The position numbers and the translations under genes are program-made. From the IMG/VR virus record IMGVR_UViG_2737471636_000001, positions 1-64,000 of that record: 64,000 nucleotides of DNA; one strand, given 5' to 3'. This document shows, one piece after another, positions 1 through 64,000 of the stretch. Position 1 is the stretch's first letter. Every line of letters begins with the position of its first letter. Under the pieces are notes generated by a model, which worked only from the letters and a program-made list of their open reading frames with translations, was not told where the DNA came from and did no database searches. This DNA is from a virus. Taxonomy: Duplodnaviria; Caudoviricetes.

Positions 1-405
1 TTAAATTAACTGACCTGACAAAATAGCCACTTTGCGTGCAGCCACGTCAATAGTTAAACCTGCAGCATTAATCGCGGTTAGAGTATAATCAATTGCGTCT
101 TGAATAGATGGAAGCGCCATAACCACATTCTCTGATCTTGGATCATCCAATATAGACCAGAAATCGTCAATAAGAACATCTGTATGTCTTAGTTCCTTGG
201 CTTTGATACGTTCTTGTGAAGTAAAAAGCAGTTTGAAGGTTATTACATCGACGGTTAAAGGAGCAGTAGTTATGATAGGCTCATACTGCATACCATCCGG
301 ATCGAAAAATCTCCTGTCACCACACTCCCAAAATCCATAGGTTAAAACAGGATTTTTTTCTACTATAAAGGTTACATCAGCTTCAATATCTCTTATTGCT
401 GGCAT
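1..405 (-). CDS. Tail-fibre-associated hypothetical protein (possible assembly chaperone)
   Basis: 134 aa ORF directly downstream of the fibre genes, GGGAG SD. Confidence 0.6.
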   Translation of the reverse strand: MPAIRDIEADVTFIVEKNPVLTYGFWECGDRRFFDPDGMQYEPIITTAPLTVDVITFKLLFTSQERIKAKELRHTDVLIDDFWSILDDPRSENVVMALPSIQDAIDYTLTAINAAGLTIDVAARKVAILSGQLI

Positions 406-407
406 TT

Positions 408-2039
408 TTAAACTCCCGATCCAATTCCGTAAATAGTAACCAATCCAGATGCAACCATTACTCCTTTATTGCCTGCTATCGATCCGTCTCTCATGTCAAA
501 AACTTTATAAGTAGAACCGTCTATCGGATTAATTTTATAAACACCAGGTGCTGTTTGTATGGCAACAGAGCTGTCTCTTACGGCATCTTCCATAGCAACA
601 CCAATTATTGCTGTCATAGCCCACTTGCCGACGCAGATATTAACTGCATTATCTGTGCCACCACTTGTGTAATCATATGTAGCTATAAAAGTTCGATCCC
701 CACTAGGGATAAGTGAGGCTAATTTACTGCCTACCGCAGTACCAGCTGGATTAAGACCAATGGTGGTGCCTATTTTGTGAACCAACATCATATTATAGGC
801 ATCTATTACCCATACTTTGGGGCTGGAAGCATTGTTTGTTGTTGATATAGCAACGATATATCCCTCTTCGAAGAACGCATCAATGTAATAGTTGTATTGT
901 GAAGTTGATACCAATGTTATTTCCACAGTTACAAAATTTGCACCGATTAAGGGCAGTTTGGTCAAAACACATTTACTATCTGAACTTCTATGCCAGATTA
1001 GATAGAAATCACCGTCACCGAAAAGAAGTTTTACCTTGTGACTTTCAATTCCTGCAGTTGTGGCTTGGCTAAATTCACCTCCTTGAAGAATGCCAGAATT
1101 ATCAAAAACCCAGGCCTTTTGATCGGTTCCATTAGCCCTCGCAATTGAAAAATAACCTTGAGAAACTGAAATTTGCGGAAACCATGCTGCGCTAACCACA
1201 TCAAGTAGAGTAGTCGCAAAAATTTGAGCACCGGAAATAGTTTGTATACCGTAATGCAGACCAATACTGGATATCGTGTTTACACTAGAGATGGCAAAGA
1301 CAATGTTTCCGTCAGATAACTGTTTTACTTTGTGATGCTGGTTTCCTGTCGTTCCTGTTCTGGTCCAAATCGTGGTCGCTGATAGCACCGCATTACCAGA
1401 ATTATCAAATGTAACCATTTTGGATAATAATGGCGTTGAATTATCCTGGTAAACAACAGCTAGACCACCTGCTATTAATGAAATAGCGCTAAAAAATGGA
1501 GAATAACAAGTAGCTATTATTGTAGGAGGCTTTATTTCACGTAAAAACCTATCATATGCAGCCAAATATAAATTTGTGTCAATGGCATATAGTGCCGCAA
1601 TATTGCCGTTACTTAATTCTAAAATGTGATGGTTTCTAGTTAAACCGGTGTCTGTTAAAGTTATCGATTTAAGTGCAGAACCAGCAGCTGAAAGTTTATT
1701 TATTACAGCGCCGGTAATACCACCATTGTGAGTTATAAGTGAAAAAATATCATTGTATGCATCATGCAAGGTTGCCAACCTCGAATCAGCGTTCGGTGTG
1801 CTGCCACTGAAAGAAGTATGGGGAACTACACGTCCCGTGGCCTCGGATGATTGAGCTGTACCGTATGTAAGATTGCCGATGGCTGCATAATCGGAAATAT
1901 CGACACGGTAAGACTTTCCAGTCAGACCGCATAAATACAATAAATCGTTTTCGTTAACATCTTCTCCTACTCCTACACTGCTGTTTCCTATAAGTGACGA
2001 ATCTATTCCGCTCAATCCATTGTCCAAAATTCTAGCCAT
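408..2039 (-). CDS. Putative receptor-binding/tail fibre distal protein (beta-rich)
   Basis: 543 aa, Ser/Thr/Gly-rich beta-type sequence, in tail fibre operon, AT-richer than neighbours. Confidence 0.6.
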   Translation of the reverse strand: MARILDNGLSGIDSSLIGNSSVGVGEDVNENDLLYLCGLTGKSYRVDISDYAAIGNLTYGTAQSSEATGRVVPHTSFSGSTPNADSRLATLHDAYNDIFSLITHNGGITGAVINKLSAAGSALKSITLTDTGLTRNHHILELSNGNIAALYAIDTNLYLAAYDRFLREIKPPTIIATCYSPFFSAISLIAGGLAVVYQDNSTPLLSKMVTFDNSGNAVLSATTIWTRTGTTGNQHHKVKQLSDGNIVFAISSVNTISSIGLHYGIQTISGAQIFATTLLDVVSAAWFPQISVSQGYFSIARANGTDQKAWVFDNSGILQGGEFSQATTAGIESHKVKLLFGDGDFYLIWHRSSDSKCVLTKLPLIGANFVTVEITLVSTSQYNYYIDAFFEEGYIVAISTTNNASSPKVWVIDAYNMMLVHKIGTTIGLNPAGTAVGSKLASLIPSGDRTFIATYDYTSGGTDNAVNICVGKWAMTAIIGVAMEDAVRDSSVAIQTAPGVYKINPIDGSTYKVFDMRDGSIAGNKGVMVASGLVTIYGIGSGV

Positions 2040-2359
2040 TATGCATTCTCCTCAAAATAAGTAACACGGCCTGCAATGGAGTTTGAATTGGCAAAAAGTA
2101 CGATACGTTCACCAGATCCGAGAATTTCACCTGTTCGAATAAATACTCCGCCAGATGCAATAGTTAAAGACTTCCTCTCAAGTAAGTCACCATCTGTTGG
2201 AGAGCTATTTGTAGAAATATATACATTAACTGTAGCGCTAGATGAACCAAAATTTACAAGATTTATGCTAGCAACTCTCACTTTTCCAGCTGGAGTGGCT
2301 CCCGTATCCTGATTGGTGCTTGCTGGTAATGTACCAGACCATGCTTTACCTGATGGCAT
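2039..2359 (-). CDS. Small virion structural protein of tail fibre module
   Basis: 106 aa, overlapping stop/start with the downstream gene, beta-sandwich-like. Confidence 0.6.
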   Translation of the reverse strand: MPSGKAWSGTLPASTNQDTGATPAGKVRVASINLVNFGSSSATVNVYISTNSSPTDGDLLERKSLTIASGGVFIRTGEILGSGERIVLFANSNSIAGRVTYFEENA

Positions 2360-2370
2360 AATTATAATCC

Positions 2371-3066
2371 CTATATGTTTGCGAAATAGAATCGTCGTGC
2401 GCGCGAGCTTTCGTTTAGATAAGCTACCACTTCAGCTTCAGTAAGATATTGTGTATGCGGGTCAGCTGCTAAAAGGTGTGCAGCCAAATCATAACTGGTT
2501 GCGTATTGAGGGTGTGGATTGACTGCTGCAGTGTGACCAGATAAATCAATGTCTCTTGCATACTGAGGATGAGGGTCAGCATCGGCTAGATGCTCATCCA
2601 TCCGGTCCGTAACGTATTGATGCGTAGCAATTACGATGCTGTTATCCACAGATAAGTTGATTGTGGCCGCATTGCTGGTTTCCACGATCAATCGATAAAT
2701 GCTGTCTCGCGTCATGCCTTCGGGCAATACTGGCTTGGTTTCAGGCGCGGTATTTCCAATGTAAATTGCGTTTCCGGCCTGATCATCAATTCTGAATTCA
2801 CGAACAGTGAAGCCGCCCACATCAGGCAGGATAACCAGTTCAATGATGTACCAAGACGGATTGTCTTGATGCAGGGTGATTGAATTAATGGGCGCTCGAT
2901 AAACTTCATTCACCAGCGCTGTCGTTGATTTTGTGGGCGCTGGAATCGAACCGTTGCCATCGCCCAGGGCTACATCGCACAATACAACGGGCTCTCCGTT
3001 TACGGCGGCAGACGCCATCGCAGCCGCGCCAACATCGGTAAGTAGTGTGTAGTAAATATTACTCAT
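2371..3066 (-). CDS. Tail fibre N-terminal (P2 gpH/DUF3751-like) adaptor protein
   Basis: YYTLLTDVGAAA..ALGDGNG..LVNEVYRAPIN..GGFTVRE signature; three H-x-A-x-(D/N)PH-x-QY repeats. Confidence 0.85.
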   Translation of the reverse strand: MSNIYYTLLTDVGAAAMASAAVNGEPVVLCDVALGDGNGSIPAPTKSTTALVNEVYRAPINSITLHQDNPSWYIIELVILPDVGGFTVREFRIDDQAGNAIYIGNTAPETKPVLPEGMTRDSIYRLIVETSNAATINLSVDNSIVIATHQYVTDRMDEHLADADPHPQYARDIDLSGHTAAVNPHPQYATSYDLAAHLLAADPHTQYLTEAEVVAYLNESSRARRFYFANI

Positions 3067-3070
3067 AATT

Positions 3071-3790
3071 TTATGGCTTCGGATAAATTACGTTAATCGT
3101 GACCACTGTCATTGCCGCACCGGTGTACAGTTGCCAGGAATGCTCTGACGGCTGTGAAGCTGCAGGATAGATCGTCGTTGTTGCTCCGGCCATCATCGCT
3201 GCCCCTATGTAAGTTCTGTTTCTCCACGTTGTAAGCAGTGCAAAATAAAGCACCAATCTCGCCGGAATTATAGCCCTCAGTATGGGCTCCATTTTTATGA
3301 TGTTTTCCCAATCAGTCTTGCTCGAATCGATTGAGACTCTTACTCGGCTTGTGGGATATTTTGTTGCATCAGCGCGTGATAGCGGGGATAGTTCGTTGGG
3401 ATAGGAACCTGACTTAACCTGAGCCATTTGCTCAACAACGAAACCGCCCCGGAATAGCAATTGAAGGTATGTTTTCAGGAAGTGAAAGCCCCTTCCATTC
3501 TTATTTCGTGACTTCCAGGCTTTGTAGAGATACCGTGTTGCGGTTTCCTCGTTCAAGCCATCGATCAAAGCGAGTCCGTCCACGTTAACCAGCTTTCGGA
3601 TTAAATCCATTGAACCCAACTGACCATTGCCGATAACGTTTGCATCGAACGCCGTTGCAGCCATCATATCTTCAAACAGATCGATAAAAAGATTGCGCAA
3701 ATCGTTTTCAACGCCATCAACGACAAAACTATTTTTGAGCGGCTTTAAATTGGGTAGCTTGGCGTTTAGAAAATCCATTAATTGCCCCAC
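3071..3790 (-). CDS. Baseplate wedge protein (tail protein I-like position)
   Basis: Between the baseplate J-like gene and the fibre gene; RGFHFLKTYLQLLF and IIPARL motifs. Confidence 0.6.
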   Translation of the reverse strand: MGQLMDFLNAKLPNLKPLKNSFVVDGVENDLRNLFIDLFEDMMAATAFDANVIGNGQLGSMDLIRKLVNVDGLALIDGLNEETATRYLYKAWKSRNKNGRGFHFLKTYLQLLFRGGFVVEQMAQVKSGSYPNELSPLSRADATKYPTSRVRVSIDSSKTDWENIIKMEPILRAIIPARLVLYFALLTTWRNRTYIGAAMMAGATTTIYPAASQPSEHSWQLYTGAAMTVVTINVIYPKP

Positions 3791-5271
3791 GCCGGAGGCA
3801 GCACATTAACGGCTGTCACTGTGACTGTCAGGCTATCGGTAGATACAAATCTCCATAATTCCGGCCTGTATTCCCCCTCATATTCGGTGATACTTACCGT
3901 GATATCAGCGTTTGCATCCGATAAAGCCGGTATTTTTTCCTTTAGCAGCGAGTAAACTCTTTTATACAATGGCTTGACGGTGCCGCGCCGTGATCCGGGC
4001 TGAGTTTCTCCGTATTCAGCAATGATTGTTTCAATAATCTTCGACCGCACATCACTTGCAACATAGGCCGCAGATATCGTGGCCGTTATTGTCATAGGTA
4101 TTTCTGACCGAACCGGCGTCATGAATTTAACTCGGTAACTATCGTCGGCAGCAACAATAACGCTACGAATACCTTTTTGAGTTGCGGTTAGGTTTTCTTC
4201 GCTAATAAACGTTGGCGTGACCGGCGATTCAGGATCAGGCTCTTCAAGAAAGGTCTCGGTGCCGTCAGCAGACACGCATGCCACAAAAATAGTATTGATA
4301 TTGTCAACGCTTGCGCCACGTATGATTTCTTCGATCACTTCATTCCAGACTGACAGGAATTGGGTATTACTGTATGCGCGTCGTACCACAAAATCGAATT
4401 CACCCAGGAATACCGCATTGTGGTTGTAGACGGAAGGGTACTTAACAAGATCGCGCAGGGTGGTCATGCTTGGGGGATTCTGCCCCTTTTCGAGAAGGGT
4501 ATTCATGGTCATATCAACCAACAATTCTTTGGGCGAATTCAAATATTCAAATGAGAATGGTGAACCCGCCGTTGGCGATATCTCGCCCACCGTTCGAGAA
4601 ATTGTCAATTTGATGACTTTGCCGTTTGCCGGTTGGACACCAACAATGTCTGTCTGTCCGAAACGCACATAGATGCTTTGTCTGTCATCCGCTTCAACGT
4701 GGAAAACACGCTCACCAGGCCACGTATTTGTATATCTTTCACGATAAACGTATTCTCCACCCGAATCACTGACGGATATTCCGCTCAAGTGGCTGTCATC
4801 CGTGGCCGCAGGTATCTCTATCGGATAGAAGGGAACGCTACCGGAAACAGTATGATTTACGATCTCACGCTTCAATTGGATAGCGTCAACCGTGCCAGTG
4901 GCACCCGCAGCGATAACGGCTGTGGTTTCAATTATGTAAGGCAACCCGGTAGAATCAATAATTGTTCTTCCGGTGTCCACCGTAAATTCGGTAGTGTTGT
5001 TATTTTTAACCGACAATCTGACGCGCCCAGGGCTTGCTTTGCGTATCACTCCACGCAACGCGGCATCCGCTAGAACAGTGCCATCACGCACCTTTTCAAA
5101 CGGCTCTGCCATTGCGGTCTCTAATTGGGATGAGAACATAGCCAACATAGCTGCCATGGCATCGAGGTTCTGGATTATGCGTGGATCACCGGCATGGTAA
5201 AGCGCGGCAATATCAGGGTAATTCGTTATCGAGTCAGCAATTGCATTCTGGAAATCTGATTTTGTGAGCAT
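3778..5271 (-). CDS. Baseplate J-like wedge protein (P1 BplA-like)
   Basis: 497 aa; VRFG motif, position in baseplate operon. Confidence 0.7.
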   Translation of the reverse strand: MLTKSDFQNAIADSITNYPDIAALYHAGDPRIIQNLDAMAAMLAMFSSQLETAMAEPFEKVRDGTVLADAALRGVIRKASPGRVRLSVKNNNTTEFTVDTGRTIIDSTGLPYIIETTAVIAAGATGTVDAIQLKREIVNHTVSGSVPFYPIEIPAATDDSHLSGISVSDSGGEYVYRERYTNTWPGERVFHVEADDRQSIYVRFGQTDIVGVQPANGKVIKLTISRTVGEISPTAGSPFSFEYLNSPKELLVDMTMNTLLEKGQNPPSMTTLRDLVKYPSVYNHNAVFLGEFDFVVRRAYSNTQFLSVWNEVIEEIIRGASVDNINTIFVACVSADGTETFLEEPDPESPVTPTFISEENLTATQKGIRSVIVAADDSYRVKFMTPVRSEIPMTITATISAAYVASDVRSKIIETIIAEYGETQPGSRRGTVKPLYKRVYSLLKEKIPALSDANADITVSITEYEGEYRPELWRFVSTDSLTVTVTAVNVLPPAWGN

Positions 5272-5278
5272 TTTTAAG

Positions 5279-6412
5279 CTATAGAATGTACAGCGGTCGT
5301 GCCGTTATCAACCCACCGTCCAATGGCAGCGTTTTGATAAAATTGTCGTAATCCGAAAACACCCGACCCGATGGAGCGGTTAGTTTGTACTGGATTAAAC
5401 ACATACTTGCACCGATGTAAGAGCTTGTGAGTCGATCATGAAAGTCCTGCATAGTATGCAGAACGCCGGTCACTGGATTGATTTCATTAAAATCATCACC
5501 CTGCCACTGCGCGAATTTCGGCAAAATCCCATTGAAGTCCTGGTAGTACCTTAGCGCACCTTTTGGATTCCCACCCGATGCCACGGCATTGGTAGAAGCG
5601 TTCCAGTGAGTGTTGCTTGCACTTAACCAAACATGCTCGCTTTGCGCGTAATTCAGGTACCAATCCTCTGCCAGTTGCTTTGTTTGGTTGAGATCATGAT
5701 AAACCGCCGTGTTTTTGAAAGCCGCTTTCAAATCCCTTACCATCTGAATCCTTCCCGCTTGCATACTTGCACTGGATTCAGGATTCAAGGAATGACCAAA
5801 TGGAATCGTCACTGTGCCGTAACTTGCTTCACTCGTGCCAACAAATATAACATCCGGATCATCGTCATACTTTTCAGCGACAGCGGCAAACCACTCTCTA
5901 TGCCAGTTCTGGATCATGGGATCGCTATATTGCAGTACATAACCCCTACTACCGCTACCTTGCCCGATGCCTGGCTCTATACCTAAACATCCGGCATATC
6001 TGGTGTGCGCAGTTCCAGATCCAGTCCAGTTGCCTTGAACCTGCACCAAGTGCGCGGGAAGCAATAGACGCACGTCATCGCCAGCAGTTACATCAAACTC
6101 ACGCTGTTGAAACATCAGACCCGCCTTAATCCCGCGACTTCTCAGCTCATCGATCCTGCTGTCCAGTTTCGTCCAGTTGTATACACCGGGTGCAGTAACA
6201 ATTTCACCGGCACTTAGTTCAAACTGCACAAATCTCCAATTAGGATTGCCGTCTAATATAGATTTGAGGCCGCCAATGCCACCCCAACTAAATGCACCAG
6301 CACTGTCGAGTTTGTTATACGCGGATCGAGGAAATTTAATCCCGAATCCAGGTATAAAAACCTCTTTTCGATTGATCCGGCGATTTGGCCGGGAAAATAA
6401 CCCGGCTGCCAT
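5279..6412 (-). CDS. Glycoside hydrolase (GH-A clan TIM barrel, GH42/GH35-like), possibly virion-associated
   Basis: PGVYNWTKLDSRIDELRSRGIK and AVAEKYDDDPDVIFVGTSE motifs typical of beta-galactosidase-like barrels. Confidence 0.65.
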   Translation of the reverse strand: MAAGLFSRPNRRINRKEVFIPGFGIKFPRSAYNKLDSAGAFSWGGIGGLKSILDGNPNWRFVQFELSAGEIVTAPGVYNWTKLDSRIDELRSRGIKAGLMFQQREFDVTAGDDVRLLLPAHLVQVQGNWTGSGTAHTRYAGCLGIEPGIGQGSGSRGYVLQYSDPMIQNWHREWFAAVAEKYDDDPDVIFVGTSEASYGTVTIPFGHSLNPESSASMQAGRIQMVRDLKAAFKNTAVYHDLNQTKQLAEDWYLNYAQSEHVWLSASNTHWNASTNAVASGGNPKGALRYYQDFNGILPKFAQWQGDDFNEINPVTGVLHTMQDFHDRLTSSYIGASMCLIQYKLTAPSGRVFSDYDNFIKTLPLDGGLITARPLYIL

Positions 6413-7629
6413 TAGTGAACTACCTCTATGAAACGGCTGCGAACACCTATCAACTCGTTAACAGCGGAAGCAGAAAATTGGAATGTGATATCTGCTGCAC
6501 CAGCGTTGGTCTCAACATTAAATGTTGCCCCAGGTGCACCAGTTCCGTAGCCAGTGGCAGATGCTATACTGACACGAGTTTCCTGTGAGTCTGTTGCATT
6601 TTTATTGTAAACCTCAACAGGGATATGCAGAGTAGTTGCTGTGGTAATGTTGGGGGGAGTAAAGATATCATTATCACCCAACTTGACAGCAACCGTTTTA
6701 ACGCCACTTCCAGAAGCAATATAGTTGGCATCAATAATAATGCGGCTATTCTTCCTAAGCGGCGGCATTTTTGTCGGTTTCAGCTGTCCTGTTGCACCAA
6801 CAGCTGAAATAATTGGTGCAGCAGTGGATTCGCCCGGCCAAGGGAAACTTGTCTGTATCTCAGTCGAGTTAATAACTGAGGTTATTGGCAGCAGGTCATT
6901 TAAAGCAAACCCGATTGAAGCTTCGGCAATATGCAATTCAGCTTTGCCATCACACATACCACTGGTAAGCCCGTGCGGTCCACTAGCTACCAATTTGGTG
7001 AGCCCATCCACTTCACTAGCAGCCCAAGTTATGCTTGTGTTTGGAAATACAAGCGCGTGAGTTTCGTTGTCATGTAGTATCGTCACCCTTCCCACCACGG
7101 TGTATACATTTCCGTCTGAAACGGCAACGCATTTTTGCCCAGTAGCGTTTCCGCTTATGTTATCCAGAATAACGGCCATACCCGGATTGGAACTGGCTGG
7201 AGGCAAATCAGGGTCAGAAAGATCAGTATAAGTTCGGGTTTCGGTAGTATCGTAATAAGCTAAAACATAAGTGCCTGGCACTAAATTGACACCGGATATA
7301 TAAACTACCCCAATCTTCCAGTAGGTAGTCTTGAACTCTATTGAGGTTATGAGGAAAGAAACGCGTTTATTCCCAACCGCTTGTTCAAAATACAATCTTC
7401 CTCCAGCTTCGTAAGAGTTGAAGTCATCCGTCATGTCATAACCATCACTGGTAGTGGTATTGAAATACATAAAATTGCTGCCGCTTACATCAGCATCACT
7501 CAATCTGAAATATCCTCCGCCCGGATTCTGGTCAGCAGTGTTGACGCTGTAGATAAATGGCGGTCCTGCTTTCGGGCCAGTTGGTCCGGGTATACCCTCT
7601 GCGGGCGGGATGTTTATAAATCTAGGCAT
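6412..7629 (-). CDS. Putative virion fibre/appendage protein with short collagen-like N-terminus
   Basis: 405 aa, GIPGPTGP at N-terminus, beta-rich, translationally coupled to the GH gene. Confidence 0.55.
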   Translation of the reverse strand: MPRFINIPPAEGIPGPTGPKAGPPFIYSVNTADQNPGGGYFRLSDADVSGSNFMYFNTTTSDGYDMTDDFNSYEAGGRLYFEQAVGNKRVSFLITSIEFKTTYWKIGVVYISGVNLVPGTYVLAYYDTTETRTYTDLSDPDLPPASSNPGMAVILDNISGNATGQKCVAVSDGNVYTVVGRVTILHDNETHALVFPNTSITWAASEVDGLTKLVASGPHGLTSGMCDGKAELHIAEASIGFALNDLLPITSVINSTEIQTSFPWPGESTAAPIISAVGATGQLKPTKMPPLRKNSRIIIDANYIASGSGVKTVAVKLGDNDIFTPPNITTATTLHIPVEVYNKNATDSQETRVSIASATGYGTGAPGATFNVETNAGAADITFQFSASAVNELIGVRSRFIEVVH

Positions 7630-7684
7630 GTCTTACCTCAAATGGCAGTAATCAACGAAAAAATGCGATAGGAAGCTGATCTCT

Positions 7685-7981
7685 TTACTGAGAAACCTTG
7701 TGGATATGAATAACACCCTCAGTTCCATCTGAAACAAATCCAATCTTGCGATCCTTTCTAACCCGGACAGTGGCAGTTTGATTTGCTGGCACCAGGTAGC
7801 CTTTCTTGTTGCTGTAGGTTAATCCGCTCACGTCCTCATCAACCATCAAGGCGAAAGGCACGGTACCGATCACGTCATAAAACCCACATGGAAGCGCATT
7901 CGTAGCACCTGGGCTTGATGAAAGCGATGGCAATCCAGCAACTTCTTCATTTCCTTCAATATCGAGATAATCAGTAGGCAT
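7685..7981 (-). CDS. Hypothetical virion protein
   Basis: 98 aa ORF with AAGGA SD in late operon. Confidence 0.6.
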   Translation of the reverse strand: MPTDYLDIEGNEEVAGLPSLSSSPGATNALPCGFYDVIGTVPFALMVDEDVSGLTYSNKKGYLVPANQTATVRVRKDRKIGFVSDGTEGVIHIHKVSQ

Positions 7982-8011
7982 GATTCGTCCTTAATTTAAG
8001 ATATAAAATGA

Positions 8012-8302
8012 TTACAAACCCGGAACCTGAATGCCTTGACCGGCAACCTCGATTACCAGATCAAGTCGATCAGGGGGTGTTTGCACGCTGTATAAATTGA
8101 CTGATCCGTCAGGAATGGACTGCAGCACCGGCACATCAACACGCAGTTTCTGCAACACAGCCTCTGGCTCACCGCTCGAAAGAGGGTTTTGCAAGAGAGC
8201 TTTGATGTCCTGACCATAATCAGAGCCAAGGTACCCATTGACCGGTGTTTTTAGCCAATGCGAAACCATGTCTTGAATGTTGTTGCCAGTGATAGTAGCC
8301 AT
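8012..8302 (-). CDS. Baseplate gp25-like (P1 gp26-like) protein
   Basis: HWLKTPVNGYLGSDYG motif. Confidence 0.7.
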   Translation of the reverse strand: MATITGNNIQDMVSHWLKTPVNGYLGSDYGQDIKALLQNPLSSGEPEAVLQKLRVDVPVLQSIPDGSVNLYSVQTPPDRLDLVIEVAGQGIQVPGL

Positions 8303-8308
8303 GCATCA

Positions 8309-8348
8309 ATATTAATGATGCTGATTACCGCTTTATGGCTGGTTTTCC
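8309..8348 (-). promoter_or_regulatory. Putative late promoter GGAAAA-N28-TAATAT
   Basis: One of 8 copies of the motif at fixed spacing upstream of structural operons. Confidence 0.7.
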
Positions 8349-8385
8349 TGAAATTGAAGTTATCAGGGGGAATTGGGGGTATTGG

Positions 8386-8802
8386 TTATTTTTGCTCGGG
8401 TGTTTCCATGTCAATATCGAAAAGCGTCCAGAATTCTCCGCTCTCTCCATCAAGCATGAACTGGTTGCTGTGAATCATCTGTGATTTTAGATATTCAGTG
8501 CGGAATTCATCGGCCATAATCAAGGTTTCGATATCAGAATCGCCGTGATAAGCCTGTTTTATGAGGGGATCGGACTGATCCCCAAGGGAATACCCGTTTG
8601 CGTTTATAACATCTTTGAGAGCCCACCAGTAAGGACCATAATCCCGATATCTCAGCCGGTCTTTACTCAGTCTTTCGGCAATCACGCCTAAACCGAAGGC
8701 TAACAGGTTAGAGAATCCACGGTTAGTCACCAAACCTTTCTTGCGCTCATGGATAATGTCGCTGATAACATCTTTATCAAATAAATATTCAGTGAAATTC
8801 AT
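8386..8802 (-). CDS. ulx: Ulx-like protein (P1 antirestriction/DarB packaging factor)
   Basis: RYRDYGPYW matches recalled P1 Ulx YRSYGPYW; immediately downstream of darB as in P1. Confidence 0.75.
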   Translation of the reverse strand: MNFTEYLFDKDVISDIIHERKKGLVTNRGFSNLLAFGLGVIAERLSKDRLRYRDYGPYWWALKDVINANGYSLGDQSDPLIKQAYHGDSDIETLIMADEFRTEYLKSQMIHSNQFMLDGESGEFWTLFDIDMETPEQK

Positions 8803-8817
8803 TGCAAGTTTCCCATG

Positions 8818-11800
8818 TTAGATTTTTGAGAGCGTTCCATCTACCAAAACAAGAATGTCTGGCGCGGTGTTTGGCCTGTCAGCCATCAATTTATCCCATA
8901 CCGGCTGATAAACATTCCATGCCTTGTTCAACTTATCCCACTTGTAGCGGCCTTCTCCAACCTCATCAGCCGCCGCTTTTATGTATTCCTTCCACTCCAT
9001 AATGAGACTCCATGAAGTCGTATCAACTCTTATACCGATTATATTTGTGCCCTCACTGCCGTCACCTGATACGCCTTCCGGTTTTCGCTGATTTTCTTGC
9101 TCCATTAATTGTTTTGTTGCGACATTTTTGTGTACGAGAAAATTGTACGGTAGGTAGTCTACTGAAGGGTCTTTGTCCTGGTAATTAAACCAATAAAGAG
9201 TTTTACGCATGAAATCGCTTACCTGCTCTCCCAATTCACGCGCTGTTTTTCCTGTAAGAATAGCCTTAAAATCTTCCTCCGGAATGAAGTTTTTGATTGC
9301 TTCACCTAGATCATAAGGGGAACCGTCAAAGTCATCTATGGTTAATGTTAAATTGTTCGTAATAGCATAATCGCGCATTGCGGCACTCATACCAGAATTT
9401 CCTATCCTTTCCTTTTTTTCTACTGCAATACTTGTCGGAACCACAAATGATCCGTACTGAATTGACTTTATAATACTTTTTTGTGATTCTTTTATATGCC
9501 GTCTTGCAACTGTATTGTCTTTTACCATAACAAACGGAAAGTAGGGTTGCGGTAGCATATAGCCGTGCGTCGAGTATGAAGCCATCATTTCAACTTTTCT
9601 TCGCTGCGCTATTTCCGGAACGAGATCGCTGAAACCGTTATCCAGAAATCCTTTTTCGTTGATATCGTCCTCGATACTGGCCGCGTCATTCAATAGGCTG
9701 TCGTATTCAGCAGATCCGGGATAAATCAATTCTCCACCGCCCCGAACGAATTCGACCAGCGGTATCCTGCGGATGCCATTGTCACCCTTGGCGCCTCTCA
9801 TGGCGTAGCTTTTTGAAACGTCGAATATAGCCAGGGAACCGTCATTCTGGCGAGAGAAGGTGCCGGTAACGATAGGCTTTCCATCAACAATAAAAGCATC
9901 GCTTTCAGCCGTAGCTTTGGCTATTTCAGCCGGGTAACTTCCTTTTTCACTGGCTTGACGCACGAAATTGGCCGTTGATTCATCGATCATGGACTGAGCC
10001 ATATCAACTTCCATTTGCCATTCGTTTGCTATTTCACTGTCATCAATTGGCTCAACCAAAAAACTGGGATACAGCTGGCCTTTTAGCATTTGCTCCATTT
10101 TTTCATCGTTCAGCCTGCTAACCCTTCTCGCAGCCAGAAAGAAATCATCTATTGAAGATTCATTTTTTTGATAATCGGGTGAACCGCCGAGATGCCCTTG
10201 ATAAATTTTTCCCGATGATTCAATTTGACTTCTCATTCCATTAATCCTAACGCTCAGCTCTGCCAATATTTGCTTGTTTTTGGCAACAGCCGATTCCGTG
10301 GCTTTGGGATTATTAATCCTGTCATTCAATATTAGAATCTGCTTCTCATAATTAAACACGCTGATTATTCTGCGAATAACGAATTCAGCCGGGCTTGGGT
10401 TGTTTTGCAGGAATAGTCTTTGTTTGCGTATCGTGTCGATATTAATCATCTGTTTTTCACGATTGGTTGTAGCTCTGGCTTCGGCTTCTTTGGCTGCAAT
10501 GGTTTCCTGCAAGCGCTTCATAGCATCAGAATCGCCAACCGTATCAATCAGCGCTTCCATTTGTTCTTTCGACAATCCACCCGTAACAGCCACGGATCCG
10601 CCGCCGTCAATATCCATAACCTGACCAATCCAATCGGCCTTTTTATTGACCATCGAACGTTTGCTGGTATCGAAGGTACCATCCGCGTCGTAATGGTAAG
10701 CGTTAACGCGCTGAGTCTTGTTGCCTTGTCGTACGCCTCGACCATTGCGCTGTTCCAGGCTATCCGGCGTCCATCCAATCGTCAAATGATGAATGGCCTG
10801 GGTGCCTTTTTGCAGGTTAATACCGACTTCGGCTTTTTCGTTGGCAATGACAGTACGGTACTTATTGTCGTCTCCATTGGCATTAAAGCCGTCCTGGACC
10901 GCAAGAATTTCATCCGGTGAGTTATTGGTCTTGCCGGTAATAATCGCTATCGCGCTCGATGGAACCCCGGCACGCTTGGATAATAATCGCTTGATCTTGT
11001 TATGCAGTGGCAGAATGTCGCAGAATATGATTTGCTTTACGATTGACGATACGCCGCCGTTCTCATCCACGCCGCGCGGGGTTGCCTGTTCGTTTTGGAA
11101 GTTTTCCAACATTGCGGCCAGTTTGGGTGGTACTGATACATCCAGGTCAAGACCTTGGTTTTCAGCCGTATCTTCAAACGCGCTCTGGCTGATTGGGTTA
11201 ATCGTATCGACAACAATTCTGTTTCCAGCAATGATACGAGCTCGAACCGCGATCTTTAGCAATTCATAATTGTCGCCCGAAGAGTCTTTAACTATCTTTT
11301 TACCAATAATTGCACTTTCTTCAGTCATTGGACCAGGCCGCGCACGCTCTTCCGATATTTTTTTGGCGTTAAATGTATCAATAACCGCCTTTGCTTTATC
11401 GGCCTGAGGCTGAATAAAGGTGTAGAAAGTTGCACGCTGATCAAGTTCTGGATCGGCAATCAACATGGTCATTTTGTTGATCAGATTGAATGGATGCCCA
11501 ATCAGGTCAATGTCCTCGCCAAAGTGCCTGGAAACCTCGTTAAAAGCATCCTTGTTGCCACGATTCGGAACCTTTTCAGATATCTCATCAATCGCAAAAC
11601 GAAAAGCGGATTTATACAATTTCAATCGACTGACAATATCGCCGGTCAAGGTTACTTGAGAGGCTTTATCTTCGCGATCAGGCACCACAATTTGTTCGCC
11701 CACATCATCCGCATTTTTGATTGAAGCGGTTTCGTCAATAGCCTTTCTTAACACCTCTACGTTATTGAGTCCGACAAACACATCCGTGGTACGCGCCACG

Positions 11801-14800
11801 CCATCCATCGTCACGTCATCCTGATTTTCTTTCTGCACGAATATGTTCATGAAATCATCCGCACCCTTAATACCCAGGCACATATCATTCACGCGCTCAT
11901 GCCCCGACGACAGCGACAACATGGAGTAGATTTCAAGTGGACTATTGGTTATCGGGGTGGCTGTTAGTAGCAACACGCCATCACCCAATGGTGATTTGCC
12001 GCGTATGTACCAGGCTTTGGCTTGGGCATCGACCCCACGCTTTGCTGCCGGTGCCATGGAGAGGAACTTTGCGCTCTTGAAATCTATGGTTTCGGCTGAG
12101 TTTTTAAATAGATGCGCTTCATCGATCACAATGCTATCTACGCCCAAATCCTCAAGATACGGTGCGCTGCCGGTCTTTGATGATAAGACTGACATGAGGC
12201 CGGATTGCTTTCCTTTAGCGCGTTCATCAGCCTTTTTATCTTCGCTTGAAGAGAAACTTGCATCTGCTTTACGCAAGAATAGTTCATATTCCTGAATTGT
12301 TTCATCGCGCAAGCGGATCCGCTCGAATGCTTCCATTGTCATGAATATTTTGCGGTGTCTGTTTTCCATAACGGATATCAGGTCAGCATCAAAATTGGAT
12401 GAACTAACCGTAGCTTTACCGTATTTATCGACACGCAAACCGATAAACAGCGAATCATCCATAGAGGCATACGCACGGGTAGCTTCTTTACGCCAATTTG
12501 ATAAAACCGAGTTTGGCACCACGATAAAAGTTTTGTTCTTAACCCCGATACTTTGCACGTATTGGATGGAAGACAATGCTGCGAACGTCTTACCTAATCC
12601 GGTCCCGTGGCCATTAATGCCCTCAAAATTGCGGCTCATACGACGCACAAAAGCGTTCTGGTATCCGTGTAGCGTAATATCTCCACTCATTCCAGCGATC
12701 ACCAGCGGCGATTCATCATCAACCTGCCTAAAGCGCAATTTGGACGTATCACCTGCTTTTGCTTGCATCCTGTCCATGATGGTTTTGTTGCCGCGAACCC
12801 AACCATTAAACTGTTCGTTGGCAGTCACCACTTTCCTGCGCAGTATGCCCAATGCTTGAGCATCGCTCATATCCAGCTTTGCCCCGCCCAGGGTAATTGT
12901 GCCGTTTTTGAGGTAATCGCCAATACGATTAAGCAATTTTTCATTGTCAGAAAGTTTGCTTCCGGGAACGTTGATATCAACATTCTTGTGCCCGGTTTTT
13001 TCATCAAACACAACCGAAGCGGAAGGGTGAACAAACCGGCGCAGGAATTCGGCTTTTTCTTCGCATGACACGTATGGACTGAATAGATTGAAGGTTAGTT
13101 TTGAAACATCGATTTTATCCAGCCGACTTTCGGCATCCAGCTTTTGACGCAACAGTTTGGCTCGGATAGTTTCATCCGTTGCCTGTGCAATCTCAGCATT
13201 AGCGCGACGCAAGAAATCGGCATAATTGCCGGTGTAGTAATCATCCGCACGTGTGACATGCCGACCATCGGGGGAAATGCACCAGTTACTATCCTCAATC
13301 GGATTGAAATCATGTCCAAATATGCCTCTGGCATCATCAATCGATGTCCATATCGATCTGCTTTTGTAACGCAATCCCTCGAATCCTGAATCAGCCGTTA
13401 TCTCAAGTGGTGTCACCGATTGCTGCACATCGCCGCGCCACACAGCAGAGAATCCGGTTTTTTTCTGGTAATGGTTGCCCATTCGCTTCATGGCATCACG
13501 GAGTTTCCCGCCAAGACTTGAAGGGCGGCTCTTTGCTGCGGAGTAAACAACCTGCATCGCATCGGATAGCGCTGGATACTCATCTATGTACTTCACGCCG
13601 GTTTCTTCACTCAAACGCTCATCAAGAACTTGAGATACAGCCAATCCCACTACACCGGCATTCCAGTATTTTGCCCGGTCGCCATGCTCAGGCAGTCTTC
13701 TGAGTTCATTGACTGCAGCACGCATCCAGCCAGGAATATCTAGCGCTTGCGAGGTGTCATTCATGTAGTCGAATAGTTTTGACGCATCAGACCATTGAAT
13801 TCTGTTTTCAAATGCTGAGTAGGGAGTTGCCAACTTGCCAAGCAATCCCGCCATGTCAGTGTTTTCTTCGCTACGCGCCATTGGCACCCACCGGCCATCC
13901 TGCATTTGCAGTGTTTGCCCGGATTGAGTAATGGTGTCACCATCACGGTAAATGATTGGCGATGTTTCCGTGGTACCCAACAAATCCCAATCGATTCTTG
14001 AGTCAGGGAATCTCCTTAGCATTCGGGCTATTTCAGGCATGCTGGCCGGGTTCATAACGCGATCTACATCACGGAACTTATTCGGGTCTTTTGGAACGAA
14101 TTCGCCCAGTATGAACCGCTTTCCTTCGGTATTGAAATACTGACCTTCGATGAAAGTCTGCCATAGCACGTTCGCATCGATTAGGGTTTGAGGTGACTGT
14201 TCGCGCAATTCGGCAATCTTGTCGAGTGTTTCCCGGTCATATTTACGGAAGGCGATCGCATCCGTCATGGTGTCCGCGCTAGCGGTACCAAAGACCGAAT
14301 TGGGAAGTCGATAAGCACCCATAAATTCAGCCATGAAACTTGCCTTGACGCGCAAATCTTCTTCTTTGCCACCCTTACCGGATACGCATCGCGGAGGCGT
14401 GATAAAAACGGCTAGACCACCCGGTTTCAATTTCTCAAGCGATCGCAAAATAAAATAATTCTGTAGCGGCTCTTTCTGGTACCGGTTATCGTGCAACTGA
14501 TTACCGCCACGATCGGCAACGCCACCGAACGGGACATTAGTGACAACCGCATCGTATTGCTCATCCGGCGTATTTGCCGCAACCTTCTCGAATGGTGATA
14601 CCGTCGCAACATAACCGGGCCCATCATTCACCAGGCCGTTAATCCTGCCCGATGTTTCGTTGAGCTCAACAGCGTCGATCGCTGCACTAAGCGGAGCGGT
14701 AGCACCAAAAATCCCCACACCTGCGCTCGGATCCAGAACTTTGCCGCCTTCAAACCCAAGTTCTTCTAGTAGGGTCCAGATGCCTTCAGCTATCGGTTTT

Positions 14801-15210
14801 GGAGTGTAATATTCGTAAGCTGAACCCTTTTTACCATCCGCGCCAATTAACGCGCCTCCGGTACCGGAATATTTAGCAAGCGTCAGTCTTTGCTCACCCG
14901 TTAACTTGTTCGGATCAATTTCACCGGCATCGATACGCGCAAGTAGCGACATGGCTGCCTCGTTGTCTTTCTTTCTTTGAGATTGTTTGCGGTTCGGGTC
15001 AAACTCATAGTATTGCGACGTAGGTTCGCGCGGGGCTATAACATCTTCATTGTCTTGCTGAGCCTGGCTAACCAAACCAAGTCTAACCATTGCCTCAGAT
15101 TTGACCTTTTGCGCTTGCCGTTTGTCGCTAAATGACGGATTGTTGGCAAGTATCTTGTTCTGCTCTAATATCGTGTTCTGAACTGATCTTTTTTCTGCGA
15201 AAGAAATCAT
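8818..15210 (-). CDS. darB: DarB-like antirestriction protein: N6-adenine MTase + SNF2 helicase
   Basis: 2130 aa; VLDPSAGVGIF and NVPF MTase motifs; GTGLGKT, DEAH, LTATP, GINLQ, QRNGRGVRQGN helicase motifs. Confidence 0.9.
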   Translation of the reverse strand: MISFAEKRSVQNTILEQNKILANNPSFSDKRQAQKVKSEAMVRLGLVSQAQQDNEDVIAPREPTSQYYEFDPNRKQSQRKKDNEAAMSLLARIDAGEIDPNKLTGEQRLTLAKYSGTGGALIGADGKKGSAYEYYTPKPIAEGIWTLLEELGFEGGKVLDPSAGVGIFGATAPLSAAIDAVELNETSGRINGLVNDGPGYVATVSPFEKVAANTPDEQYDAVVTNVPFGGVADRGGNQLHDNRYQKEPLQNYFILRSLEKLKPGGLAVFITPPRCVSGKGGKEEDLRVKASFMAEFMGAYRLPNSVFGTASADTMTDAIAFRKYDRETLDKIAELREQSPQTLIDANVLWQTFIEGQYFNTEGKRFILGEFVPKDPNKFRDVDRVMNPASMPEIARMLRRFPDSRIDWDLLGTTETSPIIYRDGDTITQSGQTLQMQDGRWVPMARSEENTDMAGLLGKLATPYSAFENRIQWSDASKLFDYMNDTSQALDIPGWMRAAVNELRRLPEHGDRAKYWNAGVVGLAVSQVLDERLSEETGVKYIDEYPALSDAMQVVYSAAKSRPSSLGGKLRDAMKRMGNHYQKKTGFSAVWRGDVQQSVTPLEITADSGFEGLRYKSRSIWTSIDDARGIFGHDFNPIEDSNWCISPDGRHVTRADDYYTGNYADFLRRANAEIAQATDETIRAKLLRQKLDAESRLDKIDVSKLTFNLFSPYVSCEEKAEFLRRFVHPSASVVFDEKTGHKNVDINVPGSKLSDNEKLLNRIGDYLKNGTITLGGAKLDMSDAQALGILRRKVVTANEQFNGWVRGNKTIMDRMQAKAGDTSKLRFRQVDDESPLVIAGMSGDITLHGYQNAFVRRMSRNFEGINGHGTGLGKTFAALSSIQYVQSIGVKNKTFIVVPNSVLSNWRKEATRAYASMDDSLFIGLRVDKYGKATVSSSNFDADLISVMENRHRKIFMTMEAFERIRLRDETIQEYELFLRKADASFSSSEDKKADERAKGKQSGLMSVLSSKTGSAPYLEDLGVDSIVIDEAHLFKNSAETIDFKSAKFLSMAPAAKRGVDAQAKAWYIRGKSPLGDGVLLLTATPITNSPLEIYSMLSLSSGHERVNDMCLGIKGADDFMNIFVQKENQDDVTMDGVARTTDVFVGLNNVEVLRKAIDETASIKNADDVGEQIVVPDREDKASQVTLTGDIVSRLKLYKSAFRFAIDEISEKVPNRGNKDAFNEVSRHFGEDIDLIGHPFNLINKMTMLIADPELDQRATFYTFIQPQADKAKAVIDTFNAKKISEERARPGPMTEESAIIGKKIVKDSSGDNYELLKIAVRARIIAGNRIVVDTINPISQSAFEDTAENQGLDLDVSVPPKLAAMLENFQNEQATPRGVDENGGVSSIVKQIIFCDILPLHNKIKRLLSKRAGVPSSAIAIITGKTNNSPDEILAVQDGFNANGDDNKYRTVIANEKAEVGINLQKGTQAIHHLTIGWTPDSLEQRNGRGVRQGNKTQRVNAYHYDADGTFDTSKRSMVNKKADWIGQVMDIDGGGSVAVTGGLSKEQMEALIDTVGDSDAMKRLQETIAAKEAEARATTNREKQMINIDTIRKQRLFLQNNPSPAEFVIRRIISVFNYEKQILILNDRINNPKATESAVAKNKQILAELSVRINGMRSQIESSGKIYQGHLGGSPDYQKNESSIDDFFLAARRVSRLNDEKMEQMLKGQLYPSFLVEPIDDSEIANEWQMEVDMAQSMIDESTANFVRQASEKGSYPAEIAKATAESDAFIVDGKPIVTGTFSRQNDGSLAIFDVSKSYAMRGAKGDNGIRRIPLVEFVRGGGELIYPGSAEYDSLLNDAASIEDDINEKGFLDNGFSDLVPEIAQRRKVEMMASYSTHGYMLPQPYFPFVMVKDNTVARRHIKESQKSIIKSIQYGSFVVPTSIAVEKKERIGNSGMSAAMRDYAITNNLTLTIDDFDGSPYDLGEAIKNFIPEEDFKAILTGKTARELGEQVSDFMRKTLYWFNYQDKDPSVDYLPYNFLVHKNVATKQLMEQENQRKPEGVSGDGSEGTNIIGIRVDTTSWSLIMEWKEYIKAAADEVGEGRYKWDKLNKAWNVYQPVWDKLMADRPNTAPDILVLVDGTLSKI

Positions 15211-15245
15211 TGTTAAAGTCCTGATGATGGCAATTTATGATCGCT

Positions 15246-15285
15246 ATCATAAAGACGTGGCAACGCATTATTTGTGCGGTTTTCC
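15246..15285 (-). promoter_or_regulatory. Putative late promoter GGAAAA-N28-TATGAT for darB-ulx
   Basis: Shared motif and spacing. Confidence 0.7.
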
Positions 15286-15374
15286 GATGGATAACTAATG
15301 CCCTATTGATCTTTTTGTGATGGTGTGAATAATACACATCATAAAAATCTGGACTTAAATAAGAGGAAATTAAT

Positions 15375-15692
15375 ATGAGATATCCAATAGCGATTGAGCT
15401 CGGAGATGAGAAGCATGCTTTTGGCGTGGTAGTTCCGGATCTACCTGGCTGTTATTCTGCAGGAGATACGATTGATGAAGCAATTGACAAAGCAAAAGAA
15501 GCAATTGAGTTGTGGTTAGAAACCGTAATTGATGGTGGCGGCTCTGTGCCTAACTCTAAAAGCATTAGTGATCATCAAGCCAATCCTGAATACAAAGGAT
15601 GGGTATGGGCAATCGTCACAATTGATCTGACACTTTCGAATTCAAAACAGGACCTAATCGCACAGTCGGCATTCGACCCAAGCGGATGGTGA
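15375..15692 (+). CDS. hicB: Orphan HicB-family antitoxin, C-terminal DNA-binding domain apparently missing
   Basis: FGVVVPDLPGCYSAGDTIDEAIDKAKEAI motif; no adjacent hicA. Confidence 0.85.
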   Translation: MRYPIAIELGDEKHAFGVVVPDLPGCYSAGDTIDEAIDKAKEAIELWLETVIDGGGSVPNSKSISDHQANPEYKGWVWAIVTIDLTLSNSKQDLIAQSAFDPSGW

Positions 15693-15718
15693 GTAAGTAC
15701 AAAATTCATTTCAAAGAG

Positions 15719-15788
15719 AGATAACGTAAAAGTCAACGGCGCTTAGCGGCTTTATCGCACAGCTTCCGTGTGGACTGCCGGGTTAGAT
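15719..15788 (-). other. Integron attC recombination site (70 bp) downstream of the CBASS cassette
   Basis: Minus strand ATCTAAC-ccggcagtccacacggaagctgtgcgataaagccgctaagcgccgttgacttttac-GTTATCT: RYYYAAC...GTT ends with an imperfect inverted repeat. Confidence 0.8.
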
Positions 15789-15821
15789 TACTTTTTTATT
15801 GGCGCGGCGGCAGGAATTGAA

Positions 15822-16712
15822 TTACCACTGCTTCCAAAGTTCAACAGCCGCATCTAGAAACTTGTCGCATTTTTCGGCTCGCCACGTGACCGGAGAATCT
15901 TCAAACAGGAGGTAATACTGCTCATTGCAACATAGAAATTTGGTTCGGTCCGCTTCAAGAATCCAGTTAATCGCATTCACGAAAGTATCGTTATAGCTTT
16001 TTCCAAACTTATCGTTCGGAACGTTATACAACAAGCCTTCAAGGTAGTACGAAGGCGCAACCCCATCTTTCAGCATTCCTTCCGTTATTAAGCGACTCCG
16101 CATGTTCTTAAGTATCCGAGCCATTGGCTTGAACAACTGCGACGTACCTTGGTGTTTGGTAGTTAGATTTTCAGAATGCTGTTTCGGGTAGTTAGCAATC
16201 TCGGTTCCGGTATTTGTGTAGAAGCAAATGCCCTCATCGTACGATTGATCTGAGTTTGAGAGAAATTTGTGATATCGCCGATACTTAATCGCAGCGATGA
16301 CATCGGACTTTCTACGATTCCCTGATGCCGCGATGGCAATTGCCTTTTCTCCTGAATCGACGTCATTGCCGTATTTGCCAGAAAGCACGGCAAGAACATC
16401 AGCCTTGAAGTCATGGTGCGTATAGGTGGCATTACTGTGTGAAGTCTTGAATGCCTCCTGTTGTTCGACAGGTAGCTGTGATAAATCATGTTGAAAACAA
16501 TCGTCAAGACTTATAACTATATCGACATCACTTTCGCTGTAGATATTCGTGTCATTGCCATACGAACCTTGGAGAAAAACCTTGTACGTCTTGGCTGCGT
16601 AAGGCGTGTCAGATGCGTTAAGCGTTGTTTTTATCGAGTTATAGGTAGTCCTCGACTGCGTGATTGACCCTTGGTGCGACCAAGTCTCAAGTTGTGATTC
16701 AGGAATTGCCAC
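15822..16712 (-). CDS. cdnE: CBASS CD-NTase, clade E (CdnE-like), probably a cyclic UMP-AMP synthase
   Basis: PESQLETWSHQG, FLQGSYGNDTN..SDVD, NYPKQH, APSYYLEGLLYNVP closely match recalled Rhodothermus CdnE; Asn at the specificity position. Confidence 0.9.
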   Translation of the reverse strand: MAIPESQLETWSHQGSITQSRTTYNSIKTTLNASDTPYAAKTYKVFLQGSYGNDTNIYSESDVDIVISLDDCFQHDLSQLPVEQQEAFKTSHSNATYTHHDFKADVLAVLSGKYGNDVDSGEKAIAIAASGNRRKSDVIAAIKYRRYHKFLSNSDQSYDEGICFYTNTGTEIANYPKQHSENLTTKHQGTSQLFKPMARILKNMRSRLITEGMLKDGVAPSYYLEGLLYNVPNDKFGKSYNDTFVNAINWILEADRTKFLCCNEQYYLLFEDSPVTWRAEKCDKFLDAAVELWKQW

Positions 16713-16731
16713 TATTACCTCCTTTGGTGTT

Positions 16732-17715
16732 CTACATCAAAAAAGATCGGATGTCCTGCTCGCGGAGGGCGAATGATTCGCTACCACGCTGCCGTAGGAT
16801 ATTCAGTTTTGCAAGATTATGCTCCATTAAATCTGTGGCCATTTCCGGTTTTTCGAACGTGTCGCTAACGCGAATCGTATTTACGTCTTTGAATAAGATC
16901 TCCCGAAGTTGATCCATCGATTGAGTATTGATTTCAAGCGTCTTCTGAAGCAACTGAACGCTCAAGAGGTACTTCTTGGCAAACCAGATAGTCAATCTAC
17001 GTGGCTTTGGTTCCGGATAGACTCCCACGCCAACGCTGACGACGCGTAGATCGGCGCGATCTTTCTTAAGTGTAGCGATTGCGTCAGCAATTGCATATAA
17101 CGTCGGATTGTTCGCGCAATACCCACCGTCTATAAGTTCAATATTGTCTCCGGCCGCTGTACTTACGATTTTTCGGTTGAAGAATGGGTAGGCAGAGCAT
17201 GATGCTTGAACTGCATCAGCAATACTGACACCAAAGCCTGGCTTAAACGTACCAATCCTTCCGTGCGCTTGGGCAACGTTACCCTTGAAGATCATGGGTC
17301 GTTCAATTACCCACTTTGTCGCGACTATACCGATGCCTGTTTTAACGTCAGAAAATGTCTTTTCGCCATAAATTTTATGAGCCAACTTTGCAAGTGCATC
17401 AGACTTCGCTTGCGCATTGGAGGCGCGCATAACAGAAGGCACATGCTTTTTGTATAAGTCGTGGATTGCGTCGATTTCATAGCCGAGTGCAATTAGCGAG
17501 GCAATGATGGCACCTGTGCTTGTTCCGAATATCAAGTCAAAACGCTTGTACAACGGACAGCCAAGCATGGCTTCGATTTCCTTTAGCACGCCGAGCGTGT
17601 AGAAACCCTTCGCGCCTCCACCATCGAGACTAAGTATCCGACACAACCCGTCTTGGGCGTATTCGGTTGTGAGTTGTGAGGGTGCCTCCTTCTGGGTTAC
17701 CTCTTCGATAGTCAT
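16732..17715 (-). CDS. CBASS patatin-like phospholipase effector (CapE/CapV-like)
   Basis: LSLDGGGAKG, GTSTG, DGG motifs; GGAGG SD before ATG 17715; adjacent to the CD-NTase. Confidence 0.9.
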   Translation of the reverse strand: MTIEEVTQKEAPSQLTTEYAQDGLCRILSLDGGGAKGFYTLGVLKEIEAMLGCPLYKRFDLIFGTSTGAIIASLIALGYEIDAIHDLYKKHVPSVMRASNAQAKSDALAKLAHKIYGEKTFSDVKTGIGIVATKWVIERPMIFKGNVAQAHGRIGTFKPGFGVSIADAVQASCSAYPFFNRKIVSTAAGDNIELIDGGYCANNPTLYAIADAIATLKKDRADLRVVSVGVGVYPEPKPRRLTIWFAKKYLLSVQLLQKTLEINTQSMDQLREILFKDVNTIRVSDTFEKPEMATDLMEHNLAKLNILRQRGSESFALREQDIRSFLM

Positions 17716-17726
17716 AGCACCTCCCT

Positions 17727-17800
17727 TATTAATATTGCGACAGATGCTACTTGCCCCGCGAGCGGTGCTTTTTGATGCCAACTGGAGTCAATTGTTAAGT
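17727..17800 (-). other. Degenerate/partial attC site
   Basis: ACTTAAC (RYYYAAC) overlaps the upstream gene's stop codon, followed by attC-like sequence; the distal GTTRRRY is not intact. Confidence 0.5.
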
Positions 17801-18790
17801 GTTCTCTATCACATGCGAACTAATGCTGATTCTCAGATCAGTTAATTCAATCAATTTTTGGTAAAGCATGATATGTATAGTTGCATATTGAAGCTGTTTG
17901 GCTTGCCAGATTCTCATGAACTGGTCATGCATTAATACATAGCGCTTTTTAGTATTAATTGCACTATTTAGTTCAGTCTCAGCAATTTGGTTAAGTTGTT
18001 CTTTCGGCACAGGAAGCGACATAAATAACTCCTGACTGTAACGCCATGGGTTTGCACTCAAGTCATGTTGCCACATAAACAAGTAACCAGATTTTTTTAT
18101 AACATCAGTTATTTTCCTATCATATTTATTATTTTCTAGCAGGTAATTCGATAACTGTTCAAATGTTTGAATATCTTGACCTGTCACACCCCTGATCTTA
18201 GTAAAAATACTATTGGTGATGTTCGATTGTTTTTCTAACGGGTTTTCTGAGTTGGCGAAATCTATTTCTGCATCAGTGGCTTTTCGAACGCAGCCAGAGA
18301 CGCGGATAGTAAGTTCTGAATCATCCAATTCTTTCGGGGTACAATATGAGCTATTCCCTACAAGATTTAAACCCACACTTTCAAATGATTGAGCCACTAA
18401 ACGTGAGCAAAATTGTCTGTTAGTAATTGCCTTTTTTGCAAGTGGATTCTTAGTATTTATTGCGTCTTTTACAGAATACTGTTTCCCTACTTCATTCCGT
18501 GCAAATGCACATGCGGCATCAATTAATTTACGGTCTACGTCCTCTTTTAGCCTTAATACCTGAATATAATTCACATCATCAAACAGCAACCGTTGAACAT
18601 TTCCAGAGTGAACGCCGTCACCATCTGAGTGGATATAGCTTCCGTCCCCTACATGTAGCATCGCATGAGAGTAATCACTTGCTGTAAACACCTTTATCGC
18701 CTTACTCACGATATGTTTTTGTGTTGTCAAAAATATATCGCCTGCCTGTAGTTTGCTGATTTCTATTAGATACATACCCCTATGTGTCAA
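17795..18790 (-). CDS. Permuted papain-like NlpC/P60 (YiiX/YebB family) protein with helical C-terminal extension
   Basis: LQAGDIFLT, YSHAMLH (His), FCSRLVA (Cys), TPKEL; start may be ATG 18775. Confidence 0.8.
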   Translation of the reverse strand: MTHRGMYLIEISKLQAGDIFLTTQKHIVSKAIKVFTASDYSHAMLHVGDGSYIHSDGDGVHSGNVQRLLFDDVNYIQVLRLKEDVDRKLIDAACAFARNEVGKQYSVKDAINTKNPLAKKAITNRQFCSRLVAQSFESVGLNLVGNSSYCTPKELDDSELTIRVSGCVRKATDAEIDFANSENPLEKQSNITNSIFTKIRGVTGQDIQTFEQLSNYLLENNKYDRKITDVIKKSGYLFMWQHDLSANPWRYSQELFMSLPVPKEQLNQIAETELNSAINTKKRYVLMHDQFMRIWQAKQLQYATIHIMLYQKLIELTDLRISISSHVIENT

Positions 18791-18812
18791 GATACCTTTT
18801 ACCTCATTTGAA

Positions 18813-18900
18813 ACTTAACGCGATATACACGACATTTATTGTCCAATAATAATCCTGGCATGACGTATGATCTTGTTCATGTTTAATTATTCCATTAATT
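18813..18900 (-). other. Cassette 5' crossover GTTAAGT with possible attI-like upstream sequence
   Basis: GTTAAGT (18813-18819) is the exact complement of the ACTTAAC that ends the same cassette; AT-rich upstream; no intI seen. Confidence 0.45.
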
Positions 18901-19324
18901 ATAATTAAGTTATAAAAGTAAAGCGGACAAGTCATTCAAACAAATAAGATATCATTGCCAGCTAAATAAATTACTGAATCAAGTGCACGAATATTATATC
19001 CTAAGCACAGAAAATCTATATTTCATGGATTAAGCAACATACTATATTTAATAGTTAGTGTCATTTAATAGAAATCAATGCAACTGAAGTTAACCGTTTT
19101 CTGAGTAAACCTGCTTAATCTTGGCCACCATCTAGTATCGGCTAGCCATTATCGGGAATTGGAACAAAGAGCTTTTGCGTTTTGCAAAAAAAATTACGTT
19201 AACAAAAAGGCTGCAATTTCAATGTTGGGTGCCTCGTGAAAATTAACTTGGTGTCAGATCGTATCAAGATAAATTTAGCGCGGTGCCGAATCAAATTTGC
19301 CAACACACTTAGGGCGTTTTGTTA

Positions 19325-21151
19325 TCATTTGCTGCCACTCTCCGCTGCCGACAATAATTCTGTGAGAATATCAGCCGCATCATTCAATTCCTTATCAAGC
19401 GCTTCCATTAAACCCGCTTGCTCAATCCTGGCGGCGATCTCATCCAGACGCTCGTTGAATCGATGGATATCTGTTTCTGCTTTCAACGATTCCAGTTCTG
19501 ATTTAAATCCTGACTTGTCGTCACTCTCTGGAGATGCATACTCGGGGGTTTCGGTCGTTTCAGCAGGATCATTATTCTCACTCGGTTCGTCACTGGCCTG
19601 GGTGCCCTGGGTTTCATCTTCGCTGTCCGTGCCTTTAATCTGGCCAATGGTTTTAGGTGTCCAGTGAAAATCTAGCTCTACACCATGCTGAATTATTTCC
19701 TCGATATTGATGTATCCGAGCTCGCCGCCATCACCAAAGATATCCGCAAAACCGAAAGCCTGTAATTGGTCATCCTCCATATCCTTTTCGGTTATGTACC
19801 AATTGCCGGATCCCTTGAAATAGTGCAGATAAGCAATCGCCTTATCGGCCATACCATCCTGGCCGAAAGTTTTTGGCATGGTTTGAATTACATTAGCTAT
19901 TTCGACCATCTTATCTTTAAAGAATTGACCTTCCTCCCCACGAATTAAGGAACCGACGGCTGATAGTTGCGCGGCACCAATGAAGTTTTTCAGCAAAGGC
20001 ATTAAGTTGTTAACATCGGCCATAGTGATTTGTGGTTTCACCTCTGGCTCCAGGTCTTTTTGCTGCTCGTCAATGATGCTCACAGGCACGACAGTGGTGG
20101 CGCCGTTAATCAATTTAAGAGCTGAAAGCGCCCCATCGGAAAAGGTACCTTTGTAGTCGCTATGGATTTTGTCGTACTCAGCCCTGGTCATTGGCCACAT
20201 TCCATTAGCGTCAAGTCCGTTTTTGTCCAATACACCAACACTTCTAACACCCAAAGCATCACGTATTTCCTGAATCCTCTTAACCATCTTCAGCTTTTCC
20301 ATGCCAGATTGAACGGTTTGAAGATTCGCGCGGATACTTCCGGCTTCTTTAATCAGCTTTATTTTTTCTAATCCAGATATGCCGTCAAGCATCATATCCG
20401 TTAATTTTCTAATTTCATCAGTGATAATTGCGGAATCAAACGCATCCCTAGGCTGATTGTCTATTTCGGGAAATTTTGCCTTCATTTCTGGCGTGCGTAG
20501 CAGGTTACGTGCCCCTGTATGGCGTATACGCTTGGTTAAGTAATCGCTAATTACACGCGCATCATGCTGATAATCCGCAAGTCTCTGTTTTTGTTTTGGC
20601 GTGATATCTTCGATTCCGGCTTTTCGATTAATTGCGATATCGATGAGCTCACGCAACTTGCGTTTGGCATCATCTTTATCCATTACCTGTCCGGTGGCGG
20701 CCCATCCATAAATTGAAGTTGGCACCTTGGCTTTTTCAAAGTCCGACGCAATGAATTCACGAAAATATTTGATCAGCTGATTGGTGGCCGCTATCGATTT
20801 CTTGTCTGCATCTGAGTACACGCCATCCAAAACATCACTTTCTGTGACTGCTTCATCATTTTGCATAGCGCTATCCTCTTGCGTATACGACATAAAATCA
20901 TCCAATGGAGGGATAACCTCTATCCCGCTATTTAAGGGTTGGCAAAATCCGTACAGATCATTGGGAGTCAATTTAAGGCTATCCAACAAATGTCCGTGTT
21001 CGCCGCTAATTTGATTGATGAACAACCAGTCTTTAAAAAAACCGATTGCCAATTCATTGCCGCTGTATTCAATCGGTATATCCTCATCTTCAGAGAAGAT
21101 CGCGTCGAATTGACCGGCTGGCGTAAGAACCTTATAAACACTACTCATCAT
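19325..21151 (-). CDS. Polyvalent head-packaged protein (DUF2958-like domain, DarA-C-like tail)
   Basis: HYF..WYITE..FGFADIFG..ELGYINIEEI DUF2958-like; C-terminus resembles that of the DarA-like gene; last gene of the darA operon. Confidence 0.6.
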   Translation of the reverse strand: MMSSVYKVLTPAGQFDAIFSEDEDIPIEYSGNELAIGFFKDWLFINQISGEHGHLLDSLKLTPNDLYGFCQPLNSGIEVIPPLDDFMSYTQEDSAMQNDEAVTESDVLDGVYSDADKKSIAATNQLIKYFREFIASDFEKAKVPTSIYGWAATGQVMDKDDAKRKLRELIDIAINRKAGIEDITPKQKQRLADYQHDARVISDYLTKRIRHTGARNLLRTPEMKAKFPEIDNQPRDAFDSAIITDEIRKLTDMMLDGISGLEKIKLIKEAGSIRANLQTVQSGMEKLKMVKRIQEIRDALGVRSVGVLDKNGLDANGMWPMTRAEYDKIHSDYKGTFSDGALSALKLINGATTVVPVSIIDEQQKDLEPEVKPQITMADVNNLMPLLKNFIGAAQLSAVGSLIRGEEGQFFKDKMVEIANVIQTMPKTFGQDGMADKAIAYLHYFKGSGNWYITEKDMEDDQLQAFGFADIFGDGGELGYINIEEIIQHGVELDFHWTPKTIGQIKGTDSEDETQGTQASDEPSENNDPAETTETPEYASPESDDKSGFKSELESLKAETDIHRFNERLDEIAARIEQAGLMEALDKELNDAADILTELLSAAESGSK

Positions 21152-23064
21152 GATTGTTCACCCTGTAATTCCTTGGCCATTTCTATTACTTTGTCTTTCC
21201 TTGCCGCTATGTTGTAGAGAACGCCAATAATGTTGTTATCTCGCATACTTGATATGCGCAAAAAGGCTTTTAAAGTGAGCATATCGCCATGCACTGCCAC
21301 TGAAGTTGGTATATTTCTGCGTCCAGGCTCTCCCGGATAAACGAATGACCCGGATTGGCTTGTAAAGGCGACTCCAAACCCATTGGCAACACGCTTAGTA
21401 AAAGGATTTTTGAACTTGCCGGTAAATACTCTATAGCTACCCCAAGAGCCAATGTATTTGGCTTTTGGATCGGCCAGGCCACCCCACTTGCCAAGTAGAT
21501 TTTCCTGGTCAATCCGATCAAGATCGCTAAACCAGCTATTACCAACAATCTCAACGCCCTCAGATAGCTTTTCTAGCGCTTTTTCATATTCCGATTGCTC
21601 TATATCGCGCCTTCCCTGTACTATGTCCTTTGCCTGGTCTTGAAGGGATTGGAATAACTTCATGGCCGGGGTTAGATCGGCCTGCAAGTATCCAGCCATC
21701 AGCGCCGCCATTTCCGGATCCTTGGAGGCCAGCATTGCTGCGTCGTATGGATTTGCCAGATACTGAATTCCCATTGCCCATACTTCAGTGGTTTGATCCC
21801 GGTAGACTTTGCCCACATACGGGTCGATAAAATCATCCTTGTAGGCACCTTCGTTGCTTCGGTATCCCAGATTGCCGGTCAATGATCTCAATGAAAATAC
21901 TTTGTCGCTCTCGCGCCTTTTTAGCAGATAACCATTGGCCGCAGACTTGGCGGCGGAATCAGCTTCAAGATGATGAGCCATTTCATGCCACAAAACGGAT
22001 TTATTAAAACCATTTCCAGGATTGATTGAGGCATCCTCAAAATGACCGATACCCTTCGCGTGCGCACGTCCACTACGCTCGGATTCAATCTTTATGAGCC
22101 TCAGTTTGCCGCCTGAGATACGATAGAATTCAGCCATGTCTCTACGCACATCAGCTTCCGGGTACCCTGCTTTTTTGAGTCTCGCTATTGCCGATTTCCC
22201 AATTACCTGGCTGTTCGCCCAGGATTCAGCCTGTTCTTTGGTTACTTTTGAGGTATCAACAATGGCATCTATGATCTTCCTGCCGATTGGAGCGAGACTT
22301 TCTTTAAGTTCCTTGACCTGATTTTTTCTGATCTCATGCCTTTGTCTGTTAAGGGATATCAATTTATCCCAAGCCTCTTGCTTTTTAATGGAAGCAATCT
22401 CGAACATATTTGAAGCCTTTTCAATTGCTTCCTTGTCATATCCATTGGCTTCGTTTACCGCTAAAAGGTCCGTCAAGGCATGCCGCAACTTCTCGTACTC
22501 TTTCTGAGCCTCTTCCTGTTGCGCGATGATTTCGGGTGTATTTTCCAGCGGCTTGTATGACAGTTCCTTGATTTCATCTTCAATGGATTTGATTCTATCC
22601 GCATCAACATCAAAAACATTTCCAGCCGATTTGTAGTGGTCAAAAGCGGCCATTTCAGCAGCGCCGCCAGCGGGAATGCGAAGATCAGCGTAAGCATCCA
22701 TCCAATCAGAATTAGCTTCCTGATACGCCCTTTCGTCACTCCCTCTTGAAAGCATTTTGATTATCTTTCTTAAGGTATCCGCTTCAGCTCCACGCAACGA
22801 CTCAGGTACCGCAGAAATCCCGTTGCGCAGGTAATCAGTTAGCTTTTTAATTGATTCCGCAGGGTTGGTTGGATCAATTGACAGGATTGCAACCGGCCTG
22901 TCAAAAGCAATCGACAGAAGTTGCCGTATCTCGCGCACGCGCTTGACCAGGGTAAGTTTATTTACCCCGGCAACGCCAGGCAGATTCTTTCGAATCGTTC
23001 CGAGTTCTCGAACGAGTTTTATCTTTTCAGACCCGCTCAAATCATCAAGCGCCAGTAGCGTCAT
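21148..23064 (-). CDS. DdrB-like protein with zincin metallopeptidase domain
   Basis: VLWHEMAHHLE (HExxH), YVGKVY, TEVWAMG; downstream of darA as in P1. Confidence 0.7.
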   Translation of the reverse strand: MTLLALDDLSGSEKIKLVRELGTIRKNLPGVAGVNKLTLVKRVREIRQLLSIAFDRPVAILSIDPTNPAESIKKLTDYLRNGISAVPESLRGAEADTLRKIIKMLSRGSDERAYQEANSDWMDAYADLRIPAGGAAEMAAFDHYKSAGNVFDVDADRIKSIEDEIKELSYKPLENTPEIIAQQEEAQKEYEKLRHALTDLLAVNEANGYDKEAIEKASNMFEIASIKKQEAWDKLISLNRQRHEIRKNQVKELKESLAPIGRKIIDAIVDTSKVTKEQAESWANSQVIGKSAIARLKKAGYPEADVRRDMAEFYRISGGKLRLIKIESERSGRAHAKGIGHFEDASINPGNGFNKSVLWHEMAHHLEADSAAKSAANGYLLKRRESDKVFSLRSLTGNLGYRSNEGAYKDDFIDPYVGKVYRDQTTEVWAMGIQYLANPYDAAMLASKDPEMAALMAGYLQADLTPAMKLFQSLQDQAKDIVQGRRDIEQSEYEKALEKLSEGVEIVGNSWFSDLDRIDQENLLGKWGGLADPKAKYIGSWGSYRVFTGKFKNPFTKRVANGFGVAFTSQSGSFVYPGEPGRRNIPTSVAVHGDMLTLKAFLRISSMRDNNIIGVLYNIAARKDKVIEMAKELQGEQS

Positions 23065-23067
23065 TTC

Positions 23068-25248
23068 TTACCCGTTTGCTTGTTGATCCAATTCAGCCCA
23101 TTTTTCAGCGGCGCCACCTATTAATTCATCACTTTCACCGCCAAGACCGGCATCGATCAGTGCTTGAGCGGATACTTCGATCTCATCAAGCAATTTCATG
23201 AGGTCGCTTGCATTGCTAGTGCCGTCAACTACGGATTTCAGGAATGCTTTTGCGGCTGCTATCTCTGCGGATTCCTTCGTTTCAAGGATTTTTTCACTTT
23301 CGCCGTTCTGTGTTTCAGTGGTTGCTTCGGTTTCTACAGCTGGCTCTATTACCTCTGGCTCTGGTTTCAGCTCTGCTTTAATTGGAACGCAAGCATCGAT
23401 TTCTTTGGCAATCTGCTCGGGTGTTTTGGTTAGATCGTCAGTTATCCGAGTCTCTGGATTAACACTCGCATTCTCTGCTAATCCGGTAACAGACTTAACA
23501 ACAGCCGTTAATCCAACAACATTCTTTCCTGCACCAACCTGCTTATAATCAAATGAAGTTTGATAAAAAGTATCTCCAGATGATTTACCTAAAACCGAAT
23601 CATTTTTTTCGCCATTCCAACCAAGATCACGCAGCGCATTCCTAACAGCAACAATCCGCTCTTGGAAAAACGCATCAAGTACATCCTGGTACTTATCTTG
23701 CAACTCAGTACTGGCCGATATCCTGGCGTACCCTTCCAGGCTGATCGGGTCAATTTTGACTTCACTCTCAAACGCTTTGGTTGTCATGGAAACGATTTCA
23801 TCAGCAATCTGATCTGCTGTTTTACTGGAAACAACAGCAACCATTCCAACATCAACCCAAGTACCAGAAACATTATCAAGTCGCTCAACCTTGAATCCAT
23901 TGCCGTCACCTGATGCCCGGTAGTTGTTTATTGTCATGGCCGCGCCTGCAGCGAATCCTTTCCAGCCCATTTTCGATAGGGATTCACGCACAGCGATTTG
24001 CAAATTCTCTTTCCGGCTTGAGTTATCAGCAGCCTCAACCTTGACCACTTCCAATTCATGCTGCGCATCGGCAAGCTCTTTTTCCAGCGCGGTTATTTCA
24101 TCCTTTAACCCCTGTATGTTTTGCATCCGCTCAGAACGCTTCGTATTAGCACGCGCGAAGGCCGGGCTATTCTTTTCTGCCAGTCTCATAATGCGACGCG
24201 CAACTTCACGCACATTCAGGTCTTGGCCGCGCTCGGGCGCCACAACAATCGTGATATCTTTCTTGTTAAGCAACCACTTCCAAGAAATAATCTCATCCGT
24301 AGGTGCCATTTTCTTTGGCGTTACATCGGGGTTGTGAAAGTAAATAGATACCGTTTGCCCATCAGATAACTCAAATACCACCGCTATATTGGCCGTGCCG
24401 CGCTGACTGAATGGATCGGATATTTGCATGGATTCCACCTTGACTGACTTACCGGCACGCTCCATTACGCCACGCAAAAGTTCCATCTTGCGTTCCAGTC
24501 GCACAAAAGGAGTAACCAGCGCATCCAGAGCCAGGACGCCATCGGAATCTTCAATAATGTCGTTGATGCTGATCGAATCTAGCAATAGGTTTTCGCCTGA
24601 ATCTGATTGCCTAATTTCATACAATACTTGGTCAAGCGTTTGATCGTAAGGCAACGCATCGCTATTCCATTGAACTCTTTTGGTCATGGCTTCCAGTCCT
24701 TCTTGAGGTAAATTTTTTGCACGCAGCGGTTGACTCATATCACCGTTCTTGAGCCACCACTTAAATTGAGAAATTGATAGTGGAACGATACTTTCCATTC
24801 CGTTCCACCCGCGATCGTAGCTTCCCAGGTACGAATTACGAGCTGAATCTTCATCTGGAAATCCAAGCATTGTTTTGTGCTCATCGAAACGGCCATCAAT
24901 GAACTGGTTAATCACATAAGCCGTCTCTGATTGCAGAAACGGACCCAGGAAACAATCAACACCATCCCCATCATTTCCTTTTGTCTGGCTGATGTATCCA
25001 TAGTGCGCAGCCATGCGAGAAGTCCACCGTTTGCCGGTCTCTGAATCAATGCCGGTCCGGTAGGCGCCACGTGGCTGTTCAATGGCGATTGCAAGCCCCT
25101 GGAAATTGACTCTGCCCATTTTGTAGTTGCCTGACTTGCGTTGCGCTTCAGTCGGCTCAGGAATCGAATTGGCACCAAAAGCGCCGCCATGAGCAGCGTT
25201 TTCAATATTAATGAATTGGGTATCAGTGGAATGTGTCATAAACGGCAT
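23068..25248 (-). CDS. darA: DarA-like protein with N-terminal inorganic-pyrophosphatase-like (InPase) domain
   Basis: HYGYI..GNDGDGVDCFLG..FDEHKTMLGF (InPase); FELSDGQTVSIYFHNPD..WLLNKKDITIVVAPERG (DarA_N); true start may be ATG 25239. Confidence 0.8.
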   Translation of the reverse strand: MPFMTHSTDTQFINIENAAHGGAFGANSIPEPTEAQRKSGNYKMGRVNFQGLAIAIEQPRGAYRTGIDSETGKRWTSRMAAHYGYISQTKGNDGDGVDCFLGPFLQSETAYVINQFIDGRFDEHKTMLGFPDEDSARNSYLGSYDRGWNGMESIVPLSISQFKWWLKNGDMSQPLRAKNLPQEGLEAMTKRVQWNSDALPYDQTLDQVLYEIRQSDSGENLLLDSISINDIIEDSDGVLALDALVTPFVRLERKMELLRGVMERAGKSVKVESMQISDPFSQRGTANIAVVFELSDGQTVSIYFHNPDVTPKKMAPTDEIISWKWLLNKKDITIVVAPERGQDLNVREVARRIMRLAEKNSPAFARANTKRSERMQNIQGLKDEITALEKELADAQHELEVVKVEAADNSSRKENLQIAVRESLSKMGWKGFAAGAAMTINNYRASGDGNGFKVERLDNVSGTWVDVGMVAVVSSKTADQIADEIVSMTTKAFESEVKIDPISLEGYARISASTELQDKYQDVLDAFFQERIVAVRNALRDLGWNGEKNDSVLGKSSGDTFYQTSFDYKQVGAGKNVVGLTAVVKSVTGLAENASVNPETRITDDLTKTPEQIAKEIDACVPIKAELKPEPEVIEPAVETEATTETQNGESEKILETKESAEIAAAKAFLKSVVDGTSNASDLMKLLDEIEVSAQALIDAGLGGESDELIGGAAEKWAELDQQANG

Positions 25249-25286
25249 GGTAAGCCGTCCGCAGAGTAATATTTGGGTGGTTTTCC
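25247..25286 (-). promoter_or_regulatory. Putative late promoter GGAAAA-N28-TACCAT for the darA operon
   Basis: Shared motif and spacing. Confidence 0.7.
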
Positions 25287-25300
25287 GGTTAGAGATTTAC

Positions 25301-25330
25301 TTGACAATATATCTTTATTGATATATCTAT
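25301..25330 (+). promoter_or_regulatory. hicAB promoter with palindromic operator ATATATC-N6-GATATAT
   Basis: TTGACA at 25301 followed directly by the palindrome. Confidence 0.6.
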
Positions 25331-25335
25331 ACATA

Positions 25336-25521
25336 ATGAACGGTAAACAAGTTATTAAGAAACTGCAAGCGGAAGGATGGATACTCGAAAGAGTGAATGG
25401 GAGTCATCACATCCTACGCAAAGGTAATGTGTCAGTTACCGTTCCCGTTCACGGAACGAAGGACCTAAAAAAAGGAACTTTTTCATCAATCATGAAAGAA
25501 ACCGGAGTGAGATTGAAATGA
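25336..25521 (+). CDS. hicA: HicA-family toxin
   Basis: GW.LERVNGSHH..VTVPVHG.KDLKKGT..I.K..G. Confidence 0.9.
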   Translation: MNGKQVIKKLQAEGWILERVNGSHHILRKGNVSVTVPVHGTKDLKKGTFSSIMKETGVRLK

Positions 25522-25934
25522 ATACGCTTTTTCCTGCAATATTTACGCCTGAAGAACCATCGGGATTTTCTGTTCAATTCGTAGACATACCGGGCGCAAT
25601 CACTGAAGGCGAGACCATAGAAGAATGCTTGTTCAACGCTGCTGAAGCATTGAGCGGAGTTATTGAATCTTATATTAAGAATGGCCAAGAAATTCCTCGC
25701 CCATCAAAAAACGTCAAGGATGCTTATTACATCGCGCCAGATGTGAAAATACAGTCTGCCCTGCTGATTAGGTGGGCTCGTGGTGACAAATCTCTTGCTG
25801 AGATTGCGAGAGTGCTTGAGACATCCTGGCCAGCCGCGCAACGATTGGAAAACCCTAATCACTGGGCAACCCTTAAACAGCTTGATAAAGCCGCCGCAGC
25901 ACTAGGCAAAAAATTGGTGCTTTCTTTGGAATAA
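25518..25934 (+). CDS. hicB: HicB-family antitoxin with C-terminal HTH
   Basis: FSVQFVDIPGAITEGETIEE; ATGA overlap with hicA. Confidence 0.9.
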   Translation: MNTLFPAIFTPEEPSGFSVQFVDIPGAITEGETIEECLFNAAEALSGVIESYIKNGQEIPRPSKNVKDAYYIAPDVKIQSALLIRWARGDKSLAEIARVLETSWPAAQRLENPNHWATLKQLDKAAAALGKKLVLSLE

Positions 25935-25960
25935 ACGAAATTTATCTGTTTTTGTGTTAA

Positions 25961-26413
25961 CTACAACGGATTTGCGCCGCACCATCCGTTACGCTTTCCA
26001 CCACTATATGGACGCGCCAATCCTTTGCTGATCATAGCCGAGCCCACGTCAACTCCATCCACAAATACCGCAGCATTTATCCTGAAGTATTTATCCCTGC
26101 GCACGTTGCGTAACTCCACGTCCTTTGCATTCAGTAACAAATGAGCTAGATACGCTCTGGAATCCATGGCGCCGCTTTTTTCCTGCGCACATTTTCCCCT
26201 CAGCTCAGGTGCGTCAATTCCGTTTATTCGCACGGGTATCTTGCTGCAAAGAATGTTCGGGCAGTCACCGTCGATATTGATCGTAAAAGTATCGCCGTCA
26301 TAAACCTTTATGATTGAGCCAGGCTTAATTGTTTCACCGGCATACGCCGGGTGATCGCAGCCAACAAACACGGTTAATATGAGTAAAGAAATCGCTAATT
26401 TTTCTAATTTCAT
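25961..26413 (-). CDS. Thermonuclease (SNase) family exported protein
   Basis: Signal/lipobox-like N-terminus, VYDGDT, VRINGIDAPE, DKYFR. Confidence 0.9.
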   Translation of the reverse strand: MKLEKLAISLLILTVFVGCDHPAYAGETIKPGSIIKVYDGDTFTINIDGDCPNILCSKIPVRINGIDAPELRGKCAQEKSGAMDSRAYLAHLLLNAKDVELRNVRRDKYFRINAAVFVDGVDVGSAMISKGLARPYSGGKRNGWCGANPL

Positions 26414-26898
26414 GATGGCACCATTCCTAGATTTAGTTTTTCGATCTCTGCCCTGACTTCGCTAATAGCAACCTTTAGGGCATCTCTTTTGCTGGTTAAA
26501 ACCTGCTCCATCTTAGGTGCAGCCGTGCGTATCCCTGCGGGTGGTCTTATTTTTACCGCAGCCATTAACTTTTGAAACTTGGTGCGACCGGAATCCATCG
26601 CAGCAACGATCTCGGTTATTGCCTTGACATGATCGTCTTGGTTCTTAATTGGTAGAATCTTGCCGTTCAGCAATACCTGGTAAATATCGCCGGTTTGCTT
26701 TATCCGCAGAATCACCTTCTGAGAATCAGCAAAAGTAAGTAGCATTTCACGGAAACTGATACCTGCAGCACGCTTCGCAGTGGTTGATACATCTTGCTGA
26801 ACGACATGCGCACCGGCACGTGAGAAATATTTCGCTGCTTCTTTGGCGGCTTTATCTTTAACGCTCATATCACCAAAACTAAAAAGTATTTTATCCAC
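26410..26898 (-). CDS. Hdf-like (DarA N-domain homologue) protein
   Basis: FADSQKV..GDIYQVLLNGKILP motif typical of DarA-related proteins. Confidence 0.65.
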   Translation of the reverse strand: MDKILFSFGDMSVKDKAAKEAAKYFSRAGAHVVQQDVSTTAKRAAGISFREMLLTFADSQKVILRIKQTGDIYQVLLNGKILPIKNQDDHVKAITEIVAAMDSGRTKFQKLMAAVKIRPPAGIRTAAPKMEQVLTSKRDALKVAISEVRAEIEKLNLGMVPS

Positions 26899-26926
26899 TT
26901 CACACTCTCCGTTTAATCATTCAGAA

Positions 26927-27439
26927 TTAATTTGGCACGTTAGTATTTGATGAGCCGGACTCAACGTCTCCGTGGGTGTGCGTTGACCCAACATTCACAT
27001 CATTGTGAGTTAACGAACTGCCAACCACGGCTGTATCGCCATTGACGATCACGTTGGCTGCATTGATCTCCACGGTCTCTGCATTCAATTTCACCATTCC
27101 ATCCGCTGTTATCTCTATATTCGCATGGTGAAACCGCCTCCAATCTATGGAATTTCCCACTTGAGGATTTCGATAGCCGGTAATTATTGGATATCTGGAA
27201 TCACCACCTATGAAGGCAATCCATACCGTATCACCCGGCAATATTTCGATCTCAGTGGTATTCGCTCCGGACCTTGCTTTGTCACCAATGGGGTATTCAA
27301 TTTCAGCTTCGGGAAACACGTCCGCGCCATCAGTTACGCCGGGTATTTCTATCCGGCATGTACGTCTGTCCTGGTCGTAGGATTTAACGATTGCGGGGTA
27401 GCGTCCTGGCATCTTCCCGTAATTTATTGCTGCAGTCAT
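26927..27439 (-). CDS. Baseplate central spike (gpV/gp5-like)
   Basis: OB-fold with GDTVWIAFIGGD..YPIITG and C-terminal HTH(G) metal-binding tip. Confidence 0.85.
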   Translation of the reverse strand: MTAAINYGKMPGRYPAIVKSYDQDRRTCRIEIPGVTDGADVFPEAEIEYPIGDKARSGANTTEIEILPGDTVWIAFIGGDSRYPIITGYRNPQVGNSIDWRRFHHANIEITADGMVKLNAETVEINAANVIVNGDTAVVGSSLTHNDVNVGSTHTHGDVESGSSNTNVPN

Positions 27440-28338
27440 TAATCCTCCAAACTTCCAAGCCACAAACGGCTATTTTGATTGCTGCCGCTGCCGTCGGTGT
27501 CGTTCTCAAAAACGTGCGCGGCGGTAATGATGCTAAGTGGCACGCCATCAATAAAATTAATCAAGTCACCGGCTACCAACTTTGCATTCAGATTGATCTT
27601 TGTAACCTTCCTCTGGACTAGGCACCGCGACATGCTATACAGTCGCTGAACATTCTTAAATGGCGAGAATCGCACGCTACGTGGTTTTTGTTGGTTACCT
27701 ATCACAAAGGCGCCGGACTCATCCAGAGAATAGAACCAGGGGATCTCGTGACGCTCCAGAAATCCGCTATCAACGTCGTCGGATGCGTTGTTTGGCAGAT
27801 CCATCACCGCTTTTTGCTTAAACAGGTCCGGTAAACGAATAAAACTTATCGCACCTTTTTTCCAGCGAACAATGCCGCCCTCTTCCTGCAATGCTCGTGT
27901 TATATGGAAACTCGGGGTATCACCAATCGGGCAATAGAATCTCGGTACAGGAAAGTCAGCGTCAATGGCTTTTATGTTGGCGCCTGCCGCTCGATAGATG
28001 CCGGATAGTGCGGAATTTTCTTTGATAATCGCTCTGCTTCGCACAAATACGATGTTGTGACAGGCATCCAGTATCGCCGTAATTTGAATGGCTGACATTT
28101 CCCGTTCACCCTGTACCATCCTGTTTATAACTCTGTTTGACTTGATGATACGCAGTGCTTCGCCAGATTCCCCGCCAACGGTCAATATTTGACCTTCGGA
28201 TAGATACTTGGTCATATCATCATCGGTCCTGATCTCTGCTTCCAATGTTACCGGTACCGGCGACATGTCTGAGCGCAGAACGGCGGATTTTATTAGGTCG
28301 CCACGAATTTGGTTGCCATTGGATAGGTAAATAATCAT
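27439..28338 (-). CDS. Baseplate hub protein
   Basis: Immediately upstream of the spike gene; LRSD..PVPVTLE N-terminus. Confidence 0.6.
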   Translation of the reverse strand: MIIYLSNGNQIRGDLIKSAVLRSDMSPVPVTLEAEIRTDDDMTKYLSEGQILTVGGESGEALRIIKSNRVINRMVQGEREMSAIQITAILDACHNIVFVRSRAIIKENSALSGIYRAAGANIKAIDADFPVPRFYCPIGDTPSFHITRALQEEGGIVRWKKGAISFIRLPDLFKQKAVMDLPNNASDDVDSGFLERHEIPWFYSLDESGAFVIGNQQKPRSVRFSPFKNVQRLYSMSRCLVQRKVTKINLNAKLVAGDLINFIDGVPLSIITAAHVFENDTDGSGSNQNSRLWLGSLED

Positions 28339-28350
28339 GGCAAGGTATCT

Positions 28351-28737
28351 TTAGACTGTAACGATAGGCTGATAGAAGGCATTCATAGGCATGTTCAACT
28401 CAAGATTAGCGATATCCTGCGCAATCTCGCTTGTCGATCGCCCAAAAACATCCAGCCCCAGTCCACGCGAAGCCTCTTGATGAATAGCTGATTCTCGCTC
28501 GATGTAGAGAACAAAAAGCGGTTTTATTACAGACCACTCGGAATTGCTTAATTCGGTAGCTTCGGAAACAGCTGGTAATGACGGCTCCACTCCATCATTG
28601 GCAATGAGCTCTGCAAAACCGGCATAATATTTAACCGCCACCACCGCCTGAGCAAGCACGGTGGCAGGGTCAAGCACTACGCTGACTGGCCGTTCAACGG
28701 TAAGATAGTTATCGACCAATGAAGCAATAGTGTCCAT
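28351..28737 (-). CDS. Hypothetical virion morphogenesis protein
   Basis: 128 aa ORF in late operon. Confidence 0.6.
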   Translation of the reverse strand: MDTIASLVDNYLTVERPVSVVLDPATVLAQAVVAVKYYAGFAELIANDGVEPSLPAVSEATELSNSEWSVIKPLFVLYIERESAIHQEASRGLGLDVFGRSTSEIAQDIANLELNMPMNAFYQPIVTV

Positions 28738-28739
28738 CG

Positions 28740-29099
28740 TTAAGCGTTTGGTTCCATAATCAGGTAAGCAACGTCGCTGGTATCAGTTCCGCTACTGGAA
28801 GTGATGGTGAAGCTGGTGCCAGCTACACGCGCTGAAACACGAAGGAAGCCGGGCGTTCCGCCACCTACCTGAGAGGTCAGAAAGATTCGGCTATTGGCGG
28901 TTACTTTATCGTTGGCCACTACCGCAGAGCCACCAACAAGCGTTACCACACCCATAGGCTGATCCGCGCCATCATCCAACTTTGGCGTGGCTTTATTAAC
29001 GTAATTCTTGTCAACATCGGCTGCTGATATTACTTGATTCTCGGTGGCTCCCGGTGGGGTTGCTGCAGGAGCCCCTAGAAATGATGGTGCTATACTCAT
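28740..29099 (-). CDS. Small structural/decoration-like protein
   Basis: 119 aa; VTANSRIFLT..GTSFTITSS beta motif seen in virion proteins. Confidence 0.55.
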   Translation of the reverse strand: MSIAPSFLGAPAATPPGATENQVISAADVDKNYVNKATPKLDDGADQPMGVVTLVGGSAVVANDKVTANSRIFLTSQVGGGTPGFLRVSARVAGTSFTITSSSGTDTSDVAYLIMEPNA

Positions 29100-29137
29100 T
29101 CTTGATACCTCTTTGGTTGGTTAAAAAACTATTACTA

Positions 29138-29638
29138 TCAGGTGTAATCCAGTGAGTTACCTGGGATAATTTCACCGAAATAATGAAAAAATAACGTTCC
29201 GGTAAAAATCATGATCTGCGATCTGTTCTCCCAGTCACGATCAGGATTATCGATTTGCACAAAACAGTCGATGTAACGCTTGGCACGTAGGAATTTTTGC
29301 GGGGTACCTTCATAAACCGTGGCATTGAATCTGCCGCCACCGGTTAGCAAATTAACCAACATATTATCGACAGAACCGGCGATCGTTTCCTCAAACGCAA
29401 TCTGTCCTTGCATGTATGTTTTAGCCTGTTGCGGCTGATATGAGGCCATTCCCAATGGACCGGGCACCTCAATTTCACCGGCTGGCGAGACGATTGCCCA
29501 CGGTACCTGCTTTGCCAGCAAATAGTTTTGCTCAAAACCATCGACTTCAAACGTAAAATCGCTTGAAATGATCTTCGCGCCCATCGCTTTTGATGCTTCA
29601 TGGAATTGCTTTAGATAAGCTGAATTTGAGACGGCCAT
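29138..29638 (-). CDS. Tail tube protein (P1 Tub-like)
   Basis: 166 aa, tube-like size and motif pattern, first gene after a late promoter. Confidence 0.6.
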   Translation of the reverse strand: MAVSNSAYLKQFHEASKAMGAKIISSDFTFEVDGFEQNYLLAKQVPWAIVSPAGEIEVPGPLGMASYQPQQAKTYMQGQIAFEETIAGSVDNMLVNLLTGGGRFNATVYEGTPQKFLRAKRYIDCFVQIDNPDRDWENRSQIMIFTGTLFFHYFGEIIPGNSLDYT

Positions 29639-29679
29639 GTGTTTATCCTTATTGGGTCAGTGTCGGTAGCAGATATCGA

Positions 29680-29725
29680 ACTGTATTTCAATCAGGAAAA
29701 CAAAAACCCGGAGGTTTTCCGGGTT
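29680..29725 (-). promoter_or_regulatory. Late promoter GGAAAA-N29-TACAGT overlapping an intrinsic terminator hairpin (29705-29725)
   Basis: AACCCGGA-N5-TCCGGGTT followed by TTTGTTTT on the minus strand; the GGAAAA box lies inside the hairpin. Confidence 0.65.
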
Positions 29726-29756
29726 AGTTGGATTTTTTCTAAAAATTTAGAATCGA

Positions 29757-30284
29757 TTAAGGCGCGTCGTATACCTTTGTACACACTGACGCGGATGATA
29801 AACCACCCTTGCGAACACCTTCATAGACATACTGAGCCCGGAACTTCCACATGTTGTCTAAAAGAAGGATGTCGGCCAGAAATTTATCCACCTCTTCCCG
29901 TATTTGCTCATGCGAAGCGTTTCTGATTATTTTATCTTCTGGTTTGGTGTGATAGATAACGCCCTCACCCGGTCTTGATGGTGGCTGAATAATATCCACC
30001 TCGATATGCATCATTTCGTAGCGAAGCAACTCATAACAAGGATCATGCCAGCCCATAGCACCCGGCATAAAATCCTTGGTGTCAATCGTAGGCCCACTCG
30101 GACCATCGGATGAGTACCCTGGGGTTAAGTAGAACATGCCGTCGCGCGTCAGATTGATATTGTGCAGGTTTATTTCTCTGTGAGGACGTAGATTGCACAT
30201 CGCCCAAAACGACTCTACTGAGCGGTATTTCTGCCCCTCAATGTAGCGTAATTTACTTGCTCTTGGGATTAGCTGCTGCGACAT
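29757..30284 (-). CDS. DUF1353-like phage protein
   Basis: GYSSDGPS..HDPCY..D..L..RA..Y.GVR.GG pattern. Confidence 0.7.
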   Translation of the reverse strand: MSQQLIPRASKLRYIEGQKYRSVESFWAMCNLRPHREINLHNINLTRDGMFYLTPGYSSDGPSGPTIDTKDFMPGAMGWHDPCYELLRYEMMHIEVDIIQPPSRPGEGVIYHTKPEDKIIRNASHEQIREEVDKFLADILLLDNMWKFRAQYVYEGVRKGGLSSASVCTKVYDAP

Positions 30285-30600
30285 TTCCGCTCTCCTTTTT
30301 ATCTGCAGTCTGAGGCACCAGATAACCAATTCCAGCGCCAGCTAAAAAAATATTAAATCCGGTTAAAGTATCCAGGTAAGACATGCCACCGGCACCAGCC
30401 CATAACATGAATAAGGTGGAAAAAGCCTTGACCACGGCCTTCGGATCGCCGAACAGATACGAACCAAGGGATGACTTGGAGTCACCGTTCGCCCACTTAT
30501 TCACGTAGGCAAACAACATTCCCAGTATGCTTGCAAACGCAAACATGCAAAGCCTGATAGCCTCATCCTTCTCGATTAGCAGATTAATTATTTCTGTCAC
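30253..30600 (-). CDS. Holin-like membrane protein
   Basis: Three hydrophobic segments, basic C-terminus, in lysis cluster. Confidence 0.55.
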   Translation of the reverse strand: MTEIINLLIEKDEAIRLCMFAFASILGMLFAYVNKWANGDSKSSLGSYLFGDPKAVVKAFSTLFMLWAGAGGMSYLDTLTGFNIFLAGAGIGYLVPQTADKKESGNVAAANPKSK

Positions 30601-31115
30601 AGCAAATTGCTCGCGATACCGGCCAATACTTGCCCAAGGTAAAGTGCATCTATAAACGCCTGATGCCTCTTACCCGCATCAATCAGACCATTCACCGATT
30701 GATCTATCCTATCCGCACGCGCGTGATACTCATTAAGCAATGCGCGATTTTCCTCGGTATATTCACCCCAATGCCGTGTCACCACTTGTTCTTTGACTGA
30801 TCGATATTGCGCTACAACCTTATTGTAATCAGAGACAAACTCAGCAAATATCGGCTCACGGGCATCCAGATAAGTGATTGATGACTTCCATTTATCCACG
30901 AATCCAATGTATTGATTGATTGCGTGATCAACAATCAGGTTCTCAGTAGCACTGAGCGGTGCGCTTTTGATCACTGCCGCTACCTGGCCGGACATGACCT
31001 GATCGTTCGCAACCGCGATATTCGCAAGATCACTGGTATTTTTTAGAACCGTGCTACAGCCAGAAAGCATCATGAAACAAACAATAAAAAGTGTCGCAGA
31101 TATCGTTTTATACAT
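30597..31115 (-). CDS. Lipoprotein in lysis cluster
   Basis: Signal peptide with lipobox LSGC. Confidence 0.7.
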   Translation of the reverse strand: MYKTISATLFIVCFMMLSGCSTVLKNTSDLANIAVANDQVMSGQVAAVIKSAPLSATENLIVDHAINQYIGFVDKWKSSITYLDAREPIFAEFVSDYNKVVAQYRSVKEQVVTRHWGEYTEENRALLNEYHARADRIDQSVNGLIDAGKRHQAFIDALYLGQVLAGIASNLL

Positions 31116-31144
31116 TCATTTTCCTTTGTTGTTGATAATACGAT

Positions 31145-31459
31145 CTAAATCTTGAATCCCAAGGAAGCAATCATTTTGATAAACTGATCTATACCGCCGG
31201 TAATTTTTCCGGCTATCAGCAGTAAAACCATAAGTACGAAGTAGCCGGTCAAAGTTGCTGTGATATGCACGCCGCGAAAGAAACCGGATTTCTTTGATTT
31301 CTCTTCAAGCACCTGGTCCGCGTTTAGCTGCATCTTCAATGAAAGTTCATTCAATCGGCTTTCAAACGAAAGCGAGTTCGCATCAATACGCTTTTCCAGC
31401 GCGGAAACACGCGCATCAAGGGCTCCTATTTTCATGGTGTGGGGGCAATCATCCGACAT
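31145..31459 (-). CDS. Coiled-coil plus TM protein (holin/antiholin-like)
   Basis: Heptad N-terminus, C-terminal TM helix, next to the endolysin. Confidence 0.5.
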   Translation of the reverse strand: MSDDCPHTMKIGALDARVSALEKRIDANSLSFESRLNELSLKMQLNADQVLEEKSKKSGFFRGVHITATLTGYFVLMVLLLIAGKITGGIDQFIKMIASLGFKI

Positions 31460-31469
31460 GGCAATTCTC

Positions 31470-31943
31470 CTATTTGATTAATCCGATCTGTTTGTTTTTG
31501 CCGTTAATCGTAAGTGTCTGCATACGATTCTTATCGAAGTCATTTAAGAGAGAACAATGCACCCAACCTGAATTGGGGTCGCCGCCACTAATATAGTTTT
31601 CGAGAATTAATTGATCAAACGAGAGGTTTTCTGATACCCAGACTGCAAGGTCATAATTGGCTATTCCATCAATCTCAAAATCCACCGCTTGACCTGACAT
31701 GTGCTGAGACATTTTGCTTCCGTGAATCGCTGCATTTAACGCAGGGCTTCTGTATCCGCTGTTTACTCTTACCGGCCTATTGAAGTGCTCTCTTACCGGC
31801 TCCAATATGTTTGTGCAAAGCAATATCAAGCTGCTTAAAACGCTTTGAGACGGGGTGTTATCTATACCGAGCTCACTAGCCCTGGTAGAGCGGATCAGTT
31901 CATTCAACGTAAAATGCGGGGTTAATTTTGTATGTATATCCAC
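31470..31943 (-). CDS. Endolysin, peptidase M15A family
   Basis: HFTLNEL, SGYRSPALN, SQHMSGQAVD, WVHCS; GTG start after AAGGAGG. Confidence 0.9.
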   Translation of the reverse strand: MDIHTKLTPHFTLNELIRSTRASELGIDNTPSQSVLSSLILLCTNILEPVREHFNRPVRVNSGYRSPALNAAIHGSKMSQHMSGQAVDFEIDGIANYDLAVWVSENLSFDQLILENYISGGDPNSGWVHCSLLNDFDKNRMQTLTINGKNKQIGLIK

Positions 31944-31948
31944 GTCTA

Positions 31949-32179
31949 TTACCTCCTTATAACGCTGGCAATTGTCTTGGCAACAACGCCACACGCGCTG
32001 ATTACGCTGTTGAGTCGATTTACAATGGCGATTTGAATCTTCATCTCCGATTCTTTCCCTTTTTTCCAGTCTTCAAAAGGCTTGCCATTAAAAAACTTGT
32101 TTACGACACTGCACGGCATGGATAATGCTTCTGCAAATGATGTGTGGGAATAAATGCTAAGACTAGATGCTTGATTCAT
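31949..32179 (-). CDS. Small tail-assembly-associated protein
   Basis: 76 aa from ATG 32179, overlapping the end of the upstream gene; AEALSMP motif reminiscent of tail chaperone extensions. Confidence 0.5.
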   Translation of the reverse strand: MNQASSLSIYSHTSFAEALSMPCSVVNKFFNGKPFEDWKKGKESEMKIQIAIVNRLNSVISACGVVAKTIASVIRR

Positions 32180-32942
32180 TAGATTCTCTGCCCAGGTCTT
32201 TCGCCAGTCTTGAGACGCAGGAACGAACCGGAAATCGGGCGGGTGGCAAATTGCTTGCCGCCCCTCCTTTTGGTAGCGCAACCATGCCGTCACTGGATAA
32301 TTCGATCTTAAATAAATGGTGCAGACTTTCCCGGCCATTCATGTACGAGCTCATCAATGCGGCAAAAGAACTTTCGGGAAAACTCGACACGGTGCGCATG
32401 CGGTTAATTAGAAACTCATCATAATTACCTTCGCCGTCCGATGGCGCCGGTGTTTCCTCGCCTTTTCTGATCAATTGGGCAGACATGCAGCCAAGTAACC
32501 AATGCAATCGACCGGACACACTCTCAATCTCGCCATGGATCCTCTCAATTGACTCTGCCATGGCGCCGGTCAGGTCCTGCAGCAACCAATCGTCACCTTC
32601 AATTTCACCCAGTTCAATCGCCTGGTCCAGCACTTTATCGATGCTTCCATCCAGGTAATCTGAGTATCGGCCAACGCCCACAGCGAAATCAGGACCATCT
32701 TCTGAAACTGCAGCAAGGTAATGACAAACTACCATCATTCGCTCTTGAACCGTCCAATCTGCAGGATTTTCAATTCCCTTGGCTGACTCAACAGCTTTAA
32801 GCAAAAACGCGGTAGTGACTGCTTCTTCAAGATGAGACGGCATAGCGGCGATTGCGATGGACTCACCAATGGACAACTCTTTGAGTTGCACCGTCAAACG
32901 CCGGGTACGCAGTATTGGAAAATGGATCACCAGGATTCTCAC
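32163..32942 (-). CDS. Putative tail assembly chaperone (P1 gp24-like)
   Basis: 259 aa, first gene after a late promoter. Confidence 0.55.
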   Translation of the reverse strand: MRILVIHFPILRTRRLTVQLKELSIGESIAIAAMPSHLEEAVTTAFLLKAVESAKGIENPADWTVQERMMVVCHYLAAVSEDGPDFAVGVGRYSDYLDGSIDKVLDQAIELGEIEGDDWLLQDLTGAMAESIERIHGEIESVSGRLHWLLGCMSAQLIRKGEETPAPSDGEGNYDEFLINRMRTVSSFPESSFAALMSSYMNGRESLHHLFKIELSSDGMVALPKGGAASNLPPARFPVRSCVSRLAKDLGRESNESSI

Positions 32943-32962
32943 CTAAAATTTCGATGAGCGAG

Positions 32963-33002
32963 ATTGTGCGGAAATTGTGACTCGGGATTTGTTACTTTTT
33001 CC
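32963..33002 (-). promoter_or_regulatory. Putative late promoter GGAAAA-N28-CACAAT
   Basis: Shared motif and spacing. Confidence 0.7.
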
Positions 33003-33016
33003 GTATCAGGAAATTA

Positions 33017-33823
33017 TTACAGCTTGAGCGCGTTGTAATTCACCCAATCATCACGATCAAGAGCGGTTAGCGTCGCTAGAGTCATCGGCACCAGCAATTC
33101 AACGTATCTGGCTTTTGCATCAATACTAGAAGTCATCTGTTCGCTTATCGCCTCGATTACCAATGGCGAATAAATGCGGTTTTTATAGCGCAATGCGATT
33201 GTAGTTGGTGCTATCGAGGGAACCAGCGCATCAATAAATCCGCTATTTCCCCTGGCCGCTTGCGCTGACCTGGCAAGGACTGAGCCATCAGGCGACAATT
33301 TGACCGGCAATGCCCATTCCATCAGCTTATTGAAAGGCTCTTCCACCTCTTTGGTTGGATCATCCCACGCCCGGAATATTGCCGTTACCTGAATCTTAAC
33401 TGGCGGCATGCCATTGAATACTTGAGTGGAATTTAATTTGGTAATGCCGGTCCTGCCCTCGAATTGACGCACAAATTCATTTGATTTCTGCTGTGCAAGA
33501 CCAATTGCACTGCGATCTGGGTTCTCATTCCCCAGGAAGGCATCTATGACAGGCTGCAGCGCACCGGATTGGAGCATTGCCAGCAACGTTGGAGCGCGTG
33601 ACTCTGGACCGGCATGCTCAAACGGGCTTTGCCAGTTCAGTGACATTTCCATGCTGGCTTCTGTGAGGGGTGCAAATACAGATTTTGGATCGGTATCGTT
33701 TGATCTTTGCCAAACACCTTCCTTTATTTTCTTGACCTCATAAAAGCTGGCGATCAGGTGCGGTGATAACCCATCCCATTGCGATGATAGAGAGTCTGAA
33801 ACTAGGCTTGGTGGCTGATTCAT
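33017..33823 (-). CDS. Baseplate/tail-tube initiator-like protein
   Basis: 268 aa, downstream of sheath operon; NWQSPFE, NSTQVFNG motifs. Confidence 0.5.
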   Translation of the reverse strand: MNQPPSLVSDSLSSQWDGLSPHLIASFYEVKKIKEGVWQRSNDTDPKSVFAPLTEASMEMSLNWQSPFEHAGPESRAPTLLAMLQSGALQPVIDAFLGNENPDRSAIGLAQQKSNEFVRQFEGRTGITKLNSTQVFNGMPPVKIQVTAIFRAWDDPTKEVEEPFNKLMEWALPVKLSPDGSVLARSAQAARGNSGFIDALVPSIAPTTIALRYKNRIYSPLVIEAISEQMTSSIDAKARYVELLVPMTLATLTALDRDDWVNYNALKL

Positions 33824-33895
33824 TTGATAATACCCAATAAAAAAGCGCCGCCACTTGTGAATGCGGAAGCGCCATTGATTTCAACGCAAGGTTGT

Positions 33896-34606
33896 TTACT
33901 TCAATCCGGTTTTTCTGCGAATTTTCATTGATTTTGCGCGACGCATCCTGGCAGTAGCAGAATGGCTTTTCATACGTGCCTTACGGATAGCCACTTTTTG
34001 CGCTGCACTTAAACGAACGGTTCCGGAAACGCGCTTATTGATACGCACTTTTTTGCCTTTGCGAATAACCAGTCTTTTTTTGTATGCAGCATCCAGCGCG
34101 GGTTCCTGGTCGTCATCGCCGAATACAAAATCGTCGATATCGGAACTGGCTTCATCTTCGCCATCTGGAAGAGATGAGGCAACCAGATCACGAACACGTT
34201 CTGCTACATCGCCATCGAAATCATTCAGCAGTGAATCAGCGTCCTCTTCCGATACTCCTTTGCTGGTCAGGTAATCCCAGGCCGCATTCAGCGCAACATC
34301 GAGGACCGCTTGCTCATCGTCAGTAATTTCACCGTCTTTGTTTTCATCAGCAATTCCGATCATCATTGCCAGAAGGCGATCAGCGGAGCTCTCGCCATTG
34401 GCCAAGTCGTCAGTTTCTACCCATTGCTGAACTACTGCGGCAGCGGCCATCGTAATATCGGCAATAGTAAAATCATCGGCACCGCTCAACGACTTAGCGC
34501 CATCCTCTTCGGCTGCGTCAAGCGTTTTTTTTCCTTTGGTGTTATCTGCCACTGAGTTGGAGACGATTTGTCGACGCAGTATTTCACTGGTTTTTAAATG
34601 ATTCAT
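33896..34606 (-). CDS. Prohead core-like protein: acidic N-domain, very basic C-terminal tail
   Basis: C-terminal LSAAQKVAIRKARMKS..RRAKSMKIRRKTGL resembles T4 gp68-type core proteins. Confidence 0.55.
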   Translation of the reverse strand: MNHLKTSEILRRQIVSNSVADNTKGKKTLDAAEEDGAKSLSGADDFTIADITMAAAAVVQQWVETDDLANGESSADRLLAMMIGIADENKDGEITDDEQAVLDVALNAAWDYLTSKGVSEEDADSLLNDFDGDVAERVRDLVASSLPDGEDEASSDIDDFVFGDDDQEPALDAAYKKRLVIRKGKKVRINKRVSGTVRLSAAQKVAIRKARMKSHSATARMRRAKSMKIRRKTGLK

Positions 34607-34630
34607 GATATTTCAATCCTCTTGGTTTGG

Positions 34631-36496
34631 TTATCGGGTTAGTGTCTGAGTGACATATATCTGGCGTGCAACACCGTCATATCGCAGCCAATATGCGCAG
34701 TCGATTCGATCATAAGGATGTACCTCATTAGGCGCTACCTCGAATTTCCATGCCTGTCCGTCCATTCCTGGGTCATTGCTAGGAACCAACCAACCGGAAG
34801 CCTCCGCACCCTCGAATAATTGTGTCAGAGCGTTTTTCAATCGCTTCAAAGCAATCTGCATGGGCAATTGCAAGACGTCCTTGCCCAGTCTTGTTACCGC
34901 GTCGTCAATGCTGCTTGACATATCTGCAGTGGATATCAGTTTCCTCAAACTGTCTTTAACCGTTGCACTGGTTAATGAATCGCGGAATACGAATAGTCCA
35001 CCGCCAGAAAAAACTTCCCAGGTTACCGGGTTAATTTTGGCATTGGCCAGGGCATTCAATTCCTGATTGCTTGGCGAGTAGGTCTGTATCATTCGAGAGC
35101 GGCGTATAGGCCAATTCTTGTTAGCTACCGGATAATTCTTTGGCGCAAATCCTCTTGAATCGGTCTGTGCATTGCGACCGCATGCATACGCGATATTCAG
35201 CGTAGCCATACCAAAATAGCCATTTGGATTAATACCCGCGGGGTCATTTGATTTGACTGGCGCCCAAAAAGCATGAATCAGGTGAGCAGCTTCATTTGCA
35301 CCAAGATTCAACTGCTCTACGAAAGCAATCGCGGCAGCAGAGCTAAGGTTTCCTGGTACATCGAATCGCAGCTGACGATTAGTATCGAACGCCAATTGAG
35401 CCAATTGCCCCAAGAGAGCCGCAGACTGGGATCCTCCCGATGAAATGTAGGTATAATTGAACGGCGTGTATTTCAGTTTCTGTCGTGCAGCCACGTAGTC
35501 ATCGGTCGAATAAGCGGTTCCACCTTCTACAAAGCATGTCAGAACACCCGATTTAGCCCATTTCTCCAAACCGCTTGTGTCGTAACCGTAGGCATCTGAA
35601 GTAGTGGCGACCACAGCATCTTCGCCGGTCACTTCAACCAATACCTCAATCAGATCGGTTTGCGCGGATATCGCATCGGGAAGATAAGCCGAGCCGCCAA
35701 AATCATCCTTGGCATCCGCATCGAGAGATCCGGTGAATTCCTGAATCAGGATTCCTGACTTGTCTCTGATACGCAAGGTAATGAAGTCATTTGCGACCGC
35801 AGAACCGCCCGTTTTCTTCTCATCAGCTCGAAACTCGACAATAATTCCATCGTTAAAGCACTCAAGGTGCTTCACCGCAAAGAAATAATTGCCTATTGGG
35901 GCTTCTGCTGTAGGTAGAATGGTTAACGTTGGCGCCGTTGAGAATCCGGTACCGCCCTCAGTTACGATAACGGAAGCGATAACGCCATCCGTGAATGTTG
36001 GCGTCAAAGTAGCGCCGGTGCCTGGACCAGCTATAGTGATTGTTTCTGTGCCAGCATAATCTCTACCACCATCGACAATCGTCACGGCAGTAATCACACC
36101 GGCATTAACAGTGGCTGTCAAGATGGCCGGGGTATGCGAGGTTACGAATAATGGCGTATCGTTCGGAGCGGATATAACTGCCCATTTTATTTGAGCCGAG
36201 TCAGTTACGAGTCGTTGTACAACCGCCTCATAAGCGCCGTTATTCAGTGCTTCAACAACGTGTACCCAGGCTTCATTCAAAGCGGAGGTACGAATCAGTT
36301 CACCTTTCCCAAGTTTTTTGAGCGCATTACCGCGATCAACTTTGAAAGGCTTGTCTATGCGGCCACGTGCAGAACGCATCATTATTCCAAATACTTGATC
36401 CTGATTATCCTGTGATGGAATCTCGGAATTATCGCGTAGCGGATTAAGTTGCACGCCAGATTCGGCACCCAATTGTCTAACGAAAGTAGTAGTCAT
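34631..36496 (-). CDS. Tail sheath protein
   Basis: 621 aa, sheath-type C-terminus (ALANAKINPV..FRDSLT), Ig-like insertion. Confidence 0.8.
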   Translation of the reverse strand: MTTTFVRQLGAESGVQLNPLRDNSEIPSQDNQDQVFGIMMRSARGRIDKPFKVDRGNALKKLGKGELIRTSALNEAWVHVVEALNNGAYEAVVQRLVTDSAQIKWAVISAPNDTPLFVTSHTPAILTATVNAGVITAVTIVDGGRDYAGTETITIAGPGTGATLTPTFTDGVIASVIVTEGGTGFSTAPTLTILPTAEAPIGNYFFAVKHLECFNDGIIVEFRADEKKTGGSAVANDFITLRIRDKSGILIQEFTGSLDADAKDDFGGSAYLPDAISAQTDLIEVLVEVTGEDAVVATTSDAYGYDTSGLEKWAKSGVLTCFVEGGTAYSTDDYVAARQKLKYTPFNYTYISSGGSQSAALLGQLAQLAFDTNRQLRFDVPGNLSSAAAIAFVEQLNLGANEAAHLIHAFWAPVKSNDPAGINPNGYFGMATLNIAYACGRNAQTDSRGFAPKNYPVANKNWPIRRSRMIQTYSPSNQELNALANAKINPVTWEVFSGGGLFVFRDSLTSATVKDSLRKLISTADMSSSIDDAVTRLGKDVLQLPMQIALKRLKNALTQLFEGAEASGWLVPSNDPGMDGQAWKFEVAPNEVHPYDRIDCAYWLRYDGVARQIYVTQTLTR

Positions 36497-36502
36497 TACT
36501 TA

Positions 36503-37138
36503 TTAATCTCCGCTTTTGCTGCTGTTTGCGTACGATTTGCCGGGTTTCTTGGAACTTACCTTCTTAGGGGCATCAGTTTCCGTCGCTTCATCGTTTTCTT
36601 GGGGTGGAGTTTGCTCACCTATTAAAGGCGGTTCGTTGCCTTCTTTGTTATCGTCAGCATTGGCACCGGGGTTTTCTTCTGAATAATCGGTTTTGCCGTC
36701 ATCATTCCCTGAATCATCACCGGTACCATTGCCTGATTCATCACCGCCTTGATCCGTTATTTCTGGCTTTTGATTCAGATCGACTTCCGGTTCTGGCTTT
36801 GGCTCAGGATCGCGTGATTGCTCATCACCAGCAATCGTCTCAATGGTCATAACCGCATATTCGTGACCATTCAATACAGCAATTTGTTGAACGCTAGATG
36901 CTAACCTAATGAATTGAGCTTCACTCTCAATCTGCACCACTTTTTTGTTGGATCCATCGAAAACTGTAACGCCCCGAAGGTAGAGCCCTTTAACTTCTGA
37001 AAGGGTAATATCATGAGGCATACAGTTGACAACTTCGACATTTATCGGATAAACGCACTCGGCAAATGTTATTGCTATTAACTCCGCCACCCTTCCCGTG
37101 TGGGAAGGTGCTCTAAGTTCGATTCGATTTCTGGTCAT
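36503..37138 (-). CDS. Hypothetical protein with acidic low-complexity C-terminus
   Basis: 211 aa ORF between capsid and sheath genes. Confidence 0.6.
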   Translation of the reverse strand: MTRNRIELRAPSHTGRVAELIAITFAECVYPINVEVVNCMPHDITLSEVKGLYLRGVTVFDGSNKKVVQIESEAQFIRLASSVQQIAVLNGHEYAVMTIETIAGDEQSRDPEPKPEPEVDLNQKPEITDQGGDESGNGTGDDSGNDDGKTDYSEENPGANADDNKEGNEPPLIGEQTPPQENDEATETDAPKKVSSKKPGKSYANSSKSGD

Positions 37139-37182
37139 TCTAGTACCCCTTTCTTTTATTGCTAGGCTATCTCGTGGGACAA

Positions 37183-38865
37183 TTAAGGCATGTTGGTTAC
37201 ATTGATCAACGCGCAGCCGAGAGCAGCTTGCTGGAATGGATTAACCGCAGTGAAATTACGCGCATAAAAAGCTGCGCCTTGTTTCAGATCGGCATTCAGT
37301 GCAAGTGGCAATACAGTTGGAGGTACGGCATCGCCCAGTACGAAAGGATTCATTGGAACACTGGTAGCTCTGCCAAACCCCAAGATTTGAGAAGCACCGG
37401 ATGTTTCTACAACAACTTTTGGTGAGTAGTAGACTTCATAGCGTCCGAACAGTCGACCTAAGCGGTATATGCATGCACGTTCTGATATACCGGATGGCTC
37501 AAACACTTCCCGTGGCATTCCCTGGATGATTGCAGCCAGGTTTTTGCCGACATAAAGGTGCGTCAAGCCGTGATCCATGGTATCAATGGCCATTTGCTGA
37601 GATACCGCCCCCAGAGCCGAGGCCAGATCGATCATGATCTGAGATTTGTTTAATTGCTGTGAACGTGCACCCCAATCGAAATCGAAAGTTGCCTGATTGT
37701 TAACAGCAATACGCTTGCCTTTTCTCAGAACTTCATAATGACGTTCGTTCCCAAACTGGGTTTGCACCGAGATTACACCTTCGCTATAGGCATCCAGTCC
37801 CAATTCATTAGCTATTTGTGTACGGCTGTCCATGGTTTGATAAGTGGTCACCCTCCATGGTTTGGCGTACAATTTATAAGTATTAACAGCAGTTATGATC
37901 GACGGTGTTAATTCTGGTGCCCGTTCAAAATCAATGAAGCCTTCAACAATAACGGGAACGGTATCCGGCAATTTTGGAGTAGTGGTCAGAGCGTATACGC
38001 CGGTATCGGTATTGATCGCTCCGCCAATGCTGTAGCTCGTTCCTGCCACATCGATAGTTCCGCTTACGGTCGAATTTCCAGTGCCGGATGAATCCACTTC
38101 TTTCGCAGCAGGAATACCGTTCACATAAACGATTGAACGACCGCGCAGCAATTTGATATTGACTCCCCCAGCGCAAGTTTCTTCAGTATCCTGAATTGAT
38201 GTTAATGCACCGGTAACAGCTCCGGTTCCAGAATCCGGCATACTCTTATTCACGCGAGAAGATGAAATGTAAGAATCGCCAGAGTTAACGCCATCCAATG
38301 AACCGCCTTCAGCGTATTGACCAAAGGTATTGCCAGCACGGTGAGACATAATCGCCAGAATACCCTCATTTGACCCGATATCCGCTGGTAGATAATGAGC
38401 AAAAGGGATTGCATCACCCATCGCTGACAGAATCGCAACAACAGCGCGGTTAGGTTGCAGTGAGATTTGATCGTGATGATTTGAATCAGCAGAATCAAGA
38501 GTCGGTAACTTATGTTGTCTGCGTGCCGTGTCGGTCGTAGCGTAAGCGGAATGAATCGCTTGCTCGATCACGTCAGCAGGTGCCTCGACTCCGTGCTGTG
38601 ATTCGTACACGTTCACGCTATCCAGCAACGCGCGAGTAATGCGTGCAGAATCCTTGCTATCAACGTTATCCAAAACCACTTGAAGCTTTTCAGGAATCTT
38701 TACGCCAGTATTCTGATTGCTTGCCGTGTCGATAAAATCCATCGCCGCAGCGGAATCGAAAGTTCCTGACTTAACAGCATTATCTTTAAGATTCTCAATA
38801 AACACTGCCACTTCCGCAGTATTTTTGTTCAGGTATTCTTGATTTGTACGCTTGATGGGGGTCAT
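37183..38865 (-). CDS. Major capsid protein (P1 gp23-like)
   Basis: 560 aa, AGAGGA SD, RLGRLFGRYEVYYSP motif, N-terminal propeptide-like region. Confidence 0.8.
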   Translation of the reverse strand: MTPIKRTNQEYLNKNTAEVAVFIENLKDNAVKSGTFDSAAAMDFIDTASNQNTGVKIPEKLQVVLDNVDSKDSARITRALLDSVNVYESQHGVEAPADVIEQAIHSAYATTDTARRQHKLPTLDSADSNHHDQISLQPNRAVVAILSAMGDAIPFAHYLPADIGSNEGILAIMSHRAGNTFGQYAEGGSLDGVNSGDSYISSSRVNKSMPDSGTGAVTGALTSIQDTEETCAGGVNIKLLRGRSIVYVNGIPAAKEVDSSGTGNSTVSGTIDVAGTSYSIGGAINTDTGVYALTTTPKLPDTVPVIVEGFIDFERAPELTPSIITAVNTYKLYAKPWRVTTYQTMDSRTQIANELGLDAYSEGVISVQTQFGNERHYEVLRKGKRIAVNNQATFDFDWGARSQQLNKSQIMIDLASALGAVSQQMAIDTMDHGLTHLYVGKNLAAIIQGMPREVFEPSGISERACIYRLGRLFGRYEVYYSPKVVVETSGASQILGFGRATSVPMNPFVLGDAVPPTVLPLALNADLKQGAAFYARNFTAVNPFQQAALGCALINVTNMP

Positions 38866-38968
38866 TGTCTTTTGTCCTCTGGTTTTATACACACACCCGG
38901 ACGAAAGACCGGGCAACTATCCCCGAAATCAATGTGCCAAATTGGCATTGATTCCGATAGAAGCCCGC

Positions 38969-39008
38969 ATTTTGAGAGGCTAGAAAATGCTAAAACGTGG
39001 GTTTTTCC
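38969..39008 (-). promoter_or_regulatory. Putative late promoter GGAAAA-N28-CAAAAT for the capsid operon
   Basis: Shared motif and spacing. Confidence 0.7.
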
Positions 39009-39105
39009 GTTTTTTTTACTTCTTAATGAAGATTAATCAATAAAAAATCCATCTGCATGACTCTTGAAAGGCCTCAAAATAGCTGATTATGCCGTTATGG
39101 CAAAG

Positions 39106-39588
39106 TTATATGTCCAGATCCCCGCGACGATTTGCTACATAACGCATTGCGAACGGCGGAATATTAATAACTGTTTCGATGTCTACAATCTCGAACGCCA
39201 GCTTTACATCTTCGGAAATGACCAGGTAAAAAACATCGCGTTTCTTGATCGTAAAATTACCCGGTATACCAGTAGGTTCCTCTGGCTCAATTAGGAATCG
39301 GAATTCATTGACGAATCCGTTATTGGCATCTTGTCGGTCCATCATTGAGGATGCTGAAAACATTTCAGCTTGTAACGCATACCCAATTCCAACAAGTTCA
39401 AATGAAATATCCTCTTCATCATCAGCTGACATGACGCCGATTCCACCCAATGTTGGCAATCCACCAGAGATAGAATCACCAACACGATTCACAGTCTTTC
39501 TGAATACTTGGCATTCCCATGTATTGGGATGATTGATGACGATATTGCGTGTCATACGATTAACCGCGGTTGGTACATTATTGAGCAT
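39106..39588 (-). CDS. Head-tail joining-like protein
   Basis: 160 aa in morphogenesis operon. Confidence 0.5.
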   Translation of the reverse strand: MLNNVPTAVNRMTRNIVINHPNTWECQVFRKTVNRVGDSISGGLPTLGGIGVMSADDEEDISFELVGIGYALQAEMFSASSMMDRQDANNGFVNEFRFLIEPEEPTGIPGNFTIKKRDVFYLVISEDVKLAFEIVDIETVINIPPFAMRYVANRRGDLDI

Positions 39589-39590
39589 GT

Positions 39591-40685
39591 TTAAATACCT
39601 CCTAATTTCGCGGCTATCTGCTTGTCCGTCATATTAAATTTGCGCAATACCGCCAAGTCTGACGCTGACAATTTGCCTGTTTCAAGTGCAGCTTCAATTT
39701 TTCTCGTGGCAACCGGCTTCCTGACAATTCTCTTAACCTTCTTTGCCACTTCATGAATGGATTTTCTCTCTTTAGCCTTGGCACGCTCTGCCGCACGTTG
39801 CTGACTGGTCTTGATGCGCGTGGCACTGGCTTTTTGTTTGTCGATTTCCGCTTGCCTGGCAGTGTGCTTGGCCGTGTTATCTGCTGATGCGTGCAATTTT
39901 TCCATGTGTTTAGCAAGAAAGTTGAGCACGGTGCCCGATGATTCGACTTCGGCCATGACGCGCAACACATGCTTGCACGCCACACCTTTAAGATTCGGGT
40001 TCCTGATCTTGGGAAACCCCATTTCCTTACGCCCAGCATTGAAGTTGCCTATGGTGCTGATATAACGGAACCAATACCGATGACGGCCACAATCACAATC
40101 AAACGCGAGTTTTTGTTTTCTCAGCCAATTAGCTATCTGCTTTGGTGTTTTGCTATCCTTAGCCTTGGATGACATGAGGCGATTGGCCGCTTCTGCAAAT
40201 GCATTGAAACGCACCAATACATGGTGACGGTTTACATCGGAATCCGGGCCGGCATTGGTAATAAATCTGATTTGGCCATTCATGGCTGACGCCGGTACCG
40301 CCATAGTGATCTGTTTTTTGGCTCGATCAAGATCGGTTTCGGGACCTGATCCGGGCATCGGTCGAGAAGCGGCCAGATCGATCACCTGCCGGGCAGTAAT
40401 GCCATCTCCGTTAAAATTTCTTTGTGCCAGACGCATATTGTGACGGAATTGCGCAAGATCGCTGGTGGTAATTGGTCTTACTTGTCCGCCCATGGTTGTC
40501 ATCAGCACGCGGCTTGCATCCCACTCACCCTGCACTTCATTTTTGGTAAGGATAATTGAGCGTGGTGACTTTTCAGCCGCTTCACGTTCGCGCAAATCTT
40601 CCTTGGCATTTGCCTTGGCTTCGCTGACATGACCTTTCAGCTTGCCGATACTGGCTCTTATTTTTCCAAGTAGCAAATTAGCCAT
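39591..40685 (-). CDS. SWIM-type zinc finger phage protein
   Basis: FDCDCGRHRYWFRY...ACKHVLRV. Confidence 0.7.
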   Translation of the reverse strand: MANLLLGKIRASIGKLKGHVSEAKANAKEDLREREAAEKSPRSIILTKNEVQGEWDASRVLMTTMGGQVRPITTSDLAQFRHNMRLAQRNFNGDGITARQVIDLAASRPMPGSGPETDLDRAKKQITMAVPASAMNGQIRFITNAGPDSDVNRHHVLVRFNAFAEAANRLMSSKAKDSKTPKQIANWLRKQKLAFDCDCGRHRYWFRYISTIGNFNAGRKEMGFPKIRNPNLKGVACKHVLRVMAEVESSGTVLNFLAKHMEKLHASADNTAKHTARQAEIDKQKASATRIKTSQQRAAERAKAKERKSIHEVAKKVKRIVRKPVATRKIEAALETGKLSASDLAVLRKFNMTDKQIAAKLGGI

Positions 40686-40693
40686 GACCGGGT

Positions 40694-41026
40694 TTATTCA
40701 GCCCAGGTAGGCGAGAAATTTTCTCGATAGGCGCCAATAGACTCGAACCCCGTGCGGCGCTTGATGGCGTAAAGCTGGCTTTCAGTGGGAAGAATGATTA
40801 GCTTTTGCGGTAACGCTTGATCGACCATATCCAGACCGGCTGAGGCCATTACCGCCAGATACTCATCGCGGCGACCGTATACGCGCTGAGATACCAGGGA
40901 TAAATCATAGGCTTCATCAGGTTTTGTTTCATAGAAAATAGCCGTATCCCAAGGCTTAATGCTATCTGCAAAAATCCTGACTTCCTTGTAAAAATCCTTG
41001 GCCGCAACCGAATTATTATCAATCAT
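40694..41026 (-). CDS. Baseplate wedge LysM-like (gp53/PmgA-like) protein
   Basis: DLSLVSQRVYG..YLAVMASAG..LIILP. Confidence 0.65.
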   Translation of the reverse strand: MIDNNSVAAKDFYKEVRIFADSIKPWDTAIFYETKPDEAYDLSLVSQRVYGRRDEYLAVMASAGLDMVDQALPQKLIILPTESQLYAIKRRTGFESIGAYRENFSPTWAE

Positions 41027-41039
41027 TGGTAAATTAGCC

Positions 41040-41528
41040 TTAAATCGTAATTATTTGGCCACGCGATAAAGCCAATAATTCTTCTGACATGCTTACAGTA
41101 CTTTCTATGGTCCCTGCCCTGATTGCATACAGGCATGTAGCAAGCGCAGCAATCTGGCCACATGTCACTCCGTCAGCAATGCGAAATACCGGACCTGAAT
41201 TATCAATGCCGTCCTTCTCAATTGACGGCTCAGGATTTGAGCGTGCGGCGCGGTCAGAGATCACCAGGCGAGAACTTTTGCCATCAGCAGCAATGCCGGA
41301 TTTTAAAGTGTAGAACGCTGATATTGCCGGTTTAAGATCAAGATCCTCGAATAAACTATCGCGCGGAATGTCGGGATCGTTGGTTAAAACCACGCAACCC
41401 GCCCGGCGTTCAGTTCTGTAGTCTGCCTCTGCAGCCACAACAAGAATATTTGTCTCGGTGTCCATAGCTGAAAATAGTGTGCAAGCCCTGCCGCCATAAC
41501 CAGCGAACGTTGCCTGGATTTGGATCAT
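41040..41528 (-). CDS. Hypothetical morphogenesis protein
   Basis: 162 aa ORF in late operon. Confidence 0.6.
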   Translation of the reverse strand: MIQIQATFAGYGGRACTLFSAMDTETNILVVAAEADYRTERRAGCVVLTNDPDIPRDSLFEDLDLKPAISAFYTLKSGIAADGKSSRLVISDRAARSNPEPSIEKDGIDNSGPVFRIADGVTCGQIAALATCLYAIRAGTIESTVSMSEELLALSRGQIITI

Positions 41529-41797
41529 TTATGCCTTTTGAATAAATCGCCTACCCGCATCGTCCACACCGGCCAGGAAAACACCAGGCATATCAGGTTG
41601 TATGGCCAGAATGCAATTATCGTCATGACAACCACTCCTAAACTGCTGGCAATATCCGCCTTCTCATTCGGGTCTTTAAAGCCAAGGTGCAATACAGCAA
41701 ACAAGAAAACCAATCCGGCAAGCAAGTAATAGATGGCTACATGCTTAATCAGATCAATGTCAATTTCGTAAATGATATTCATCGTTGAGTCATCCAT
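41525..41797 (-). CDS. Small membrane protein
   Basis: Two hydrophobic segments. Confidence 0.55.
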   Translation of the reverse strand: MDDSTMNIIYEIDIDLIKHVAIYYLLAGLVFLFAVLHLGFKDPNEKADIASSLGVVVMTIIAFWPYNLICLVFSWPVWTMRVGDLFKRHK

Positions 41798-41799
41798 AA

Positions 41800-42543
41800 T
41801 TAAGTTACCGTTGTTTGTTTATTAATTGTTCTGGCATCAAAATCAACTTGATCAACGACTGGATACCCGGAAGGATCGAGCGGTTCTCCTGGGGTTCCTT
41901 TACCATCATTGGGTTCATTGTCTGCAGGTACTTTGAACAAAGGGGTGGACACCTTGAGAGTGATATCAACAGCCAGAACCGTAAGATTCTTGGCATCCGT
42001 TTTTATCGCCATGGCAGGAGCATCGGGGGATTCAATCTGAACCGGCCACAGGTCAACAAATCCAGCAAAAGTGTATTGCGCATCGAATCTGCGATTAGGT
42101 GCTGAATCAATAAACAAAATGAATTGTGATGCAAGGGATTTAGCAGTGGGCTCATCATGGGCGGCTAATACAATCTGAGCACGGATATCACCAGCCACCG
42201 CTTGAAGTTTGAAAGCACGCTCTTTGGCATCATCCGGAAACGTGAAAAACGCTTCTTCTGATAGCTGCCGGGTATAGTCGCGCCCGGAAGGCACATAATC
42301 TTCGGCCACCGCAATAATAATGATCGGCATATCTACCGGATTAGTGGGTGTGTTATCGATGTCCTCTCTCTGCCAGGCAGCCAGCATATCTTCAACGGCA
42401 TCGACCATGCGCGATGGCGCCCATACGACACTTTTTGGTAATCCGCGTGCTATAAACTCATGTAGAGACTTGGTAGTAGGCACGATCCCGGCATAATATC
42501 TGCCCATATACTCGCCAAATGCCTTTTTAACTGGCTGAAACAT
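41800..42543 (-). CDS. Tail completion/terminator-like protein
   Basis: 247 aa downstream of the protease gene; assigned mainly by position. Confidence 0.5.
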   Translation of the reverse strand: MFQPVKKAFGEYMGRYYAGIVPTTKSLHEFIARGLPKSVVWAPSRMVDAVEDMLAAWQREDIDNTPTNPVDMPIIIIAVAEDYVPSGRDYTRQLSEEAFFTFPDDAKERAFKLQAVAGDIRAQIVLAAHDEPTAKSLASQFILFIDSAPNRRFDAQYTFAGFVDLWPVQIESPDAPAMAIKTDAKNLTVLAVDITLKVSTPLFKVPADNEPNDGKGTPGEPLDPSGYPVVDQVDFDARTINKQTTVT

Positions 42544-42550
42544 GCTTGTA

Positions 42551-43405
42551 TTACCTCATGAACTTGTTAATTAACCGTCCAAACGTAGGATTAACTTGCT
42601 GTTCACTGACTTCCTCTTCGACCGGCTCTTCAAACTCAGGTAATTTTTCTATCGAGTGAAAATAATCACGGTCTTTTTGCAATGCGCTGATGGGATTGAT
42701 ATCTACTGTTAACGGTGCCATCGTCACGGAATCTAGGATTGAGTTAGCGTCGATGCTCTTACTGGCAAGCATCGACAGGAACTGCTCGTTCTCCGCTTGT
42801 AGTCTCTCGATTACCGCGCTGGTAGCTTCGCGCTCAATTTTGATGCTATCCAGCAAGACGATCAATGAACGCGCATGCTCTTCCTGTTCGGCTGCGTACA
42901 CATCGTCATAGGTAAGATCGCCGGTATTGCCGCTCAAGGCGTCATCAAACGCCACGCCCCTGAATGAATTATCAAGAAAATTAGGCTGCAGAACGTAATC
43001 GAAACCATAGAATTGCGGTCTCTTTTCATCGATGGCCGATGAGAATCCGCCCACTTTCTGAAAAAATAGTTTCTCTGCGACCTGCCCTGCTGCGGTATCA
43101 AGGAACTCCGCTTGATGCTCTACCATGCCGTCCATTGTTACTTTGAGGTGAGTGGTTATGAATGCCGGTTGCACTGGAACGTACTTACCGCCATCTAAAC
43201 CTCCCTCAGACGGATGCATTCCGAACCGGATTCTAGGGAAGTGACCGTAATATCCAATCATCCCTCTGGAATTAACGGTTTCCTGGCACGCACCCCCATT
43301 AACGCTATCGAAAATCTTCTGGATATTGAAGTTACGCGACTGACCGGTATATTTGCGGCCTCGTTCTTTAAGTGAATATCTGATCATGGGCGTGGTAGTT
43401 GGCAT
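42551..43405 (-). CDS. Prohead protease (P1 Pro-like)
   Basis: GYYGH, GGFSSA, GFDYVLQPNF catalytic-type motifs. Confidence 0.8.
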   Translation of the reverse strand: MPTTTPMIRYSLKERGRKYTGQSRNFNIQKIFDSVNGGACQETVNSRGMIGYYGHFPRIRFGMHPSEGGLDGGKYVPVQPAFITTHLKVTMDGMVEHQAEFLDTAAGQVAEKLFFQKVGGFSSAIDEKRPQFYGFDYVLQPNFLDNSFRGVAFDDALSGNTGDLTYDDVYAAEQEEHARSLIVLLDSIKIEREATSAVIERLQAENEQFLSMLASKSIDANSILDSVTMAPLTVDINPISALQKDRDYFHSIEKLPEFEEPVEEEVSEQQVNPTFGRLINKFMR

Positions 43406-43435
43406 GTTTATGACTCCATTCGTTGAATTTCTTCA

Positions 43436-43536
43436 ATAATGCCGCCTATGTACCAGCAAACTAGCTGCGTTTTTCCGTTTAGATAGTCTTCCTGCGGAAA
43501 ATGCGAGGTATTTCATGGCATAGCGCACCCTAATAT
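43436..43536. promoter_or_regulatory. Back-to-back late promoters: minus GGAAAA-N29-CATTAT (43436-43476) and plus GGAAAA-N29-TAATAT (43496-43536)
   Basis: The motif is present on both strands of the divergent protease/portal intergenic region. Confidence 0.75.
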
Positions 43537-43564
43537 CTGCGCATCATTTGCCATCGTGTGACAT

Positions 43565-45151
43565 ATGCCTACTTCAAACAATAAATTAACCAAAAAGCCC
43601 GGTTTACTCGCAAGCCTTGGGATACCCGGGAAGCGCTGGAAATCCGAATACCTGGACCCTGCTCAGGAAATCCAACCTGCAGATACTTTCCTTTATGGAT
43701 CGGGCATTACGACGGTTGCATCATTGCTTGGATCGGGCAAGAAATCAGCCAGATCAAGGCAGCAAATCTATAATAAATGGAGCGAAATGGAGTCCGATGC
43801 CGTCGTATCATCGGCATTGAAACTGCTTGTCACATCAGCGCTGGGAGGGCACGAGACAAATGGCGATATCGTATTTATGGAGACAACACCTGCTGCCAGC
43901 AAGGATAAAAGGCTGATCCGGATAGTTGAAGAGACTGCTGAAGAGCTCCAGCCCATTTTCAATAGAATTGCATTTCAGACCGCGTATATAGGTGCGGTTT
44001 TTGGAGATGCCTATGGCCGCGTTTACACGGATAACCGGGGGGTGATTGATGTCAGCACCGATGAAATGGTCAGACCGCCAATGGTTCAGCCGTTCGAGCG
44101 CGGTAATCGCACGGTTGGTTATGCTGTTTTTACGGGCAGACGCAATTTTGAGCGGTTGGATGTGTCGCAAATGGCCAGGTTAAAAATGTCGCGCACACAA
44201 TGGACACCCCAGTACGGAGTGGTCGAGAAATCACTCAGAATTGCAATTACTGAGGATGATCTTAACGAATTGCCCCTCATGCCCAGCATGGCCGGTGGTT
44301 CGCTCTTGTACAACGCTGAGGAAGCATACAGCAACTTCAATTCAACGCTGCTTGGCATGGTCAGTCAGCGATGGAAAGCATCACTCGATCATCGGATTGT
44401 CGGGTTGCAGATGCAGAACATGACCAAGGAGCAGCAAGACCGATTTATGGCGTCGGTAGTCTCAATGTACAAGGATATTAAAGGAATCGTTGCTGATGCT
44501 ATAGAAAACGGCAGATCGATACCGGAAACAGTGACCTCAATCCTGCCGATGTATGCTGACAAGCAACTGGTTTCCATATCCAGCGCTGATAAATCAACCA
44601 TGCAAAGCATCATAATCGATGATGTGATGATTCATGCTCGACTACTATCCGGTGCCATCGGTGTTGATTTGTCCATGCTTGGCTTTGCCGATCAATTGGC
44701 GGGTGGACTGGGTGAAGGTGGATTTTTTAGGACATCAGCCCAGGCTGCTGAGAACGCCCGAATGATCCGCTCATCACTGGCCGACATGTTCAACCAGATT
44801 ATTGATATTCACACCATGAAACGGTACGGGATTGTATTCAATGAAAGAGATCGCCCCTGGAATATTAATTTTTTTGGCTCAATCTCAGCACTTGAAGCAG
44901 AAAAGCAGCGCACTAAATCAGACTCAATGAATTCAGGCTTGCTGTTGGCTCAATCGATTCAAATGATGAAAGACATGGGGGCTACCGAAAAAATAATGGC
45001 TGAATTCCTGACCAAAAACATGATGCTGGATGAAGACCAAGCAAAATTGTTTGCAACCATCGTTAAAGTGAAAAATGATCCGGAAGGCGAAGGAGGCGAC
45101 TTTAGTGGTGGCTTTGGTAGCAATAAAGGCGGCTTTAGTAGTGGAAATTAA
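43565..45151 (+). CDS. Portal protein (P1 Prt-like)
   Basis: 528 aa, MESDAVVSSAL, FGDAY, GGLGEGGFFRTSAQAA. Confidence 0.8.
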   Translation: MPTSNNKLTKKPGLLASLGIPGKRWKSEYLDPAQEIQPADTFLYGSGITTVASLLGSGKKSARSRQQIYNKWSEMESDAVVSSALKLLVTSALGGHETNGDIVFMETTPAASKDKRLIRIVEETAEELQPIFNRIAFQTAYIGAVFGDAYGRVYTDNRGVIDVSTDEMVRPPMVQPFERGNRTVGYAVFTGRRNFERLDVSQMARLKMSRTQWTPQYGVVEKSLRIAITEDDLNELPLMPSMAGGSLLYNAEEAYSNFNSTLLGMVSQRWKASLDHRIVGLQMQNMTKEQQDRFMASVVSMYKDIKGIVADAIENGRSIPETVTSILPMYADKQLVSISSADKSTMQSIIIDDVMIHARLLSGAIGVDLSMLGFADQLAGGLGEGGFFRTSAQAAENARMIRSSLADMFNQIIDIHTMKRYGIVFNERDRPWNINFFGSISALEAEKQRTKSDSMNSGLLLAQSIQMMKDMGATEKIMAEFLTKNMMLDEDQAKLFATIVKVKNDPEGEGGDFSGGFGSNKGGFSSGN

Positions 45152-45167
45152 CCAATAGTGGGCAAGC

Positions 45168-46079
45168 ATGAGTTTATATAACAATGTAGCACAATCACTC
45201 ACAAGAGGTGGTTTGACCGGTTCAGTAATTGGTAGCGCCAGTTCCATTACCAACACTATCGGCCAAAGAGCCGCCAGCATGATGGGCAATGGCGAACTAG
45301 CCAAAGCAATCGGCAGTATTGGTGCGGCCACCGGTCGAAATGTCGTCATTAACCAGATTAATAAGCACATTCCTATCACTGCACGACGCGGTTTAAACGT
45401 TGGCGCCGGTGTAGTGGACGATATCATGCGCGGCGATGTAAACGCTGCCGGTTTGCGCATACTCGATTCTGGATTACTCAACAAACTTCTACCTGGGATG
45501 AGTGCTGCGGCTTCCCAGGCAATGTACTGGAACCGCCCTTCTCCTTTATTTGGCGGCATTACTCCAACAGAAGCACTGAGAATATTTGAGACAATGCAAT
45601 CGACCAGGCTATCCAAGAAAAACTTATTCTTGATCGAGGCATCCAGTAGATTGATGGGAGACTGGGTTTCTCCCTGGCTAAATATGTTTGCAACAGAGAT
45701 CGAATACGCGCCGTATATCGTGGGCAGTGATAAACATAGAACGGGCGGCTCGACTATCGATTCTGTGCGCACAGGCGAACCGGTAGAAATGCGTATTTCC
45801 ACTATGGATGATCAGTTTGGCACCATAAAGAAGTGGTACGAACTTCATCACAGCAGCGCCGTAGCGCAGGATGGTACCGTGGGATTGCCGTCAATGTATG
45901 CCATCAAGTTCAATATTATTCATTCATTTGTTACCCGCGAGAGCACCCTGTATGGGGCGTATGAAAGCATTGGATGGTTCAGGCCGTCCAATCTTGAAAT
46001 CAGCTTATCCAGACGCGAGGATGCTATGGCAGAGGTGCAAATGACATTCTCGCAAATAGATACTTTCATAAAAGCATAG
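45168..46079 (+). CDS. Tail-tube-related/baseplate protein
   Basis: 303 aa upstream of the tape measure gene; tube-fold-like C-terminal half. Confidence 0.5.
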   Translation: MSLYNNVAQSLTRGGLTGSVIGSASSITNTIGQRAASMMGNGELAKAIGSIGAATGRNVVINQINKHIPITARRGLNVGAGVVDDIMRGDVNAAGLRILDSGLLNKLLPGMSAAASQAMYWNRPSPLFGGITPTEALRIFETMQSTRLSKKNLFLIEASSRLMGDWVSPWLNMFATEIEYAPYIVGSDKHRTGGSTIDSVRTGEPVEMRISTMDDQFGTIKKWYELHHSSAVAQDGTVGLPSMYAIKFNIIHSFVTRESTLYGAYESIGWFRPSNLEISLSRREDAMAEVQMTFSQIDTFIKA

Positions 46080-46089
46080 GAATCTAACA

Positions 46090-48186
46090 ATGGCCGTTAA
46101 ACATGACAATCAAGGCTTTGTGATTGGAGAATCCGTTGATCTTGATAAAACCTTCGGGCTCTGGAATGAAATTAGAGAGGATTTGCGTGCAATCCGCGCC
46201 GCTCTGACCGACAGCAGCAAGGGTGATTCAGCGGTACCATTAGTTCGGATCAAGAAACCAGAGCCAATTTCATCAGCCAGGCACCAAGTAGCTACCCCAC
46301 TGGCTAGGAACGCCGCTAAATCATCGCCCTACAGCCCAATAACCAAGCCATTTAACGACGACATGGGTACGGGTAAGTTTTCGCTACCAGCTAGTCCTCT
46401 CGAACGAAAAGCCATTACTCGAAGCGAGCGGAAAGCAAAAACAGCAGCCGCAAACGGAGGTGGCGAGAGCATTAAAAGCGCCGCACCAGCAAATAGAAAT
46501 ACCACGACAGGACGGTTTGAAAGAAAGAATGGTGGCTTCGGAACTCGAAGCGATACTGATGATAGCGTGGATAGTTCCCTTTACTCCAATGAGGAAGGTG
46601 GCAGGGCTCTGAGTGATGCAACCAACAAAATCGTTAGCGCAATTGGCGATATCGGTGGCGGCATGGAGGATACCGACCCTACCATCAAAGCATTCAACGA
46701 GGTTTCTCAGCCGTTATCACGCGGCTATGAAATGCTATCAATAAGCAATGGGATTGATGACAAGCGCAAAGACCGCTGGTTTAGACGCATTTTTGGTGAG
46801 TTAAGGTTATTCCGCAAAGACGAAACATTATTCAATAAAGCTGCCAATAAAAGCCTGAGAAACATTGAAGAGACGACCGAATCAACCGGCACGACCGATA
46901 GCGGTGGTACCAGTTGGTTAATGAGGTATGTTCTGCCACTGGCCATAGCTGGAATCGGGTGGTTAATGACTGGATCCGGCAAGGAAATCAGAGAGAGGTT
47001 ATCGAACGCTCATGATAAAACGATGGAGGCCATACGCCGTCCACTGGACCTTATTGGCAAAAAATTAACCTCATTCATTGAAGGTGTCAGCAGCAAGATC
47101 GAGTCAGCCTGGTCCACGTTTACCGGATTCGTTAAAGATAAACTGGGCATCGATATCAATAAAGCACTCAAACCTGTTGTTGATACCGTTAAGAGTGGAT
47201 ACCAAGCGGTAAAAGGTAAGGTTTCATCAGCGATCGATCGCGCATACAATACTGCAGAAGCCGGTGTAGGATCCGCTCTGGAAACGGTTATGCCCAAAGG
47301 ATACCGACACAAAGCAACCTTTAATGGCTTAAAGGGTGGCGATAAACTGGCTAGATTTGGAACATATACTGACGCGGAAGCACAGAGAATACGCGCATTA
47401 AAGACCAGCGCGGCCAATACTTCTGCAAACTTAAAGGGTGGAATGCCACCCGAGATTCAGGCCAAGATCGCAGCTCAAGCTAAGAAACATGGGCTCGACC
47501 CGGTTATGATGCAAAAAATTGCAGCCATGGAGAGCGGAGGCAATCCCAATGCGATCAGTGAGACTGGCGCGATTGGAGTGTTTCAGTTCACTGGGAGAAC
47601 CGCTACTGGCATAGGTATTAAGAATCGTTTTGATGTTGACCAAAACATAGAAGGCGGCATGAAATTAGCCCTTGAAAACATGGCTATTCTTAAGAATCAG
47701 GGTTTGCCGATCACACCCGAAAATCTTTATATGATGCACCAGATAGGACCGGCAGCAGCAAAAGAAGTGATTCACGGAGCTGAGAAAGGACTTTCAAAGC
47801 GTGATTTGTCTCAAAATACGCAATCCGGAATGAAGATGAACTATGGTAAGAATAGTTCTACCGCTGCTGAGTACATCGATGCAAACAAGACCGCCCTAGA
47901 CAAACGCTATGCTTCAGTGGTCGGTGCGTCCATACCGGACACTAGCAACTCATTAGCTCCGCCGGTGAGTTTTGATCCAGCTAAAACGGTTTTTGCACCC
48001 GCGCCAAGCATCCCCTCAGTGTCATCGTCTATACCATCGATACCTGATGCTCCGTCAATTATTACGCCAATGGGAAGTATCAGCAGCAAAAAACACTCAA
48101 ATAACGCGGTGATGCCCCAGGAAGTTGGGCAGGATATTAAGGATCGTAGGATTGCTCATATTGTTACGGGTGGATTGAGTTCTTAA
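46090..48186 (+). CDS. Tape measure protein with lytic transglycosylase domain (P1 Sit-like)
   Basis: IAAMESGGNPNAIS.TGAIGVFQF SLT motif; helical repeats. Confidence 0.8.
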   Translation: MAVKHDNQGFVIGESVDLDKTFGLWNEIREDLRAIRAALTDSSKGDSAVPLVRIKKPEPISSARHQVATPLARNAAKSSPYSPITKPFNDDMGTGKFSLPASPLERKAITRSERKAKTAAANGGGESIKSAAPANRNTTTGRFERKNGGFGTRSDTDDSVDSSLYSNEEGGRALSDATNKIVSAIGDIGGGMEDTDPTIKAFNEVSQPLSRGYEMLSISNGIDDKRKDRWFRRIFGELRLFRKDETLFNKAANKSLRNIEETTESTGTTDSGGTSWLMRYVLPLAIAGIGWLMTGSGKEIRERLSNAHDKTMEAIRRPLDLIGKKLTSFIEGVSSKIESAWSTFTGFVKDKLGIDINKALKPVVDTVKSGYQAVKGKVSSAIDRAYNTAEAGVGSALETVMPKGYRHKATFNGLKGGDKLARFGTYTDAEAQRIRALKTSAANTSANLKGGMPPEIQAKIAAQAKKHGLDPVMMQKIAAMESGGNPNAISETGAIGVFQFTGRTATGIGIKNRFDVDQNIEGGMKLALENMAILKNQGLPITPENLYMMHQIGPAAAKEVIHGAEKGLSKRDLSQNTQSGMKMNYGKNSSTAAEYIDANKTALDKRYASVVGASIPDTSNSLAPPVSFDPAKTVFAPAPSIPSVSSSIPSIPDAPSIITPMGSISSKKHSNNAVMPQEVGQDIKDRRIAHIVTGGLSS

Positions 48187-48282
48187 GTTGACCATCAAAA
48201 TGACGTGATAAATTAGAAGGTAATTCAGCAGGTAGTTAAGTAGTAGTGAAAAATTGCGAAAAGCGAAAGATTTTTGAAAGCT

Positions 48283-48403
48283 GATTTACCATAATTTCTA
48301 GCACTAGAGTTCTCCCAAGTGCTAAAACCCTGTTTAACTTATTACCTTCAAAAACAATAATGTCATTGGCAGTAAATTCCAAGTTTTTGTATTATGTTAA
48401 ATC
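48283..48403. repeat. Inverted pair of XerD-arm-like sequences (dif/attP-like)
   Basis: GATTTACCATAAT (48283-48295) and ATTATGTTAAATC (48391-48403), 12/13 complementary; the second contains the XerD consensus TTATGTTAAAT. Confidence 0.55.
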
Positions 48404-48652
48404 GAATAATCGTAGAACTAAGCTCAGAAGAAAAAGTGATAGATTTTCTGCGCTTCTTGATAAGCTGTTTGGCAGTTGTCAGAAAACCTGCATTAATCAT
48501 TAGTACTCTTTCAAAATCAAGCTGGTCTTTGAATATCCTCATATCCGACAAGTTATAACAACTTCTAAGTTGAAGGCTTGTCGGGTTTCTTTTATCTAAA
48601 TTGAAGTCAATTCAAATTTGTAATGATGTGTTTTTGCTTTTAGGCTGAGAAA

Positions 48653-49081
48653 ATGAACGATCTAATTTATGGTGTGGATAATGAAGAGATTAGAAAGATT
48701 ACAGGCGAAGATCTGAAAGTAATTAAGAAATGGAAAAAAGGAACAAGGGAAATCCCTGAATCCGCATTAAGGTTATTAAGATTATATCTTTCTGGTGATG
48801 CCAGTGCATTACTGGGTGATGAATGGAAAGGCTATCGTTTCGTGGATAATTTGTTTTATGTTCCTGAATGGAGAAACGGTTTTCCACCGCATGAGATTAG
48901 AGCTATGTTTTGGAAAGTCCAACAGCTTTGGAGCTTGCAGCGAGAGATTGAGCTATTAAAACAGGAGTTAGATCGGCGTAATGATGATATTAATACGCTG
49001 GAAGTTAGAGTCAGTTTTTACAAACGCCAGCTAGTGCTTGAAAGCCGGTTTGGTATGATTTTAGAAAGAAGCTTTTCTTAA
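48653..49081 (+). CDS. DUF3653/VC1465(XafT)-like filamentous-phage regulatory protein
   Basis: KKWKKG..IP..ALRLLRL..G....WKGYRF...L..PE...F.P.EIRA..W pattern. Confidence 0.6.
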   Translation: MNDLIYGVDNEEIRKITGEDLKVIKKWKKGTREIPESALRLLRLYLSGDASALLGDEWKGYRFVDNLFYVPEWRNGFPPHEIRAMFWKVQQLWSLQREIELLKQELDRRNDDINTLEVRVSFYKRQLVLESRFGMILERSFS

Positions 49082-49104
49082 CAAGAAAAATCACCAGAAT
49101 TTTC

Positions 49105-49350
49105 TTAAATAAAGTTACTAACAATCTGGAAAACAAAACCAGTAATCAAAATACATAAACCTACAAAAGAATATTTATCATATTTTTTAACCCTTTTTAT
49201 CTGCTCTTCATCTATTTCTTCTCTAACCATATAGCTATACCCTTTGCGATTTATAGTTTCTGGTAGACCAAAACGCCATAAAATTATCACTCCAATTATA
49301 TCTAGAAATAGTCCGATACTATTGAGTAGGTCTGAGCAACTTATTATCAA
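49105..49350 (-). CDS. Small two-TM membrane protein
   Basis: LNSIGLFLDIIGVIIL ... GLCILITGFVFQIVS. Confidence 0.65.
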   Translation of the reverse strand: MIISCSDLLNSIGLFLDIIGVIILWRFGLPETINRKGYSYMVREEIDEEQIKRVKKYDKYSFVGLCILITGFVFQIVSNFI

Positions 49351-49452
49351 AATTGAAATTCTTTCTTAAATTTTAAACTTCAAATATGGAATATGTAACA
49401 AAAGGAAAATTATGTACTAGAAAATTATACATAAGAATTTTATTAATATATT

Positions 49453-50394
49453 TTATTTCTCAGCTGTTTTAAATGATGTAAACCAAGTCGAATAGTTTTC
49501 AGAGCTTGGAATCATTCCCTCTTCTTTTGCTTGATCAAAATTAATTCTATTTATTCCATAAGATTTAGACTTAAAACTTTTTTTAAATTTACTATATACC
49601 TTGTTCCCGTGAGTATGCAGATCTTCACAAAGAAGATAACTATAAAATATTGTGTCATCAGTAGATGATGAAATAATTTTCACAAGATCTAGGTATTCTT
49701 GATTAGTGTCGCCATTTGGTTTTGGTAATCCGAAATACTCATACATAATTTCTTGCTTATTAGTCATCAACTTAAATTTTTCAGTTATTTTATTCCGTTT
49801 TTCAATAGCATTATTTAAGTTTCCGATTGTAAGAAATAGTGATGACACAAGGCAAATTGCGCGATCCGCAGCAGAAATTTTAAGAAAAACAAAATCTTGA
49901 ATACTCTCAATTTCTTTTAATGAAAGCCCCATAAGTTGGCGGGCATCTAAAAGAAAAGTATAGCTTGAGTCTTTATATTTTTGAAACTGATCGTAAAAAA
50001 CAGATAGCATAGGAGTTACATTCTGTTTTTTTAGCTGCATTGCAATATTACAAAGAGAATATGAAAGTGTAATAGCCACATTTATGTTCCTAATCTCTTT
50101 TATGAATTCTTCACGCAATTTGTTTCGATCAGCTATCCTCTGAGCAGCTAGAGCACCAGCAAACGCTCCGGCTGAAGATCCTATTAAAACATTGAAGAAA
50201 TTTGAGTCGGTAAATTTAAGGAAAGTTTTCCAGAATGGCCAAGATTCAATTCTAAGCCATAAATTGTGAACCATAGTGCTCAATTCTTCGGAATAAAACA
50301 AATTTATGTCCATATTCTTTGCTTCATAATTAAGGGGGTGTTTAATAATCAATCGACTATTATTTAACTTATGGATTATATTAGCGTACAGCAC
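49453..50394 (-). CDS. AT-rich hypothetical protein with N-terminal TM (cargo, possibly defence)
   Basis: 313 aa ORF, LIGSSAGAFAGALAA helix; true start probably downstream. Confidence 0.65.
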   Translation of the reverse strand: MLYANIIHKLNNSRLIIKHPLNYEAKNMDINLFYSEELSTMVHNLWLRIESWPFWKTFLKFTDSNFFNVLIGSSAGAFAGALAAQRIADRNKLREEFIKEIRNINVAITLSYSLCNIAMQLKKQNVTPMLSVFYDQFQKYKDSSYTFLLDARQLMGLSLKEIESIQDFVFLKISAADRAICLVSSLFLTIGNLNNAIEKRNKITEKFKLMTNKQEIMYEYFGLPKPNGDTNQEYLDLVKIISSSTDDTIFYSYLLCEDLHTHGNKVYSKFKKSFKSKSYGINRINFDQAKEEGMIPSSENYSTWFTSFKTAEK

Positions 50395-50575
50395 AGCTTT
50401 CCATTAATGCTGTATTTTGAAATCAAATTCTGTTTAGCAATAAGGAAGAGGCTGTATAAAGATAATCCGTGTTAGGGATCGGGCAGCATGACCGCTTTGC
50501 GGCCATACCCTTCGCGCCGGTCGGCGGCGCGACCCTTGTAACATAACATGAAGAACATAATGTTATTTTTTAATA

Positions 50576-51241
50576 GTGAAACCAACTTCCCTCTATAAAT
50601 ATTTGCCCTTCGAGTTTGTTCCATCAGTTCTTAATCGTGGCGAAATTCTTTTTAGAAATTTGACGTATTTTAGGCAATATGAAGGAATCATTCGAGGTGA
50701 TGTCTATGAAAGTATTTTCAGACATAGTCCCCAAAATGAAACTGTTTTTAATATTCTTACAAATGGAAAAAAAATTGTATTAAAAACATCTTTCTTACAT
50801 TCCACTGACTCTGAGCAAATATATGCTTATTGTCTTTCTGAACAACTAAGTAAAAATTTAATGGTGGAGTTTAAAAGCAATGCTTGTATTGAAATTTTTA
50901 ATCCACACGAATTTATTCGACGAGTAAGATTTGCAGTAATGCGTCTTATATCAGTGCATAGTAATGGATTATTAGCTCAGCCTGTAATTTATTATGATGC
51001 TGTTAATGTACCTGACTTTGATTACAATGATCCGAAAAAAATTATTTTCGCGAAAGAAAATTCGTATGCATGGCAAAATGAATACAGGCTGTGTTTTGGT
51101 AAAAAAAGAGCATTTAAATTTAAACAAGAATTCACTTTAAAAATGTACGATCCCCATATTGAAGCAATGAAAGGTGTATGCAAAGATAAAATTATTAAGA
51201 TCGGAAATCTGAAAGATATTGCCCGCCTAATAATTCCCTAA
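50576..51241 (+). CDS. AT-rich hypothetical protein (DUF2971-like motifs)
   Basis: LYKY, YAYCLS, V.Y, F.KE..Y.WQNEYRL. Confidence 0.6.
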   Translation: MKPTSLYKYLPFEFVPSVLNRGEILFRNLTYFRQYEGIIRGDVYESIFRHSPQNETVFNILTNGKKIVLKTSFLHSTDSEQIYAYCLSEQLSKNLMVEFKSNACIEIFNPHEFIRRVRFAVMRLISVHSNGLLAQPVIYYDAVNVPDFDYNDPKKIIFAKENSYAWQNEYRLCFGKKRAFKFKQEFTLKMYDPHIEAMKGVCKDKIIKIGNLKDIARLIIP

Positions 51242-51256
51242 TTCGTAAATCATATT

Positions 51257-51619
51257 TTATATTTTGTTATTAGAAATCCAACCATAATTAATAGCTGCAT
51301 TACAAGTATCCGGAACAATATTCAATCGTTGCGCCTGATGACCATAACAGATGCAATTCGATTTGCTCGAGACGCACGCGGCAACCTGAGACCAGTCGAC
51401 CGCGTCAGATAGCATTGAAAGCGATTCTTTTGTACTCGGTAATGCAATGACAGGCTGAGATACCGGAATTACGCTTCCAGGTTGCCTAACGCTGCCCTGT
51501 TCGGATTTGTTGATATTTTCTTCTTAATCTGAGGCAATCGAGGTAATCGGATCAGAGAAACAATAAGATACGCGACCAAAAGTAAACAGTATCAAAGTTG
51601 GAAAGCGCACAGACCGCAT
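51257..51619 (-). pseudogene. Zot C-terminal-domain-like gene with in-frame TAA at 51524-51526
   Basis: GAGGT SD + ATG; MRSVRFPTLILFTFG..ASD*EENINK...AACVSSKSNCICYGHQAQRLNIVPDTCNAAINYGW; Cys pattern like inoviral Zot/pI C-termini. Confidence 0.55.
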
Positions 51620-51666
51620 TTGTATACCTCGATATCTTTAATTTTTTAATAATCGAGGTAAATGAT

Positions 51667-51990
51667 ATGAAAAATTTAAAATTAATTGCTACTTTGTTTT
51701 TAATCAGCATATTTTTTCTTCCTGCCATAGTATCTGCTGAAGAAACTGGAGTAGGTGAATTTGTTAAAGATTCTGCTATTACTACTCAAATCAAAGCTAA
51801 ATTACTTGGGACAAAGGATATCGATTCTTTGCACATTAAAGTAGATACAGATAATAATGGAATTGTAGTGCTAACTGGTGCGGTGAAATCAAAAGCGGAA
51901 GAAGATTTAGTTCACAAAATTGCGCATTCCGTCGATGGCGTAAAGAAAGTTGTAAATAAATTAATAGTTGACCCCGCACTATTCAATTAA
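51667..51990 (+). CDS. BON-domain (OsmY-like) periplasmic protein
   Basis: Signal peptide; DSAITTQIKAKL..IKVDT.NG.V.LTG.V..VDGVKKVVNKL. Confidence 0.9.
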   Translation: MKNLKLIATLFLISIFFLPAIVSAEETGVGEFVKDSAITTQIKAKLLGTKDIDSLHIKVDTDNNGIVVLTGAVKSKAEEDLVHKIAHSVDGVKKVVNKLIVDPALFN

Positions 51991-52088
51991 ATTTTAAAGT
52001 ATGACGCATTGGATTTGTGCTTTTATTGGCACTTTCAAGTTTTCAATTTACTAACCGTTACAGCAATTGCATCTGCGTAGTATCTCCC

Positions 52089-52119
52089 GCCCGGCAAGAA
52101 CTAGAGCCCCTTGCCGGGC
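52089..52119. terminator. GC-rich hairpin between convergent genes
   Basis: GCCCGGCAAG-N11-CTTGCCGGGC; weak U-tract. Confidence 0.45.
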
Positions 52120-52137
52120 AATCCAATTCAAATCAAA

Positions 52138-53661
52138 TCAAACATCGCTAAATATTTCCTCGGTTCTTTTTAACGCGGTATCAGCCGCAGAATCTGTCAG
52201 TCCCCCTCCTCCGGCCTCGCTTGATACGATATAACTCGCATCTTCAAGAAAGGCAAAACACACAGCATCCCAAAGATCCGGAGAGCCCATTCCGTCCCAT
52301 TCAGTAGCTCCTTTTGGCGGCACCCTGATACGCCCCTTGTCAGTGAAGGTTTTAGGTATGCGTGATGATTGATCCAGCATGGCATTTCGATAATCTCTGG
52401 TTAGGATCGACAACCGTCCGTCTTTCGCTGCCCTCGCTGCTTGATGCATGGCTTGGGCTCGCAAATTGAGGTATCTATCCTTATTTATATTCTTGAAACA
52501 CGGATTCCCCCAATTCACGCGATGCACGACCTTATTCATATCCTCAAGGTCTTGACATACATTGATACCTAATCCACCCGAATCAATTACGTAGGTGGCA
52601 TTCGATAGATCAGATCCGTTATCCGAAACATATCCTGCAAAAGTATTTGATCTAATTTTGTTGGTCAAAAGTGGAACCTTTACTACTTCCACCCGGCGTG
52701 CATCCGGGCCCATGTCGCCATAGCCAATAACACGTACCAAAACACATGATGATTTATCGCGCAAACCCTCACCTGACGCTATATCAGCCAATACAAGCCA
52801 GCCATAATTCTCTTCATCTTTTATAATTCTGCCTCGCTTGTACATCGCCTCAGATACTCTACGATTCATCATATGCTTAGATGAATCTTCCGGTGGCAAT
52901 CCTAGAATGCGAACCCTTCTCTCATCATCGTCGTATTGGTTCCATAACTCAATTATTGATTTGTCGCTAACAAATGGAGAATCAAGAGAACTGAATCGTA
53001 GTGCATTCCAATCACCACCGTTTTCTCTAGATAAATCAGTTTGAGTTCTGTGAAAATATCCTGCATTACGGGTGTACTGGCTTGTGAGAAGCATCCGGTT
53101 ATGTTCTTCAGTCAATGCTCCCGTTAAAGTCGTACATACGCTATCAGGCAAAGTCGATGCCTCATCGCCAATAACAAGAAGCCATTTGCCATGGCGACCG
53201 GCCATCTTATTCGCCGTTTTGTCATTGGCTGTTTTGCTCTCGATAAACCAAGTATCTTCAAATTCTCTTATTCTTGCCGATTGATCGGCCATAACCTCTA
53301 TGTGTTCAGCAATCCATCCGTGTCTACCGCGCCTTATCTCTTCGTGTGACACTCCCACTTCTTTCCACGCGGTAGAAGCCAGCTGATCCATATCATTTGC
53401 AGTGATCAATGTATTCGACATGGGATAGCAAGAGAGATGCCACAACATGATTATCGCTAATCCTTTTGTCTTGCCGGTTCCGTGACCAGAAGCAACTGAA
53501 GTGCGCGATCTCGATGGGGAAACGCTCGCAAATAATTCTCTTTGCTGGCTTGACGGTATCGAACCAACGACTTCTATAGCAAATCGTTCAATATTTCCAG
53601 AATATCTCTCACAGAAAGGTTTCCATCGTGGATCCTCGGGTAATAAAATTGGCTTTGCCAT
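52138..53661 (-). CDS. Terminase large subunit (PacB-like)
   Basis: SVASGHGTGKT Walker A, VIGDEAS Walker B, nuclease SPDLWDA. Confidence 0.9.
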   Translation of the reverse strand: MAKPILLPEDPRWKPFCERYSGNIERFAIEVVGSIPSSQQRELFASVSPSRSRTSVASGHGTGKTKGLAIIMLWHLSCYPMSNTLITANDMDQLASTAWKEVGVSHEEIRRGRHGWIAEHIEVMADQSARIREFEDTWFIESKTANDKTANKMAGRHGKWLLVIGDEASTLPDSVCTTLTGALTEEHNRMLLTSQYTRNAGYFHRTQTDLSRENGGDWNALRFSSLDSPFVSDKSIIELWNQYDDDERRVRILGLPPEDSSKHMMNRRVSEAMYKRGRIIKDEENYGWLVLADIASGEGLRDKSSCVLVRVIGYGDMGPDARRVEVVKVPLLTNKIRSNTFAGYVSDNGSDLSNATYVIDSGGLGINVCQDLEDMNKVVHRVNWGNPCFKNINKDRYLNLRAQAMHQAARAAKDGRLSILTRDYRNAMLDQSSRIPKTFTDKGRIRVPPKGATEWDGMGSPDLWDAVCFAFLEDASYIVSSEAGGGGLTDSAADTALKRTEEIFSDV

Positions 53662-53665
53662 TTAA

Positions 53666-54541
53666 TTAATCCAATCCAAGATCAACAATATCACCACTAT
53701 CATTATCTATAACAAAACCCAAACGCTCACGCCTACTTCTGATTACTTCTTCGCGCCTAGCAGCTTCGGCAAGGGCTTTTTCATAAATGGCATCAAGTTC
53801 TTCAGCAGGCGGGAATATGTTTAAATTTATTTCTTCTTTTACTACGATCTTGTCTTTCCATTTCTTAGGTTGCCTGTTTTTCAACCACAAAAAGGCGGCG
53901 CCGGTCTCTGGTGGATAGTGTTTCGTTAATTCAGTTAATGTAATCTCACCACGATAGTTACTGACGTGAGTTTCAGGATGTGAATAACCTATCCCTCTTT
54001 TATAGAGACTTACGGCCATATCCGCATCAGCCATTGTTTTACCCCTGGTAAGTGACTCCATAAACAATGGATATTCTTTTTTCCAAAGATTAAGAGTGCT
54101 TTCGGCTATGTTGAAAAAATCAGCCAGTTCTTTATCAGTAGCCCCTAACATACATAATTTATATACTTGATCTATATATTCTTCTTTAAATAACGATGGT
54201 TTCCCTTCCTTCTTTTTCGATAGTTTCTCCATGGTTTCGCTGATGGTTTCGCTATCATTTTGCGTAACCTTCGTAATCTTGACGGGCTCTTTCTTGTTAT
54301 AAGCTTTATGTGGCTTAGCTTTTGATGGTTTCTCTACTGCAGATTCATTGATGGTTTCGCTTTCTTGCGTAACCTTGGTTTTCTTCCAAAATTCACGTGC
54401 TGCAACCTTACCTATTGCGGGCCTTGAGACTGGTAGATTCAATTCTTTAACCAACCAAGAATAACCTTCCCTGGGGTCAGACTCCCAGGCAATTCTCACC
54501 GCCTCCCATTCTTCTTGGGTTAATTTAGGTTTAGCTGCCAT
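53666..54541 (-). CDS. Terminase small subunit
   Basis: LGATDKELADFF..STL..WKK.YP.F, SLYKRGIGY, AAFLWLKNRQPKKW. Confidence 0.85.
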   Translation of the reverse strand: MAAKPKLTQEEWEAVRIAWESDPREGYSWLVKELNLPVSRPAIGKVAAREFWKKTKVTQESETINESAVEKPSKAKPHKAYNKKEPVKITKVTQNDSETISETMEKLSKKKEGKPSLFKEEYIDQVYKLCMLGATDKELADFFNIAESTLNLWKKEYPLFMESLTRGKTMADADMAVSLYKRGIGYSHPETHVSNYRGEITLTELTKHYPPETGAAFLWLKNRQPKKWKDKIVVKEEINLNIFPPAEELDAIYEKALAEAARREEVIRSRRERLGFVIDNDSGDIVDLGLD

Positions 54542-54544
54542 GAA

Positions 54545-55183
54545 TTAGTCTGAAAATAACCGTGGCTGAGGTTTTGAATCTATCTTGAACCGATTGATTC
54601 CATTCGCCAGCTCTGCATATATTTCCAATTTCGTTCGTGATTTACTTGTTAACTCTGCAATTCTATTTACTCTTGAAAGTAACGTATTACTTCCACGCAG
54701 CTCATTGAATTCTGGATTTAACTCAATGAATCTTTTCATGGCAATATCCAAATCAACAGCCGATTCAAAGAAATACTTCATAAATTCAGTTACTGCGTTA
54801 ATTCTGTCCTGTAACTTTCTGACTGAATTCATATCGGCCATCCTGCTTTGCTCCCATTGCTCGAATAACCATTTCTGAGTTTCTCTCTCACTTATAGCTT
54901 GGGCACTCATTTCCCAATCGCTGGACTCACCAAACAAAAAATCAATTGACACGTGATACAGTCTCGCTGCTCTTATAATTAGCCACAGTGGTATTGAATT
55001 TGTATCCGAACCTGCTTCAATTTTGGCAAGTTTTGATGAGTTAGTATAACCAAGACGTCTTGCCGCCTCACTTTGGTTGAATCCGGCTATTTCACGCGCT
55101 TCACGTAATCGCTTACCCATTATTTTTACCAGTCGGGTACGCTCTTCTGTTTTGGGGATGTACCTAACCACCACTCTGGCCAT
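54545..55183 (-). CDS. XRE-family HTH regulator (candidate late activator)
   Basis: GKRLREAREIAGFNQSEAARRLG..KIEAG; last gene before the terminase genes. Confidence 0.75.
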   Translation of the reverse strand: MARVVVRYIPKTEERTRLVKIMGKRLREAREIAGFNQSEAARRLGYTNSSKLAKIEAGSDTNSIPLWLIIRAARLYHVSIDFLFGESSDWEMSAQAISERETQKWLFEQWEQSRMADMNSVRKLQDRINAVTEFMKYFFESAVDLDIAMKRFIELNPEFNELRGSNTLLSRVNRIAELTSKSRTKLEIYAELANGINRFKIDSKPQPRLFSD

Positions 55184-55203
55184 AAACCTAACTCTCCGCG
55201 AGA

Positions 55204-55392
55204 TTAAACGAGGTTATACTTATCTCTGCATGGGGCGCATGCACCTTTTACTAATCTCAGCGATTCTTCGCCGCATTGGAAACACTTGCCAGCCATCCCT
55301 TTTGGGATGTCCGCAGCCTGTGCGCGAATCAGCGCTATACTTTTATCGTGTGCTTCTTAAAAAAATTCGTTTGCGTTATCAATATCATCCAT
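55204..55392 (-). pseudogene. TraR/DksA-like C4 zinc-finger gene with nonsense codon at position 12
   Basis: MDDIDNANEFF*EAHDKSIALIRAQAADIPKGMAGKCFQCGEESLRLVKGACAPCRDKYNLV, one frame. Confidence 0.7.
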
Positions 55393-55394
55393 TG

Positions 55395-55829
55395 TTAAGC
55401 ACTCTCCAAATCCAGTTCTCTCACGATCACAACAACACCAGGGGTTTCGGCGTATCGCTTACGCTGTGACGCTTCAACAATCTGTGAATCGTCGTGGTAA
55501 ACAACGCCATTCATGCCATCTTCAACGGCCTTGAGAATATTGGAGAAATCCGGTTTTTTAGTAGCCGCTATTAATCCTTGTGTCGCTGATTGCCGCTTCT
55601 TCTGCGACCATGACGCGGGTATCTGTAATCGGATATCCAACTCAAGATAAATTGGTCCTAACATCAAAGTTTTACCTGCCATCGCAACATTTGCGGCGTA
55701 TGCCACTAGATTTTCATAATTAGCTGTTTTTTCTGGCGTATATAAAGTAATGAGCTTTCCTTTTTTAGTAGCTTTTGGTCTACCTTTAGCTACGGGTTGC
55801 CCCGGCACGACAAATTGAACTTCATTCAT
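55395..55829 (-). CDS. rusA: RusA-like Holliday junction resolvase
   Basis: PVAKGRP, KKPDFSNILKAVEDGMNGVVYHDDSQIV. Confidence 0.85.
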   Translation of the reverse strand: MNEVQFVVPGQPVAKGRPKATKKGKLITLYTPEKTANYENLVAYAANVAMAGKTLMLGPIYLELDIRLQIPASWSQKKRQSATQGLIAATKKPDFSNILKAVEDGMNGVVYHDDSQIVEASQRKRYAETPGVVVIVRELDLESA

Positions 55830-55963
55830 GCTTCATCACCACATTCCTAAAACAATCATTTGAATTATTATTTTTCCTATTCGTCATATAATTGTGCATA
55901 CGTGAAATACGCTTCTAAATTATTAGCCACTAGTTTCGGTATGCACACCCTTAAAATGGCATA

Positions 55964-56749
55964 TCATTTAAAATCTTCATACTTATTCCCCGCTTCCCCA
56001 AAGATTTCTTCCTCAAAAGCATCTAATAACTCGATTGTTATCTCTGAAAGGCTGCTGATTCCCATTATTTTCTTAGCTTTTACCTTCATTTGATTGGCCG
56101 TAAGTGCAACCGCGTGCGGCAAAAGAAGATCATGCCTGTCCTCATGCGTTGCCGATCCAGCGTGTGAACCGTGAGCCCAGGTCATGTGGTGGTTATGACA
56201 CAATGGCACCAGATACCAATGAGGTGGTTTGATTCTTATGCCGGAATTTGCCGATGTTTTTACGTGATGTCCTACTACGTCTCCATTACATGCGATATGT
56301 TTTGCAAACTTTGTACCGCAGCAAGGAAGTTTTTCCACGTAACTTTTATGATCCAATTGCGAGTAAGCCTCGGCTATTTCCATGCCAGTCCATAATTTAG
56401 AATTACGGAAGTAACCGTCCGTGTGCATCGCCTGCGCTAATCGGTTTGGCTGTTTGGCTGCTGGCTCAAGAGCTATAATCTCGGATTCATTAGTTTTTAT
56501 CGGAAGATCGTCCACTCGTATCGCGAAAACATGATAAATCTGCCCGGCCATCTTGCCTTTCTTGACCGTTGCTACCTCAAAAGGTAAAACGCTATCGTCA
56601 TCCTGCATCATGAATTTGATCTTCGGTCCATCCCTTGAGGTGCTTTTCGACCATTCCAGCAATTGCACTTCACCGGAAAAATCTAGCACTCCGATTGAAC
56701 GCATAGTTTCCTCAAGTTTTGCTATTGCCTGTTGGATTTGTTGTGTCAT
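55964..56749 (-). CDS. DUF968/Ref-like zinc-binding HNH-type protein
   Basis: LPCCG..C..DVVGHHVK..LVPLCHNHH; AGGAG SD before ATG 56749. Confidence 0.6.
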   Translation of the reverse strand: MTQQIQQAIAKLEETMRSIGVLDFSGEVQLLEWSKSTSRDGPKIKFMMQDDDSVLPFEVATVKKGKMAGQIYHVFAIRVDDLPIKTNESEIIALEPAAKQPNRLAQAMHTDGYFRNSKLWTGMEIAEAYSQLDHKSYVEKLPCCGTKFAKHIACNGDVVGHHVKTSANSGIRIKPPHWYLVPLCHNHHMTWAHGSHAGSATHEDRHDLLLPHAVALTANQMKVKAKKIMGISSLSEITIELLDAFEEEIFGEAGNKYEDFK

Positions 56750-56759
56750 AACAATTCTC

Positions 56760-57425
56760 CTAAGCAAATAATCGTTCTTGCCTGGAATACTCAAATACTC
56801 GCTTGCATGCAGCCTCGTAGTAGTCCTTATCTAATTCGCATCCGACGAATTCAAAACCAAGATTATTTGCTGCGATAGCACTAGATCCTGAACCGAGATG
56901 GGTATCTAATATTCGTTGACCTGGTTTTGCATATTTACTTAAAATCCACTCATACAATTTGATAGGCTTCTGAGTTGGATGAATTCGGGTTTCCTTTTCT
57001 GCACCCTGCTCTCTCCAAAATCCTGACCATAGATATTTGAATATATCTACACGGTTATAGAATGATTGATAGGCAATCTCAGCCATGCTAAAAGGACTGT
57101 TCTCATTACCCTTAACCCAAACAACTCTGCCTCCGGCAGCTTTAATATTTAAATAGTTGATACCCCAAATAATCTGGTTCTTTGATATTCGAACCAATTC
57201 ATTCATATATTCCTGGCCAGGAATTTCCCAGGTGTCAGAGATATCTTTGTAAGCACCGGCTTTCGATCTTTGTTTTGTGCCCTCGTAATAGCCGGGTTTC
57301 TGAGGACCATCAAAATATGGCGGATCGCACACGGCTAAATCAAAGTGATCATCAGGCAACGATCTCATGTATGTCATGCAGTCAACATTTTTTATTGTAG
57401 TATTCCCTATTATTACTTGGGTCAT
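56760..57425 (-). CDS. DNA amino-methyltransferase (N6/N4, beta class)
   Basis: DPPY, HPTQKP, ILDTHLGSGS. Confidence 0.9.
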   Translation of the reverse strand: MTQVIIGNTTIKNVDCMTYMRSLPDDHFDLAVCDPPYFDGPQKPGYYEGTKQRSKAGAYKDISDTWEIPGQEYMNELVRISKNQIIWGINYLNIKAAGGRVVWVKGNENSPFSMAEIAYQSFYNRVDIFKYLWSGFWREQGAEKETRIHPTQKPIKLYEWILSKYAKPGQRILDTHLGSGSSAIAANNLGFEFVGCELDKDYYEAACKRVFEYSRQERLFA

Positions 57426-58219
57426 ACCCCACACACTCCTTCACAATCATTTCCGAACATATCAATCTGCGGAGATGGTGCATCGAAATCTATTTCAGAA
57501 AGCGGTACACATGAGCGATGAAGAAATGGCTTTCCCCGAAACCCAATAACATTGCTCATGGTTTTCTGAAACTTAACCTCCCACCTCACGGCATCGTCAA
57601 ATGCATTAGGTTCTTCCCTTTTTAATCTTCTCCACTCTTCATTTGAGTGATACGGGCAAAAACTGCAACTTGATCTTGGTGGTGTTGGATAACCCTTTCT
57701 CTTCATCCAAGCAACACAGTCATGACGTTTCATGCCCTTTTCTACTAAAGGCCATCTGTTTCTTACCCAGCCATCCCTAGACGGTTTCATTCTGTGCGCT
57801 TCATCCAGTGATATTCCGATTAACTGCTCAACACCGGATTTTTTTCCGCCCAAATCTCTGAGTTTTTTTCGGATAGGATCAATCTTAAAATCAACAGTGC
57901 ATTGGCGCATGAGCAAATTAACTTTTCCATCCCCTTCTGTGATCCATGCAGGTGGTGCAGATTTTTGGTAATAGTTACCTTTTTTTGATTTATGTATTTT
58001 TAGAGCCGATTCGCCCAGATTGCCTTTTGATACTTTATACACTTGAAATGGCAATTGCTTTTCTAACCAATCCAGCCACTTATAAACAGATTGTGGTTCA
58101 GACTGTGTATCAGCAAAAATCGCACAATCCGGCATATCTATTTCACCGTGAGCCGCCATTAAAGCGAGAGTAGATGATTGCACGCCAGCTCCCAAAGACA
58201 GCACTGTCAATTTCTTCAC
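57422..58219 (-). CDS. PAPS-reductase-like PP-loop protein
   Basis: SLGAGVQSS, FADT, RQCT..FKI.PI, IGISLDE..R, SSCSFCPY. Confidence 0.8.
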   Translation of the reverse strand: MKKLTVLSLGAGVQSSTLALMAAHGEIDMPDCAIFADTQSEPQSVYKWLDWLEKQLPFQVYKVSKGNLGESALKIHKSKKGNYYQKSAPPAWITEGDGKVNLLMRQCTVDFKIDPIRKKLRDLGGKKSGVEQLIGISLDEAHRMKPSRDGWVRNRWPLVEKGMKRHDCVAWMKRKGYPTPPRSSCSFCPYHSNEEWRRLKREEPNAFDDAVRWEVKFQKTMSNVIGFRGKPFLHRSCVPLSEIDFDAPSPQIDMFGNDCEGVCGV

Positions 58220-58458
58220 GCCTCGTGATTCTTCTTGCTGATTTCCCATTGCCTTTTAATCTCCATTTTCAGCTTTTCCAATCCAACCGGACCGTGACGT
58301 TTACCGTAACTTTCAATTTCTTTAACCCGCTCTGACTTGTTTACTATTTCACATATCCTTTTTGCCGTTCTGTGCCGCTCTATACACTGCAATTTGTATT
58401 TCTCAGTATAAGTTTCACTAGGATTGTCAGTACAATTTGGGCAGTAACATGGCATCAT
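58216..58458 (-). CDS. Small Cys-containing hypothetical protein
   Basis: 80 aa ORF coupled to the next gene. Confidence 0.55.
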   Translation of the reverse strand: MMPCYCPNCTDNPSETYTEKYKLQCIERHRTAKRICEIVNKSERVKEIESYGKRHGPVGLEKLKMEIKRQWEISKKNHEA

Positions 58459-58517
58459 TTAGTCCCAAAATTCACAGCCAATTCAGTGTGATCTTTAGCA
58501 CCAGACCATGAAATTTC

Positions 58518-59180
58518 CTAAGCTTTCTTTTTGTCATCTCTGTTTGAACTAAAAGCTAGTTTTAGATCACCCGCAGATTCACCAGCTTGCTTAAATCCGA
58601 TCAGGGGTTTAACGGTGCCACCATTGATTACTCGCTCACATTCTTCCTCGTTTCCGATCATCACGTAAGGTTGTAATTTCAGTCCTTTGGATGCGTTATG
58701 AGCATTGGCAATGCCGGTCAAAACAGGCGGGTAGTCCGGCAATTCGCTGCGCTCTCGAAAACCCCGGTACCGGTTCTCAAACTCTCGTGCCACGAATGGC
58801 CACTCATCTTCATTTTTCTGACCTAGAGCAATCCACCCGCCCATGTCATGCAAAACCCGGTGAATGAGTGGATCATCGAAAACCACATCAACGTAAGTTC
58901 CCTTATGACGCAATGCTTTGTCGACCTTTGCCCACGCCATGAGAGCAGAATCCTGTGTGGAACCCCGCAGCATGCGGATGATGTCCGCAGGCTTTGGTAA
59001 CCACTTGCCGGATTCGGTGTTGATGACATGCCGGTTAAATGCCTGGATGATTGCCGGAGTATCGAATGGCTTCAAAGCATTCCACCAAATATCCAACACG
59101 AACATATTGATTTCTTTGTCATAAAATCCATAAATTCCTGCCAATCCTTCACGAAATTTTTCATAATCTTTTTCGGTCAT
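58518..59180 (-). CDS. DUF6475-like replication protein (helicase-loader position)
   Basis: PKPADII, A..AW.KV, V.FDDPLIH.V...GGW. Confidence 0.75.
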   Translation of the reverse strand: MTEKDYEKFREGLAGIYGFYDKEINMFVLDIWWNALKPFDTPAIIQAFNRHVINTESGKWLPKPADIIRMLRGSTQDSALMAWAKVDKALRHKGTYVDVVFDDPLIHRVLHDMGGWIALGQKNEDEWPFVAREFENRYRGFRERSELPDYPPVLTGIANAHNASKGLKLQPYVMIGNEEECERVINGGTVKPLIGFKQAGESAGDLKLAFSSNRDDKKKA

Positions 59181-59956
59181 TTTTGCGCTCTCATTTCCGG
59201 TGGTTCCCAGTCACTAACTGTTTCAAGATTGTTCTGCAGCAATGCTTCTGCCTTGTTCGGGATCTTGCCTTGCAGCACCTTTCCTTTCGCCTTGGCTGCT
59301 TCTGTGCGCTGCCCTTTCACGATGCCGAGTACGTAGGCAAAACCTTTGCTTTTATCCTTGGCCGTTCGTGCTGCATGCATGAATTCATCAATCGTTGCAC
59401 CCGCTTCGATGAGCATCAAAAGCTCAGGATGTGAAGGATTTAAATCGATAATTCCGATTTTTTTGATGGCAAGACACACGCTTGCCGCTGGTGTTGGGTT
59501 GCTACTCTGTTGGGAGGGATAATCAGTGTGTATTATTTCTTCACTGGTTAATGGTTCTTGGTTTATGGTTCTTGGTTCTTGGTTAGGTGGCGGTTCGTTC
59601 ACGCTTGAGCACGGTTCGTGCACGGTGCGTGTTCTATTTCTTCTTTTCTCTTCACGCTCCGTTGCTATTCTTTTGTTTGTTGATGCATTTTCGTGATATT
59701 TGCTAATTTCTTCTTGAATACGATTCTGGTAATAAACACCATCAACAAGATCGAAAAATTTGCTTAATACAAACTTAACTGCCGCTTCTTCTTCAGGAGT
59801 TCTAACCCAGCACCACTCCAAAGCTTCTTCAAGAGTAGGGAAACGTTCACGGTCATAGCACGAATGGATCAAAAGTGTGTACGCTCCGTGCTCAAGCATT
59901 GAAAGACGTCCTGCTTTCTTTGCGTAGTCACCTATGTTCATCTTGAAGTAATGCAT
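59177..59956 (-). CDS. YdaU/DUF1376-family replication initiator (O-like)
   Basis: MHYFKMNIGDY..LSMLEHGAY..L..Y; NQEP repeats. Confidence 0.85.
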   Translation of the reverse strand: MHYFKMNIGDYAKKAGRLSMLEHGAYTLLIHSCYDRERFPTLEEALEWCWVRTPEEEAAVKFVLSKFFDLVDGVYYQNRIQEEISKYHENASTNKRIATEREEKRRNRTRTVHEPCSSVNEPPPNQEPRTINQEPLTSEEIIHTDYPSQQSSNPTPAASVCLAIKKIGIIDLNPSHPELLMLIEAGATIDEFMHAARTAKDKSKGFAYVLGIVKGQRTEAAKAKGKVLQGKIPNKAEALLQNNLETVSDWEPPEMRAQK

Positions 59957-60144
59957 TATTTAAAACCAATAAAAAACCCGCATGCTTGAGCGATCAAACA
60001 CACGGGTATAAAACAAGCGGACATTATTAAAACGCCTGTCAGAAGTTTTGCGCGATTCCGACTATGCGATACGGGTCGCACATCGCGCTGCGGTATATCC
60101 AAAGAATAAACTGATGGCCTAAGGATATTGTTCATTTCATTCAT
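59956..60144 (-). CDS. Small membrane protein
   Basis: 62 aa with C-terminal TM, overlapping neighbours in operon fashion. Confidence 0.5.
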   Translation of the reverse strand: MNEMNNILRPSVYSLDIPQRDVRPVSHSRNRAKLLTGVLIMSACFIPVCLIAQACGFFIGFK

Positions 60145-60607
60145 TGAATGAGTTGTAAAGCTGAGTTGTTATTTGCATCAGGTGCAAAAGTAAGGGTCTC
60201 AATTTTTGACGCTCACTTGCATCAAAATGAAAATCTTGTGCGGCATCGCTGCCTTCTTTTAGTAGCGTGGAAGTGCTGGCAACCAAGGATAGGAAAGTTT
60301 TTACCTGACATTTTGGTTCGGTTTGTTCCAGCGACAGATCCACATCAATGGTTGCCTGACCGATTAAGTAAGCCAGTGAAAAAATAGTGGCTTTGGCCTG
60401 GCAATGAATAATGATTTCTAAAAGGACAGAAAAAGAAGGCGGTAATGCTTCATGATCCGGATTCAAATGATTGGCAAGTGTTGTTGGATTCATTCCCAGC
60501 ACACCTGCCAACGCGGTAATTCCGCCAGGAAATTTCTTGGCATCAGCTTGCAAAGACAGAAACAATGATCTGTAAATCTGCTTTGTTAATCTAGATGAAT
60601 GTCTCAT
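60137..60607 (-). CDS. Phage regulatory CII-family protein
   Basis: PGGITALA..LGMNPTTLAN.LNP motif; follows cro. Confidence 0.75.
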   Translation of the reverse strand: MRHSSRLTKQIYRSLFLSLQADAKKFPGGITALAGVLGMNPTTLANHLNPDHEALPPSFSVLLEIIIHCQAKATIFSLAYLIGQATIDVDLSLEQTEPKCQVKTFLSLVASTSTLLKEGSDAAQDFHFDASERQKLRPLLLHLMQITTQLYNSFNE

Positions 60608-60677
60608 AAAGCGAAACCTCTTGACGTTTCGTCTAGCTGATCATTTTTAGGATATGGATAATGAGCGGCATGAATAT

Positions 60678-60920
60678 TCATGCCGCTTTTTCTGATTTTG
60701 GTTCATCGATTGGGTAAATGCTGGGGCTCAATCTATGCCGAGTTACCCTGCAAGAAGTAGCTTTTTCTATTGGAATTACAAAGTCAGGGTTGATAACACC
60801 ATGCCTAAGCCAGTAACTAATGTTTTGCTGTTTAGTTCCTATAGCTTCGGCCAGCAAGGTCTGAGAACCCAGGATATGAATGGCCTCCAACAATGCAGAT
60901 TGCTGTATTTTATTTTTCAT
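60678..60920 (-). CDS. cro: Cro/YdaS-like HTH regulator
   Basis: GSQTLLAEAIGTKQQNISYW..IEKAT..VTRHRL.P.IY. Confidence 0.85.
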   Translation of the reverse strand: MKNKIQQSALLEAIHILGSQTLLAEAIGTKQQNISYWLRHGVINPDFVIPIEKATSCRVTRHRLSPSIYPIDEPKSEKAA

Positions 60921-60947
60921 TTTTAAAATTGTATGACTGAATCGTTT

Positions 60948-61007
60948 ACAAGTCTATTTGTAGCAGATAACAAAGAGACTTGTCAACAACAATACAAATT
61001 TATTTGT
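60948..61007. promoter_or_regulatory. Three operators ACAA-N6-TTGT (60948-60961, 60970-60983, 60994-61007) with divergent promoters
   Basis: Three exact half-site palindromes between cro and cI; TTGACA on the minus strand at 60981-60986. Confidence 0.85.
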
Positions 61008-61019
61008 ATCATTTCCAAT

Positions 61020-61472
61020 ATGAAAGAAGAATTTTCAACCTACCGAGGAAGATTGAATTGGGCGCTTAAAAAGGCGGGAATGAGTCAGACTGATCTGGCC
61101 AAGCTTTGCGGCTTGAAACCACAGGCTGTTCAATATTTGTGCGATCAAAAAAATAATGCTCAAGGAAGTATTCATAACGCGAAATTTGCTCATCACTTAA
61201 AGGTATCAGCGCTATGGTTAGAGGCAAATATGGGAGAGCCTTTAACTGAGGACAGATTAAAGGAAGTTGAGAAAGAACTGGAAAAAACTAAAGAAGACCT
61301 TAATAAAACAATAGATACGGTAAGGTCATGGGGGGTTGAGGATATTAATTCTGTAGATGTTGAATTATCAGAGATATTTAGCAGCGCTTACAAAGTGAGA
61401 GTTGAGGATAGACCTCATGTCACCAAAATCGTTAAGACTTTTATTAGAAAACCAAGAAAGGCAGAAGGATAG
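61020..61472 (+). CDS. CI-like repressor (HTH only, no S24 peptidase domain)
   Basis: RLNWALKKAGMSQTDLAKLCG..LKVSALWL; divergent from cro; ATG 61020 lies 7 nt after TATCAT with no SD (possibly leaderless). Confidence 0.8.
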   Translation: MKEEFSTYRGRLNWALKKAGMSQTDLAKLCGLKPQAVQYLCDQKNNAQGSIHNAKFAHHLKVSALWLEANMGEPLTEDRLKEVEKELEKTKEDLNKTIDTVRSWGVEDINSVDVELSEIFSSAYKVRVEDRPHVTKIVKTFIRKPRKAEG

Positions 61473-61589
61473 ATACGATTCAGAAGGAAATATTAGAAAT
61501 ATAAGTGATCGATGCGAATTTTATCGATGTAAATGCAAAACAGGATGAACACTTAAGAACTTCGATCCCGATTTTAATTTTGTAAAGAT

Positions 61590-61699
61590 AAATGCGCCGT
61601 TTAGGTGAAGTGCAGTTTTGACTTAACCCAGTTATCCAGTGAACTCCATGACACATAGATAACTGGAAGATTCGGAAAACATTGGGGGGCTCCGAATCT
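61590..61699 (-). ncRNA. Putative sRNA copy A (terminator degenerate)
   Basis: Hairpins AGATTCGGA/TCCGAATCT and CCAGTTATC/GATAACTGG; box at 61733-61748; only one arm of the GCGCATTT terminator remains. Confidence 0.6.
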
Positions 61700-61754
61700 T
61701 CTTTTATTATTTATTAAATTAATAAATTAGTTTGTTCGATAGTTAACAGTGAAG

Positions 61755-61885
61755 AAAAAAGCGCATCCACAAAAGTAAATGCGCTTTCATCAAGGAGAAA
61801 ATTGAAATGAAAACCCGGTTATTACTGAGAGTATGGGCTCAGAAATAACCGGAAGATTCCAAGTTTATTGAGAAACATAGAATCT
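61755..61885 (-). ncRNA. Putative sRNA copy B (~131 nt)
   Basis: AGATTC/GAATCT hairpin, CCGGTTATT/AATAACCGG hairpin, AAGCGCAT..ATGCGCTTTTTT terminator; box at 61919-61934. Confidence 0.75.
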
Positions 61886-61940
61886 GGAAAAATAATGCCT
61901 AATTCATTTAAATTTTTATGTTCGGTGTCTAACGTTAAAT

Positions 61941-62072
61941 AAAAAAAGCGCATCTACAAAAAGTAAATGCGCTTAAAGCCTCGAGAATTATGAAACCCGG
62001 TTAATCTCAATGTGCCCTAATGAGTACAACAATAACCGGGAGATTCAATGCTGATTGAGAGACACCGAATCT
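61941..62072 (-). ncRNA. Putative sRNA copy C (~132 nt)
   Basis: Same three-hairpin layout; box at 62106-62121. Confidence 0.75.
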
Positions 62073-62124
62073 ATTAAAATAATGACTGATTTGGTTTGAT
62101 ACGTATGTTCGATTTCTAACTTAT

Positions 62125-62232
62125 AAAAAAAGCGCATTCCCAGGGAAGAACGCGCTTAAAGTGCAGAAACACGATCCGGCTATAACGGAATAAGAAATAG
62201 CCGTAGATTTAGGAACAGGAGTAACTAAATCT
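62125..62232 (-). ncRNA. Putative sRNA copy D (~108 nt)
   Basis: AGATTTAG/CTAAATCT, CGGCTAT/ATAGCCG and terminator hairpins; box at 62266-62281. Confidence 0.75.
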
Positions 62233-62284
62233 AATTTAAATTTATTAGAAAATTGATCCCTCTTCTGTTCATTTCCTAACAGAA

Positions 62285-62431
62285 ATGAATTTTTTAAGAT
62301 GGGTCTATACAGCAATCTCTTATATAGCTGCTGGCTGGACTGCAATTACTTGGATTTTTGGCAAGAAGAAACGCAGCATTATAAAGAAAGCGCGTTTCTT
62401 AAAATGGGGATCAAGAAACGCGCTTAAATGA
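62285..62431 (+). CDS. Possible 48-aa membrane peptide (type I toxin-like)
   Basis: MNFLRWVYTAISYIAAGWTAITWIFGKKKRSIIKKARFLKWGSRNALK; hydrophobic then basic; no SD. Confidence 0.35.
   Translation: MNFLRWVYTAISYIAAGWTAITWIFGKKKRSIIKKARFLKWGSRNALK
62383..62425 (-). terminator. Intrinsic terminator of a sixth, divergent minus-strand transcript
   Basis: Perfect 13-bp stem AAGCGCGTTTCTT/AAGAAACGCGCTT followed by TCTTT. Confidence 0.65.
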
Positions 62432-62597
62432 CAACCTCTTGAGGTAGATTGAAGGGCCATTCACAATATACTCCCTCCAATGTGAATATTTTGTGATAAT
62501 AAAACACATACTTTAGATAAATAATATATTCATAAATCTGCCATTGTTGCAGATCAATACTAATAATTTGTAAAAATATCCAGGGTGTTGAGAAAAC

Positions 62598-62718
62598 AAA
62601 AAAAGCGCACCCACCTGGAGTAAATGCGCTTAAAGTGCATGAACAACATAACCGGCTATTTACTGGCTTAAGGAAATAGCCGGAGATTTAGCAAAAGCCT
62701 ACGGGAGTTACTAAATCT
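62598..62718 (-). ncRNA. Putative sRNA copy E (~121 nt)
   Basis: AGATTTAG/CTAAATCT, CCGGCTATTT/AAATAGCCGG and terminator hairpins; box at 62752-62767. Confidence 0.75.
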
Positions 62719-62789
62719 GTGAAGATGATCGCTCACTTTCAGTCGTTATTCTGTACGGTTTGTAACAAAACTTATATTAATAATTCCAA

Positions 62790-64000
62790 ATGGCCCGCTC
62801 AATCGCCCTCATCGATGTCAATAACTTCTATGTAAGTTGCGAGAGAGTTTTTAATCCAAAGCTCGAAGATGTGCCGGTTGTGGTGTTATCCAATAACGAT
62901 GGCTGCGCCGTCGCCAGAAGCAATGAAGTAAAAGCTCTTGGTGTAAAAATGGGCCAACCGTGGTTTCAGCTAAAAGATCTTGCCAAAAAACATGGAATCA
63001 TAGCCTACTCATCCAATTACACGCTATACGCCGATATGAGCGACCGGGTAATGAGCATACTATCGGAATATAGCCCCAACCAAGAAATCTATTCGATCGA
63101 TGAATGCTTTTTGGATCTTACTGGATTCCAGGAGCATACCAATTATGGGCAAAGCATCAGGCAGAGAATCAAACAATGGACTGGATTGCCGGTTTGCGTC
63201 GGAATTGGTGGTACCAAGACACTTTCTAAACTGGCCAATCATGTTGCAAAGAAAAATGCTAACTTTAACGGTGTCTGCGATCTGAATGCTTTTTCCCCTG
63301 CCCTGCATGATGAATGGTTGAGCCGTATTGAAGTAGGTGAAGTTTGGGGAATCGGCAGAAAACTTGCACCCAAACTGAATAAACACGGAATTAAAACTGT
63401 CCTGGATTTGAAAAATTCCAATTCAAAACGTCTCAGGGAGGAATTCAGCGTGGTTATGGAAAAAACTATCCGTGAATTGAATGGTGTGCCCTGCATCGAA
63501 CTGGAAGAAATCTCGCCACCCAAGAAGCAGATCATCAGCTCAAGATCGTTTGGTATAACGGTAAAAGATCTCAAGAGCCTGGAACAATCAGTATCCTCTC
63601 ACATTGCCAAAGCTGCAGAAAAATTACGCCAGCAACAATCATATGCCGGTTCGGTACATGTATTCATCACCACAAGCCGGTTCAATAAGCCAGAAGAGAA
63701 CTATCACAACACCTATAAGATCAAGCTTCCAACGCAATCGGCCGATACTATTTTACTCACCAAAGCGGCGTTGTGGGGGTTGCACAAGATCTATCGAAGC
63801 GGATACAAATACAACAAAGCCGGAGTAATGCTCTCGGATTTTGTAACTAATGAGAATCGTCAGAACGATATGTTCGGTCTTAGATTGGAGGATGGTAAAT
63901 CAAAACGTTTAATGAAAGTAATGGATCAAATTAACGCTAGAATGGGCAAGGGAACTATTAAGTTAGCTTCGGAAGGCACTGATCAGCATTGGAATATGAA
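62790..64000 (+). CDS. umuC: Y-family DNA polymerase V subunit UmuC (runs off window end)
   Basis: [46 protein letters not shown]; absent from the ORF track because no stop lies in the window. Confidence 0.95.

Follow-up and report, generated by a model that had tools for sequence, protein, structure and literature searches.

The window analysed here is the whole 64,000-nucleotide stretch that opens an 89-kb provirus record (IMG/VR IMGVR_UViG_2737471636_000001). Towards its end, in the slot behind the cI-like gene of the prophage and next to umuC, lie five paralogous units on the minus strand, A to E, with predicted 5′ ends at 61699, 61885, 62072, 62232 and 62718. A sequence-only reading of this DNA had placed five minus-strand units at these ends, directly after cI, and both placements hold. 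All five units have a common layout in which two 5′ hairpins lead into a linker and then an intrinsic terminator, an arrangement proposed in that reading and borne out by a MAFFT alignment and by the folds. The features are listed below; R1 is the covariance model used to score the units, z-scores are relative to dinucleotide shuffles and L063 is a second IMG/VR provirus that carries the array.

60933–61472, plus strand: cI-like repressor gene, convergent with the array; HTH_3 at 22.1 bits, just below the 23-bit cut-off
61575–61699, minus strand: unit A RNA (predicted); R1 79.1 bits; fold z −2.8; terminator truncated; L063 ortholog 8057–8190
61754–61885, minus strand: unit B RNA (predicted), 132 nt; R1 118.1 bits; fold z −7.9; L063 ortholog 8245–8376
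61941–62072, minus strand: unit C RNA (predicted), 132 nt; R1 119.4 bits; fold z −5.1; terminator in simple scan; L063 ortholog 8431–8562
62125–62232, minus strand: unit D RNA (predicted), 108 nt; R1 86.5 bits; fold z −6.4; terminator in simple scan; L063 ortholog 8622–8730
62383–62487, minus strand: ‘sixth’ terminator-bearing element; terminator found; R1 22.1 bits, E 0.14; conserved beside umuC in L063 and L120
62598–62718, minus strand: unit E RNA (predicted), 121 nt; hairpin 1, hairpin 2, linker and terminator with U7; R1 95.9 bits; fold −41.6 kcal/mol, z −5.1; terminator in simple scan
62790–64000, continuing past the window, plus strand: umuC, a Y-family polymerase of 424 aa, divergent from unit E; no umuD upstream

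The cI-like protein is 35–38% identical to CI/C2 repressors over half its length. Its gene has a Cro-like YdaS-family gene and a CII (CP76) gene as neighbours, and its true start is probably an internal ATG. The ‘sixth’ element was rejected as a member of the family on its low R1 score. The portal-like protein of the prophage has its nearest counterpart in a Xanthomonas phage (58%) and is distantly related to the portals of P1 and D6.

In the MAFFT alignment the AGATT at the 5′ end, the AATCT that closes hairpin 1 and the GCGC of the terminator stem are invariant, and mean column identity among the five paralogous units is 63–64%. Every hairpin-1 loop contains a run of 5–6 pyrimidines at the same aligned position (5/5), the loop itself varying from 16 to 23 nt between the arms, and the linkers of D and E both contain GCACTTTAAGCGC. 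Loops and linkers are thus not all different, as had been claimed. The hairpin-1 loops had been described as anti-Shine-Dalgarno-like; CUCC occurs in only 2/5 of them, which makes for a weak anti-Shine-Dalgarno core. A hairpin 2 is present in each unit, but the proposed consensus for it fails in C, where the 3′ arm reads TTAACCGG, and in D, where the 5′ arm is without the first C. The linker of copy B had been read as the complement of AAGGAG-N9-ATG, and its reverse complement does read so. On the plus strand, a small ORF of 13 codons that lies behind AAGGAG and opposite unit B was dropped, being not conserved in the other units; moreover, no ORF is common to the orthologous arrays, in agreement with the earlier statement that none is conserved.

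Terminators were found in 4/5 units here and in 4/4 units of L063. Those of C, D and E were recovered by a simple scan and that of B is visible in the fold, and the sequence would give units B–E a U6–U7 tail. An intrinsic terminator ending in U residues is one of two marks of Hfq-dependent sRNAs, the other being that they bind Hfq. The terminator of unit A had been called degenerate. However, the L063 ortholog has a complete stem and the two sequences diverge inside it, and therefore we conclude that this terminator was cut off by a rearrangement. A transcript of unit A would consequently continue towards the 3′ end of cI.

Fold, covariation and known RNA families

Each unit folds into hairpin 1 and hairpin 2, with the terminator formed as well in B–E. 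A covariance model of the kind the sequence-only reading had called for was built, and this model, R1, scores the five units at 79–119 bits and the four units of L063 at 82–113 bits. Elsewhere in the 89-kb record nothing exceeds 45 bits, and plus-strand echoes reach at most 33; at the edge of locus L117, the truncated unit C reaches 44.7 bits. In the nine units, five from this array and four from L063, 88.3% of cells pair, compared with 30–48% when the partners are slid, and 12 of 33 pairs have changed on both sides; none of 500 shuffles reaches these pairing and change values. The compensatory stem changes seen by eye are thereby supported, in a sample of nine related sequences from two loci only. 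AGATT and AATCT are invariant in 9/9 units, and helix 1 has five pairs without any variation. Hairpin 2 of unit B shows an AU>GC double change between this array and that of L063, and of 13 pairs with a change from one ortholog to the other, 6 no longer pair in the MFE structure. In 5/5 units the minus strand gives the better fold of the two, G-U pairs favour the minus strand, and U tracts behind the stems occur on the minus strand only.

The units match no family in Rfam, in line with the earlier reading, which had recognised no known RNA family here. At gathering thresholds, Rfam 15 gave no match in the whole window. ARAGORN reported no tRNA or tmRNA gene in 60500–64000. A CRISPR array was rejected, the units being 108–132 nt long, diverged and each with its own predicted promoter and terminator; Tandem Repeats Finder finds no array, and is blind to this one, the copies having drifted too far apart. 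C4-like prophage RNAs of Acinetobacter were dropped, as there was no C4 match at E≤10 and the relatives of UmuC point elsewhere. The ToxI-like RNAs of type III toxin-antitoxin systems are short tandem repeats without promoters of their own, directly upstream of the toxin gene. Such a system was rejected here, where each unit has its own predicted promoter and terminator and no ORF follows on the minus strand. Relaxing the Rfam search to E≤10 over 61300–62900 gave 18 matches, the best of them to the trpB motif (RF04312), which was rejected at 33.8, 29.8 and 24.4 bits on three units against a gathering score of 59. In the part of the source available, this motif is a candidate 5′-UTR riboswitch upstream of genes in Firmicutes and Fusobacteria, and it resembles the array units in having a hairpin, a linker and an intrinsic terminator (PMC11109978). 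In contrast, the array units lead into the promoter of the next unit and no gene follows.

A predicted promoter box shared with the cargo island

A 16-bp dyad box lies before each unit, together with a −10-like hexamer at a fixed position, giving the following predicted promoters.

61706–61748, minus strand: unit A promoter; box 61733–61748; −10-like AATAAT at 61706–61711
61892–61934, minus strand: unit B promoter; box 61919–61934; −10-like CATTAT at 61892–61897
62079–62121, minus strand: unit C promoter; box 62106–62121; −10-like CATTAT at 62079–62084
62239–62281, minus strand: unit D promoter; box 62266–62281 (12/13); −10-like TAAATT at 62239–62244
62725–62767, minus strand: unit E promoter; box 62752–62767 (11/13); −10-like GATCAT at 62725–62730

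Box and AGATT are 33 nt apart in 5/5 units here and in 3/4 units of L063 (35 nt in unit C there), and the sequence in between is not conserved. The left half-site of the box is TGT in 3/5 units. Relative to the predicted start, the box is centred at approximately −41.5 and the −10 hexamer lies at −12 to −7 in all five units, with no −35 element. Box, −10, predicted +1 and terminator at fixed spacing agree with the earlier view that these are individually promoted small-RNA genes, as far as sequence can tell. A dyad site near −41.5 with a −10 but no −35 hexamer is the class II geometry of CRP/FNR-type regulators. The geometry of the box points to a putative activator overlapping the −35 position. 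No CRP-family domain is encoded in the 89-kb record, and a CII-like protein is unlikely to be the box-binding factor, given that in genome G002 a CII 99% identical to it occurs without any box.

The same box and −10 are found on the plus strand of the record at 66488, 66777, 69504, 70501 and 71989, before five protein genes of the adjacent cargo island that include a KGG stress protein and small acidic paralogs. By arithmetic from the box positions, the predicted starts of these genes lie 16–42 nt upstream of the start codons, most of which stand behind a Shine-Dalgarno-like purine run. A strict form of the box pattern has 7 matches in this record and 5 in G001, with 0 in the reversed control, 0 in G002 and 0 in G003; moreover, the box of the KGG gene is conserved in L063. 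Since the sRNA units and the island genes have this promoter type in common, RNAs and proteins would switch on together.

Distribution, transcripts and candidate targets

The array was otherwise found in one IMG/VR provirus only (L063), where it consists of four units, without unit E, and also lies beside umuC. A third provirus, with a 96% identical UmuC, is without the array and without box promoters. DNA variants show joints 61673>61930 and 62498>62805, and the 62498>62805 variant is without unit E. Pattern scans recovered true copies in L063 only, in searches that may omit records near the window's own genome: the scan of viral contigs returned 95 stretches, 80 of which were made into loci and scored with R1, that of species-representative genomes returned 19 (none at E≤1) and that of JGI metagenome contigs 45 (best 23 bits). 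A box-anchored pattern gave 12 stretches, 11 of them single-match loci outside R1 scoring. Searching with the array by blastn (‘distant’) gave no match among phage and plasmid records, the former numbering 50,697. Loci anchored on UmuC (19 loci), on a MEDS-like protein and on a small paralog led to the same second provirus only. Part of the stretch is present in 20/24 listed runs, from 15 studies, and there are DNA runs with 36–66% of its sampled words. The habitats of the runs that contain it, together with the relatives of UmuC, hint at a Nitrosomonadales-like host; UmuC yielded no informative taxon in the Atlas.

Between this array and that of L063 the RNA bodies differ at 23/470 positions (4.9%) and the promoter spacers at 19/109 (17.4%; Fisher p 4e-5). 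Within the bodies, 5.1% of unpaired and 4.8% of paired positions differ. Unpaired positions are thus as conserved as paired ones and there is no sign of fast retargeting; each paralog-specific version of the apices and linkers is kept in L063.

Contigs from RNA libraries (three libraries, three studies) cover parts of the array at a depth of 2–5; they carry no strand information and DNA carry-over is possible. One contig, 61487–61687, matches without differences and is the only one compatible with transcription starting near the +1 predicted for unit A. The X17 contigs 61694–61834 and 62069–62356 and the X19 contig 62455–62692 cross terminators and promoters. Parts of the array left uncovered by these libraries were given no weight.

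The sequence-only reading had further suggested sibling antisense sRNAs retargeted to different mRNAs, and within the 89-kb provirus we found no complementarity above chance. The longest perfect complement of a loop or linker elsewhere in the record is 12 nt. Against 281 translation-start regions, 9/10 segments gave duplex energies no better than shuffled ones, and the tenth was matched by 1/30 shuffles. In the best duplex, the B linker pairs around the translation start of a HicB-like gene at 25518 (−25.2 kcal/mol; shuffled mean −19.2, minimum −25.3), and is a lead only, with ten segments tested. Literature searches found nothing relevant on Nitrosomonas prophage sRNAs or, in main texts, on tandem prophage ‘sibling sRNAs’.

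Interpretation and relation to known systems

Homologous copies running from predicted promoter to terminator, the mark of sibling sRNAs, number five here and four in L063, and we consider it most likely that the units make regulatory RNAs. Our best reading is a new family of co-regulated sibling sRNAs whose loops are rich in pyrimidines, of a kind that is itself known from LhrC-like multicopy sRNAs and from prophage sRNAs. In full, and with a probability that we put at about 55%, the five paralogs would each be a small-RNA gene with transcription of its own, belonging to a family that Rfam does not contain; the genes would be prophage cargo in the slot beside the cI-like repressor, driven by an activator that also drives the island proteins, and their RNAs would repress host mRNAs by loop pairing. 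We infer that each gene is fired by the predicted activator from a promoter without a −35 element, with the dyad box at about −41.5 and the −10 at −12 to −7, and that the same activator would switch on the five island proteins, including the KGG stress protein and the small acidic paralogs. The products would be RNAs of 108–132 nt in which two 5′ hairpins are followed by a linker rich in A and U and then by an intrinsic terminator that ends in a U tail. By analogy with known systems, the pyrimidine-rich loop of hairpin 1, with help from the linker or from the loop of the terminator in some copies, may pair with purine-rich ribosome-binding regions of host mRNAs and so block their translation. 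The pyrimidine run is common to the hairpin-1 loops, which makes them look more like carriers of a common anti-Shine-Dalgarno-type seed with variable flanks than like the variable guides on a scaffold that the sequence-only reading proposed, and these flanks may give each copy an overlapping but different set of targets.

The stem bases are conserved in sequence and not just in pairing (AGATT and AATCT in 9/9 units, five unvarying pairs in helix 1), and the RNAs could accordingly be protein-binding scaffolds, guides or decoys, the invariant bases (AGAUU/AAUCU, CCGG-type) being the handle that a dedicated RNA-binding protein grips, while specificity comes from the variable apices. Guides or decoys for a protein had been the second option of the sequence-only reading. 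Apices and linkers that differ among paralogs, yet are each kept in the second provirus, would fit this role, as would the co-inheritance of the array with uncharacterised small proteins under the same promoter type. We nevertheless regard it as unlikely: a scan of 20 neighbouring proteins recognised no family of RNA-binding proteins, nucleases or guide-dependent effectors, the variable parts matched no sequence in the provirus searches, the invariant 5′ AGATT may be just the start region of the promoter, and the pyrimidine run common to the loops fits ordinary seed pairing. In a bolder version, which we hold to be quite improbable, array and island form a self-contained, horizontally moving regulon in which one factor fires five RNAs and five small proteins, and the RNAs act as programmable binders (a two-hairpin handle with paralog-specific apices) that work with an island protein to silence messages of the host or of rival phages during stress. 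Action in cis is improbable too. Here, the five convergent promoters and their RNAs would act, through antisense pairing or through transcriptional interference, against plus-strand transcription that comes from the cI side, crosses the array and enters umuC and the island, with read-through of unit A running antisense towards the cI 3′ end. The cargo genes on both sides of the array are all on the plus strand, the stretch from the cI stop to umuC yielded no terminator on the plus strand, and the ~70 nt between umuC and unit E hold no clear Shine-Dalgarno sequence or umuC promoter. Unit A lacks its terminator here and the contig 61487–61687 ends 15 nt from the cI stop; moreover, the X17 and X19 contigs extend over unit borders, which a long plus-strand transcript would also do, but these contigs are without strand information. 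Furthermore, the provirus without the array retains the same umuC, and an effect in cis leaves conserved hairpins, per-unit terminators and five diverged copies unexplained.

Least probable, in our view, is a repeat at the level of DNA or a decaying duplication with no RNA function, such as stacked protein-binding inverted repeats or recombination leftovers. Unit number does vary (E is absent from L063, and the two joints were found among DNA variants), unit A is truncated and the family has a very narrow distribution. However, G-U pairs favour one strand in 5/5 units and U tracts are confined to that same strand, the RNA bodies are better conserved than the promoter spacers, the promoter geometry is that of real protein genes, and a hairpin-1 loop varying between 16 and 23 nt would be unusual for protein-binding sites.

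Read as sibling sRNAs, the units have several counterparts. The LhrC1–4 genes of Listeria monocytogenes may lie side by side, but the word ‘tandem’ is absent from the article on them. According to the part of the source available, LhrC1–5 are five homologous copies of ~110 nt with their own promoters, all dependent on one regulator via a conserved upstream element, and lapB is bound at its ribosome-binding region through CU-rich sites located in a hairpin loop, in a single-stranded stretch and in the loop of the terminator (PMC4132741). The array is alike in its five copies, each with its own predicted promoter, and in its common upstream promoter element, but the LhrC copies are described there as ‘almost identical’ whereas the array units have diverged to 63–64% mean column identity; moreover, LhrC is chromosomal in a Gram-positive host and the array is prophage cargo, and in LhrC the regulator element is found upstream of −53, compared with ~−41.5 here (PMC4132741). 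There is also no sequence relation, LhrC not being among the 18 Rfam matches at E≤10.

To our knowledge, prophage-carried small RNAs are known almost only from enterobacteria. The Pas family of prophage-encoded, Hfq-type sRNAs in pathogenic E. coli, as far as the accessible part of its description goes, likewise consists of temperate-phage sRNA genes with a 3′ terminator stem-loop, present in several variants or copies per genome and unevenly among strains; its copies are distant from one another and stem from repeated infection and not from tandem duplication, whereas the array has five adjacent copies with one promoter type (bioRxiv 10.64898/2026.05.13.724894). There is no DNA similarity either, the blastn search against the 50,697 phage records having matched nothing. 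The sRNAs NgncR_162/163 of Neisseria are reportedly adjacent, have three stem-loops and pair with ribosome-binding regions. They are tandem sibling sRNAs of a betaproteobacterium, as the array units may be, and in the available part of the source they are two chromosomal copies, compared with five prophage units here (PMC9973317).

The array would be a new sRNA family from an environmental, low-GC proteobacterial host. Should the RNAs act with an island protein, its interest would be much higher, and if the regulon of programmable binders were true, it would be a phage-borne RNA-guided module of a new type and not a set of ordinary sibling sRNAs. With five diverged adjacent copies, a sharply defined promoter common to stress-type cargo and natural variants with four, five and no copies, the locus would be a compact system in which to study the rewiring of host translation by a phage and the diversification of sibling sRNAs.

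Fold and conservation of the array

The minus strand of 61575–62767 carries five putative small-RNA units, each beginning with AGATT.

Predicted units, as read from the sequence
Unit A: 5′ AGATT at 61699, minus strand
Unit B: 5′ AGATT at 61885, minus strand
Unit C: 5′ AGATT at 62072, minus strand
Unit D: 5′ AGATT at 62232, minus strand
Unit E: 5′ AGATT at 62718, minus strand

The sequence-only reading had described five minus-strand units with a common hairpin layout, and they are indeed present at these 5′ ends, where they align (mean column identity 63–64%) and fold. Invariant across A–E are the 5′ AGATT, the AATCT closing hairpin 1, parts of hairpin 2 and the GCGC stem of the terminator. 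Folded singly, the units form hairpin 1, hairpin 2 and a linker, to which B–E add a terminator and six or seven U; fold energies lie 5–8 sd below those of dinucleotide shuffles for B–E and 2.8 sd below for A. Folding is better on the minus than on the plus strand in 5/5 units, and U tracts occur 3′ of stems on the minus strand only. G+C content of the array region is 34–39%, compared with 41–49% in the adjoining phage genes. Sigma-70-like sites on the plus strand inside units B (61868–61896) and C (62055–62083), reading TTGAGA-17-AATAAT with 10/12 matches, are built from the complement of the hairpin-1 loop and the minus-strand −10 region and may be chance in AT-rich DNA.

The consensus fold of the five copies has 33 pairs, with double changes at 9. 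A covariance model built from A–E (R1) recovers four further units in a single other IMG/VR provirus (L063); these are orthologs of A–D (82–113 bits) and likewise lie beside umuC. The compensatory stem changes noted earlier hold up across the nine units: 88.3% of cells pair, compared with 30–48% with slid partners, both sides change in 12/33 pairs, and 0/500 shuffles reach the observed values. As these nine sequences are few and related, we regard this covariation as supportive rather than conclusive; hairpin 2 of D and E is, in addition, partly misaligned by one column.

The two arrays are 93% identical. Differences number 23/470 in the RNA bodies, 19/109 in the promoter spacers (Fisher p 4e-5) and 4/64 in the upstream box described below. 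Within the RNAs, divergence is the same at paired as at unpaired positions (4.8% vs 5.1%); every paralog thus retains its particular loops and linker, and nothing points to rapid retargeting. Among 13 ortholog pair changes, pairing is kept in 7, including an AU>GC double change in hairpin 2 of B, and broken in the MFE structure in 6. No ORF is conserved between the two arrays, which bears out the earlier claim to that effect. The terminator of unit A, previously described as degenerate, was instead cut by rearrangement, since it is complete in L063 and the two sequences part within the stem.

A putative promoter box shared with protein genes

All five units are preceded by a 16-bp box (consensus TGTTAG-N4-CGAACA), an imperfect dyad with stronger conservation in its right half. 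Its end is exactly 33 nt from AGATT in 5/5 window units, although the intervening sequence is not conserved; the hexamers at −12 to −7 relative to AGATT are AATAAT, CATTAT, CATTAT, TAAATT and GATCAT. Taking the leading A of AGATT as the predicted +1 puts the centre of the box at −41.5, so that it would substitute for a −35 element. This predicted geometry is that of promoters needing an activator that overlaps −35, and the spacing may resemble that of CRP-family sites relative to the promoter. No CRP-family domain was found among the proteins encoded in the record. The CII-like protein is an unlikely binder, since the box is absent from a related provirus whose CII is 99% identical.

The same box and −10, at equal spacing, recur five times on the record's plus strand, at 66488, 66777, 69504, 70501 and 71989.

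66488–72040 of the record (beyond the window; 4488–10040 of L117, the locus extending past it), plus strand: five protein genes preceded by the box and −10

Computed with the ORF table, their predicted starts fall 16–42 nt upstream of start codons, which mostly stand behind a Shine-Dalgarno-like purine run. These genes encode a KGG-repeat stress protein (Pfam KGG, E 4e-13), a pair of small proteins rich in proline, and two members of a set of five small acidic paralogs, for which no Pfam family matched. With a strict box pattern, this record yields 7 sites and the second provirus 5, while the reversed control yields 0 in both; one of the seven, which falls among the structural genes at 42858, is probably a chance match. 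Use of this architecture by real protein genes is the best argument for transcription of the units from their predicted starts.

Three RNA libraries, each from a different study, also contain short portions of the stretch. The upper end of one 201-nt contig, identical to 61487–61687, lies 12 nt into unit A from its predicted start, and the contig continues past the truncated terminator towards cI, which fits the model. The contigs of the other two libraries (61694–61834, 62069–62356, 62455–62692) derive from relatives, and they extend across terminators as well as promoters. At depth 2–5, strandless and with DNA carry-over possible, these contigs do not demonstrate discrete unit transcripts.

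Neighbourhood and distribution

The array lies between a cI-like gene and umuC, pointing against cI.

Features flanking or lying within the array
60933–61472: cI-like gene, HTH just under the Pfam cut-off, 35–38% identity to CI/C2 repressors
62285–62431, plus strand: 48-aa ORF between units D and E, hydrophobic stretch and basic cluster
62383–62487, minus strand: 'sixth' non-coding element beside umuC (L063 8885–9000; L120 3860–3975)
62790 onwards, plus strand: umuC, Y-family polymerase, 424 aa (window 62790–64000; L117 790–2064)

The cI-like gene adjoins Cro-like and CII-like genes, in keeping with the accessory slot after the repressor proposed earlier. Its longest ORF (60921–61019 region) begins only 12 bp from the Cro-like gene, while starting at an internal ATG about 29 codons downstream would make room for an operator region of 100 bp; the start has probably been annotated too far upstream. 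No umuD lies upstream of umuC in any of the three related proviruses, and among plasmid proteins the closest relatives of UmuC belong to Sulfuricella and Nitrosospira (56–58%). Past umuC come about 10 kb of plus-strand cargo (KGG, SRAP peptidase, MEDS/KaiC-like at sub-threshold score, small paralogs) and then a PD-(D/E)XK nuclease gene. The SRAP (SOS-response-associated peptidase) gene sits in this island, 6.7 kb beyond umuC. The phage is large (89-kb record). Its portal-like protein has its nearest match in a Xanthomonas phage and a more distant relationship to the P1 and D6 portals.

The third provirus (L120), whose UmuC is 96% identical, has no unit, no island and no box promoter; because all are missing jointly, array, box promoters and island travel together. 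Directly after umuC, L120 carries the 'sixth' element and a PEP-CTERM gene. This element, kept in 3/3 proviruses, has a 5′ hairpin whose loop is purine-rich, then another small hairpin and a terminator stem of 13 bp (AAGCGCG type). It is not coding, since all reading frames are displaced between copies by a one-base indel, and at only 22 bits with R1 it was rejected as a family member. The 48-aa ORF looks like the leftover C-terminal anchor of a PEP-CTERM protein: the complete 228-aa gene of L120 ends at the same terminator, and L063 has a complete gene on the other side of its array (7646–8056). From these positions we infer that the A–D block occupies the former place of a second PEP-CTERM gene.

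Besides L063, R1 found no real member in the 80 viral loci scored from 95 pattern matches, 19 UmuC-anchored viral loci, 19 stretches of species-representative genomes or 45 metagenome-contig stretches. Among public runs, 20 of the 24 listed, from 15 studies, contain some of the stretch. The independent DNA runs that cover it best include 36–66% of its sampled words and derive from soil, freshwater, groundwater and biofilter metagenomes, plus two coded organisms. One DNA run contains variants skipping 61674–61929 (an A/B recombinant) and 62499–62804 (no unit E, like L063), so copy number changes by unit-level recombination.

Candidate function and kinship

Every hairpin-1 loop (5/5) has a run of five or six pyrimidines in an equivalent alignment position (CCCCCC, TTTCTC, TCTCTC, CTCCT, CTCCC); the linker of B is CU-rich too, as is the terminator loop in both D and E. 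LhrC of Listeria is described as five copies under one regulator; its CU-rich sites, placed in a loop, in a single-stranded stretch and in the loop of the terminator, block the lapB ribosome-binding region (PMC4132741). On that description LhrC resembles the array, itself known from sequence, in copy number and CU-rich site layout. As the pyrimidine-run layout matches LhrC, we favour co-regulated sibling sRNAs that would pair with ribosome-binding regions of host mRNAs, the variable flanks giving each copy a different target set. Within the provirus, no perfect complement of a loop or linker exceeds 12 nt, and only one of the duplex energies from ten segments tested was better than shuffled controls (the B linker paired with a HicB-like gene's start region, equalled by 1/30 shuffles). 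HicA-like (82 aa) and HicB-like (138 aa) genes, named by eye from translations, form a pair at 25273–25934 (plus strand), opposite in strand within the structural gene block.

Three other explanations were weighed, none of which we favour over sibling sRNAs. The invariant sequence of stem bases would suit units acting as handles for a protein, a reading that likewise presupposes transcription. So does a role in cis, with convergent promoters opposing plus-strand read-through from cI into umuC; no plus-strand terminator was found, and RNA contigs cross unit boundaries, both consistent with such a role. Copy-number variation and narrow distribution are what a non-functional repeat might show.

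The claim that the units match no recognised RNA family stands: Rfam gave 0 matches across the window at gathering thresholds. With permissive settings the best was the trpB motif (33.8, 29.8 and 24.4 bits vs a threshold of 59), described as a 5′-UTR riboswitch candidate of Firmicutes and Fusobacteria (PMC11109978); we rejected this sub-threshold identity, as the overlap reflects only a generic hairpin-plus-terminator shape. ARAGORN found no tRNA or tmRNA, Tandem Repeats Finder did not detect the array, and the family was absent from the phage and plasmid records searched and not described in the literature search results. The Pas prophage sRNAs are reported in a preprint to be dispersed, whereas the five units here are in tandem. 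Taken together, the units are a family absent from Rfam that belongs to a known kind, the multicopy sibling and prophage-borne sRNAs; what is unusual is the five-fold tandem arrangement and a promoter type held in common with an island of stress-type genes.
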